A DNA stretch of 63,964 nucleotides, the filler included, from Octopus bimaculoides (taxonomy: Eukaryota), in NCBI RefSeq assembly GCF_001194135.2. It is 8 parts of 6 records of this genome, joined end to end, with 100 filler letters (N's around TTAATTAATTAA, not from the genome) between each part and the next. Parts side by side here need not be neighbours in the genome. Positions count along the whole stretch, not along the records: positions 23,691 to 34,784 come from NC_068997.1; 7 more parts are not named here. One strand, given 5' to 3'. Made by a program: the position numbers and the translations under genes. Every line of letters begins with the position of its first letter. Position 1 is the first letter of the stretch. Of this stretch, positions 1-63,964 are shown piece by piece. Below the pieces are notes generated by a model. That model worked only from the letters and a program-made list of their open reading frames with translations. It was not told the origin of the DNA and did not search any database.

Positions 1-26
1 TATATATATATATATATATATATATA

Positions 27-176
27 TCTTTCAGTTTCCGCCTACCAAATCCACTCACAAGGTTTTGGTCACCCCGACGTTATACCAGAAGTCACTGCGC
101 AAGGCCCCATGTAGCAGGTCAGAACATAGAACTAAATGGATCTGAAGTAACTTCTTACCACACATCCACGACTGTG
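27..176 (-). mobile_element. Family-A SINE head
   Basis: TTTCAGTTTCCG.CTACCAAATCCACTCACAAGG motif. Further heads at ~34944-35105 and ~38045-38165; partial at ~22931-23110. Confidence 0.8.
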
Positions 177-889
177 ACTATTAGTAATATTGGAAGGAGA
201 TAAGAAGGTTTGGCTATTATTTCTGGCAAGTAGACTGAAGTATGCGTACAATGTATCATGACTATGTAAGACACTCGTATACTAGACGATTTTAGATTTA
301 TGTATTTTAGTTATATCTTCACACAGTAATATATCAATAGAAACATATTCCTTAGCAATATAGCTCTTAGGTAAATATATTCCAGATAATTATTTTTTGA
401 AAGCTACATTAGTTATTCTAACAATATCGTTCTTTTCTGTCTGTTTTGTACGTTACGACAAAAGAAATGTGAATATTTAACTACGAAAACATTGGTTTTC
501 TACTTGAAAACAACCCACACTTTGGGGCGAATATTTATGCTTATACAACGAAGTAAAGAAACAGACATACTTGATGTACATGTTAATCGTTTCAGTAATT
601 GAAATGCAGCCGGCCTGGGACACGGTGTGAGTCGAAGAGTTCCACACTATCGGATTTTTTGCCGAACTGCTAAGTAACAGGGACGAAAACAAACCAGCTT
701 ATGGTGGGGAAACAAACACAGATGCAAAGATAGACACAAACACATAAACAAACACACATACATACAAACTAACACATGCTAGCCGAAATTCCGAATTCAC
801 TGTCAACATCACTCTTGTTTAATAAATTTGTACTCTACAAAAGTATAGAGGACCCATCACATTCATGCAGTTATTCTCAACCAAGATCC

Positions 890-1180
890 ATATGGCTTAT
901 GGCCCACAATCTTAAGGTCGTTAGGTTGATTCCTGGCGGCACGTTATGTCCTAATGCAAAACACATTATTTCGCCTTGCTCCAGTCCACTCTGCTAGCAA
1001 AAGAGAGAAGTACTTGTACTTCAACGGGCCAACCTTGTCTCATTCGGAATCACACTGAATCTTCCCGTTAAGGGTACAGGTGTATGTGGAGTGCACGCTT
1101 ACTGACACGATAAATTCACGATCAGGCTGCTCCGTTGATCGTTTCAACTCGTACCCTTGTCGTTGTAACTGACAAAATGC
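890..1180 (+). mobile_element. tRNA-derived SINE, family C
   Basis: Homologous to ~53570-53880 (TTGCTCCAGTCCACTC, GGGCCAACC, CGTTGTAA). Confidence 0.7.
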
Positions 1181-1832
1181 CAGTTTTTTTTTCTTCTAAT
1201 TCTACAATACAAAAAATATTTTAACAATTACTTATACAATTTTTAATAATATTTAATTATAAAAATATAATACAGTATTTTAAACATCAATTGTTTATGG
1301 GGGTCCACCCGAGTAAAAGCGGGAATCAAAGAGGTAGATAGGTTTAAAATGTCTGAGAATCAGGGTATTAAAGTAAAAATGTTTTTATCGTAATTGAACA
1401 CACACACACAGACATATTTACAAGGGAGTCCAAACAGTTTCCGTGTATTAGTTCCATTATCAAGGCTCCGGTTGGCCTAGTGTTATTGTAGAATACCTTT
1501 GCTTAATACATGGGACTGTGTTGTAACCACAGGGCTATACCCTCGCCCTTTTTCTCAGCAATTGGTATTCAATCACCTACCCACTTGACTTCTAATTACA
1601 TTCAGTAATATCCTTATTAATTTCAAGAAAACTATGACATATTATAAACTTTGGGTACTTATGAACCTTCTGTGTTGCTTGGTAGTATTTTCTCTTTTAC
1701 ACTGCAATTATTGCTGATTGTAACTGAAGCGTTTAAGCAGATGAAATACACTCTAATTATGCAGTACTCTTCCTGTAAGGAATTAACATATCTACTTCAT
1801 GTTTCCACTGAGTTTGCAGTAATGAAAGAAAC

Positions 1833-1892
<60 letters not shown>

Positions 1893-2583
1893 TTAAGCTT
1901 CATAGATATAGATGATAGCTAGCGAAGAATTGGTTCTATGATCAGCAGGTGACTAAGCTCATTTCTCAGTATAACTTAAACCTATTATAACTATTTGGCT
2001 GAATACGGATGCCTACCTAGAACAAGTGGTATTACTTATCAAAATGTACATTAAATGCCAATTTATGCTACGGAATCCTAAATGGCTTTCTAAAACGAGG
2101 TAAGAAATAAGATGTATTCTAACTACAGATTACATAAGAGTTAACAATTACAAGATGTTATTCGTAACAAGGAAAATCCATTAGTATTTTAATTTCCGTT
2201 CTGTTGTGAAGGTGTGTGTTTATCTTTTTTTATGTAATTAATATCTGTACGTCTTAATCTGTTATTCAACGGATATCTGTCTTATGTGACTATTTGACTA
2301 TTCATCCTTTCATTCTATTAAGCAGACAAGAAAGTATTATCTAAGTACACACAAATAGAAATGCACACACACATATATATATATGTGCGTTTGTGTGCGT
2401 GCGTGAGAGTACAAACACAACTAGATATGTGCGTGCGTGTGTATACACACACACATATATACATATACATATTTATGTTATTATATACATATATATATAT
2501 ATACACACATATATACATGTGTGCGTAAGAGAGTGAGAGAGAGATAGTGTGTGTGTGTTTGTGTGTGTGTGTGNNNNNNNNNN

Positions 2584-2625
<42 letters not shown>

Positions 2626-4621
2626 CAACAAATTCAAATAATTTGGAAGCAACTTGCTTTACTCATGCAATCGTTTTTGTTCTGATGCTCAGATTAGATA
2701 TTGGATTTCCTTCAATTTGTACTATATCCCTATATTATATTTCTATTTTTATTACATGGTGAATATCAATGGAGTTTCAAGAAACGGGCGTGTATCAGAC
2801 TTAGGTAGCTTAACGTTTTTCGATTAATTTTCTTGAGTTCACTAGATACCAGAGAAATTTTGATTCTTATATATATATCTGGAAACATTTGCCTTGTGCA
2901 AGGAAAGTTAATCGAAAGCACATTATATAAGTCAACTTGTATCTGGCTCTACATTTATAATCACTTCACTAATGTGTTCGTCACCTCAATCAGCATATTT
3001 CTAGGCTTCTAGTAGCACCACATAACATTCATATTTCCTATTTTGTGCAACAAAAATATTGTCCTTGTTTTGAACAGTTAAATAACTAACAGTGATTCAC
3101 CAGTGTGTTTGCAATTATAATTATAATTCGTCTCAGATTCTTCTGTAGATCTGTTGTTATGTAAGAAAGCTATCTTATTCTAATACATTGTAGTCCACTT
3201 TATCATTTATGAAGCGTTTACTGTTTTGTGGAGGAGATAGGTTTTAATGGTAATATATTATCTCTCTCTCTCTCACACACATACATATATATATATGCAC
3301 ATACGCGCACAAAAACACATAATTTTACATATATATATATATGCGAATATGTCCATGTCTATATATATACAAAATTAAGGATAAAACCTCTTCAATGATT
3401 TTATCAAGTGACCACTTGCTAAAATCATTAAAGTGGTTTTATCCAAATTTTGTATAAATATATTTTTTTGCTCCTGATCAAATTGCATTCACTGCGATAT
3501 TATTATGATCATCAAAGTACGTGGTTCAGATGAAAAAATTAGATTTAAGTAGTGTATACATGTATATAATCGTGCGGATATATATATGTTGTTCGTATCG
3601 GTATGTATAAATATTTGCATTTATATATTATGGCATATTGTACTGATGACACCAATGAGTTTTAAAACCCTAAACCACAAACCGATCTACAATTCATCCT
3701 TTTTTGAAAAAAAAATCTTATTCATTTATTCATTAACCCGCTTACAACCTACTGGCGACTATTTCTAGCGTGGTGGTGGTGTTTATCTGCACCCTTGAAT
3801 ATAATTATATCATTATATATATTAGTATATATGTATANNNNNNNNNNNNNNNNNNNNNNNNNNNNNNNNNNNNNNNNNNNNNNNNNNNNNNNNNNNNNNN
3901 NNNNNNNNNNNNNNNNNNNNNNNNNNNNNNNNNNNNNNNNNNNNNNNNNNNNNNNNNNNNNNNNNNNNNNNNNNNNNNNNNNNNNNNNNNNNNNNNNNNN
4001 NNNNNNNNNNNNNNNNNNNNNNNNNNNNNNNNNNNNNNNNNNNNNNNNNNNNNNNNNNNNNNNNNNNNNNNNNNNNNNNNNNNNNNNNNNNNNNNNNNNN
4101 NNNNNNNNNNNNNNNNNNNNNNNNNNNNNNNNNNNNNNNNNNNNNNNNNNNNNNNNNNNNNNNNNNNNNNNNNNNNNNNNNNNNNNNNNNNNNNNNNNNN
4201 NNNNNNNNNNNNNNNNNNNNNNNNNNNNNNNNNNNNNNNNNNNNNNNNNNNNNNNNNNNNNNNNNNNNNNNNNNNNNNNNNNNNNNNNNNNNNNNNNNNN
4301 NNNNNNNNNNNNNNNNNNNNNNNNNNNNNNNNNNNNNNNNNNNNNNNNNNNNNNNNNNNNNNNNNNNNNNNNNNNNNNNNNNNNNNNNNNNNNNNNNNNN
4401 NNNNNNNNNNNNNNNNNNNNNNNNNNNNNNNNNNNNNNNNNNNNNNNNNNNNNNNNNNNNNNNNNNNNNNNNNNNNNNNNNNNNNNNNNNNNNNNNNNNN
4501 NNNNNNNNNNNNNNNNNNNNNNNNNNNNNNNNNNNNNNNNNNNNNNNNNNNNNNNNNNNNNNNNNNNNNNNNNNNNNNNNNNNNNNNNNNNNNNGTACTT
4601 TATTTTTTCTAATAAATATAA

Positions 4622-5849
4622 TCAGGTCATCCCATAAGTTCTGTCCGAATTTTGAATAAAAAAAGGGATCAAATGTTATATTTAATTGAAATTTAACCAT
4701 CAATGTACTTTCCCTGATTATCTATGACTTCCTTCCATCTACTTACAAGATTTTTAATCCCATCAATGTAAATTTCTTTTGGTTTCAAAGCGAAGAACTC
4801 TGAAATGTCAGTTCCGACCTCCTCCTGGCTTCCGAAAGTTATGTCCCCCAAATGATTCTGTATACTACGAAACAAATGGTAGTCTGAAGGAGCAAGGTCG
4901 AGGCAATGAGTTGGATGAGGCATTTTTCCCAAACAAGCTCTTCGATCTTCTGTGATGTGGTCTTTGCAGTGTGGGGTCACGCATTGTCCTGATGAAACAT
5001 CACTCCTTTTCAATTCTTCTTTTCTTCAAATCTTGGTTCAAACGCTCTAATTGATGACAGTAGACTTGAGCATTGATTGGTGCACTAGGTGGTAACACTT
5101 CAAAGTGAATTACTCCTTTGCAATCCCACCAGATAGAGAGAAGAAGCTTTTTTCCCATGAAGTTCCATTCTCGGTTGTGGTTGAGCTTTTTTCCCTTTTA
5201 CCAAGCCACAGTTAACGACGCTTGACATTTCGATAGACGATCTATTTTTCGTCACCAGTCACAAGCCTATCCAGAAAGGGTGAAATGAGTTCGCGGGAAT
5301 GGAGAGAAGAGCAGATGCCAAATCGGGATTTGCGGTTGATTTCGGAAATTCATGAGGCACCCATTTTCCAAGTTTAGGAACCTTTCCAAGTTGTTGAAGA
5401 TGACAATGAACAGTTGTATGGTTTGAACTAAGCTTTATTGTCAATTCGTCAACTGATAATGCAGGAGTTTCTTCAAGTAATGTCTCAAGGAGCTTATTAT
5501 CAAACTCAACTGGATGTCCTGTTCGATCTTCAGCTTCAAGACTGAAATCTCCACTTCTGAATTTTGCAAGTTATCTTCCGCAAGTTCTCTCATTCAAGCA
5601 TTCTTTCCCATAAACGGAGCGTATACTTCGAGCCGCTTCGGCTGCAGAGTTTCCTTTTTGTACTCTTTGGATACTTCAATGTTAGAAAGGGTTTTAATTC
5701 TATAATTCTGTAAAATAATATTTAATTAGTTTAAATGTACACAAATGCATAAAAATAATTCTAAATTCCATTAGACATTCTAAAATACTATTAAATTTCA
5801 TTCAGTTTTAAAAAAGTTAAAATCGGGCAGAACTTATGGGATGACGTGA
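4622..5849 (-). mobile_element. Second, older mariner of a different subfamily, ~1.23 kb, defective transposase on minus strand
   Basis: TIRs TCAGGTCATCCCATAAGTTCTGTCCGA / TCACGTCATCCCATAAGTTCTGCCCGA; TA at right end (5850-51). Motifs KGNSAAEAARSI, GKWVPHE, VTGDEK*, WWDCKG, HQDNA*PH, DLAPSDYHLFRS, RWKEVIDNQGKY; many stops and frameshifts. Confidence 0.93.
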
Positions 5850-7505
5850 TATATGGGCCTCATTGCAAAAATTTTCTTCGAAAATATGTATTTATGGGGA
5901 TATGTTATCCGAGCGGGCATCACTTTTGCTATCGTTCGTGTGCTTATGTACCGATGTGTGTGGTTGGTTAGGCTGACCATTCTTAGTACCTTCCACTTCC
6001 GAAAATACATTTGTCCCTATCGAGACTTCATTCATATAGGAGAAATGTTTAATAGTTTAAAGAAAACAAAGAATACACATAGAACGTTCATTTTGTAAAT
6101 ATCGTGCAGTAATATCAAGTCCTTTTTTGCCTACGTTCCTGCCATTTGTTTGTGTGTCCTTAATTGCTTTGTAAAATGCGTTATGATTTAATAAATAAAC
6201 AATGGCTTCTTCTGGACATTTTAACTGCTATTTCTGGGATATGGCAACTTTGAATAGCAGAAAAAATACATCATATACAGCAACGTATCTGGTGACTTTA
6301 ATAACAGAAACTAAAGCTCATCTCCTTCAGGTTCCAGAAGAAATTGAACGGTAATAGATGCTCCGAAGAACCGAAGAAATATTCGATGATGCAATAGTAG
6401 GATGAATAGTAATGAAGACACCCCAAAAGAAACGGAGAGCAATGAAACAAAAGATAAAACATACGCTAGAGACAAATAAAGAAAAATCATAAGCATTTCT
6501 CAAATGCAAACTTTTCAAAGTTAATATCAATCAGCACCGAATATTATGAATGAGACAAAATGAATATGCCAGCTGTATGGCTATGAATGACTTAATCGGC
6601 AGCATCGGCAATATATAAGCGATAAACAAATAAAGGTAACAAAATAATACACAGCCTAGCAAAAGAGAATACGATAATCTAATAAACAGGCGGGGTCAAA
6701 ACGAGTAAAATATGATCAGAGGAAAACGATATACTGATAAGATTTCTCAGGATCTGAAAATAATATAATTGTTAAAAATTGTTAAGCCGAACAATACACG
6801 TAAAAAAATAATTAGAACGACCACGTTTGGCAAATAGTATAAAACCGTGGGCAATACAACCAAAATAAATTTGATATAAAAAGAAAACAGCCAATGGAAA
6901 CGATAACTAGAGGCAAAAAGTGATCCATTCGATAGCATGTGAGTTAATCTCCAGTACGAAATAAAATAAATTGTCCGGACGATCGCATTAACGAGAAACG
7001 TGCATTGGTACTCTCACATTCTCTCTCTTTATCTGCTTTTGTTTTTTTTTTCTAAATATCTATATGTGCACGCATATGTGTGTGCATCGCTATCCTTTTC
7101 TCTCTCTCTCTCTCTCTTTTTTTTTTTTNNNNNNNNNNNNNNNNNNNNNNNNNNNNNNNNNNNNNNNNNNNNNNNNNNNNNNNNNNNNNNNNNNNNNNNN
7201 NNNNNNNNNNNNNNNNNNNNNNNNNNNNNNNNNNNNNNNNNNNNNNNNNNNNNNNNNNNNNNNNNNNNNNNNNNNNNNNNNNNNNNNNNNNNNNNNNNNN
7301 NNNNNNNNNNNNNNNNNNNNNNNNNNNNNNNNNNNNNNNNNNNNNNNNNNNNNNNNNNNNNNNNNNNNNNNNNNNNNNNNNNNNNNNNNNNNNNNNNNNN
7401 NNNNNNNNNNNNNNNNNNNNNNNNNNNNNNNNNNNNNNNNNNNNNNNNNNNNNNNNNNNNNNNNNNNNNNNNNNNNNNNNNNNNNNNNNNNNNNNNNNNN
7501 NNNNN

Positions 7506-7589
<84 letters not shown>

Positions 7590-9600
7590 GTGTGTGTATC
7601 ATCTACTAGGTGGATGTTTCTCTCATTCCATCCTTCAGGATTTATATTTACTATGCTGTCTTCATTTTTTCAGCATAATCTCTTCCACTTCTATTCTCCA
7701 TTTCCAGCTAGAAATGTCCTACTTTCTTTCTCTCTAGATATATTCTGAGCTTCAAAACAGCAATTTATTTACAACCCAATATTGAGAAGTTATCCTTTAT
7801 CTACACTTGACTTGTTTCAATATTCCATCTGATGGCGCATTTTGGATATGCCATTGAACAAAATATAATTGAGAGAAACTGGTTACATGACAAATATAAC
7901 TGGATGGGAAAATAGCAATAAATCATGACAGGGGATCCAGAAATGTCAGAAATACAGTCAATATAATCCTTAGATGTGATGGATCCACATTGTAGGAAAG
8001 TGCATAGCCTTAGGCAGGAAAGATAAACAGACATAGAAAATAAATAAATAAAGCAATCATATGCACAGACTCACGCACAGATGCCCTAACACATACGTAG
8101 AGATATCTTTTTTTATATTGCACGCAAACACATTGAAACACGCAATGGTACATACGCACACAGCTATACGTGTGTGTAAATGTATATTGTGTATATATAT
8201 ATATATATAAAGGAATAGAGAGAGAGAGAAACGACAAACATAGAGAAGAATCAGAAGGTATGAAATGTGACTAAAAAGTCAGTGACAGCAGATATTGCAA
8301 TGATTCTATTGCAATAATTGTACAGCAATAAACACAGTTTATATAATACAATATGAAGACCATACACATTTGCAATTTTGGTTAATACTTTATTTCACTC
8401 ATGTCCTTCTACATAACTTGTAAAGAGCTGCGTCTTGACCACCTGCCTGGCACAATAATGCTCGCTGACGATGTTTGTGACCTTAGGGTGAAATAACTAT
8501 ATTTTTAAATATCTATATTTAACAGTGACTAACAAATTATTGGTTCGTCATTATGAATTTTCTTTCTATTCTGCAGGCATAAAGTCTCCAGTTTTTCACT
8601 GGGAACATATAGAAGGCTATACATATAATGTGGATAATTTCCTGTCGATATAACCCTACTAAAACACTGTCAAATAATTATTTTGAAATGTATTATATAG
8701 TCCACTAAAGTGTGATGTCTATACGTAGACCGTTGCATGAAATAAAAATATATTTCCTATCCTCGAAAAGATAGTATATCAGTTTCTCGAAGGTATTGTA
8801 GATCAACAATTAATTTCACTGGAAAAAATTTCTGTCACGAATTTAAATATTAGTTTTAACTCATTTTACTTAACATAGATACGTAATTCTTCGGGAAAAG
8901 TTAGGGAAATCGTATACATACTCACATCTCGAAACAAAATATTTATCTTTTGATATTTATCTTTATCAAAAAAATATGAAAAACCTTACTTATTCTTTAA
9001 AACAAAAATATTTCGATGAAACAAATTGCAATACTATTCGCCGGTCTCTTCTATCCTGAAATGCGTTCTACAGAAGGCATTGGATTCGCCGTCCTACCTC
9101 AAAAGAAAAGTCTTTCTTCCATGATAACAAAACTGTTGTGTATTTGAAATAACGACCAAGCACTGAATGACAGACATATAATCAATATATAATTCTCAAA
9201 TGTAATGCACAAGAATAAATACGTAAGCTGTAATGCACTAACTATATAAGATAGATAGATATTTATGTATAAGAAAACATTTACAATGCTGTGAAATAAT
9301 TCTGTTTTAAAACACATAGAACGAGATCCCAAGCGTTTTAGCTTCGTGATAATAAAATACAACGGCTTCTTTGATATCGTTACTAATGATATATTTGATA
9401 TACCATATTGTATTCCAAACAAGACCTGAATCTAAATAGTTGGTTTAAAGTCAAAAGAAGGACATAAAAGCTGTACTAAAATGGTTTTCTCGTTTATATT
9501 CAATCGATTTACTGGATGTTTTCAATCGTATTTACACTTTTCTTTTCTTTTGTGAATTACCCCGCTTCATTTCAGACGCAGCAGCACAAAGACAGACTCA

Positions 9601-9684
<84 letters not shown>

Positions 9685-10447
9685 AATTCATGCATACATA
9701 CATACATATATACATACATACAAACATATATATGTATGTATGTGTGTGTATATAAATATATATATATAATAACAATAACTTTTGAACAGAATTTACAAAT
9801 ATTTTAATGCCCACAAATCACATAGCTCTGAAGACCACGGTCGTCTGTATTACTGGGAATACAGTCTAGTCTACAGTATCCGTGGACATCGGGTAGATCA
9901 TCTTCATGGATTCATTTCTTTAGCGGATATAACATTAATGGATGTTTAACCGAAGGCTGCTTATCACTTTTGAACAGTGAGGTTTATTGAGGTATGTGTG
10001 TACTTCTCACTGGTCAAAATTGATCATCAAAGCTCAATTAAACATACAAAGATACTACATCGACTGATCTATGAAGATGATCTACCTGATTCCCACGGAT
10101 TTTATGGACTACATTGTATGTAATCCTACCAGGAATACAGACTGTGATATTAAGAGGAATGTGACTTGCGGAAACGCACGTAGCGATGAGTTAAATTTTT
10201 ATAAATTCCATGCAAGGAATATTATCATTATTACTATATCTATTCTACATTATATCGGTTGAGCTCGGTATAATCCCAAACAATCTGATTCACAAGTCAG
10301 CAAATTTAAAAAACATATATATAATTTTACTACACGTGCAATAAATTCCTAACCAATTATCTACAGAGCAAATTGCTAGTTGTGAAATATTGTATGAATC
10401 GACGATATTATTCGAAAATGTACGTGGGATTTATGCGCGTGTAGTAA

Positions 10448-10481
<34 letters not shown>

Positions 10482-11094
10482 NNNNNNNNNNNNNNNNNNN
10501 NNNNNNNNNNNNNNNNNNNNNNNNNNNNNNNNNNNNNNNNNNNNNNNNNNNNNNNNNNNNNNNNNNNNNNNNNNNNNNNNNNNNNNNNNNNNNNNNNNNN
10601 NNNNNNNNNNNNNNNNNNNNNNNNNNNNNNNNNNNNNNNNNNNNNNNNNNNNNNNNNNNNNNNNNNNNNNNNNNNNNNNNNNNNNNNNNNNNNNNNNNNN
10701 NNNNNNNNNNNNNNNNNNNNNNNNNNNNNNNNNNNNNNNNNNNNNNNNNNNNNNNNNNNNNNNNNNNNNNNNNNNNNNNNNNNNNNNNNNNNNNNNNNNN
10801 NNNNNNNNNNNNNNNNNNNNNNNNNNNNNNNNNNNNNNNNNNNNNNNNNNNNNNNNNNNNNNNNNNNNNNNNNNNNNNNNNNNNNNNNNNNNNNNNNNNN
10901 NNNNNNNNNNNNNNNNNNNNNNNNNNNNNNNNNNNNNNNNNNNNNNNNNNNNNNNNNNNNNNNNNNNNNNNNNNNNNNNNNNNNNNNNNNNNNNNNNNNN
11001 GGGATTTTGTCAGTGAACATGTCGCGGTCTCAAATCGACGAAAGTATTTTGGCAAATTAGATTTAAATGTTGAAGGAATCTAACGGTTTTTGTC

Positions 11095-11185
11095 TGTTAA
11101 CCTTGACCAGGTGTGTTAACCTTGACCAGGTGTGTTAACCTTGACCAGGTGTGTTAACCTTGACCAGGTATGTTAACCTTGACCA
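11095..11185 (+). repeat. 19-bp minisatellite, 4.8 copies
   Basis: (TGTTAACCTTGACCAGGTG)n, nearly perfect. Confidence 0.95.
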
Positions 11186-12173
11186 TGGGTGACATGATGG
11201 GTATAATGGGCTTCGTCTATTTTACCCCACTGTCACTTTGATGGCATGTACTGCTCTTTCATTCAATAATAATCATAATAATATATTAGTGTAAACATTT
11301 TCATTATCATTAGCATTATTAGTTTGGCACTAATTTTTTTTTTAAATTCCATGCCAATAAACCGGCCGCTTCTTTTTGACACTCATTTAGTAATAGTTAT
11401 ATCTGAAGCAGCGAGAACCATTATCTTAATTTTGAGTATGTAGTAACATAAACGTCTATAAATAATGTCAAAATTATTTTTAAAAGTTACATTGCGTGAT
11501 TTTCTCAATCAGTTTTATATTAACAAATAATTATTAAATTCAATAATTATACTAAATTTGACTACATTCCAAGAGTTATGTAGTCATACTGACAAACGTA
11601 TTTGAATATATTGGGTTTTAAACTAATTATTTTTCAATCTTGCATCAAATTTGAATGAAAAAATATACAGAATAACTTAATAAAGGAATCCCAGGTTATC
11701 CTGGAACATGCAGAAATGTGGAAGAAACTAGAAAAATATGTAAAATTCAATAAATAATAATCATAACAGTTGAGTTTGGAAAACGATATCCAAATAGGCA
11801 AATAATATATAATACATAAACACAAATTAAATATATTGATATAAAACTCTATATAGAAGTTAAAAGAAATGAAATATTATTGTGAAAGAGTGAATACTTC
11901 AGTTCTGAATTGATTTGTCGAAGTCGTAGATATAAAGAAATTTGGGATTTTAGGAATGCTTAATGGAACATTCAAATATTCAATCTTTGTGTTATTGTTA
12001 TATATGTTATCTATCCATTAAACTAGGAATAGATACTGTATACAAAAACAGACGTACACGTGCAACTATCCTCGCGGATACACACGTACACGGCAGTTGC
12101 AGAGATAACGCCAACAAGAAAAACAAGTAGCTACAATATTACTAAGTTAAAGAAGAGCAAAAATAATAATTGT

Positions 12174-12830
12174 TTCGTTTTCTGATGATAGGTTTCAAGA
12201 TCTGGGGAATAGGGGCTTGTCAGTTACATCGACAAGAGCATTCAACTGTTCGATCCTGAAATGATTAAAGGTAAAGACGACCTCGGTGAAATTTGATCTC
12301 ACAACCTAAAGACGGGTAGAATAGCTCTAAGCATTACGACCGGCGTGCCAACGACACTGCTAGGTTGCAACCTTCTTAACAATAATAATAATGCTTTCTA
12401 CTATAGGCACAAGGGCTGAAATTTTTGGGAGAGGGTTTAATTCAATTACGTCGACCCAGTGCGTAACTGGTACTTATTTAATCGACCCCGAAAGGATGAA
12501 AGGCAAAGATGACCTCGGCGTAATTTGAACTCCAAACATAGCAACAGACGAAATACCTCTAAGTATTTTCCCGGCGTACTAACGATTCTGCAAGCTCGTC
12601 ACCTTCTTAGCAATAATAAATAAAAAAATCATTTCTACAACAAGAGCATGGACTGAATTTCTGGGAGAGGTTGCAATCTTAGTCTATTACATCGAAACAG
12701 GTATCCTTGCATCCACCCACAAATAGATCACAGGCAAACTCGACCTAGGTGGAATTTGATCTCAAAACGTAGACATGGATGAAATGGCGCTATTTTTTCA
12801 GGCATGCTCACGATTCTGCTAGTTCGCCGT
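12174..12830 (-). mobile_element. Three head-to-tail family-B SINE copies
   Basis: Copies ~12174-12373, 12391-12604, 12628-12830, each followed by TCTTA(A/G)CAA(T/C)A. Confidence 0.8.
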
Positions 12831-13172
12831 CTTAACAACAGTAATATGAAAAGCATTGTCTACAACCGCTATCACAATAACACAAATGACCAAAACAAAA
12901 AAACCATGATAAACACAACGACAAAATAATTACGTGGATTAAAACGACCAATGACATTTCAATAGGCACAACATATTTTTCGTGTATTTTGCAATGCAAT
13001 GAGCAACACATAATACATTAAAATGAAGGAAGTACAGGAAAAATTGAAAAACATGGAACCAATATGTTTAGCCCTGAAATAATTAAGATTTCTGTTGAAG
13101 AACCTCTGAACGCCCATATAAGGATAGATTCATCGAAAGGTATGAACGATAACTGCAGAAAATACAATATCC

Positions 13173-13404
13173 AGGCGGTGAGTTGGCAGAAACGTTAGCA
13201 CGCCGGACGAAATGCTTAGCCGTATTTTGTCCACCTTTACGTTCTCAGTTCAAATTCCGCCGAGGTCGACTTTGCCTTTCATCCTTTCGGGGTCGATGAA
13301 ATAAGTACCAGTGAAACACTGGGGTCAATGCAATCGACTTAATCCCATTGTCTGTCCTTGTTTCTCCCCTGTATGTTTAGTCCCTTGTGGGCAATAAAGA
13401 AAAG
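13173..13404 (+). mobile_element. Full-length tRNA-derived SINE (family B) with perfect 16-bp TSD
   Basis: A-box-like TGGCAGAAACG and B-box-like AGTTCAAATTCC; TSD AGAAAATACAATATCC at 13157-72 and 13405-20. Confidence 0.92.
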
Positions 13405-14862
13405 AGAAAATACAATATCCATCTCCAGTATAAATTGAAAAAATGCTAGGCAGAGGGAAAATATAGCAAGCTGGTGGGAGAGTGGAAGGATTTTATATAA
13501 TACTGTGTCCCTCCATCCGAAATTCAACGGAAATATCAAAGGAATTGTGTATTTCTCTGGAATATATTCTTGATATAGCGGTATTGTATTAAGACGGAGC
13601 AGAAATAGACCGTTGAAGGGTCGGAAACACCATTCAAATGTTACTGAAGAAATACTCAAGTTAGGTAACCGGCCAGCCACTTTCACCAATAGAAGTGACA
13701 AGTGTTAATATTAACAACAGCAACTGACACATCGAAATAAAATAAAAATATTACAAACATGAACCACTGCATCGAGGGAAGATGCCAGAAACAGGCAAAC
13801 GTATAACAACAGCCACGACAATATTGCAAAATACGTCAAGTGTAGTATGAATAGAATAAAACATCTAGTACAACAATTCACCGCCAAAGCCTAATATATG
13901 GAAGAACCACAAACACACACGTACAAACACACACGTACACACAAAGATAAACACCCCCTCCACACACACACACACACTTACATATGAAAGACGAATATAC
14001 ATGTATCTAGTTACTGGAAGAAAACACGTCCTTCCTAGCGGGAATATCTCAAGAATCAAATTAGCGTTAATCCTCGAGAGCCCATCATCACCAATATGTG
14101 GTGTGTTTTGCTAAACAGAAAACATTAGAGAACCTTTTGTTAGCTTTAGTAAAGTGACAGCTATAGACAAGATTAAAGTAGAAGAGGGGTCTTCGTAAAG
14201 TTCATGTTTGCCACACTCTCTAAATAACTCTTGGCTAATTAAATCTTTCAAGAGTGTTTCATCCTTTTCTTCTTCATAGGAACCAAAACTTGTCTTCTCT
14301 GGTTGTAAAGACACTTAGACACATATTAACCCTTACATCTCTTTATCTGTCTCCAACTTTTCTAGTCAATTGCTTGTGTCTTGCTTTCTCCATATAATTT
14401 ATTCTTTACGACTCTGCTTCACTCTATAAAATTGTTCTTTATTCAAGGGTTTCTAAATTTCCATATCTCGATTGAGTTTTAATTTTATTATCTTACCGAT
14501 GTGTCTGTTATTATCCTCATCATTATAATTTGTTTTTCTCCTCATCACAGACGTTGTCATCATCACCATCATCCTCAACTAGACGCATTACCTAGACCGC
14601 ATGGTGCGTGACGTTCTTGAGCAAAGCACTTCATCTCACGTTGCTCTGCGATCACCACAACACCTGTCGCCTGATAAACTGTCTACTTGTTCAAACAATG
14701 AGAGTGAGCTAATTTACAACACATACTTGATCAGTATAAACAAAACATTTGTGCAAGTCATTCGGCAAAAGCTGAACGCCTACACGTCATCTTCAACTAG
14801 AGGATGCTTCACCATCATCATCATCATCATCATCATCAACATCATCATCATCAACATCATAA

Positions 14863-14926
<64 letters not shown>

Positions 14927-14935
14927 TTTATTTCT

Positions 14936-15117
14936 TATTACGACCTGTCAGAGTCTACAGCACGCCAGGCAAAATGCTTAGCGGCATTTTGGTTCTTAGT
15001 TCAACGCCTTCTGGTATGGACTTAGCCTTTCATCGTTACGGGGTCAATAAAATAAGTACCACTTGAGCACTGTGATCGCTATAATCAACCATCTTCACCC
15101 CAAAAATTGTAGAAAGA
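14936..15117 (+). mobile_element. Family-B SINE
   Basis: Homology to the 13173 copy; begins in an ATT tract. Confidence 0.7.
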
Positions 15118-15119
15118 AT

Positions 15120-15338
15120 TTTTTACTATTCTTATTATTTTTCAGTAGTTTTATTTTTATAACGTGCTTTCACTTCACTACCGAGCGCAGCTCTGTGCGC
15201 CTTGGGTATGTGCTGTGGTTTGCTGTGATGCTCTTATGTTTACTGTATTGAAAGTGTTTTGCGTAGGATGTGTGCAGTGCCCAGTAGTGCAATTTTCTGT
15301 ATGTTATATATATTTGTAAGTCCTGGTGTTTTTGTTAT
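15120..15338 (-). mobile_element. Dong/R4-clade 3' end
   Basis: Minus strand IQKIALLGTAHILRKTLSIQ* then 3'UTR ending in AATAATAAGAATAGTAA. Confidence 0.8.
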
Positions 15339-15438
15339 NNNNNNNNNNNNNNNNNNNNNNNNNNNNNNNNNNNNNNNNNNNNTTAATTAATTAANNNNNN
15401 NNNNNNNNNNNNNNNNNNNNNNNNNNNNNNNNNNNNNN
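15339..15438. other. Artificial 100-bp scaffolding spacer N44-TTAATTAATTAA-N44; also 23591-23690, 34785-34884, 45517-45616, 50514-50613, 56875-56974, 62192-62291
   Basis: Seven identical 44+12+44 blocks; the 12-mer places stops in all six frames. Confidence 0.97.
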
Positions 15439-16037
15439 ATATATATGCATTTGTATATATATTTAGGTCTTGCATATACATGTCTATATATGTATGTAGC
15501 TATGCACATGCATCTGCATGTTTTAGTGTATATATGCATATTATAGATGGTTTGGTATGTGCATATACTGCTAAATGTATATGTAATCCAACGTGAAAAA
15601 ATTGTTTAAACGGATATAAGTTTTAATGTATTAATTGATTAATATTTTACAAATAATTATTTATCCTGGGTGTTTAGACTCTGTCCTTCTTTATTATCTA
15701 TTTTTGATTTAAGGTTTTCTTTGATTTCATAATAAGATGATTTTATACCGAATTTTGTTCATTGCATGCAACCCGTCATTGTAAAGACAGTTAGTTGAAT
15801 GGACCAATGAAACAAAACCATTTTCAAATGTGTATCCATTAAACTAATTGTACATGTTTGCTTATAACCTTATTTTTATTCCATTCTAAACAAAACTGTC
15901 CGACGAACGGGAACGTGAAACTCTGAGTAACAGTTTTTGTGATATTTTTGCTGCTTTTTAATAAAACATGTTACTCAACCTTTGGTATTCGAGGAGTATT
16001 TTTTCCACGTTGTTTCGCATTTATATGCTGGCTCTGG

Positions 16038-16071
<34 letters not shown>

Positions 16072-17392
16072 NNNNNNNNNNGAGGAGTATTTTTTCCACG
16101 TTGTTTCGCATTTATATGCTGGCTCTGGTATATATATACATATCATTCGTAACAGACGTTCTCTTGACATCGTTTTCACACGCCTGACTGGAGCTCCCGA
16201 GTTGTTATCTATAATCCTAAAAATTAGAACTAATTCAAATTCAATGTTTTCTTCAAACAATGAATTTCTATAGAGATTAGGATATAAATCCCAACCTATG
16301 AAAAGTTTCCGTTTTACAATATTCTTAAAGGAACGAAAAATTATCCAGCAACTCGGGCTAATACGAACGAGCCTGACATCTTTTGTCAAGAGTACAGGCG
16401 ACAGTCAGATCGCTGATGCTTGTTGTGCACTCTGCTGTTGTTATTTTATTGGTGTTATCCTGTGCGTCTGTGTGTAAAGCAGGTTTGCTTTATTCTTAGC
16501 CTTAACTGGAGAAATGAAGAAAGACATAGTGCTAGATATTAAAAAAAACAAGCCAGTTGGAGCTAGAAATAAAGCGAAAAAAAAGCGTGAAATTCTTCAA
16601 GCAGGCATGTGTCTTATGCGAAATCTGTGATGAGCTTGAGTGACGCTGATGACCTGGAGTCACGCTGATGACCTGGAGTCACAAACGTCAAAGTCGTCAC
16701 TAATTGTAACGGTCGTGCTGTTAAGGTGTTGGTTGCTAATATGCAAATTGGAAGAAAAACAGTGATTGAAGTTGTAAAGAGATTTTTATTTACCGTTACT
16801 TTGTATATATCCAACACCACGACGGATTGGTATGTATAACTAGTAATATGGAAAAGCATGCGAGGTAAAAAGAGTTAATTTCAACCGGGGTATGTTTATA
16901 CGATCTCATAGTAGTATATAGCGAGAGATATGGCAATGTTGCAGAGAAAAGAAACTGAAGCGAGAGTGGTGGGACGAAACAACTGCTTCGTTGGTGAGTT
17001 ACCATAGTTGCCCCTTTGTGCCTTTTCCTTTAGTGACGGCGTTTTGTTCAGCCGGTCAGCCAGACTCAGTTCTCACCAACTAACTTTTGCTTGGGAATCT
17101 TCTTTATATATAATTATCGCCAGATCGCTAGAAAGAGAGGCATGCCATTATCCAAACAATGGGTATTTTGGGAGGTCTGTTGTTCTGTCAGTTTAACTTT
17201 CCACCGCTTTCAAAAGGTTAGCAGGGGTCAGGTGGCAAAGACATTATTCTGCTTAGCGAAGGCATCTGGCAAATGTAACTGCTGTCAACTTAATGTTTCT
17301 CTAGAGGAAAAGTCCGTTGTACTGTTAAGTGAAATTTGGCGATTGAGGATCGAATCCATGCTATGCCAACATGAAGCTACTACATATATATA

Positions 17393-17590
17393 CTGTAATC
17401 CCTCGCCATATCGCGCTTCACCTATCGCGCACTCAGTACATCACGGATTCTTCTGGCTAATATATGTAAATTTACATCGCGGACTCCTCAGTATATCTAG
17501 GTTTCTGCGGCCGATAGGTATTTATATTTTTTTAGATTTTAATTATTTCTGTGGAAGGTTTTGGAACCATAGATAGTCGAGGGATTGCTA
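17393..17590. mobile_element. Tigger/pogo-like MITE, ~200 bp
   Basis: TA-flanked; termini CTGTAATCCCTCG / CGAGGGATTGCTA resemble a CAGTAATCCCTCG-type TIR. Confidence 0.65.
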
Positions 17591-17871
17591 TATATACATG
17601 TGTGTGTATGTGTGTTACTTTTTTCTTATTGTAGTCATTACACGGCAGCCATGCTGGAGTACCGCCTTAAATTTTTAGTCGAGTGAATCGATACCAGTAG
17701 TCATTTTTTGAACCTGGTATTTATTCTATCTATACCTTTTGCTGAACCGCTAAGTTATGGGGACTCAAAAACACCAACACCGGTTGTCAAGCAGTGGTGG
17801 GGGCACAAACACTGACATAAGGATATACACACATACATATGCATACGTACATACATACATACATACATACA

Positions 17872-17961
<90 letters not shown>

Positions 17962-18678
17962 NNNNNNNNNNNNNNNNNNNNNNNNNNNNNNNNNNNNNNN
18001 NNNNNNNNNNNNNNNNNNNNNNNNNNNNNNNNNNNNNNNNNNNNNNNNNNNNNNNNNNNNNNNNNNNNNNNNNNNNNNNNNNNNNNNNNNNNNNNNNNNN
18101 NNNNNNNNNNNNNNNNNNNNNNNNNNNNNNNNNNNNNNNNNNNNNNNNNNNNNNNNNNNNNNNNNNNNNNNNNNNNNNNNNNNNNNNNNNNNNNNNNNNN
18201 NNNNNNNNNNNNNNNNNNNNNNNNNNNNNNNNNNNNNNNNNNNNNNNNNNNNNNNNNNNNNNNNNNNNNNNNNNNNNNNNNNNNNNNNNNNNNNNNNNNN
18301 NNNNNNNNNNNNNNNNNNNNNNNNNNNNNNNNNNNNNNNNNNNNNNNNNNNNNNNNNNNNNNNATATATATATATATATACATACATACACACGCACACA
18401 CCTACAGACACACACTTGGGATCTCTTGTTTGACTTGCACTTTCTTAAATTTTTTTCCAGTTGAGATCAATTTGGTGTACTTATGGTAGTTTTATATGTT
18501 AATTATAGAAATGAAATTCATTTTCGCTATGAATTATCAAATAAATAGTTAATATCTTTTAAAGTTTGAAAATTCTGGATAATTTTAGCCAATCGAAAGC
18601 CACAGGCATATTGGTTTCTGTTTTCATAGTAACAAGCTAAGCTGTTGTGTTGTCTGCTTACCCGTAAGGGGAGTAAAA

Positions 18679-18891
18679 TATTGATTTCAAATTTGGGGAC
18701 AAGCAATTTCAGGAGTGGAGGATAGTCGATTACATTGACCACAGTGCTCCACTGGTACTTATTTTATCGGCCCCGAAAGAGATGATAGGCAAAGTTGACA
18801 TCGGCAGAATCGAACTCTGAATGTAATGATGGACGATATGCCGCTAAGCATTCTTCCGGCGTACTAACAATTCTGCTAACTTACTGCCTTA
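18679..18891 (-). mobile_element. Family-B SINE
   Basis: Homology to the 13173 copy. Confidence 0.8.
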
Positions 18892-20197
18892 TATGGAGTA
18901 AATATTTGAAAAACATTAATACATATTAAAGTTGCAAAGAAACAGGGAAGGTAGTCATGGGATGTGCTAGAAACAACAGCCAAATCTTACTTAGAACACG
19001 TAACTTCTCGACCGAAAATATTCAGAATTTCTTTTTTTACCAAAAAGGCGGATCTATTTTAAAACGGGGGCCACAGTTTTCATTAATGTTTTACGTAGTG
19101 TTTTTGGTACCGAAAGACTTTCAAACTTCGTATACTTATTTATTTTGTGTTATAGAACAGAAAAATATTTTTGTATTCGAATTTATTTCATGTAAAAAAT
19201 TGTCTTATTTCGATAATTTCAACCAATCACTGACAAGTATTCAGTTGTTTATATTTACTTCTTTGGCTGATTAAGCGGTGTAAAGCGTATTTANNNNNNN
19301 NNNNNNNNNNNNNNNNNNNNNNNNNNNNNNNNNNNNNNNNNNNNNNNNNNNNNNNNNNNNNNNNNNNNNNNNNNNNNNNNNNNNNNNNNNNNNNNNNNNN
19401 NNNNNNNNNNNNNNNNNNNNNNNNNNNNNNNNNNNNNNNNNNNNNNNNNNNNNNNNNNNNNNNNNNNNNNNNNNNNNNNNNNNNNNNNNNNNNNNNNNNN
19501 NNNNNNNNNNNNNNNNNNNNNNNNNNNNNNNNNNNNNNNNNNNNNNNNNNNNNNNNNNNNNNNNNNNNNNNNNNNNNNNNNNNNNNNNNNNNNNNNNNNN
19601 NNNNNNNNNNNNNNNNNNNNNNNNNNNNNNNNNNNNNNNNNNNNNNNNNNNNNNNNNNNNNNNNNNNNNNNNNNNNNNNNNNNNNNNNNNNNNNNNNNNN
19701 NNNNNNNNNNNNNNNNNNNNNNNNNNNNNNNNNNNNNNNNNNNNNNNNNNNNNNNNNNNNNNNNNNNNNNNNNNNNNNNNNNNNNNNNNNNNNNNNNNNN
19801 NNNNNNNNNNNNNNNNNNNNNNNNNNNNNNNNNNNNNNNNNNNNNNNNNNNNNNNNNNNNNNNNNNNNNNNNNNNNNNNNNNNNNNNNNNNNNNNNNNNN
19901 NNNNNNNNNNNNNNNNNNNNNNNNNNNNNNNNNNNNNNNNNNNNNNNNNNNNNNNNNNNNNNNNNNNNNNNNNNNNNNNNNNNNNNNNNNNNNNNNNNNN
20001 NNNNNNNNNNNNNNNNNNNNNNNNNNNNNNNNNNGCGTGCGTGCGTGCGAGTGTGAGTGTGAGTGTGCGCGTGTATGTGTGTACTTAAGTAAACGTTATA
20101 GACCGCTTTATAGAGTACGTATGTGTGTGTGTGTGTGTGTGTAAAATTTCACACTAAAACAGTTGTATCGTATCGAACACGTGTTGAACGAGTGGTT

Positions 20198-20248
<51 letters not shown>

Positions 20249-21105
20249 CTTGTTCTTAATGCTACTGGTAACATGTAACCCAGTACAACCTGCCTCATGT
20301 CGGCACGTCTGCAACTACACCACCAATTCTATCGAGCCTTCTCGGTAAGAATGGTGCTTTTCGTTGGATACCCTACAAGATGGAAAACAAAACCTGTCAA
20401 GAGGTGGATGAATTGAGTATAGTTAACGACCATCCAACGGTCATCCAGTAGCTTAAAAATATCTCTAGAAACAGGAAAAACCGATGTAATCATAGACTCG
20501 GGAACAAGGAATGCAGAATGTGTAAGCACACACCCTAAGACTTTTCAAGGGCAATGAAAGCACTTTAGACATCCTCCTAAAAAAAAACTGGGTTTGCAAC
20601 CACTAAGCAAATTTCGTTTCTGCACTTATGGATGTAACACCTACTACTTCTATTGTATCCAACTCTACTTCTTTTTTAACTATATGCACACGTCGCTTGC
20701 GGAGTGGGATTGTGCTTGTGAAAGACCTTTCCTGACTTTAAAACGCTTCAGGTACAAGCATTGCTCTTGTTAACATTTCTATTATGTGTCGCATGTTATG
20801 GCCGGCCATAGTCGAGAAAGGCAAAACACTTAACGAAAGAATTTTTAAAATTCCATGGCAGAATAAAGGCATGTGTCAGCGTGGGTGATTAACTCTTAGA
20901 ACACCTGCAGCACTGAAGGAAGTCATCGTTGCCTCAAATATGGAAAAGCGTATGGGTTTCTAGTGGGTGTGAAAAGTTACATCTGTGCTGTTCGTGTTAG
21001 ATGCAGCCGTCATATCTGTCTATCTGCCTGCCTGCCTGCCAGCCTGCCTGCCTGCCTGTATGTATGTATGTATGTATGTATGTATGTATGTATGTATGTA
21101 TCTTC

Positions 21106-21289
21106 CTTTTACTTGTTTCAGTCATTTGACTGCGGCTATCCTGGAGCACCACCTTGAAGGGCTTTAAGTCCAGCAAATCGACCCCAGGACTTATTCTATC
21201 GGTCTCTTAGGCCGAACCGCTAAGTTACAGGGACGTAAACACACCAGCATCGGTTGTCAAGCGATGGTGGGGGAACAAACACAGACAGA

Positions 21290-21341
<52 letters not shown>

Positions 21342-21450
21342 CGACGGTCTTCTTTCAGTTTCCGTCCACCAAATCCACAAGGCTTTGGACTGAACCCGGA
21401 ACCATGTGGCTGGTGAGCAAGCTACTTACCACACAGTCACTCCTGCGCCT
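21106..21450 (-). mobile_element. Composite tRNA-derived SINE (family A): head, internal (TG)n, tail ending TGACTGAAACAAGTAAAAG; internal deletion in head
   Basis: Same head-microsatellite-tail order as the 33849 and 40704 copies. Confidence 0.85.
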
Positions 21451-22189
21451 TTATATTTATTTACTGGTTCGTTTTCTTCTTTATTCACATATCCCTTGAA
21501 ACGGTTTTAACTTTGCCCTTGATTCAAATATAATTGACCAATTGTAGTGATGGATATACTTTGGTCAATCCCATAATGGACAACGGGTGGTGGTCTCTAC
21601 AATGTTTCAGTATGTACATTATTATAAGAACCCTACGATTTTGTTTTGGATAAATATTTACTAACCCTGTTTACGATTACATAAATGCTATTCTCTTTCA
21701 AGACATGTTAGTAATTTTCTTGTCTTATTTTAGTGCTAACTTCCTTTCACAACTTTTCAAACATCCTGGTTCCCACCCCACCTTTATATAGAAATAACCC
21801 ATAAATATTTCTCTGGACCACTGCTTGATCACTCTTGTGCCTATCGACTTCGAAGCTCTACGCTGGAAGATGGTATAATTTTAATGTATTGAGCCTCCTG
21901 GCTTCTTCTCGAGGCTATGTTCTTTCCTATTCCCTTTTCCCTTTGTTTATTTTATTTGACGCTCTTGTATTCACTCTGTTGAAGCTCCATGAACTAGTTC
22001 GAATATCCTATGAAGATGAAGAATGTTATTTTCGTAATTCTTTCGTAGGCACCGACTGATATTGGAAACGGAAACGGCCGTAAGAATTGTTATGTCATGT
22101 TTTGTATTAAAAAATAATGTACAGATGTGGCCTAATTCGTCCACTTGTTAATCTAAATTTTCTCCATTTTCTGGTTTAAAATATTTTTT

Positions 22190-22276
<87 letters not shown>

Positions 22277-23690
22277 CAGGCTTCTTCAGCGTATGGTCTT
22301 AGTGTCACTGTTTGTCCCCCTCAACACACACACACACACACACACACTGCTTAACAGCCGTTGTTGGTTTGCTTGCGTCCCTGTAACTTAACTTAGCAGT
22401 TCGGCCATAGAGACGATAAAATAAATACCAGATTTTAAGATTAAGTCTCAGGGTCGATTTTGTTCGACTGAACCCCTTCAGGGTGTCGCCTCGGCATTGT
22501 CACAGTTCAATGACTGAAACAAATAAAAGATATAAGGTAAAATATAAATGCTGTGTGAGAATTCTCTAACAATATTTACAGACCTACCACTATCACCCGG
22601 TATTACTGTTTTCCGGAATGTTCCTGTCTGCTCTTATAGGGAATTTATCAATGCTTTTTTAGTAATGGTTGTGCATCAATGTAGTTGTACCATTTACAAA
22701 CTGTATTGATAAACATATACCCTAATTGTCATATTGCTTCTAATTCAATAGCGAGGTTGATACAATTACCTAGTTTTTTGGTTCCATCGTATACAACATT
22801 CATTAATTAGTAGGAATATGTCAATAATTAACATGTTATTGTCATTTTTGTCATTTTTGCTATAATGTTTTTGACCATTTAAGTCGGTGCAAATTTGTTA
22901 TGGTGCGAACAATTTTTTTTTAACCAAAACCTTGTGAATAGATTTGGTTGACGGAAACTGAAAAGAAGCCCATTGTATACGCGCGTGCGCGCATGTGTGC
23001 GCGCGCACGTGTGTGCCTCCTTGTCTTGACATTGCATGACTATTGTAAACGATTATCACGGTCATGCAGGCGGTGTCCTTCAGTTCCAGTCTTCAACCTG
23101 CCTCAAGGAACTCTGTGCGACGTAAGCGAGCAAGGAAAAGCAGATGTTAAAAAGATGATAATAATCACACAATACGTAACTGAAGATTCAATATAGTATA
23201 TAGAAAATGTCCTTGTAACTGTCGTAGGTTAACAGATCTTTCACATATTTTCATGTTTTTCAGAGTTTATCAAATGTTGTGTTCATATATCATTCTTTAC
23301 TTTAAAAAATCTCGGCCCAGTGCCAGATAGAATGAACTAACTCTGAAACTATTATTCACTTCAAATAAATCGAATATAGTAGTAATAGCCTTCTTTCTTA
23401 ATACAGCATTAAAAGTCACTTTAAATATACTTAATGAAAGGATGAAAGGTAAAGTTGATCTCGGTGGAATTTTAGCTTGTAGCGAGATCTAGAATCGAAA
23501 TATACTTTGTTACTTCTGTTAAATATTAATAAAAATAAACATATATTCATATTTTGAGTTTTATTTTTTCTGTTAACATCAACATACCGGNNNNNNNNNN
23601 NNNNNNNNNNNNNNNNNNNNNNNNNNNNNNNNNNTTAATTAATTAANNNNNNNNNNNNNNNNNNNNNNNNNNNNNNNNNNNNNNNNNNNN

Positions 23691-24531
23691 TCACCTGTAT
23701 CTGTTGCATCAAGCGAAAGAACATTCAGTGCACTTCGCCGTTTGAAGACCTGGCTCCATACCACAATGACACAGCACCGTCTTACACATTGTACCATAAT
23801 GCATGTACATAAAAAAATATACGATGAAAACACTTTGCACATCCTCATGAAACGTTTCATTAACAAAACGTTTGAGCGTAGGAACACTTTTAGAATATGT
23901 TGATACAGTTTTTTTCATATACGTGTGAATTATGGAGTGATGCAAAAACTCGGCTTACTTCTATTTTAACGCTACTTATAGCTTCATTATTTCTTTCTTG
24001 GTAAACTGACATTTGAATGTTCGGACGCGTGCTACTTGCTGTAAAAGGAGCGAAGTTATCCATGTAATACAAAAAGAAAATTGCAGATAAGTTGAATATT
24101 AAAAGTGAAAAATAATCATTGAATACTGAAAAAACATTCACCTCCCCTAACTTTAAACCCTAACCCTAATCCCTAACCCTTAATAAAATATGGGAAAAGC
24201 TGGAGATGAATGTTTTGAAAACATTCTGAACTATCTTTCAGAATGGTTTACTTTTCAATGAAATGTCATTTTGTTATTTTTCATGTTTTTATTCAATTAA
24301 TCTGCAATGTTCTTCTTGTATCAGATGGATAACCCACCCTCCGTTTACAGCAAGTAGCGAGCATCTCGTTTTTTACCTGTGTGCTAAATTTGACTACTTA
24401 CGACTAACGCGGGCGCATGCGCTAATTTGTGACATGCATACTCCCAGAACTCGGATCCACACTTCTCCAGTAGTGCCAAATTTTGAAACTGAGTTTGCAC
24501 CCCCTAAGCAAATTTTGTTCCCGGGCCACTG
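23691..24531 (+). mobile_element. 3' part of a hAT transposon (ZMYM1/THAP12-like dimerization domain)
   Basis: 23691-23903 translates SPVSVASSERTFSALRRLKTWLHTTMTQHRL...; ends in hAT-like terminus ...CCCGGGCCACTG. 5' end lost in the spacer gap. Confidence 0.85.
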
Positions 24532-24844
24532 GTAATACCTGCTGAAGAGAATTCGAAATCATGATCCAGGTATATCTGTTACCTTATTCTACGGCTTTTT
24601 AGCTGAGATAATATGTTAAATTCCACTCGTTTGCCCGATTTATGTTGGTCCGTTACATATTTTCAGTGAGATTAATGGTTAAGTTGAGAGTTTTTTACTT
24701 CCTCTTTGGAGCAAGCTGGTGCTTTGTGTACCCTTTCAGATAATTAAGAATTTAATGTATAGCTGTTTAATGCTAATATCACTTGCTACCATTAATGTTA
24801 TTTTTATTGTTAATATCAATTATTTAGATTTGCTGCTGCTGCTG

Positions 24845-24920
<76 letters not shown>

Positions 24921-24947
24921 TAATAATAAAAATAATAATAATAAAAA

Positions 24948-24978
<31 letters not shown>

Positions 24979-24981
24979 AAT

Positions 24982-25543
24982 ATCACTGCGTAATTTGAAA
25001 AAACCTGGACTTGCCCCATAATAAAAACTGGTGGGAACACAAACCACCCCCAGTACTTGAAAATGATCACATTGCACTCCTCTGGAACTTTACCATTCAA
25101 ACTGACAGAAAGAAAGATGCAAATAGGCCAGACATCATACTGAAAAACTTCAGACAAAAATCATGCCTCCTCATTGATATGACTGTCCCAATCGATATAA
25201 ACGTATCTGTCCAAGACCTACCAAAAACTGAGCAAATATAAAGATCTTGAAATAGAAATTAGCAAAATGCAGAACCTGAAGACGAAAACAATACCTATTG
25301 TCATAGGTGCCCTGGGAATGACAGCGAAACGGGCTGATTACTNNNNNNNNNNTAAAACAAACACAATTTTCTTATGGTTTCTTAAACATTCTCTAGAACA
25401 AAACTGTACAAATTCAAATATATGGTACCCTAGGCATAACACCTACATGAACTTCTAGCTTGTTGTCTCTTGAGGTCTCTGGGTGAGACTTGGATCCAAC
25501 TTGTACAAATGCAAAGCAAAAGTTAAACATAAAATAATAATAA
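24982..25543 (+). mobile_element. 5'-truncated Dong/R4-clade non-LTR retrotransposon (restriction-like endonuclease and 3'UTR)
   Basis: NWWEHKP...LWNFTIQTDRK..ANRPDII...LIDM...KLSKYKDL...PIVIGALG. Sits directly after a long (TAA)n and ends in TAATAATAA. Confidence 0.88.
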
Positions 25544-25594
25544 CAACAACATCTTTACGAGTATTCATTTTGAATATTTACTCATTCTTATGTA

Positions 25595-25669
<75 letters not shown>

Positions 25670-25890
25670 GGCTATATGTCAGTGTTTGTCACCCCCATCA
25701 CCGCTTGACAGCTGGTGTTGGAGTGTTTACGTTCCCGTATCTTAGGGGTTCTGCAAAAGAGGCCGATAGAATACGTACTAGGTGTACAAGGTAAGTACTG
25801 GAGTTGATTAATTTTACTATAATTTTTCAAGGCGATGTTCAAACGTGATTGCAGTCTAATGACTGAAACAAGAAAAGATGGTGACAAAAG
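25670..25890 (+). mobile_element. Family-A SINE tail half
   Basis: CGCTTGACAGCTGGTGTTGG...TGACTGAAACAAG. Similar tails at ~22300-22530 (+) and ~17625-17820 (-). Confidence 0.75.
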
Positions 25891-26865
25891 AAAAATTGTC
25901 TCTTACATACTCGTTGAATTCGTGTAGACTTTTTTACGAAAATATTTTTGACCGTTAGCATAATACATTGGCAGTCACAGGTTTATTTGTTGGTCGCAGT
26001 TAAAATATTTACCCTTAGATGTTTTCATTTTATATCAGTAGCCATGTGTAAATTTTTTTGATGTGTATGTTTGCGTGCTAATTTTGGCATTATATTGCGA
26101 TACGAATATGGTTTTCATAAGCAGTATTCTACTTATGATGGAATTTTAAAAGTATTTTCCTCTAGAATTTTTCTATTTTCTTTTTTTTTTATGTGATATG
26201 TGGTGTAATGTTGAGCAATAGCTTTATGCTGTAGGTGCATGCAGGCCTACGTGGAAGTGTTACAAAGTTGTTATACTGGATAAACCAGCGGAACACTCAA
26301 GATGCACCCTCCATTTTATCCGAACATAAAATCTATTTATTTCTTTAACTGATAAACAATCTAATTCTTTTCCTTACGTCTTTCGCTCTTTCCTTTTGAT
26401 TTCGATGAAAACGATTATAATTAGTAATATAATTAGCAAAACAATTATAATTAGTAATAATTTATTATCTCTTATTCCATTATTTCCTACCTAAGATATG
26501 CAACATACACAAAAAGGTTTGGCCATAGATATAAATGAATTACGAAACATTAAATATTATAATCATTAACAATATATACTAATTAAATGTTATATTTATT
26601 AACAACATAATTAAATCTTAAATTTATAAATAACATATTTAGCAACTTATGTATAATTATACATTTTGGTGAGGATGCTGGAAGAGAAACGAAATATTCA
26701 TTTTGATGATTTTGCTTACTTTCCTCCATTACACGAAAAACAGATGCACCAGTGATGCCATTTCTTGGCCTGGGTCTAGAAACCACAAGAGAAAACGAAG
26801 TTTAAAGGGTCTGCGCAATTATTTGGAAAGTACGCATGTGTCAAGTATCACTGATACTAAAAATA

Positions 26866-28158
26866 CGAGGGGCGTCTGAAAAGTTTTGAACCTAACCTAG
26901 AATTGGGGCTGCTATATAGTTGAAACATTTTTTTCTGGTAAGTACAGTCTTTTCGGAGTATTCTTGCTCATTTTCATGATTCTGATATTTTAATTTTATT
27001 TGCTGCAGATTTTTGAATAAACAAGCTTCGAATTTACAAGGAAAATGGAGAAAACTGAGTATCGTGCTGTCATAAAGTAGCTTCATTTGAAAGGCATGAC
27101 TCCATCAGAAATCCATGAAGATACGGTGAGAACCTTAACAGACAATGCTCCTTCATATGCAACAGTCAAACTCTGGGTAAATGAATTTAAGCGTGGCAGG
27201 GAGAGTGTGGAAGATGATCCCACACCAAGGAGACCTCCAACTGCAACCACTGAGGATAACATTGACCTTGCTCTTGGTATGATAATGCAAGATCGCCAAA
27301 TATCATGTCATCAGATAGCCGAGAGACTGGGCATCTCAACAGAAAGAGCAGATAACATTGTGACAAAAGAACTTGGGTTCTCAAAGGTTTCCGCAAGGTG
27401 GGATCCCTCGCCTTTTGACTCCTGAACAGAAACGTACCAGGTGCACTTTGTCCACGAGCAATCTGGAACTCTTTGAAGCCGATGAAGAGAATTTTCTTGC
27501 TCGTTTCATTACTATGGACGAAAGTTGGGTTCATCACTACCAGCCTGAAACCAAAGAACAATCAAAGCAGTGGAAGCACACATTTTCTCCTACCCCAAAG
27601 AAGGCCAGGGTCATTCCTTCAGCTGGTAAGGTCATGGCGTCTGTTTTTTGGGATTCTCAAGGTGTCTTGCTGATCGATTACCTTGAAAACGGTCACACCG
27701 TGACAGTGCTGTATTATTCTCAGCTACTGAAACGCCTCCGAGAAGCAATAAAAAAAAGGGGCCGGGAATGCTCACCAGAGGAGTCCTTTTTCATCACGAC
27801 AATGCTCCAGCCCACATCTCAGTGGTTGCCATGGCAACAATTCGTGATTGTGGATACGAACTTGTTCCCCACCCCCCTTATTCGCCAGACTTAGCCCTCT
27901 CCGACTTCCATCTATTTCCAAAAATGAAAAAAACCCTGGTTGGTCGCCATTTTGCCAGTGACAATAACGTCATAGACGCTGTAGGAAGTTTCTTGGCGTC
28001 CCAAACGAAAGAGCTCTTCTACGGCGGGATAATGGCGCTTCAGCACCGCTGGAGAAAGTGTTCAGCCATCGAGGGGGACTATGATGAAAAGTAAATCATC
28101 AGAAGTCTTGTACCATGTTTTGTTTTTTTGAGGCTCAAGACTTTTCAGACACCCCTCG
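26866..28158 (+). mobile_element. Full-length mariner (DD34D), irritans-like, 1293 bp
   Basis: 28-bp TIRs (CGAGGGGCGTCTGAAAAGTTTTGAACCT vs right end, 3 mismatches); TA on both sides (26864-65, 28159-60); contains transposase. Confidence 0.95.
27045..28094 (+). pseudogene. Mariner transposase with 3 lesions
   Basis: MEKTEYRAVIK* (TAG 27078); +1 A at 27403 in WVPRLL; -1 in the A-run near 27755. TMDESW, HHDNA and YSPDLALSD motifs present, with 34 residues between the 2nd and 3rd D. Confidence 0.93.
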
Positions 28159-28386
28159 TAGCCAATGGCGAAAATATTTCGTATAATTGGGTAATTTTCC
28201 CATTTCATCAAAGAATAGATTATCATCTGCTCAGATGACTGATACTCTGATTACAAGTCACTATTCTGGTTGTCCACGACAACAGTATCTGGCTAATTTG
28301 TCTTTAAGCTGTTATATCACAATTAAGTTTATAGCACTATATAAGTTGATATAAAACAGTTTTTCTTTTTACATCGCTTTATGTGA

Positions 28387-29289
28387 TTAATTTAGTTCAG
28401 TAGTTAATTCATGTGATACAGGGCTTGTTGGTTTTTTACATTTTGCTGAACATAATTTCCGAATACTTTGTCTTATTGTGGCATCAAAAAGCAACAAAAA
28501 TGGCACCACTACAAATCTTATCATATTTAATAAAAAGGGTAAATAATAAACAGGGTTTTTTATATTCGCATAAATTCCAATCAAAAAAATAATTTCTACT
28601 ATACAAGAGAGTACGATGAATGTCACAACAATGATCAAAGTTATTAAACGTGATTCTATGTTCTCACACTCTTTACTTTTCACTGCAATGTAAATGAATA
28701 GACCTACAAATACCAACATCGTAATAATATACAAAATTACTGTGCCAGAATAGATACAGAGGGAAACGAAATGTAAGAAAATAACACAGTGTTCACTTTC
28801 ATATTCCGAGGCCGCTAGAAGCAGTATTAAGTCTTCGATCCAGATGAAAACCCACAAAACAACTGTTAATATGATCTGGATATGTAGAAAACTGTGACTT
28901 TCATATTTGCTTGGTTTAAAGTATTTCACAATAAAATCACAGCAAATAGGAAGTATGAAATACAGAGCAGCGTCGTTAGTAACGGAAGTTAGTATAATAA
29001 TAAATAAGCAGGTAGACTGAGGTAAATCTGTAAATATATGAATATGTACGTTGTGGAAATAAAAGAACAAGGCAAACAGCGTGTAGTTAAACATATAGTT
29101 CAGTAATAAGAAAGCGCGTGTTTTCTCATAGGCTTTACGATCTAGAAAAATGGCAGTTGTTAACAATGCACTGAGCAGGAATATTACAATGGCCGCAACA
29201 GACGAAGATATATTCATCCAGGAAAATGAAATGATTTCGACGGTTTCAGTACCGTTCATATAGTCATAAGATACTTGATCGCCTTCCAT
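28387..29289 (-). CDS. Intronless divergent 7-TM class A (rhodopsin-like) orphan GPCR, 300 aa
   Basis: Uninterrupted 900-nt ORF in DNA where stops are otherwise frequent. Seven hydrophobic segments; N-terminal N-glycosylation sequons (NGT, NIS); Cys at top of TM3 (QSTC) and in ECL2 (SEHC); TM3 end ICCDFIVKYFKP aligns with the IAxDRYxAIxxP pattern; TM4 Trp; TM7 Pro (VVPFLLL); helix-8-like TIRQSIRKLC. In-frame TGA 8 codons upstream fixes the ATG. Confidence 0.88.
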   Translation of the reverse strand: MEGDQVSYDYMNGTETVEIISFSWMNISSSVAAIVIFLLSALLTTAIFLDRKAYEKTRAFLLLNYMFNYTLFALFFYFHNVHIHIFTDLPQSTCLFIIILTSVTNDAALYFILPICCDFIVKYFKPSKYESHSFLHIQIILTVVLWVFIWIEDLILLLAASEYESEHCVIFLHFVSLCIYSGTVILYIITMLVFVGLFIYIAVKSKECENIESRLITLIIVVTFIVLSCIVEIIFLIGIYANIKNPVYYLPFLLNMIRFVVVPFLLLFDATIRQSIRKLCSAKCKKPTSPVSHELTTELN

Positions 29290-29315
29290 GTTGCGTTGGC
29301 CAGAATTACTTCAAA

Positions 29316-29336
29316 CCTGAAAAAGAGAAAGATTTC
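29316..29336 (-). promoter_or_regulatory. Splice acceptor of a 5'UTR intron of the GPCR
   Basis: Minus strand reads tctttctctttttcag|GTTTGA: polypyrimidine tract plus CAG, 27 nt upstream of the ATG. Confidence 0.65.
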
Positions 29337-30786
29337 AATAAAAGAAAATGTATGAAATAATTTGCTTAAGAAATGTATTCTATTTCAGTTACGAGACCCA
29401 GTTTCACTTCGTAGTTAGGAGATTTTGAGCGAGGTTTTTAGTGTTCCATATAACTTATAGATATAAAATCTTTATTATCTTTTTCACATCCCTCATTTCC
29501 TAAATCCCTGTTAAAATATTATTTAGCGATTTCTGTGAAATAAAAAGTATTTCTATTAGATTCAAAACTCTGTTTCCAGTGACTGTGGTTGGAACAGTTC
29601 CAGTTGTGTTTCTAGTCTGCTACAGATATGTTGATATTCACAAATTTATAATCTCCCATTCGTTATATTTTTGAATCGTGGTGGTGTGTTTATTGAAAAC
29701 GAGAAGCATCGAATCCGAAATGGAATATTAGTGAAGACAGAATAATAAAACTGAACATAGCTATATAACTTCGAGTCAGATCGGATTCAGTCGTGAATAT
29801 CTCGTCTTTTTTAGTACTATATCTAGGACTCCATTATTCATTTACCGTTGAGAAAGTAAATATAGTTACTATCAACATAAACGATGAAAATTTTACATAT
29901 ATATATATATATAAATGAGAAAAGGAAGAAAATGGAGAACTTGACAGACAGACATTAGTTTATTCAAAGATATTCAAATCCATATGATGAAATTCTTGTC
30001 CTATAGCCATTTCCATATTCAATTAGTTCAATTACAGAAATTAATTTAATTTAATTTAATTTAATTTNNNNNNNNNNNNNNNNNNNNNNNNNNNNNNNNN
30101 NNNNNNNNNNNNNNNNNNNNNNNNNNNNNNNNNNNNNNNNNNNNNNNNNNNNNNNNNNNNNNNNNNNNNNNNNNNNNNNNNNNNNNNNNNNNNNNNNNNN
30201 NNNNNNNNNNNNNNNNNNNNNNNNNNNNNNNNNNNNNNNNNNNNNNNNNNNNNNNNNNNNNNNNNNNNNNNNNNNNNNNNNNNNNNNNNNNNNNNNNNNN
30301 NNNNNNNNNNNNNNNNNNNNNNNNNNNNNNNNNNNNNNNNNNNNNNNNNNNNNNNNNNNNNNNNNNNNNNNNNNNNNNNNNNNNNNNNNNNNNNNNNNNN
30401 NNNNNNNNNNNNNNNNNNNNNNNNNNNNNNNNNNNNNNNNNNNNNNNNNNNNNNNNNNNNNNNNNNNNNNNNNNNNNNNNNNNNNNNNNNNNNNNNNNNN
30501 NNNNNNNNNNNNNNNNNNNNNNNNNNNNNNNNNNNNNNNNNNNNNNNNNNNNNNNNNNNNNNNNNNNNNNNNNNNNNNNNNNNNNNNNNNNNNNNNNNNN
30601 NNNNNNNNNNNNNNNNNNNNNNNNNNNNNNTATATATATATTATATATATATACCCTTTAAGTTCGTTTACAAGAAACGTTTTTGAATATGCATATGATA
30701 GCTCCTATTTTATTATGTTGGCTACAGCCTAGTGATACCAACTGGTAATAGAAGTGTCTTGAGGTTGTACCGAGCTGTGCTGATAT

Positions 30787-30851
<65 letters not shown>

Positions 30852-30852
<1 letters not shown>

Positions 30853-31222
30853 GCAAGAGCACTCAGAGAGTGCAAACCTCCGTCAAGGCAACGCCAACGT
30901 CCTCTCAACGATTAACCGGAGATAATTTTTTAAATGAGAATATCTGAAATAAACTCGACTGCTCTCACAATCAAGAATACTAAAACTGAACCCGACCGCT
31001 CTCAGAAATTAAAAAAAAACGGAAAATAATCCAGAATCATTGTCCGGTACCGGATCGATCTCAAAATCTAATAAGTTCGTGCCAGTCACGAGAGCAAACA
31101 TCCTTGAAAGTTTCATCCGAATCCATTCAGCAGTTCTTGAGATATCTTGTCCACGGACAAACAAACAAGTAAACAAACATGACTGAAAACAATACCTCCA
31201 TCTTCGCTAAAGCGGAGGTAAT
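30852..31222 (-). mobile_element. Helentron-associated non-autonomous element (DINE/HINE-like)
   Basis: Minus strand: 5' ACCTCCGC with adjacent partial inverted GGAGGT; GTTT/GTCC microsatellite; core ATCTCAAGAACTGCTGAATGGATTCGGATGAAACTTTC; 3' subterminal GACGGAGGT then hairpin GCACTC-tct-GAGTGC. Inserted in an AAT tract. Confidence 0.75.
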
Positions 31223-31246
31223 AATAATCTATGGATAGAATTTATA

Positions 31247-31484
31247 AATTTATAAAGATTTTAATGCATCGCAACGCGCGTTTCCACATAACACATGTTA
31301 CTTACAATCAAAGTCTGTAGTCTTGGGATGATTACAGTTTTGTCCATAGTATTCATGGACATCGGGGGGATCATATTCATGCGTTTATTTCGTCAGGTGA
31401 TATGGCATTAACACGATCTATGAGCATAAGAAACATGTGATTTGTGGAAACGCGCGTAACGATGTATTAAAATATTTACAAATT
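31247..31484. mobile_element. Foldback/MITE with ~58-bp inverted arms
   Basis: Arms 31247-31304 and 31427-31484, about 85% identical, core AACGCGCGTTTCCACA. Confidence 0.7.
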
Positions 31485-32239
31485 CCATTCGTTGACATAT
31501 ATTATTTTAATTCAGTCAGCATCTTACATCTCAGTTTCACTTGTAGGCACACAGACAAGTTGTGACAGTAAAATTGATAGAGTTAAGACATTTATATATA
31601 GTTATGGTTTTTTTGTTACAGAGTGTGATGGTGGGTAGAATGTATTACGAAGAGGGAAAGGATGAAAACAGGAGGGAAGAAGAGAAGAGAAAAATGGGAA
31701 AAGCTGGAAAATGAGGAAGAGAGAGAAGATTACTAAAAAAAAAAAAAGCAGGAAAAAGTTGGAAGAAACAAGAAAACATGCAGTTGGACGGGCGGGACTA
31801 GAAAAAACGCTGCATATGGAAGGAAATTTGGGTAAAATATGTCAGGTAAGTAAAATAAGATACAATGAAAGAAAGCGAGGAAGATGAGTAGAACAAATGA
31901 AAGGGTTAAGTGTGCAATATCGAGTTTCAGGAATGATAACAAAGGTACTGAACATAAGTAACAACATGTGGCCTACACATATATTATGAATAAAGAGGGA
32001 TTGATGGCAAATGTAGTAGTAATGTGAAGTGTATATGTACTTTTACTTTTAGCAGTTCCGATAGTAGCAATTGGGATAATAATGAAGTAATAAAAAGGAA
32101 GGGATAATGATTGTTTGGTAATATTGGGGTGGGTAGTAATTATTATGGGAAGGATAGAGATGAGGCCCTGTGACTAGAAATTTGCGTGCAGGGTTACTGC
32201 TACCCTGTAAATAGAATTCGTCTGGGAAGGAGCGTGTTT

Positions 32240-32750
32240 AAATACTTGTTGACTGAATTTCCTTTCATGTAGGCAGGGGAAAATGTTTTTTCTCATGAGT
32301 TTAGGTGCAGACAAGATGTGCAGTTTTTCGGTTACACAGAGATTACATCTTGTACCCCGTCCATTATAGGCACTTGCTTTAGCTAAAATTTTCCACTTAA
32401 TGGTAGGATTGTTTATATGGTTGTCCTTCTACTATTGTTACGAATTGTATATAGGTGTGCAAAACAACCCTTAAAGGGCTTTGCTGTGATCTGTATACAT
32501 GATTTTACGGGGTCTCCATCATTCTGAACTTCGGTCTTATAGACGAGCTCTTTCGAGAGGCACTTATCTAGTGAACTGGTTTAGCATGTGCAGTTTCCTT
32601 ATTGTGACCCTATATTTCCGAGGCAGTTCTAGTTAACCATGCCCATGTGCTTATTGAATATTTTGTGGTATTTGTGTTGACTGGGGAAGTGCATTCTTAT
32701 AAGATAGAGTAGAAAGGTCCAGCGATATTGTTTAATGCATTGATACTGAA
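32240..32750 (-). mobile_element. Penelope-like retroelement fragment (linker plus GIY-YIG endonuclease)
   Basis: Degenerate translation HFPSQHKYHKIFNK...LDKCLSKELVYK...IKWKILAKASAY...RCNLCVTEKLHIL...CLHERKF. Confidence 0.85.
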
Positions 32751-33618
32751 TTTTTTTGTTTGTTTTGTTTTTGAAACATGAAACGAAAGTTTAAAGGAAA
32801 CGCTTATCCATATGTTCTTTCGTTTAAAAATCTTTGTGAACGACACGTGCACAAATGGCTGCCTCAGGCTCATGCTTTTGATTTTATTTTATAACTGTAA
32901 GTTATAATGTGTTCGCGGGTGTTCCTTTGGCATGTATCCTTGCAGACCCATATACGCATAAATACACATATATATACACCGAATTATGTCAGATGAACGC
33001 ACGTGCGTGCATTCAACTGACAGAAAGATAGGAGTAAGAATTTTATGATAGAGCAACCGAAGAAAAACCGGCTAGATGCATTTCCATCGGTCTGTAGTAG
33101 TCAAGTGGAGTCCTGCGGAATACAGTAGTGGCGTTGAGGGTGTGTTGTTTATTTCCACTAGAGTTTAACTTGTAACTAAAGGATCCAAATTACTAATGCA
33201 ATGAAAGAAAGCAGAGGAGTTGATGCATTCCTTGAAGTAAACGAACTTAAATTGTCTGAATTTGTATATATTATACGTGGAATTTTCGTATTTCTATAGG
33301 CATCCTAAAGTATTCTTTCTCAATCATTATTAAAAGCTATTACATCGTTCAGTGCTCGTCCACAGGAAACCTGTATCTTTGAGCATTCTTAAACTTTGCA
33401 GTCAGTTAGATCATGCATCACTGATGAAGGCTAATAAGGAAGAAACCAAATTTGAAAAAAAAAAAACGCTCGTGAAATATTCCTCAACCCAATATGTACC
33501 AATGTGTATATTTGACAAACAAATTATGGCACAAGTGATTCCATATTGTTGTTTGAGGCAACGAAATGTATAAACAATAAAAATATGATTTGTTGTAGAG
33601 TAGAGGGGTAAGTCAGTA

Positions 33619-33642
33619 GCCAATATGACGTCATTGACGTAA
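33619..33642. promoter_or_regulatory. Candidate CCAAT plus tandem CRE motif cluster
   Basis: GCCAAT-A-TGACGTCA-T-TGACGTAA in non-repetitive DNA; motif match only. Confidence 0.25.
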
Positions 33643-33848
33643 AACGAATATTCGAAAAAGAGTAAATATATTGGACCACTGCTGAGGAATTTAGAAAAAA
33701 GAATACCGTTGGGGGCATCCAAAAATGAACCAGCCCACCGACCCACCTCGACTAAAATAAGGTATGACTTGTATTCTTCGAGAAGGAACAGAGACATTTG
33801 CCTGACATTGAAAGTTTAAAGAAGAATGGGTAGAATAAATATTTTTTA

Positions 33849-34276
33849 TCTTTCACTTGTTTCTGTCATTAGACTGCGACCATGCTGAGGCACCGTCTTG
33901 GAAAATTTATAAGTCGAATGAATCGACCCCAGTATTTATATTTTAAAGCTTGGCACTTATTCTATCGATCTCTTGCCGAATCACTAGTTTACGGGGACGT
34001 AAAACACAAGCATCGGTTGTTAATTGCTGGTGGCGGACAAACACAGGCATAAATACATACACACACGTAAGCACGCACGCATGCACACTCCCACACTCAC
34101 CAACACACACACACACACACACACTCGCGCGCACACACACATACGACAGGCTTCCTTTAAATTTCGTCTACCAAATCCACTCAAAGGCTTTGGTCGATCT
34201 GAGGCTATAGTGACACTGAACCCTGAATCATGTGGTTGGGATGCAAGCTTCTTCCCATACATGCACGCCTGCACCT
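33849..34276 (-). mobile_element. Composite family-A SINE
   Basis: Head (CAAATCCACTCA..GGCTTTGGTC), (CA)n, tail. Confidence 0.85.
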
Positions 34277-34745
34277 ATAATAAAAAAAAATAATGGAACG
34301 AACAACAAAAAAAAAAAACACAAGAACAAACATACAAAGCAGACGCCGTTTTTATTGCATTTTATTTTTGCTTAATGGTATATAGAAATATGTGTGTTAT
34401 ATAGAAATATAAGTGTACATTTGTGTTCTTTCATTATTTCACTTCTTTTAGTTATTGGACTGCGACCATACTGTGGCACCGCATCGATGCCAGTACTCAT
34501 TATAAATCTGTTAGTTATTCGATGGTTCTCGTTTTACCGAATGTGAACAAAAGTACCCCGGTTTCCATGCAATGACGGCAGTACAAACATGAACACAAGA
34601 GAGAGCCTGCCCGTGCATGTACACACATACACTCACACACGAAAGCGCATTTATATTTTTTACAAACTTGCTACCCAGCATGCGACCTGTCATATCAAAG
34701 ACTCTAAGAGAAAAACTACACAGACAGCTAAATACATATATACAT

Positions 34746-34784
<39 letters not shown>

Positions 34785-34884
34785 NNNNNNNNNNNNNNNN
34801 NNNNNNNNNNNNNNNNNNNNNNNNNNNNTTAATTAATTAANNNNNNNNNNNNNNNNNNNNNNNNNNNNNNNNNNNNNNNNNNNN

Positions 34885-34925
<41 letters not shown>

Positions 34926-35149
34926 TACACATACACATACACAACGGGCTTCTTTCAGTTTCCATCTACCAAATCCACTCACAAGGCTTTGGTCAGCTCG
35001 AAGCTATCGTAGAAGACACTTGCCCAAAGTGCCACGCAGTAGGACTGAACCTAGAACCATGTGGTTGGGAAGTAAGCTTCTTACCACACAGCCACTCCTG
35101 CACCTATAACAACAACAGCAACAACAACAACAACAACAACAACAATAAT

Positions 35150-35365
35150 TTGTTCTTCTATAGGTACAAGGGCTGAAATTTGTGGTGCGGGTGCTAGTTG
35201 ATTATATCAATCCCAGTGCTCAGCTGGTACTTATTTCATTGACCCTGAAAAGACGAAAGGCACAGTCAACCTTGGTGGAATTTGAACTCAGAATGTAAAG
35301 ACAGACAAAATGCTGCAAAGCATTTTGTTCAGTATGCTAACGATTCAGCCAGGTCACTGCCTTAA
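35150..35365 (-). mobile_element. Family-B SINE, CpG-decayed
   Basis: Homology to the 13173 copy with nearly all CpGs changed to TpG/CpA. Confidence 0.85.
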
Positions 35366-36702
35366 AGATAATAATAACAACAACAACAACAACTAAATAT
35401 GAACAATAAAATGTAAAAAATGTAAAGTACTACTAATATCAAAAGCAATAATTAGAAAAAGAGGATAAAAGGGAAAAATCTTAGAAGAAGATAGTAGTGG
35501 GTAAAGAAAGTTATCTCCATCTATATCTAATTAACCATTTTCTCTCAGAAAATGCCAGAATGTTAATTTTGATTTATGCTTACAATTTACTATTAATTCA
35601 TTGCATCTCTTTAATATACTTTCCTTATTAACTAATAGAATTTTCAAGGCCTCTCTTAGACAGATTGCAAGTTCTTCCATCACACTGGTAAAGTTTTACT
35701 GTGGCTACAGTAGACCAGTTAACGTAATAACTGTGTTCTTATATTTCAAGGAAGTATTTGGCTAGCAATATGGATAATTTTAATTTTTCACTAGTAAAGG
35801 TATGCCTATGGATGGAAATTCTTTTCTTGACCAGATTAGTAGTCAATCTGATTTAAAAGCAAGTACTATTATCCATGTTAACAAATCACTTGTACACCAT
35901 ATTCTCATGGACTCAATCCCAGACAGCCCTTCTTAAATTTACAATTATATTTACACTATAGAATTCGATTAATTGTTTAGAAAATATATTACTTATGTTA
36001 AGTAGTTTAGGTGCAATCAAACAGTTGACTTGTTTACTTACTATGTTACTAGAAATAGTCAGTGTTAGGGTATCAATTTCAGTATTACCCCTGTTTTTAG
36101 TACTGTTAAAAACACCAGTCTAAAGTTTCTTCTTCAGTCTTTCAAGCTGGAATTTAGATTTAGGCTGAAAATAATGAGAATCCATATTACATAGTTTACT
36201 AAGTAATGGTAATTCACTAAAATTCATTTTAAATTTTAAACCTATTAAGTGCTGCTATAGTTGCTTCCTGGTTAGTGATAGCAGGATATGGAAGTTTAAA
36301 AGTTTTCTCATTAAAAATTCTTTTGGAATGGGAGTTTTGATATTACTGGCAAAGAGAGAATTTACAAGGAAACTTTATTTTTTGTATGTTTTTTTTGTAC
36401 TACTTTTAATTAACTGGACATTTCCCATGGTTTCATTTCCAAGTAGTAATGTCAACATTTTGGAAATTACCTTCTCTAGTGTACTTATCCCTGGCTAATT
36501 CATTTTGCATGTAACTGCTCTTATCCTCAATGACATAAGTACCATCTCCAGTTCTTGTAGATTTCGTTAGGTCAATGGTATTAAAGTTAGTCCTTTTACA
36601 ACCTCTTACTTGTCTTCTTACTGCCAGTTATATTCCGAGTATTCACAGAATTCTTATTACTGTTATGTTAATATGAAGTGCTTTTTTTAAACTTCATGTT
36701 AT

Positions 36703-37090
36703 CATCATCATCATCATCATCATCGTTTAACGTCCGCTTTCCATGCTAGCATGGGTTGGACGATTTGACTGAGGACTGGTGAAACCGGATGGCAACACCA
36801 GGCTCCAGTCTGATTTGGCAGAGTTTCTACAGCTGGATGCCCTTCCTAACGCCAACCACTCAGAGAGTGTAGTGGGTGCTTTTACGTGTCACCCGCACGA
36901 AAACGGCCACGCTCGAAATGGTGTCTTTTATGTGCCACCCGCACAAGCCAGTCCAGGGGCACTGGCAACGATCTCGCTCGAAAATCCTACAGGAGCCAGT
37001 CAGGCGGTACTGGCAACGGCCACGCTCAAAATGGTGCATCTCATGTGCCACCCGCACAAGAACCAGTCCAGGGGCACTGGCAACGATCTT
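36703..37090 (-). mobile_element. SINE with RTE-like tail, (GAT)n end and internal tandem hairpin units (family E), CpG-intact
   Basis: Minus strand GGTTGGCGTTAGGAAGGGCATCCAGCTGTAG...AAACGATGATGATG. Confidence 0.85.
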
Positions 37091-37354
37091 ATCAACGATG
37101 TTATCATAGTAAGAAATCATCTCCTTATTGCCACTGCATTTAAGGGCCTCATTATGATATTCAACATTATTTCTAAATATCCTACTACAAGTGGAAAAGT
37201 CAGAAATCCTTATAGAAATATTCCCAAACTATCCATAGTTGAATTTGAATGGTAGGATGATGACGATGATGGTAATGATGATGACGATGATGGTAATGAT
37301 GATGACGACAACGATGATAACAATGGTGACAGTGATGATGATGACGTTTATGAC

Positions 37355-37390
<36 letters not shown>

Positions 37391-37884
37391 TATCATCATC
37401 ATCATTGTCATTTAATGTCCATGCATGCATGGATCAGGTAGAATTTGTCAAGGCAGTTTTCTTTGGTTGTATGCCCTTCTTGCCATCAACTCTCACCTGT
37501 TTCCAAGAAAGGTAATATCTCTCTATGATCAGATATGTTTTTTGGGGAAGATTGGAAATGATGGACACCACTTGCATGATGGCGACATCCATTCACAGCT
37601 ATCACATGAAATCAAAGCGAGAAGACAGTAACATACATACGAGTACATGCACACATAAACACACATACACTCACACATACATACAAACATACACACATCT
37701 CTCTTTCATACATTAATTAAGAGCACATGTTTGAAAACGTTAATTGACAGTGCTAACACACGAGGAAAAAAACTTCTTCCACAAAAGGTTAGTAACATCC
37801 TCATAAAAGATTTAATAATTTTAAAAAAAATAAAAGAAATTCCCTTTATACTTAAAAACTGTATTAAGTAATTTTCACAAAGAC

Positions 37885-37993
<109 letters not shown>

Positions 37994-38759
37994 TGTATGT
38001 ATGTATGTGTGTGTGTGTATGTATGTATATAATATATACACACGATAGGCTTCCTTCAGTTTCCATCTACCAGATCCACTCACAAGGTTTTGGTTGACCC
38101 AGAGCTGTAGTAGAAGACACTTTTCAAAAGTTCCATACAATGGGACTGAATGCAGAACCATGTGGTTTTGGGTTCAGTATGTGTATATAATGTAAGTTCT
38201 TGTTTGGCTTATGGTAAGGTTAGTAACTATTAGAGTTAAGATCTAGCATTAAATCTAGAAAATTCATGGATTTGACTCCTTTTTCAGACAGATAGGTAAG
38301 TTAAAATTTCAAAAGAACTTATGTATTTATTTCCTTAGAAAGAAGGAGAATAATTATGAACAGTTAGAATTGGATGAATTCATGATTATATCATATTCAT
38401 CATCTCTAACATCTCTAGACTAAAGCTTCCCTTTGGAAACATATCAAAGTTCTTCTAACCATGAGTATAATGTTTACTTCATTGTTACTCATTTCTATAA
38501 TTTTCTTAGCAAAAATTATGGTTTTTATTTAATGAAATTAATCGTAATTATATCAAACTGGAGAAAAAACAATTTACTTTTATTAGTAGATTTACAAAAC
38601 CAGTTAATTATCTAATCCAAGTTATCATGCTGATCTAAATCAATATACTCCTTAAGAACAGATATCAGTCTATCTTGTATCACCTTTACTAACTTTACAT
38701 ATATCAGACTTAGAAGAATATTGTATAATAAATTTCTCTAACAAGTCAAAATCCTTTAA

Positions 38760-38979
38760 CCCTTTAGCATTCAGATTACTTTGTCAAATGTAATGCTTAT
38801 TCATTGACATTGTTTTGAATTAATCATACATTATCTTATAGCTTTGAGAATTCAATGATGCAATTGTATATTTTTGGAATGACATTGTGTGGTGGGTGTG
38901 AAGTATTGGATCTGGCCACTTTCAACATAAAAAAGGCAGAATATTTCAGCCAGATGTGGTTGGTTTAAATACTAAAGGG
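38760..38979. mobile_element. piggyBac-like MITE, 220 bp
   Basis: TTAA|CCCTTTAGCATT ... AATACTAAAGGG|TTAG: 12-bp TIR with 1 mismatch, TTAA-type target. Confidence 0.75.
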
Positions 38980-40626
38980 TTAGATTAAAGTGGAGACCTG
39001 TAGGCTGTAGAGCAGTGATTCCCAATATAGGGCATACACCCCATCGATGGTGCCTGAGAAAATTGTGGTGAGGTCTGAGATCCCAAATTTTCTTCACAGC
39101 AAACATACTACATGGACATTTTTTTTTCCAATCACCGGTGGAAAAAAGTTTCTGGAAAGTTATTGTGGGGCTTGAGGGAAAATAGGCTGGGCAACAAGGT
39201 TTTAGAGGTTTTGTTCAATTATCTGATTTTAATTTAGCAACTAATGTTATCATGTGATGTATTAATATTTGTCTTTTAATTTTCATTTAGTTCTTTCCAT
39301 ACAAATGTTATGTATGTGTTTAGGTCTATAGAAATATTTCCATTCTTGTTGGCCAGCACCTGTAGTTTCTCAGATCTCTGAATTCCATTAAAATTTCTGA
39401 AAGTTTCCATTGAAAAAGATTATGTTGTTTATGGAATTTTATGTTCATATTAAGAAGAAATGGAAAAGCTGCTTGTATGGGGAAGATTTGCAGGTCACTA
39501 AACTGCTAAATTATCCCTCTCTCACTAATTCTGATATGTTTCCATTTTTTCTTATGGAAGTAGAAAGCCCTCCATCTCATACAACCAATAAGAGCATTAG
39601 TGATTTTGAAGCATCAACTCCAGATAAGGCCTAATGCTTGGTGTCTGCTTAATTTTCATCTGTTTCTGTTCCTTCTTTCTTTCTTCCATTTTTCCCCCAA
39701 CTGTTTTCCCTTCTTTTCCTTGTTTATCTCTATGACTGGGATTTTACTTCCTGTTTAATCATTTACATATTTACTTATATTACCTACTTCCTTCTACATC
39801 TCTGTTTTTCCATCTCTTTCTCTGTCCTATTGTTTTCTATCTTCTTTTGCCTCTTCTTTGTATTTCGGTGGGTTTTCTAAGACTATCTAGACAATTACTA
39901 TATATAGTGAATTTTAATATACCTATAAATTTGGAAATGTTGACTAATGAAGGAAGCATTACATTTTAGTGTAGTGAATAATAGTATGTACTTCTTAGCC
40001 TATTCCCAAGTAAGAAATAAGTTGACTTCACTAAATAAACCAAAGTTTATTCTATCAACCAGCATTGTTATATTTAAAAATCTACATTCAATAAATTAAT
40101 GAATCTATGTTCAATGAACATAACAGTTAGGAATCTTCTGTATATAACTTGATGGATAATGTAATCAAGATAATGAAAGGAAATTAATTACTGCGTATAA
40201 TTAATGTGTTAATGGACACTATTAATAAAGGTTAGTGCCTTTTGTCAACTTTAACCCAAACATGTAACTTAAAAGAGAAAGTGAGGTAGAGAGAGCAACA
40301 CTTGTTGACATAAGCAATGTAGTTTCCCTTCGATGGTTCATCAGTTCACGGATTAGGTTGAATTTTCTAGTCTTTTATCTGTCAAGAATCTTTGGCCAAG
40401 CTGTTTGGCGAGAAAACCTACATACTTCTTATGAAGATTGCTACCTCAAGAATAATAAGTCAACAATTGCTGACTGGTTGAATCATATTTGAGTGGGCAT
40501 TGATATCTTTTATGGTGACATTTTTATTTTTATGAAAATGTATTAGTTTGTGAGTTTAGACTGTGATTAACATTAGAGCTGAACCCCAAATAGTTTGTTG
40601 TGCATTGAGTGCAACTAATCATACCT

Positions 40627-40657
<31 letters not shown>

Positions 40658-40665
40658 GTGTGTGT

Positions 40666-40703
<38 letters not shown>

Positions 40704-40707
<4 letters not shown>

Positions 40708-41123
40708 CTGTTTGGTAAGAAGTTTGCATCCTAACCACATGGTTCTGGGTTCAGTCCCATTGCATCTTGAGCAAGTATTTTCTACAATAGCTTCAGGCCA
40801 ACCAAAGCCTTGTGAGTGGATTTGATAGACAGAAATAGAAAGAAGTTCGTCACTCACACACACAAACACAAACACACACACACAGACACACACACACAAA
40901 CACATGTCTATGTGTCTTCATGTCTTTGCTTGTGCTTGACAACAGGTATTTGATTATTTGCATTACCATAACCTAGTGGTTTGACAAAAGAGACCAATAG
41001 AATAAATATCTGTCTGAACACAAAAAAAAAAAAAGCACTGGGGTTGATTCATTCAACTAAAAACTTAATGCTCCAACATGGGTGCTGTCTAATGACTGAA
41101 ACAAGTAAGATAAAAGGTAAAAG
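40704..41123 (+). mobile_element. Composite family-A SINE, CpG-decayed
   Basis: GGCTGTTTGGTAAG...GGTTCTGGGTTCAGTCCC head, microsatellite, tail. Confidence 0.85.
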
Positions 41124-41134
41124 ATACATACATA

Positions 41135-41600
41135 TATATCATCATCATCATTTAACATCCTTTGTCCATGCTGGTATGGGTTGGACGGTTTGACTGGGCT
41201 GGCATGCTGGAAAGCTGCACGAGACTCCAGTCTTATTTGGCATGGTTTTGTATGGCTGGATGCCCTTCCTAATGCCAACCACTCCAAGAGTGTAATGGGT
41301 GCTTTTACACGCTGCTGCATGGGTGCCATTTGCATGACACTGTGGTGCATTTACATGTCACTGGCACAGGTGCCAATTTGCATGACACCAGTATCTGCCA
41401 TGACCGATTTTGCTCGGCTTGATGGGTCTTCTTCTCAAGCACGACATAATGCCAAAGGTCTTGGTTATTGCTTCCATGAGGCCCGACATTTGAAAGGAAC
41501 TCAGTCACCTTGCTTTCATGAGCCCCAAGACTCAAAAGGAACTCAGCCACTTTGCTTCTGTCAGACCCAATGCTTGAGAGGAACTCAGCCACTTCACCTC
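41135..41600 (-). mobile_element. Family-E element, older and CpG-decayed
   Basis: Same tail with TpG/CpA substitutions. Confidence 0.8.
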
Positions 41601-43089
41601 CATATATCTATTGTAGACAAAAATGAATATTACACCATATGATATGTACCAAGTATGCTTTTAATACGTACATGGATTTTCAGGATACCCAGGATGAATG
41701 AATGACTGTTTAACTCTGTATAGACTTCTGAACTGGCCAGTTGAATTACTTAATTTTTCTGAGTGACCTGTTTAGCCAAAGTGATGTTGAGGTGGTTCTT
41801 AGTTAAGAGGATGTATTCGATCCCTCTGTATTACTAAATCTATATGTGTGTGTGTGTGCATGCATTTGTGGGTGGTGGTGGTAGTGGTAGTGGTGGTGNN
41901 NNNNNNNNNNNNNNNNNNNNNNNNNNNNNNNNNNNNNNNNNNNNNNNNNNNNNNNNNNNNNNNNNNNNNNNNNNNNNNNNNNNNNNNNNNNNNNNNNNNN
42001 NNNNNNNNNNNNNGTGTGTGTGTGTGTGTGTGTGTGTGTGTGCATGTGCATACACGTGTGTGTAAGCTCTGAACTTGATGGCTGTGAAGTGAGCTTTTTT
42101 TAATCACTTACCCAACCACTCAACCATGGGCAGAAAATCAAATGAATCAATGTAATTCACCACAAAGTCAGTACACAACAACTATAGTAATAATATAGCT
42201 TGAACCTGTGACCTGGCTACTTAGAAGAGAGCCCCTTAATGCATCCCCTCCACCGTTCCTGCTTTATGAATAAATAATTATTTCACATTCATGTTCCTAT
42301 TAGATGTAACACAAGAAGGGTAATTTGGTTTGAAAAGCTGTCAACTCACAGCCAGATGATTATGAAGACAGAATAGAATCTCTGACAAACTATCTACCAT
42401 ATGCACAGAGCAATATGAATAAATGTAATTAGCACAATTATATGAATCCATAATTTAACAAAGTATCACCTGATTAGTAATTATACTTTATATCTGTCTT
42501 TCTCTTTTTCTCACTTTCTTTCCTGCCATTTACTCACCAGTATTCTTCGTAAAATTACTGTCTCAGTAAAAATATATTATGAACCTCATCACAAAATATG
42601 CCATGTTAATTGAATTAAAAAAAACAAAAAAAACAAAGTGTAGCAGGGTAGGCCACATATTTTAGTCTAGTTAAATGCATTTGTCTTTCTTAACCAATTA
42701 ATTAGTGTCTAGGTACAATTTACCATTGACACTGTCACTGAGACAGAGAGATTAGAGTAATGCATTCACAAAGAGCTAAATAATTGAGAGCATTGTAGAA
42801 ACAGGAAATGATCTCCTGCTTCTGGCCATCCTATAATTCACGAATAAAGATAATTCACTTTACTTAGAATATTCATTTGCTCATTTGTTTAACGTCTGTC
42901 TTCTATGCTGGCATTGATTGGATGAGAATTTATTCTAGACAGGATTTTACAGCTTGACACCAAACCTTATATGTTTTACAAATATGGGATTTTAAAATTA
43001 TTTTCCTGGTCTTTGAAAGTACAAAACAGTCATAATGTCAACAAGGAATGTGAACATTATATCAATGTTTTCTGTTGGCAGTGACAAAC

Positions 43090-43879
43090 AAAATTGTGAG
43101 CACTGGTACTGGTGCCATCTAAAAAGCACTGGTGATGATGCCACGTAAAAAGCACCCAGTACACTTTGTAAAGTGGTTGGCATTAGAAAAGATATCCAAC
43201 TGAGCAGATGATTAATGAAACTCTCGGAGTAGTTGGCATTAGGAAGGACATCCAGCTGTAGAAACTCTGCTAGATGAGATTGGAGCCTGGTGCAGCCATC
43301 TGATTTGTCAGTCCTCAGTCAAATCATCCAACCCATGCTAGCATGGAAAGCGGATGTTAAACGATGAACAGCTAAGTGAACTGGAGCAACATGAAGTTAA
43401 ATGTCTTGCTCAAGGACACAACTTGTTTCCAACAATTGAACTCACAACCTTACGATTGTGAACCAAATACTACAGCTGGATGCCCTTCCTAACACTAACC
43501 ACTCTGAGAGTTTTATTAATCATCTGCTCAAGTTACAGATTAATCTTGCAAGGTTTCTATATCTAGATTCCCTTCCTAATGCCAACCACTCCAAGAGTGT
43601 AGTGGGTGCTTTTTATGTGCCAGTAGCACAAGGGCCAGTCAGGCGGTACTGGCATCAACTACGTTTGAATAGTGCTTTTTACGTTCCACTGGCACAAGAG
43701 CCAGTCAAGCAGCACTGGCATCGACCACGTTCGTATGGCACAGTTTACATGCCACTGACACAGGAGCCAGTCCAGAAGGACTGGCATTGACCACACTCGA
43801 ATGGTGCTTTTTATGTGCCACCGGCACGGGTACCAGTCATGCAGTACTGGCATTGGCCAGTACTGCATGACTGGAACCC

Positions 43880-43880
<1 letters not shown>
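43090..43880. mobile_element. Two inverted family-E elements (~43090-43366 +, ~43471-43880 -), the second with four ~66-bp tandem units
   Basis: Units GTGCTTTTTATGTGCCAC.GGCAC..GAGCCAGTCA....ACTGGCAT..ACCAC..TCGAAT. Confidence 0.8.
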
Positions 43881-43906
<26 letters not shown>

Positions 43907-43913
<7 letters not shown>

Positions 43914-44206
43914 CAAATAAGAAAATGGAGAAGATATAAAAATCAACAAATATCAGCCAGTAAACATTCCATTATATCTATTTATTAAATGATAACAAAC
44001 ATGTGTTTAAGTCCACAGTCATCTGTTATTATTCATTCATCTCTGTATATACATATCTGTTTACGTATTTATTGGCTGATCTCATTCGTTTACTTGTACC
44101 ACTTAAACACATATTTGTTATCATTTAATAAATAGATATAATGGAATGTTTACTGACTGATGTTTTGTCGATTTTATATCCTCTACATTTTCTTATTTGC
44201 CTTATA
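43907..44206. mobile_element. Foldback/MITE with ~106-bp inverted arms
   Basis: Arms 43907-44012 and 44101-44206, roughly 90% identical, 88-bp spacer; left end in a TA run. Confidence 0.8.
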
Positions 44207-44831
44207 AATCCTGGGTAAATATTTAATTTAACCCCACCCTAACCTAGTATTCAATTGCAATATTACCATGCAATAGTAAGCACNNNNNNNNNNNNNNNNN
44301 NNNNNNNNNNNNNNNNNNNNNNNNNNNNNNNNNNNNNNNNNNNNNNNNNNNNNNNNNNNNNNNNNNNNNNNNNNNNNNNNNNNNNNNNNNNNNNNNNNNN
44401 NNNNNNNNNNNNNNNNNNNNNNNNNNNNNNNNNNNNNNNNNNNNNNNNNNNNNNNNNNNNNNNNNNNNNNNNNNNNNNNNNNNNNNNNNNNNNNNNNNNN
44501 NNNNNNNNNNNNNNNNNNNNNNNNNNNNNNNNNNNNNNNNNNNNNNNNNNNNNNNNNNNNNNNNNNNNNNNNNNNNNNNNNNNNNNNNNNNNNNNNNNNN
44601 NNNNNNNNNNNNNNNNNNNNNNNNNNNNNNNNNNNNNNNNNNNNNNNNNNNNNNNNNNNNNNNNNNNNNNNNNNNNNNNNNNNNNNNNNNNNNNNNNNNN
44701 NNNNNNNNNNNNNNNNNNNNNNNNNNNNNNNNNNNNNNNNNNNNNNNNNNNNNNNNNNNNNNNNNNAAATATATAAAAATAAAAAGATAAAGAGAGCAAT
44801 GGTAAGGTTGGAGAAATATTTTATGGATAGA

Positions 44832-44880
44832 GTCTTACAACTGTTTCTGGGAAGATCCAGTACTTCCCTTCATCGGAGAC
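44832..44880 (-). ncRNA. Mirror copy of the hammerhead motif on the opposite strand
   Basis: Reverse complement identical to 45321-45369 except helix III loop AGTT instead of AGCT. Confidence 0.65.
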
Positions 44881-45320
44881 AAAAAAAATAAAGGAATCGA
44901 TTATTATATCCATAGGCGGATAGTTTTAGTATGAAGTGATATAGAGTGTGATGTGCTGAAAAAGAAAGAGGGAACAGTACTTGAAGTGTAGTTTCATTCC
45001 AGTAGTAAATATCCGTGTAAAGTAATCCTTGTGGGGATAATCCGGAAATAGATGTTGAAGCAAAGGCTGAGACAGCAGAGATAGCAGAGGTAAATATATG
45101 CCATATTGCGTCCGATGGTTTTTGCTTGTCTCAGCCTTTGCTTCAACATCTATTTCCGGATTATCCACACAAGGATTACTTTACACGGATATTTACTACT
45201 GGAATGAAACTACACTTCAAGTACTGTTCCCTCTTTCTTTTTCAGCGCATCACACTCTATATCACTTCATACTAAAACTATCCGCCTATGGATATAATAA
45301 TCGATTCCTTTACTTTTTCT

Positions 45321-45369
45321 GTCTCCGATGAAGGGAAGTACTGGATCTTCCCAGAAACAGCTGTAAGAC
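45321..45369 (+). ncRNA. Minimal type I hammerhead ribozyme motif (Penelope-type)
   Basis: GTCT-CCGATGA-A-GGGAAG(tactggat)CTTCCC-A-GAAA-C(AGCT)G-TA-AGAC: stem I 4 bp, stem II 6 bp, palindromic helix III, GUA cleavage triplet. U4C core variant; activity untested. Confidence 0.7.
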
Positions 45370-46627
45370 TCTATCCATAAAATATTTCTCCAACCTTACC
45401 ATTGCTCTCTTTATCTTTTTATTTTTATATATTTACATATACACACACTAATACACGACTTATAATCCCCAATCCTGTTCATACAACGACTGGAGCAAAA
45501 CTAGTCGGTATACCTCNNNNNNNNNNNNNNNNNNNNNNNNNNNNNNNNNNNNNNNNNNNNTTAATTAATTAANNNNNNNNNNNNNNNNNNNNNNNNNNNN
45601 NNNNNNNNNNNNNNNNAAAAAAAAAAAAAAAAAACAGATCTAAAGAGTTTCCGGTCAATTACAGAAATCAGACTTTGCAAAATAATTGTTACAATGTTAT
45701 AGAAATCGGGTGGCAGGAAGTATTTGTGTTATAATCTCACTTGCGACAATGGAAATTTGAAAGCTTGCTTAAATGGTTGCAGTGCAAAATTTGGCGATCT
45801 TGTTTTCAAAAATTTAGTTTCTCTCAAGGTCAATAGAATGGTTACTCTTTTTTTGGCTGTTTTACCTTATACACTTTATCTGCCTATCTGCTTGCTACCT
45901 CGATTCTGCCTGGTTCATGACTACTTGTCTGTTTTCCATGTTTATCTATCCTCTTAATCTGTTTCTTAATCCGTCTCTCATTCTATCTTTCCCTCTAATA
46001 CTAATATGCACATCAATAATTTATCATATAACAGTATTGATTAAATATCTCCAGATTCCAAAGTGATACATGCGCATATAATATATATATATATATAAGT
46101 ACACACACCTATATACTACCTACATACTTGTACACACACATGCACACAATAAATATTTTAAATAGAAGAACTGAGCTAATGTCTAAGAGACGTCATGAAA
46201 ATAAATTGTATCTCTGTAATTACAACATAGCATTTCAACTATATATGCACATATATAGTTCATCGTTATACCAGAATTTTACCAGCTGACAAACCGGAAG
46301 AAGCGACTGAAATCTCGTAACAAGTCGCCGCCTTCCGTATCACACACGACTGGATGCGCGCGCGCACACACACTCACGCACTCACAGATACACATAAGCA
46401 AACTCGTTTTTCTAGATAAGTGGATGATTGAGTACAAAATGAAGAGGAACAACAATGAAAAAAAAGTGATTTAGATAAAAATAAAACAATTGAAATGTTT
46501 GAAAAAAACGAAATATATCAAAACCGATTTCATGATATACTAAAGAAGAAAATGAATAGAAAATATCATTCTACATGGAGTGATAGCTATGCAGAGCGAT
46601 ATTTTGGTTCCGGGTTAATTCAATGTG

Positions 46628-46694
<67 letters not shown>

Positions 46695-47444
46695 TTATCT
46701 ATCTGTCTGTCTGTCCACCCGTCCGTCCGTCTGTCTGTTTGCCTGCCTGTCTGTCTATCTGTCTGTATAGGCAAGTGAAAGTTGGACAAGTGCATTAGCA
46801 CGAAATCGAAGCGCTAGGCCTTTATGACATAACAAACACAGACACACACAAACACACACACACTCACTATTGAATTTACGAGAATAAATAATGAATGATT
46901 GCTAATAATAAACTCTCACTAATTATAAACTACAAGAAAGTCACTTCAGACATTCATATATGACCTACAATGAAAAAAAATAAATAAATAAAAAGACAAT
47001 TTGTTGACAATATATTTTTCCTCGGCATATACGAAAGAAAATCTCAAGGACATTTCACCTTTGTTCTGGGGCTTTTCAGCGGAGTGCAGCATTTCTCATA
47101 ATTTGCTGTTGTGTTAGCGAATCACTAAGTCAACTTATAGAATCTTTTATTTGTTGACGTAGAATAATAGAAATGGTAACAAAATAAATCTTCATGTGAC
47201 GTTATCGGAATGATAATACGACAGTTGTGTTGAGGCGAAATATATTTAATGAGTAAAACATTAAAACGCTAAAGTATATTCAGGCATGCGGTAAAAGAAA
47301 AATAATATTATTGGATAACTAATGTTATTTTTTCATCAGTGTGTAAGAAAGACAACTACGCACGCGTTCTGTTTCACAGTGACAGATAAAAAGTATCTCG
47401 TTCTGACCCCTCTGCTTTTATATATGAATACATACATGCATGTA

Positions 47445-47477
<33 letters not shown>

Positions 47478-47482
47478 CTGTA

Positions 47483-47526
<44 letters not shown>

Positions 47527-47791
47527 AATGCATATATATGCATATATATATATATATATATGCATGTATATATATATATATATATACATAGATATATTGC
47601 AAATATATACATATAAACAAACATAAATACATACATATTTGTATGTATATATATATGCATACACATACATACAAACATATATATATATAACTTCCGGTCA
47701 GCCATTGTTATGATCAGCCATTATTATGATTGACCGTTGACTGGACACTATTCAATTTTTTTTCTCCGTGTTTTTCTCCTTGTCTCCGTAT

Positions 47792-47828
47792 TCTTTCTGT
47801 TGAAGAGCATAGCTCGAAACGTCAAAGA
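47792..47828 (+). ncRNA. Minimal hammerhead-like motif in a Penelope-type solo terminal repeat (element ~47695-47915)
   Basis: TCTTT-CTGTTGA-A-GAGC(ata)GCTC-GAA-ACGT-C-AAAGA: 5-bp stem I, palindromic ACGT, GUC triplet; core has A6U. Confidence 0.55.
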
Positions 47829-47984
47829 CTTTCCGTATTCCCGAGCGTCATACTAATACATCCTTTTGTTATTTACACCACCTGTCCTCGTCTGTTGTTG
47901 TTTCTTCGTATATTCTCCTATATATATACACACACACACACACATATGATAATACATAATGCAGTTCACATTTTCTTCGTGTCC

Positions 47985-48140
47985 CTGCAAACTCGTTCTG
48001 TTCGTAAGAACATGACGCCTTTGGTGGTGAAGCTTCGCCAGGCAGGGCGGTCTTGCGCTTGCTTTTCCCCGGTGGCGGGGCTGAGACCGAAGCTCTTCAG
48101 TCAGGCTTTGAGTCCATCCTTGAAATGCCTTTTACTGACC
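47985..48140 (-). mobile_element. RTE/BovB-like ORF C-terminal fragment
   Basis: KRHFKDGLKA*LKSFGL...QAQDRPAWRSF; explains the local GC-rich island. Confidence 0.75.
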
Positions 48141-48209
48141 ACACGCACACACACATGCACAGGAACAAACATTGCTCAGCCACCCTGTATGTCTCTCTCT
48201 CTCTCTCTC

Positions 48210-48249
<40 letters not shown>

Positions 48250-48310
48250 TCTCTCCTCTGTTTAAATTTGTATTTGGCATACATATAAACACGCCGCACT
48301 AGACATGTAC

Positions 48311-48385
<75 letters not shown>

Positions 48386-48415
48386 CATCCATCCATCCAT
48401 CCATCNNNNNNNNNN

Positions 48416-48447
<32 letters not shown>

Positions 48448-48573
48448 CATCCATCCATCCATCCATCTATCTATCTATCTATCTATCTATCTATATATCT
48501 ATCTATCTATCTATCTATGGATAGATGACTGTCTGTCATTCACCACAAACGCACGCGCTCAATCGCACGCACG

Positions 48574-48611
<38 letters not shown>

Positions 48612-48827
48612 CAAATGCACACACACTGTGAGTAGTCTTTAACTATCCTATAACACAGAGTGTAGCTATTTCAATAGACTTCAAATGCCATCCAGACGTG
48701 AGCCTGTAATTTAGATTCTTGGGTAGTGTAATGTATATTGCTTCTCTTTCTCTCTGTCCGTCTCTCCCTGGGGAGAGGAGAAGCGAGGCAGAGTGAGGAG
48801 AGAGGAGAGAGAGAGAGAGAGAGATAG

Positions 48828-48860
<33 letters not shown>

Positions 48861-48863
48861 TAG

Positions 48864-48909
<46 letters not shown>

Positions 48910-49268
48910 NNNNNNNNNNNNNNNNNNNNNNNNNNNNNNNNNNNNNNNNNNNNNNNNNNNNNNNNNNNNNNNNNNNNNNNNNNNNNNNNNNNNNNNNNNN
49001 NNNNNNNNNNNNNNNNNNNNNNNNNNNNNNNNNNNNNNNNNNNNNNNNNNNNNNNNNNNNNNNNNNNNNNNNNNNNNNNNNNNNNNNNNNNNNNNNNNNN
49101 NNNNNNNNNNNNNNNNNNNNNNNNNNNNNNNNNNNNNNNNNNNNNNNNNNNNNNNNNNNNNNNNNNNNNNNNNNNNNNNNNNNNNNNNNNNNNNNNNNNN
49201 NNNNNNNNNNNNNNNNNNNNNNNNNNNNNNNNNNNNNNNNNNNNNNNNNNNNNNNNNNNNNNNNNNNN

Positions 49269-49311
<43 letters not shown>

Positions 49312-49352
49312 CATTTATACATATATATACATACATACATACGTATATACAT

Positions 49353-49383
<31 letters not shown>

Positions 49384-49590
49384 CATACATACATATGTGT
49401 GTGTATGTATGTGTGAGTGTGTGTGTACATCATGTGTGTGCGTATGTGCGTAAGTAAAGAGTAATGTGAGGTATCCACCCCTTTTTTACACATGGTGGTC
49501 ATATTTTATGCTGATGCATGTGTGTATGTGTGCATGCATGTGTGTGCATTTGTGTGTGTATAATTTTGTATGATTGTGCGCTTGTATACG

Positions 49591-50140
49591 CAGGGGTCAC
49601 GAAAATTTTTTCACGGCGGGCCAGATAACTGAGAGAACGACGAGCGCGGGCCGCATAAACATTTTGTTCAATACAATACAGCGAATACACAAAAAAATAA
49701 AGACAACCAACATATTAATTTACCAAAAAGTTATCAAAGAAGGCGACATTAGTAATAAGATAGTTATATCAGACCCAGTGGACACATATCTGAATCTCAT
49801 AAACTAAGCAGCAAAAATGGTTTGTGAGATTTGTGAAGCTGGGGCTTGGCTTTTAAGATATCATCAATATCTGTTTCGGAATTGCTGCATCCAACCAAGA
49901 GAATTGCTTTCAAACGTTCATCAACCAGCCTCGTTTGATGTGTTGACTTCACATATTTTATTTTTGAAAATGTTTGCTCACAGACATAAGTTATTCCAAA
50001 CATTGATGCCATCCATACCAGAGGCAAATGAACTTTTATTGCAGGTACTTACACAAAAAGGTACAGTGTATTAGCTGCGGGCCGGATGAACTAATCGCAT
50101 GGGCCGGACCCGGCCGCGATCCATAGTTTGTTGACCCATG
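49591..50140 (-). mobile_element. Internally deleted hAT (Charlie/Buster, GTF2IRD2-like) element keeping only the C-terminal dimerization domain
   Basis: Imperfect 16-bp TIRs CAGGGGTCACGAAAAT / CATGGGTCAACAAACT; ORF 49797-50027 reads MFGITYVCEQTFSKIKYVKSTHQTRLVDERL. TSD is not clean. Confidence 0.85.
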
Positions 50141-51221
50141 CTCTAGCGGATTCTCAGATGCGCGTTATTATATTAGAGATGGAAAAACTAGAAGGGCGAA
50201 GACAGAGGTGAGAGAGGAGGTCTGTGGGCCGGTGGTGGGAGTGTGTCTGCGAGTGGCTTTATATCAATCAACCAAGTAAGTTTGCTCTGGAGGTAGTCTA
50301 AGATCTCTGCATATATTGCAGTACAGTAATGTTTACTCCAAATATCATTTCAACGTTTGATTTATCTCCCGTTTTATCTTTCTGAGCTTTTGTTATTTTG
50401 TTTGATTGTTTCTTTCGTTTTCGCTTTTTTATTTTCTTTTGGAAAACGGAGACTGTATACTCTTGAAGTCCGAGATAGAGCACCTGACTTTATATATATA
50501 TATATATATATATNNNNNNNNNNNNNNNNNNNNNNNNNNNNNNNNNNNNNNNNNNNNTTAATTAATTAANNNNNNNNNNNNNNNNNNNNNNNNNNNNNNN
50601 NNNNNNNNNNNNNCATTTAACACTTTACAATGAAAATAGATCAGTACATTCTTTTGAATAATGGGAGCGTGTGAGGAAATTTTTGCAGTGAAATTTTCTT
50701 GGAAATTAATAAGAACTTCTAATTTTACACGTTTCATTAATAAGAGAACATAGTTTGAAGTTTCAAACGTAAATTGACCTTTGAATTCACAACAATCTGT
50801 CTATTTTTAGTGTCACAGATCAGCAATCCGTGGTTATTCAATCAAAAGTAATTTGCAAGTAAAAATCATGCCGGCATTATTGAACGTATTGTAGCCTCTG
50901 TTGTAACCTGTAGAATTAGTACAAACTGAATTTTTACGGCAGCCTTCAGTAAATTTTATATTTCTTGCTGTGAGCCTTAAGCGTGTCATCGTGGTTTCTT
51001 GCATCGTCAATAATCCTGATTTGGGTAGAGATTATTAGGAAACAGTGACTTTTATGCCCTTCCTAAAAACATTAACGATGTACACGAAATGAAATAGACC
51101 CAACCAGTTTGATGACAGCTTACATTGACCCAAAGCAATGACTAAATCAAATTCCACACTATAATAGGCTTCAAACATCTGGCAAACAAGTATTTCAAAG
51201 TGAACAAAGATAGTTTTCTTC

Positions 51222-51478
51222 AGGGCATGTGTGGAGAATATTTCTGTTATATGCAGCCGAAACCGGGTCTATGAAGAAATCGCTTTAAGAACGCTTTGAT
51301 GATAGGTGCATCAAGCTTCTCAGAGAGGACTCAAGATATCTCATGGCATGAGTACAACACCAAAGAGGAAGTTTACGGACACATTCCACCCACCGCTAAT
51401 ATTGTTGCTCAATGCAGGGTAGGATTTGTTAGTCATTGCTATCGTGCTGAACACCAGGCAATATCAGATCTCATATTT
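51222..51478 (+). mobile_element. Degenerate RTE-type LINE fragment
   Basis: RACVE..LLYAAET...QDISWHEYNTKEEVYG.IPP...GFVSHCYRA, with stop and frameshift. Confidence 0.7.
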
Positions 51479-51590
51479 AAGGCATCGAGCTGGCAGAATC
51501 GTTAACACGCCAAGCAAAATTCTTAATGGCATATCGTTCGTTCCTACTTTTTCAGTTCAAATTCCGTGAGGTCAACTTTGCCTTTAATCC
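51479..51590 (+). mobile_element. Family-B SINE, 5' half
   Basis: GAGCTGGCAGAATCG ... AGTTCAAATTCCG. Confidence 0.75.
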
Positions 51591-51618
51591 AGCATCCTCT
51601 CACCCTATTTCTTTGATA

Positions 51619-51660
<42 letters not shown>

Positions 51661-52145
51661 GGGTCAAGCGCTGAACTGAGTGGTTGAGAAACGGACTTCT
51701 TAGCCACACAACCTTGGTTCTGTACCCACACACCAAACCAGTAAAAGATAAAATTGAATTTCTGTTAAGAATTATCATTGCAATTCATAGGCCAATTCAT
51801 CTTACTGAAGTGATTCCATTGACACAAGATCAGTGTAGTGACCAATTGTTTTAAGATGGTAGACTTCTGCATATAAAACATGAGTTGGGAAAATGTGTTA
51901 AAAATACGATATTGAACAGACTTTCTCTAGTTTTAAAGGCACATAATCGTTGACATTGCATGGAAATAATATTTGTTTGTTCGTTAGGTTATTTTATACA
52001 TACATTACTATCAACAATTAATGTATATACAATTTTGAGGACATTAGATTTCTCTGATTATCTTACTCGTACATTTTTTGCAGAAGTCATAAACTCTAAA
52101 TGTTTTTTAGAACAAGTTTAAATACATACTATTAATGAGCATTAA

Positions 52146-52365
52146 TAAGGATGCAAACTGACAGAATCGTTAACGCACTGGACAAAAAGAACTTAGCAGT
52201 TTTTATCCTGGCTCTTTACTTTCTGAGTTCAAATTCGACGGAGGTCAATCTAGCCTGCCATTCTTTTGCGGATCGATAAAGAAAGTGCTAGTTGAGCACC
52301 GGGGCCAGTATAATTGACTTCCTATTCCACAAAGATTGCTGGTCTAGTGCCGAAATTTGAAGCCT
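52146..52365 (+). mobile_element. Family-B SINE
   Basis: Homology to the 13173 copy. Confidence 0.75.
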
Positions 52366-52889
52366 TTATTCGAATTAAATAATTTAAAGTTAAGACAATT
52401 TATTAAAGGAGGTTTAAGAATAACAACAGAACATTAAGTGATGGTGTGGCTGGGGTTCAATTCCGAGAGTAGAGTCAAATATATTATGAATTAGTTGTGA
52501 AGGGGTCTTTAAATTTCGCCTGAATGCTTGCTTAATTAATTGATTAATTTACATGTGCTATGATTGGTTACGCAGTTATTATGGTCCAAAAACATAGGAC
52601 ATATTTCCATGGTGTTCATGCATCATATTATTATTATACACATTCCCAGCTTTTTTTTTCTTTTCAATCACTAAAATAACTTGGGACTTATGGAAAGAAA
52701 GTTTTATATTACACGGAACGTATGAAACAAGGACTAACTAAAACTCAGGAAGTAAGTACGGACGTTTAGGACAAACTTATGAAAATGCTTTGGATATGCA
52801 AAGGGTTTAGCTATTTGTGTCATGATTGAATATACAATTATGATCCATAAACATGTTTGACTGTGTGTTTGTATTTGTGCATGCCACCC

Positions 52890-53018
<129 letters not shown>

Positions 53019-53569
53019 ATGTGTGTGTGTGTGTGATAGGAGTATATCTCGCTATGGTGTACCAAATTCATTGACTGAGAGACGATATTAGGAATAGACT
53101 GCAACTGTTTTCAAAACTATTTTTATGTGTAAGTGTTGCATACACCGTAGATGATATCCACTGCAATGGAACAATCATAGTTGCTGGTAACAGCTCAATT
53201 AAAAACAGCGACAATGTTGAGCTAACGTGGAAGCTTCAACGTGTTCACTCAACCCGCTAGAAATAGCAACCAGCGCGTTAAAAAACAGAAAGACGCATTG
53301 GAGAATGAAGTGATTCTAGACGGGATGCTCCTCGCTGGAATGTCTTTGACGATCGATGGGCTCCGTCACAACAAATACGGAATTAAATAGTAACGAAAAC
53401 AACTTCAATGAGCCAAACTAAGGAACCGGATGCCTTTCTGTGTGGTTGCTCTGCCGGCCAGAAATAACAGTTACATTTCCAAGTCACAACCACTGCAGTG
53501 GTGCACAAAATATATGGTGCGACACTCTGGCGCTTCACAAAGGATGTATGCAAGTGCGTAAAGGTGCAT

Positions 53570-53880
53570 GGCTTAGTGGTTACGTTATTCGGCTCACAAT
53601 TGTAAAGCCATGAGTTCGATTGTCGGCGACACGTTTTGTCCTTGAGCAATACACTTATTCCACGTTGCTCCAGTCCACTCAGCAGGGAAATATGAGTAGC
53701 ACCTGTATTTTAAAGGGCCAACCATGTCACATTCTGTGTCACCCTGAATCTCCCTGAGAACTACATTAAGGATATGTGTGTCTGTGGAGTGCTCAGCCAC
53801 ATGCATGTTAATTTCACGAGTAGGCTGTTCTGTTGATTGGAACAACTGGAACCTTCGTCGTTGTAAGCGACTGAATACCG
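53570..53880 (+). mobile_element. tRNA-derived SINE, family C
   Basis: GGCTTAGTGGTT A-box-like and GAGTTCGATT B-box-like, then TCCTTGAGCAA core-like domain. Confidence 0.8.
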
Positions 53881-54039
53881 GTTTTATGCAGGTGCCTTGA
53901 AGTTTCTTTTTTTAAATACACAATATTCAATTTCGGAACGCTCATACTAATTACCTGAGCATCTACAAAAACGTACCATTTATAATTTTATTGTTTTACA
54001 CACATAAAGATATTTTTTTCATTTCTTTCTTTATATTTT

Positions 54040-54615
54040 GGTATCAGGTAAGCAAATTTAATGGAAAGAGGTAGTAGGTTACATCAGTCCCAGTACTTGA
54101 CTGGTATTTTATTTTATCGACCCCCAAAAGATGAAAGGCAACGTTGAGCTCGGCAGAATTTGAACTCAAAACGTAAGGAACGTTAAGAAAGGCCTCTAGG
54201 TATTTTTGTACGAGGATCTAACGACTCTACTATACATTCTCTTAACTTAGCAGTTCGGCAAAAGACACCGTTAGAACAAGTACCAGGCTTTAAAAAATAA
54301 ATACTGAACCTTTCAAGACTGTGCACCAGCATGGCCGCAGTCCAATGACTGAAACAAGTAAAAAATGAAATCTTCCAAATTTACTTTTAAAATTCTATTC
54401 TTTTCTACTCTAGGTACAAGGCCCGAAATTTTTAGGGAGGAGGCCCAGTCGATTAGATCGACCTCAGTACGCAACTGGTACTTAATTTATCGACCCCGAA
54501 AAGATAAAAGCCAAAGTCGACCTCGCTAGAATTTGAACCCAGAACCTAAAGACGGACTACATACCGCCAAACATTTTACCCCGCGTTTGCTAACGATTCT
54601 GCTAACTCACTGCCT
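54040..54615 (-). mobile_element. SINE cluster: two family-B copies (~54040-54240, ~54400-54615) around a family-A tail fragment
   Basis: Homology to the 13173 copy; TGACTGAAACAAGTAAAA tail near 54345. Confidence 0.75.
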
Positions 54616-54858
54616 GCAATCCACGAATACACACGTGTAATTAATAAATGAAGGTAAAGAATAAATTTCTCTGTTTTGTCTAAGTTTTTAACCTTGTAAC
54701 ACATGCATATTAAAACTTTACTTTTGAAGTTCGCCGACAATCACTTTTTTCGTTTGTTTTTGTATTTATTTAATCTCCTGTATTGTCATAATGTCAGAAA
54801 GTTTTAGAACCATTGTCTTCCTTGTCTTAGAAACGGGAGGACGCATTGGACAATGAAG

Positions 54859-54892
<34 letters not shown>

Positions 54893-54898
54893 ACACAA

Positions 54899-54937
<39 letters not shown>

Positions 54938-55204
54938 ATATATATATATATTATACGTATTTATGTTGTTATGTTTATGCATGTATGTATGTATGTATGT
55001 ATGTATGTATAAATAGATAGATAGATAGATAGATATTCGTTTAGTGTTGACTCAATACCATTGTAGTGAGTAATGATGTTTTATTTTGGTGGAGTCAGTC
55101 TCTTGCTACTCCGAGTTAATCCTGTTGGTACACAGGGTTTTCTTGCCTGAAAACCCTGTACATTCCTCTGACTCGACCAAAATAATGCATATCAGCCTAC
55201 CTTT

Positions 55205-55410
55205 ATTTCTACTATAGGCATAAGGACCGGAATTTTCTGGGAAAGGGGCAAGCCGATTAGATCGACCTCATTATTCAACTGGTACTTAATTTATCGACTC
55301 CGAAAAGATTAAAGGCAAAGTAAACTTCGGCGGAATTTGAACTCAGAACATAAAAACAGACGAAATGCTGCTAAGCATTTCGCCCGGCGTGCTAACGATT
55401 CTGCCGGCTC
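55205..55410 (-). mobile_element. Family-B SINE, CpG-intact
   Basis: Homology to the 13173 copy. Confidence 0.85.
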
Positions 55411-55627
55411 AGTCTATCTTCCTACGTACCTACCTACGTACCTACCTACGTACCTACCTACATACATACATACATACATACATACATACATACACGCGCG
55501 CGCGCGTATGTGTGTGTGTGTGTTTGTGTGTATATGCGTGTACATACATGAAGAGGGGATGACCACGGATGGAACGATTTTGATCATAGATCTGTCTGAA
55601 TAGTCAGAGATGAACTGGGGGCTAAGC

Positions 55628-55923
55628 CAGGGGTTTTCAAACTTTTTGACTTGCGGACCCCTTTATATTTCAGGCTTTACCTTAGGGACTCCCTCATAAA
55701 CGCTTATGAAATTTATACATAAATATTTGCTTAAAATAACATATTTTTACATTTATTTATTTAACAGTATTTAACAAATAGGTTTATTGTCAATTAAAAG
55801 ATTTCGATTAAAAAAACATATATAAAATCAAATTGCCCATAAAAAGTATTTGCTGTCCATGGACTCCCTGTCTTGTCCTTGCGTACCCCCTGTGGTCCGC
55901 GGACCACAGTTTGAAAACCCCTG
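55628..55923. mobile_element. hAT (Charlie-type) MITE, 296 bp, young
   Basis: Perfect 16-bp TIR CAGGGGTTTTCAAACT and perfect 8-bp TSD GGCTAAGC (55620-27, 55924-31). Confidence 0.95.
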
Positions 55924-56214
55924 GGCTAAGCAATACCTGCAACTATGTTGCAGTACACCTAGAAACCCATTTTTGAGATAGGAGAAACAGGCAGTTGTGA
56001 TAGTCATGCCTTTCTCAATGACATTAAAATTATTATTTTTTTGTTTTCATGAGGAAGTTAGTATCGGGTGATAAGACAGGTAAAGAGCTACACGGGTGTG
56101 TAATAGTGTAAAGTTAGGGGTCGTGATAAACTAAGAGAGAACCTACCTTACAGGTGCAACACACAGATGAATTGGAGAATGTCACAGGGTGGCCCACGGG
56201 TAAAATTTTACGGT

Positions 56215-56398
56215 CGTTATTGTTGCTGTTGGTGGTGGTGATGTTGTTGATGTTGGTGTTGTTGTTGCAGTTGCTGTAATTATTGGTGACGTTGTTGTAA
56301 ATATTAGTGATGTTGTTATTGTTATTGTGGGCGTTATAAATGTTGTCATTAGTGTAACTACTATGGCTCACATCTGTTGTCGTCGCCGTTATCATCAC

Positions 56399-56433
<35 letters not shown>

Positions 56434-56490
56434 CAGTAGCAGCAGCAGCAGCGGCAGCAGCAACGGCAGCGGCAGCAGCAACGGCAGCAG
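56215..56490. repeat. Imperfect trinucleotide region (TTG, TAG, CAG)
   Basis: Direct inspection. Confidence 0.9.
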
Positions 56491-56814
56491 CAACGGTCGA
56501 TCACATTCCCCTACACTGAGGTGACAGACTCAGACTCCGTCCCTCCCAGCTCCCTACCTCCCCACTCACCCCTTTAACAACAAGAACCGGACAATCATGG
56601 GTGAAGTGTACCGTCTCGGACCATCAACTACTGCGATGGTGGTGGTGGAGGGGAGGAAGGATTTCACCACCACCACTACCACCCCATCAAGCTGGTTCCG
56701 ATAATTGTACCCTACAGGTATTCTTCCCCCACCTGTCTTTCTTTCTGTCTGTCTCTCGCATTCTCTCTTTGTTTTTCTCCCTCTCTCTCTTTCTCTCTCT
56801 CTCTCTATATATAT

Positions 56815-56874
<60 letters not shown>

Positions 56875-56974
56875 NNNNNNNNNNNNNNNNNNNNNNNNNN
56901 NNNNNNNNNNNNNNNNNNTTAATTAATTAANNNNNNNNNNNNNNNNNNNNNNNNNNNNNNNNNNNNNNNNNNNN

Positions 56975-57039
<65 letters not shown>

Positions 57040-57879
57040 AAATACACATACATACGTAAACATGAGAAACCCCTTTAGATGGCGATAACAGCACAATATT
57101 TCCAATCTTAAATATTGCAGAATAGTTCAGTAATTGTAATATTTCAATTGATCAGACTCCAGCTTTATATTGAGTTTACGAATTCAGTAGTCCTACCAAC
57201 AATATTCCAGTGTATTGGGAGGTGAGTGTAGGATTTGAGACGATTGTGACACAGATGTGAAATTTTAATTGACTTTTTATCATCTGCAATGAGCGAAGAA
57301 GTTAAAGGAAGCAACCACTGAAATTGTTCCTAGCAAGAACTGTATAATTTCTTTCAGTCCTTCATGTTTATGATTGATCTTTGCATGACTTTATTTGAAA
57401 TCGAACAGGTTGATTTTCTAGTTTTTTTTTTCTTTTTTCAGATATACAAGTACGCTAATGAATAGTGGATACACCGGATGTACGATTGCGGTTCCATTAT
57501 TGCAACTAGAAAGCTATGAGTTCCATTTTGCATAGGAGAAAGATTGTGTCTTATTAGTGCCAGGAAATTCCTGGTGGTACCGATAGTGACTTTTAGATTG
57601 TGTAACTGACAACACTAGAATGCTTTCCAGATTCAAATGTATTGTGTGTAGTATGTGGGATCTTATCCACATAACCTAGTTTTTCATTAAAATCTTCCTA
57701 TGAAGTACATCAATATAATAATGGCTACGCGAAAGACGATATTGATGTTCGAAAATAAATCAAAGATTCCCCAGAAGATTCTTGCTTATAACCAACCAGT
57801 GTTTGGTTGGAATATTTACAGATATAGAATGTGTCTCCTTTCGTCTTTCTCTATGAGTAATATACATATTTTTTTTGCT

Positions 57880-58300
<421 letters not shown>

Positions 58301-59051
58301 GTGTATGTGCATGTACGACTGCGTATTTGAAAGTGTATGTATGAATGTATATCTTTCAGATTTATGGGGGCGACACAGAGCATCATTGTCGACTCACCAC
58401 GACTGTGAACCAACATTTATTTATTGACTTGTGCTCTGCTAATTTTTGCGTCGTTTTCCTTATGTATACATAAAGTTATAAAGAAATTATGGAAATACAA
58501 ATCAGAAACGAATACCAAAAATAATCTTTTCTATCTCATGTTTATTGCTCAAGTCAATGATATAGCCATTTTTTGTTCTTCCTGTTTCATCGCGTTATAT
58601 TGTATATTGTTTACTCTTTAAGTCTGTACGTAAATGAAAGTTATGCGTGAGCGACGATATGGTTCTGTGTTTGAGAAGCTTAGGTTCCCACCAAGCGATT
58701 TCGAATTCAGTTCCCCTGCGCAGCATCTTGGACAAGTGAATTTGTTAGACGACACCGTGGAAGCGTGTCACACACACACACACACACATACACACACACA
58801 TATATATATATATATATGCGTTAATATTCGTCGGGTAACCGGACTATCATTTGTTTCATGTCGAGAGAAATATCTCTTGCCAAGTATTTAAGTTTGCACC
58901 ACGGTACTTGGGGTGTGTCTGCAACTTGGTAGTAAAAAGTTCAACATTTTTTTCTTATTCTGATATTAGATATATATCTTCCACAATGTAACCTCGTGGA
59001 CATCGGTGCTGATTTTTTCTTCCTCCGTTTTTCCTTTCTTTGAACTTTCCT

Positions 59052-59088
59052 TGTTTCCGACGAAGAGCTCCGCTCGAAACGTCATAGT
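59052..59088 (+). ncRNA. Degenerate hammerhead-like motif, related family (element ~58960-59190)
   Basis: CCGACGA-A-GAGC(tcc)GCTC-GAAACGTC; stem I broken; shares downstream TTCCCGAGCGTC with the 47.8-kb copy. Confidence 0.5.
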
Positions 59089-59455
59089 CTCTCTCTTTCC
59101 TTTCCCGAGCGTCTAGTAACACAATCTGTATCACCTCCTCACGTTGTCTTTTGTTATTGTTTTTTGTCTTTTTCCTCTTTTTGAACCTATATATATATAT
59201 ATACATATATATATANNNNNNNNNNNNNNNNNNNNNNNNNNNNNNNNNNNNNNNNNNNNNNNNNNNNNNNNNNNNNNNNNNNNNNNNNNNNNNNNNNNNN
59301 NNNNNNNNNNNNNNNNNNNNNNNNNNNNNNNNNNNNNNNNNNNNNNNNNNNNNNNNNNNNNNNNNNNNNNNNNNNNNNNNNNNNNNNNNNNNNNNNNNNN
59401 NNNNNNNNNNNNNNNNNNNNNNNNNNNNNNNNNNNNNNNNNNGATCTATAGATAG

Positions 59456-59513
<58 letters not shown>

Positions 59514-60658
59514 TTTAAAGCAAAACTGGAAAAGCAAAACGTTTCGCATCATTTGAAAAAGACATTTAATTTAGATAAAGAATATAGATATGCAGTCTGT
59601 TGCAGTTGCTTCTGGAATAACCAGGCATGTGGATCATGATATTGAGTAAGGATTCCACTCTGCCTTGGGAATCGTTACACCATATTATGAACCACACACC
59701 GGACATCACAAAAGCTCTGGAAGACATGCATACATACATACATACATACATACATACATACATTATCCAATCTATTAGTAGCGCAGCAAGAGATTCTAGA
59801 AAGTCTCCATGTGAGATTCTGTTGTGAATAGATGCAAATATTTGGGTGTATGCAGCGACAGTTCAACCATCGCACCAACTCAACCACATATTCACAAACA
59901 TCGAGGACCAGCTCAAATGCCTTGTTGCTTCGGTAGCAACAGGCTTGAACGCTCTCAAAAACTGAAATTAAAATCAAAGAAAAATCATGTATGCATAAGC
60001 TACCCTCACTTTCACAGCGAATCTCTTGTGTCTTGCGAAATCATGTAACTTACTTCTGACTTGAACCGTTTTATATTTTTTCTTATATATTCATTAAATG
60101 TCCTTCAAAAAAGTCTTCTTTCGTAACCACGTACCTCTCTGTATACAAAGCAATTTCCTTCCCTCGTATGACCAATTGAATATATATTTTATAAGACATC
60201 CTTTCTTTAAAAGTACATCGCCCACATAAGTCTGTCTTGGAAATTTAACAAAATTATTTACATCATCTAAACTACCAACTTCTCTCATAGAAGCATTAAT
60301 CATGTACAAGTTGCATCTAATCGCCAGTGTACACTCCAAGAAGCTTCGTTTCCAAAAGACAGAAGTTTTGCATCTCTAGTTATGTACATATAATATACTA
60401 AAATGAATATTCATAATTTGAAATTGTACTTGTTGATATTTTGCTTGGAATTCTTAATGGTTACAACATACTGATTGCTTGCTTGGCCTTACTTACCTCT
60501 TAATATATTCTTTATGGAAGTAACAATTATTTGATGGGATTCTGTCGAAATAATTATAGTTCTCTCTGACTTCAATCATTTCTCCTTCAGTGAAGCAATC
60601 AAGGCCATTGTTACTCTGGGTTCTCATTGTCTTACGCATACATGTGTGTGTTTCTGTA

Positions 60659-60709
<51 letters not shown>

Positions 60710-62291
60710 CTGTGTGTGTCTGTGTGCCTGTGTACGTATATGTATATATGAATATTATATATTCATATATATAAGCATGCATGAATAAATATATATGCAC
60801 ATATATATTTACATATATATGTATACACATGAATGTATCTACATATATATANNNNNNNNNNNNNNNNNNNNNNNNNNNNNNNNNNNNNNNNNNNNNNNNN
60901 NNNNNNNNNNNNNNNNNNNNNNNNNNNNNNNNNNNNNNNNNNNNNNNNNNNNNNNNNNNNNNNNNNNNNNNNNNNNNNNNNNNNNNNNNNNNNNNNNNNN
61001 NNNNNNNNNNNNNNNNNNNNNNNNNNNNNNNNGTGTGTGTGTGTGTGCGTGTATGTATGTATGTATGTATGTATGTATGTATGTATATATGTATGTATGT
61101 ATGCATGCATGTATGTATGTATGTATGTATGTACGTATGTATGTATGTATGTATGTATGTATGTATCTATGTATCTATCTATGTATGAGAAAACTTATTC
61201 TTTATCATTAGTACTTTCTGGGCATCAAATTCCTTTTTAAATTCCTTTTTAAATTCCTTTTTAAATTTCGTGAAAAACCTTCTCTTTTTCTGGTTTATGA
61301 TGCAATTGTTTTCAGTCTTTTGATTTTGGTTTTCTTTCTTAGTTTTCTTCCTAATCTCTTCTTTTTATAAAGAACTTCATGTTCAAACTGTCCTGGTACA
61401 ATCGTTTTCACATAAAACCGCTTCCAATTAAAAGGAAATTATTTTCCTTAAAGTAAAAGAAATATAAAAGCTTTCGCATATATGACAGTAATTAAGAAAG
61501 CGTTTGATGTCCACAAAGCTGTATTGATGAAGGGTAATTTAATAAAAGTCTTTTGTAGTTTATTGCAAGAATATTTAGTCCTTAATTTTAGGTTCAATTT
61601 ATTTCTCTATACGTATAAGGATCTTAACATATACACGTATATACGAGTGTGTGTGTATGTGTATATTGAAAACATGACTGTGTACGTATATATGCATATC
61701 ATGAAAATAAGTGCATGGATCTCCGTCGGTTTCTATGATGAGCGTGTAATTTTCCGATTGGTTGAATTCCCTTTTCATTGAATAAGCATTGTACAGACTC
61801 ATGCACTACTAATCTAGTCCCTGTGGCACAATGTGGATCAGAGTTGTAGCTTTTATGAGGAGATTACATTATTTTACACCGTTTATTCCTTTGGAATAAA
61901 ACCAATGTTGTCTTCGAAACATATGTCGAAAGTAAAAGAATTTGAATAGCATCTGCGTTCAACTCCATTTATTTACTTATATATATATATATATATATAT
62001 TACAATTAAAAGGGTAAAGGATTATCAATTTATTAATAAATTAATAATTAATAATTTTTACCAAACCCTTCGGTATGTAAGCACCATTATCGGTGTGGAA
62101 CTTATTTAAAAGTTCTTATACCTTTATAAACAAAATTAAGGGATCAGCAAACAGGTTGCTTCACCACATACCGAAGTTCAGAAATAGCAGCNNNNNNNNN
62201 NNNNNNNNNNNNNNNNNNNNNNNNNNNNNNNNNNNTTAATTAATTAANNNNNNNNNNNNNNNNNNNNNNNNNNNNNNNNNNNNNNNNNNNN

Positions 62292-62530
62292 GTGGGGAGG
62301 CTTTGGTCTTGTGCAGCAATTAAACATCCTTCAGTCTCTGCCTTGAGTCCTGAGCTTCTCAACGATTGCTGGGATTTTTCTCTGTCTATTTCTTTTGCAT
62401 TTAGTTTAGCCGAGTATTTACCATGTAGGGCCTTTTCTTGCCATCGTTTTATCATGGTCCGTTGCTGTTCTAGTTTTAATTTGGATTTCATTTGTTTTAT
62501 AGCTTTTGTTGTTTCTTCTTCTTCTTCGTA
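62292..62530 (-). mobile_element. Dong/R4-clade fragment
   Basis: WQEKALHGKY...IDREKS...LKAETEGCLIAAQDQSL; 5' end abuts (TAA)n. Confidence 0.85.
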
Positions 62531-62567
62531 TATTATTATTATTTATTATTATTATTATTATTATTAA

Positions 62568-62603
<36 letters not shown>

Positions 62604-63924
62604 AAAGAAAACATCATTATTATTGTTGTTGTCGCTGTTGCTGCTGTTGTTGTTGCTTTTGTTGTTGCTGTAAGTTAATCAATGAAGGTTCTGATTCTAA
62701 AAATATTTAAGACCTATGAAAATCGATACGACTGAGGTACTTTTAGCAGTAAGGTCTTTAATTTTACTTCGAGAGAATTATACTGAAAGCCCCTTTACAC
62801 TGTGATATCTCATTAAAATGAAAACTGATAAAAGACTGTTTAACAATAAAAAGGGAAAAATATGTTATATAAATATACAAATAAATATATAAATCACAAA
62901 TAGCGTGAAGTTGCTAAGAAAGAGAAAAAATTTAAATGACGTTTGTTCTGAGAAAGGAAGCGTTGGTGTAAGTCAAATTTAAGAAAGGAAGAAAACAATT
63001 ACAATTCTTGCTAGTAGCAATCTTGTGAAGTCAACTATAAAGAAATACTTTACTTAGAAATAGATCGTACAAGTTTGAGTGCACCGACGAAAACAGGCAG
63101 CAAGCAGCAACTACTGAAGAGATAGCGGTGATGACGTTATGAGATGAAAAACAAAGTAAAGGACGAGAGTTGCAGTCACTTCATCATGAGAGAAATTGTG
63201 CAAGTTCTATTTGCGTTCCTAACACATTTGAATACTACCATCTAGAAAGCTATAGCAACGGTGTTTAACAAATTGCTTTTCTTGTTGAAGTTGTTATTTT
63301 TAACATTGCTGGAACAGACCTATGATCAAAATAGTTTCATCTCCAATCATCTGTACTTATTTGTCTACCTTGTCTGGGTTTTTAAAGATGATAGGGCGTC
63401 ATTCAAGGAAGTTTTTCATCAATGTTTCTTGTAACTCATGTGATAACATAGAGACTACACTGTGGTTTTGTATATAATTTATAGATTGTAAAAATAAAAT
63501 CCTTCAAAGGCATTTGTCTAATTTTGTCTACTTCTGGTTGTTACTGTCCTGGGTGGGCTTACGTCAAACCACATCGAACATATCTAGATATACACATGTT
63601 ACAGCTACAATGCGCCTATAACATCAACCCATAAAAATTTCATTTATTATGAAAAGTAATGTGTGCCATTACTAGCTGGTCGAGTTGCCATGTTCAGAGT
63701 GTCGTCAATAGTATGGAGTGTAAAAAGTAAGAATTATACACGAAAATAATTTCGAAAATAATATCGTAGCATTCACTTGAATAAACGGGTATGGTCAGGT
63801 ATGTCCGTAGGTATTTATATGTTTTTACGTTTGTTTGTGTAGATAATTATGTCAGGAGTGGATGGATAGGAGGTTGGTTAATACCCTCTCATGAACACTA
63901 AACTCAGCATTTGTTCAGCCACTC

Positions 63925-63964
<40 letters not shown>

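Follow-up and report, generated by a model that had tools for sequence, protein, structure and literature searches.

A small tandem family of octopod seven-transmembrane proteins with a predicted class A receptor fold and nearly all activation residues lost

The receptor gene, its 5′ end and its tandem array

The window, that is, the whole stretch of 63,964 nucleotides (filler included) from Octopus bimaculoides that was analysed, carries at 28387..29289 on the minus strand an intact open reading frame (ORF) of 300 codons, listed from ATG to stop, whose product (P0001 in the family comparisons) is matched exactly by O. bimaculoides chromosome CM046617.1 (GCA_001194135.2) at 286062-286964 on the reverse strand and is also present in NCBI nr and UniRef. 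The chance expectation for ORFs this long in the 11-kb piece, at 35% G+C and a stop probability of 0.073 per codon, is about 2e-6, and more than 20 intact paralogs and orthologs exist, so that a chance ORF was rejected; the ORF is a real gene under selection. The gene and its immediate surroundings are laid out as follows.

28387..29289, minus strand: complete receptor coding sequence (300 aa plus stop), single coding exon (ORF list, database identity, AlphaFold models)
29290..29316, minus strand: predicted 5′ UTR part of the coding exon, 27 nt from acceptor to ATG (sequence; same layout in paralogs)
29317..29345, minus strand: predicted polypyrimidine tract and AG splice acceptor (…tttctctttttcag/g; sequence conservation)
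28342..29365, minus strand: only segment that still aligns with the nearest paralog, P0003, at 82% identity; it takes in the coding sequence with 76 nt before and 45 nt after it (blastn)

The last of these segments was delimited by blastn of contig L001 (9925-10948) against L002 (9925-10945), window positions being 39290 minus the L001 position. Around the ORF lie a mariner transposase with a broken frame, microsatellites and an assembly gap, and the description given in an earlier sequence-only reading, of an intact ORF amid decayed DNA, is thus a fair one. The stretch at 30191-30690, with a nominal GC of 0.02, was rejected as a feature, being the assembly gap, and an Rfam scan of the piece found nothing.

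The gene is one of six O. bimaculoides copies, all with uninterrupted ORFs, that share a strand and together span some 65 kb. The paralog clusters envisaged in the sequence-only reading take the form of a tandem same-strand array. In transcription order, its members are:

Copy 1, same strand: 315-aa gene
Copy 2, same strand: window gene, 9 kb past the 315-aa gene
Copy 3, same strand: P0003, 15 kb past the window gene
Copy 4, same strand: 256-aa ORF without the first ~45 codons, 6 kb past P0003
Copy 5, same strand: P0010, after the 256-aa ORF
Copy 6, same strand: P0015, a 304-aa gene, after P0010

The first two genes stand in the same order in O. sinensis, where the ortholog of the window gene is intact and syntenic, with the 315-aa paralog upstream.

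The sequence-only reading had called the gene intronless. This holds for the coding sequence and fails for the gene, as the acceptor 27 nt upstream of the ATG implies a 5′ UTR intron; the coding sequence forms one exon, preceded by a predicted 5′ UTR intron. Of eight loci in the initial comparison, six have the acceptor 27-30 nt upstream of the ATG, namely P0001, P0003, P0010, P0019 (a distant member), O. sinensis P0002 and the 304-aa gene, and further octopod genomic contigs have it too. Two contigs of another distant relative, P0026, bear on its use: one (L011) retains the acceptor and intron sequence, and the other (L010) is 100% identical to it from the first base after the AG, with 219 nt of unrelated sequence before that point. 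Because the identity starts exactly after the AG and the preceding 5′ sequence is unrelated, L010 is read as a spliced cDNA, and the family is therefore transcribed, with the acceptor used in at least one member (P0026). By extension from P0026, the window gene itself would be transcribed and spliced at its own acceptor. The 219-nt 5′ exon of L010 could be matched to none of the octopus loci retrieved, for which reason the 5′ exon of the window gene was not located. Logan contigs from the runs SRR11869384, SRR11869391 and SRR11869394 were rejected as transcripts, since they are genomic and either retain the intron acceptor or carry repeats.

NCBI gene models for the family exist in two species. 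In O. bimaculoides, P0003 and P0010 are filed as isoforms of LOC106869328, even with non-overlapping coding exons 33 kb apart, and in O. sinensis three paralogs, 50-86% identical to the query over the full length, are filed as isoforms X1-X3 of LOC115220942. This filing, the conserved acceptors, the P0026 cDNA and the limited alignable segment, which shows no copy-specific promoter or first exon because the alignment of neighbours is confined to the coding sequence with 76 nt upstream and 45 nt downstream, together hint at a 5′ exon shared between copies. The array might then be one transcription unit, in which one or more non-coding 5′ exons and a common promoter would serve, by mutually exclusive splicing, complete receptor-coding terminal exons up to ~48 kb apart, and the choice of splice site would let a cell express one receptor of the cluster. 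We hold this arrangement to be quite improbable, and treat it as an idea rather than a finding because no such exon was located; if true, it would have wider relevance to receptor choice.

The predicted fold and the hallmark residues

The window protein has no Pfam family at E ≤ 10 by hmmscan, and among the 14 members scanned (the window protein and 13 relatives) there was no GPCR model, neither 7tm_1 nor any other of the GPCR_A clan, the scan giving scattered weak matches to unrelated membrane families only. A PDB sequence search with the window protein gave no match; a PDB match to ND4L obtained with the family profile as query (E 0.34) was set aside as meaningless. Because of this lack of Pfam and PDB sequence matches, the case for class A descent is made entirely from the fold and from profile-profile alignment.

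Two AlphaFold models, one built from 14 sequences (pLDDT 68, pTM 0.62) and the other from 21 (pLDDT 79.5, pTM 0.77), both display seven long helices, a hairpin in the second extracellular loop (ECL2) and a helix 8. The predicted helices span residues 15-49, 56-85, 91-124, 132-159, 174-204, 209-241 and 246-266, with helix 8 at 270-282. On comparison of both models with the PDB by Foldseek, class A GPCRs filled the top 50 matches (best E 4e-6), with TM-scores mostly of 0.6-0.77 and ranging from 0.35 to 0.77, and the second run returned 459 matches at E ≤ 0.001; a non-GPCR fold was not found. Histamine H4, GPR119, adenosine A2A, muscarinic, dopamine D2, LPA1 and opioid receptors are among the top matches, and no bitter-taste receptor structure occurs in the top 50.

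Profile-profile alignment points the same way. A profile of 22 family sequences, aligned by hhalign with four class A receptors (rhodopsin, A2A, CXCR4 and the beta-2 adrenergic receptor, their sequences entered by hand), gave a probability of 86.5% and an E value of 4.6e-6 over 253 columns from TM1 to helix 8. On a rerun, the family scored 40 against class A over 256 columns (40-50 across comparisons), and the controls (bacteriorhodopsin, reversed profiles and 20 profiles with locally shuffled columns) stayed at scores of 10-17, over alignments of 5-68 columns. The register pairs C94 with C3.25, DFI with (D/E)RY, W146 with W4.50, C168 with the ECL2 cysteine and P263 with P7.50. The earlier description of a highly divergent orphan receptor devoid of DRY, CWxP and NPxxY thereby gains a class A fold, shown by Foldseek and hhalign, and we conclude, from predicted structures and aligned profiles, that the family very probably descends from class A (rhodopsin-like) receptors, beyond the reach of ordinary HMMs. 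The codons on which this comparison turns are the following.

29008..29010, minus strand: C94 (C3.25), TM3 disulfide cysteine; family-invariant, aligned with rhodopsin C110
28786..28788, minus strand: C168, ECL2 disulfide cysteine; family-invariant, aligned with rhodopsin C187, in the predicted ECL2 hairpin
28930..28938, minus strand: D118-F119-I120 replacing D/E-R-Y (3.49-3.51); sequence, spacing from C94, hhalign register
28492..28506, minus strand: V262-P263-F264-L265-L266 replacing NPxxY; sequence, hhalign, P263 conservation
28390..28413, minus strand: extreme C-terminal motif HELTTELN; family-wide conservation

What is kept comprises the two cysteines, which show no variation across 22-24 family sequences, C168 lying between hairpin strands predicted by AlphaFold at 161-164 and 169-172; W146 (W4.50), conserved at 90% or more and aligned with rhodopsin W161; and P263 (7.50), likewise conserved at 90% or more in the family alignment and the sole residue of NPxxY to persist. 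With an open frame, both cysteines and seven modelled helices, the intact 7-TM ORF of the sequence-only reading stands. Its other readings of individual motifs are borne out as well. D118-F119-I120, placed on the D/E-R-Y columns by hhalign, lies 25 residues past C94, the C3.25-to-R3.50 spacing of class A receptors, and none of the 22 members has Arg at position 3.50, where F, V, L, I or Y stands instead. VPFLL is aligned with NPxxY, the family consensus at this site being L-P-F-L-W. TM6 (helix 209-241 in both models), said to be proline-free, also has no tryptophan, and the third intracellular loop (ICL3), said to be very short, amounts to ~4-10 residues, with four between the helices 174-204 and 209-241 in both models.

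The whole of residues 174-241 (TM5-TM6) has no proline, so that P5.50 and CWxP (P6.50) are both absent. N1.50 is replaced by Ser40 in the window protein, column 1.50 holding Asn in 11 of the 22 relatives, Ser in seven, Asp in three and Tyr in one. D2.50 is also absent: hhalign puts L74 there, between A73 and F75, in a TM2 register uncertain by about one residue, and the column aligned with it is hydrophobic, an acidic 2.50 being missing family-wide. The loss of the TM5 proline, the Ser at 1.50 and the hydrophobic 2.50 go beyond the losses listed in the sequence-only reading. Altogether, R3.50, P5.50, CWxP, N7.49 and Y7.53 are missing from every family member.

Other positions on the cytoplasmic side are strongly conserved. 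In ICL1, D50 is invariant, and R51 and K56 both reach at least 90% conservation; the end of TM3, with C116 and I120 invariant and P114 likewise at 90% or more, leads into K-Y-F-x-P-S-K-Y-E; and at the C-terminus, E294 and T296 are conserved at 90% or more, the most distant members included. The N-terminus of the window protein has two N-glycosylation sequons, NGT and NIS.

Taxonomic range, constraint and variability

A word-indexed search of 5.8 billion proteins yielded 14 matches, and an exhaustive phmmer scan of 1.84 billion representatives yielded eight, one of them spurious. The latter is P0021 (E 3e-6), a repeat-rich sturgeon record marked as contamination, which was dismissed as a low-complexity match. 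Relatives that bear a species name are from O. bimaculoides, O. sinensis and Argonauta hians only, other matches coming from sequencing runs, and a profile search of the 5.8-billion set together with a search seeded by the distant P0019 added one sequence, P0026. No named relative outside octopods appeared in the 5.8- and 1.84-billion-protein searches, profile and P0019-seeded searches included. The lineage specificity proposed earlier is upheld to this extent, absence outside octopods meaning "not detected" in these protein searches, and one-to-one orthologs in other bilaterians were found in neither. The divergent P0019 and P0026 themselves come from sequencing runs, outside the species-named octopod set. 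As seen here, the family has six loci in O. bimaculoides and ~10 in O. sinensis, and a literature search by locus, protein and UniProt identifiers returned no paper mentioning these loci.

The O. sinensis ortholog shares 86% amino-acid identity with the window protein and differs by one codon indel. The changes comprise 25 synonymous among 196 sites and 44 nonsynonymous among 701 sites (dS 0.140, dN 0.066, dN/dS 0.47, Fisher p 0.006), and of simulated neutral copies given 69 random substitutions, 4% remain stop-free. The window gene is under purifying selection, as the sequence-only reading had supposed from its intactness, and the ratio lies below the value near 1 of a neutral sequence; the constraint is weak, and the coding sequence, at 92.3% identity to O. 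sinensis, is no more conserved than its flanks (89-94%). For the neighbouring 315-aa gene, dN/dS is 0.26.

Variation is distributed unevenly over the protein. Among 22 family members, columns of the extracellular half have a mean entropy of 2.05 bits, against 1.31 bits for those of the cytoplasmic half (Mann-Whitney p 4e-13), and the highest values fall in ECL2, in ECL3 and towards the outer ends of TM5, TM6 and TM7. When the window gene is compared with P0003, the outer half has a dN/dS of 0.93 and the cytoplasmic half one of 0.41. A variable outer and a conserved inner half would be the pattern expected of receptors that diversified in ligand binding and kept one intracellular partner.

Proposed function and relation to known receptor systems

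On this evidence, the ORF is probably a functional member of a small tandem family, so far confined to octopods, that descends from class A receptors and has lost nearly all of the canonical residues used in activation. The variable outer pocket, made up of ECL2 with the outer TM5, TM6 and TM7, would accept different putative ligands in different paralogs, and all of these would signal to a common intracellular partner by way of a cytoplasmic surface specific to the family. This surface may be composed of ICL1 (D-R-K..K-T-R), the end of TM3 with ICL2 (P-I-C-C-D-F-I-V-K-Y-F-x-P-S-K-Y-E), a TM7 segment (P-F-L-W-L-F-D), helix 8 (T-I-R-Q-S-I-R-K-L-C) and the C-terminal H-E-L-T-x-E-L-N. As R3.50, P5.50, CWxP, N7.49 and Y7.53 are absent family-wide, the standard class A microswitches would be unusable for activation. 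As in other motif-poor chemoreceptor families, a G protein might be that partner, or it may be something else; we give putative G-protein coupling roughly an even chance.

A narrower version of this explanation, which was the first option of the sequence-only reading and is to be regarded as tentative, is that the proteins are candidate contact or olfactory chemoreceptors of the suckers, skin or olfactory organ. The lineage specificity, tandem arrangement, single coding exon, fast evolution and hypervariable outer pocket agree with such a role, and Nath et al. 2025 (PMC11886862) describe the same pattern for lophotrochozoan class A expansions that are candidate chemoreceptors. The ~6-10 genes seen per species are, however, few beside the tens to hundreds of a large repertoire, unlike most chemoreceptor expansions, and octopus contact chemosensation has been credited to nicotinic-receptor-like chemotactile receptors in papers cited in PMC11886862, as these are represented there.

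An unlikely alternative is that the proteins are atypical 7TM proteins of class A fold that do not activate G proteins and are non-signalling or of a decoy type (scavengers, co-receptors or trafficking partners). The family-wide absence of R3.50, P5.50, CWxP, N7.49, Y7.53 and an acidic 2.50, together with the very short ICL3, is what such proteins might show, and the strongly conserved extreme C-terminal motif suggests a docking or trafficking partner. Vertebrate bitter-taste receptors, vomeronasal type 1 receptors and nematode chemoreceptors are nevertheless motif-poor and G-protein-coupled, so that missing motifs are no proof of non-coupling; moreover, a variable outer pocket over a conserved inner face is to be expected of a ligand-diversified signalling receptor.

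Much less probable is far-diverged orthology to some receptor family already known in bilaterians, such as the amine, peptide or lipid receptors: the aminergic, adenosine, GPR119, lipid and opioid receptors among the top Foldseek matches might suggest it, yet these matches are scattered over many subfamilies at similar scores and 11-18% identity, Pfam gives no match, and the two protein searches found no sequence homolog outside octopods. That the ORF is a pseudogene, a chance ORF or a convergent 7TM protein unrelated to GPCRs is barely credible, for although the sequence libraries give no match and the gene sits among decayed repeats, the minute chance expectation, a dN/dS significantly below 1, the many intact paralogs and orthologs, and a profile alignment in register at C3.25, D3.49, W4.50, the ECL2 cysteine and P7.50, far above its controls, all speak against it.

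The octopod family stands out because it is invisible to standard annotation, was apparently missed by published cephalopod surveys and has a strikingly conserved cytoplasmic face, and also because its cluster may be transcribed unusually. A class A fold and a conserved cytoplasmic face in proteins that have no R3.50, P5.50, CWxP or NPxxY offer a natural test of non-canonical receptor function. If expressed in suckers, skin or olfactory organ, the proteins would be candidates for GPCR-type chemosensation beside the known ionotropic chemotactile receptors. Pfam-based surveys of cephalopod GPCRs would miss the family, and published ones appear to have done so: the octopus GPCRs in the cephalopod expansions of Ritschard et al. 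2019 (PMC6408891) were collected by Pfam signatures, and the UniProt identifiers of two O. bimaculoides paralogs are absent from the supplementary tables of that paper in their text form. Since such surveys are blind to the family and two of its members are absent from those tables, octopus receptor counts may be incomplete.

Of known systems, the class A GPCRs (7tm_1, GPCR_A clan) share with the octopod family the seven-helix bundle, helix 8, an extracellular N-terminus with sequons, the C3.25-ECL2 cysteines, an acidic 3.49, W4.50, P7.50 and the ECL2 hairpin. The octopod proteins differ from them in matching neither the 7tm_1 HMM nor one of its clan, in the absence of R3.50, P5.50, CWxP, N7.49 and Y7.53, in a hydrophobic 2.50, and in keeping N1.50 in only about half of the members. 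The lineage-specific lophotrochozoan class A expansions of Nath et al. 2025 (PMC11886862), proposed to be chemoreceptors, have few such expanded genes in cephalopods and keep DRY and NPxxY. With these and with the expansions of Ritschard et al. (PMC6408891), the octopod family has in common that its genes cluster in tandem, that other lineages have no one-to-one orthologs of them, and that the helices vary most at their extracellular ends. Both of those sets, however, were found by Pfam or class A HMMs and, by the account in Nath et al., retain DRY and NPxxY, whereas the octopod family has neither motif, and it is much smaller than groups 1-4 of those expansions.

Like the TAS2R, V1R and nematode chemoreceptors, the octopod proteins are about 300 aa long with a short N-terminus, are encoded by single exons in tandem clusters, and have lost the consensus at DRY and NPxxY; no sequence or Pfam relationship to those receptors was detected. 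To our knowledge, TAS2Rs lack the TM3-ECL2 disulfide, whereas the octopod family keeps both cysteines. Atypical chemokine receptors, e.g., ACKR1, are single genes and close kin of canonical chemokine receptors; they likewise combine a class A fold with an altered or lost DRY, but the octopod family is motif-less as a whole and has no close canonical relatives. Motif-poor, lineage-specific 7TM families are common in invertebrates, and the octopod family is best described as a strongly derived form of rhodopsin-like receptor, not a new kind of system.

Sequence surrounding the receptor gene

The receptor gene is accompanied in the window by an assembly gap, simple repeats, a transposon remnant and a 128-aa ORF.

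Features around the receptor gene (window coordinates)
24145–24180, short CCCTAA tract, telomere-like (13-nt unit, 2.8 copies)
24845–24982, microsatellite (ATA)46
25613–25666, microsatellite (TA)27
27087–28094, + strand, decayed mariner/Mos1-type transposase (surrounding block ~26863–28235)
30068–30630, assembly gap (run of N), ~780 bp upstream of the receptor ATG
30787–30852, microsatellite (ATA)22
33411–33797, − strand, ORF of 128 aa
34084–34141, microsatellite (CA)n

The seeming dip to 2% G+C in the composition profile is due to the run of N, which could also conceal regulatory or exonic sequence upstream of the receptor. Translation of the ATA repeat gives rise to the long "ORFs" of poly-Ile and poly-Leu at 24719–25157, and the 128-aa ORF, which has no match in Pfam, is treated as a chance ORF within repeat-rich DNA.

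The transposase matches HTH_48/HTH_32, Transposase_1 (E 1.6e-20) and DDE_3, its coding sequence being broken across three reading frames. The remnant lies ~300 bp downstream of the receptor stop codon, and the block may lie within or adjoin the receptor 3′ UTR. No counterpart of this ~1.37-kb block is found at the orthologous locus of O. sinensis, so the block was either gained by the O. bimaculoides lineage through insertion or lost from O. sinensis through deletion.

Neighbouring and truncated paralogs

Other family ORFs of note, the first in both species:
L001:989–1936 (O. bimaculoides receptor locus, upstream and beyond the window piece) and L004:3167–4114 (O. sinensis locus), tandem paralog of 315 aa
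L002:16059–16829 (O. bimaculoides, 6 kb downstream of the nearest paralog, P0003), ORF of 256 aa

Between the two species, the 315-aa paralog shows 94% amino-acid identity and a dN/dS of 0.26, a stronger constraint than that on the window's gene. Its 5′ layout is also unlike that of the receptor: an acceptor ~70 nt before the ATG is followed by a possible GT donor and then by a second acceptor ~17 nt before the ATG, an order that suggests a mini-exon. The 256-aa ORF, for which there is no gene call, is 87% identical to the O. sinensis member P0008 from residue 33 onward only; its open frame is missing ~45 codons at the start, and with them most of TM1, and it may represent a truncated copy or a pseudogene.

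Spliced and unspliced forms of a distant member

Two contigs carrying the distant family member P0026, L010 and L011 (samples ERR12374249 and ERR12370324), are identical starting 30 nt upstream of the ATG and differ before that point (L010:1–219 versus L011:1–201). An intron acceptor is present in L011, whereas L010 has an unrelated 219-nt 5′ sequence instead; L010 and L011 are thus the spliced and unspliced forms of one gene.

The conserved C-terminal end

The terminal motif H-E-L-T-(T)-E-(L/I)-N (residues 293–300 of the receptor, window 28390–28413) is conserved across all family members. The motif does not match the hydrophobic-end pattern of a classical PDZ ligand. It is kept even in members only 24–32% identical overall, and such conservation of the extreme C-terminus is unusual among receptor tails.
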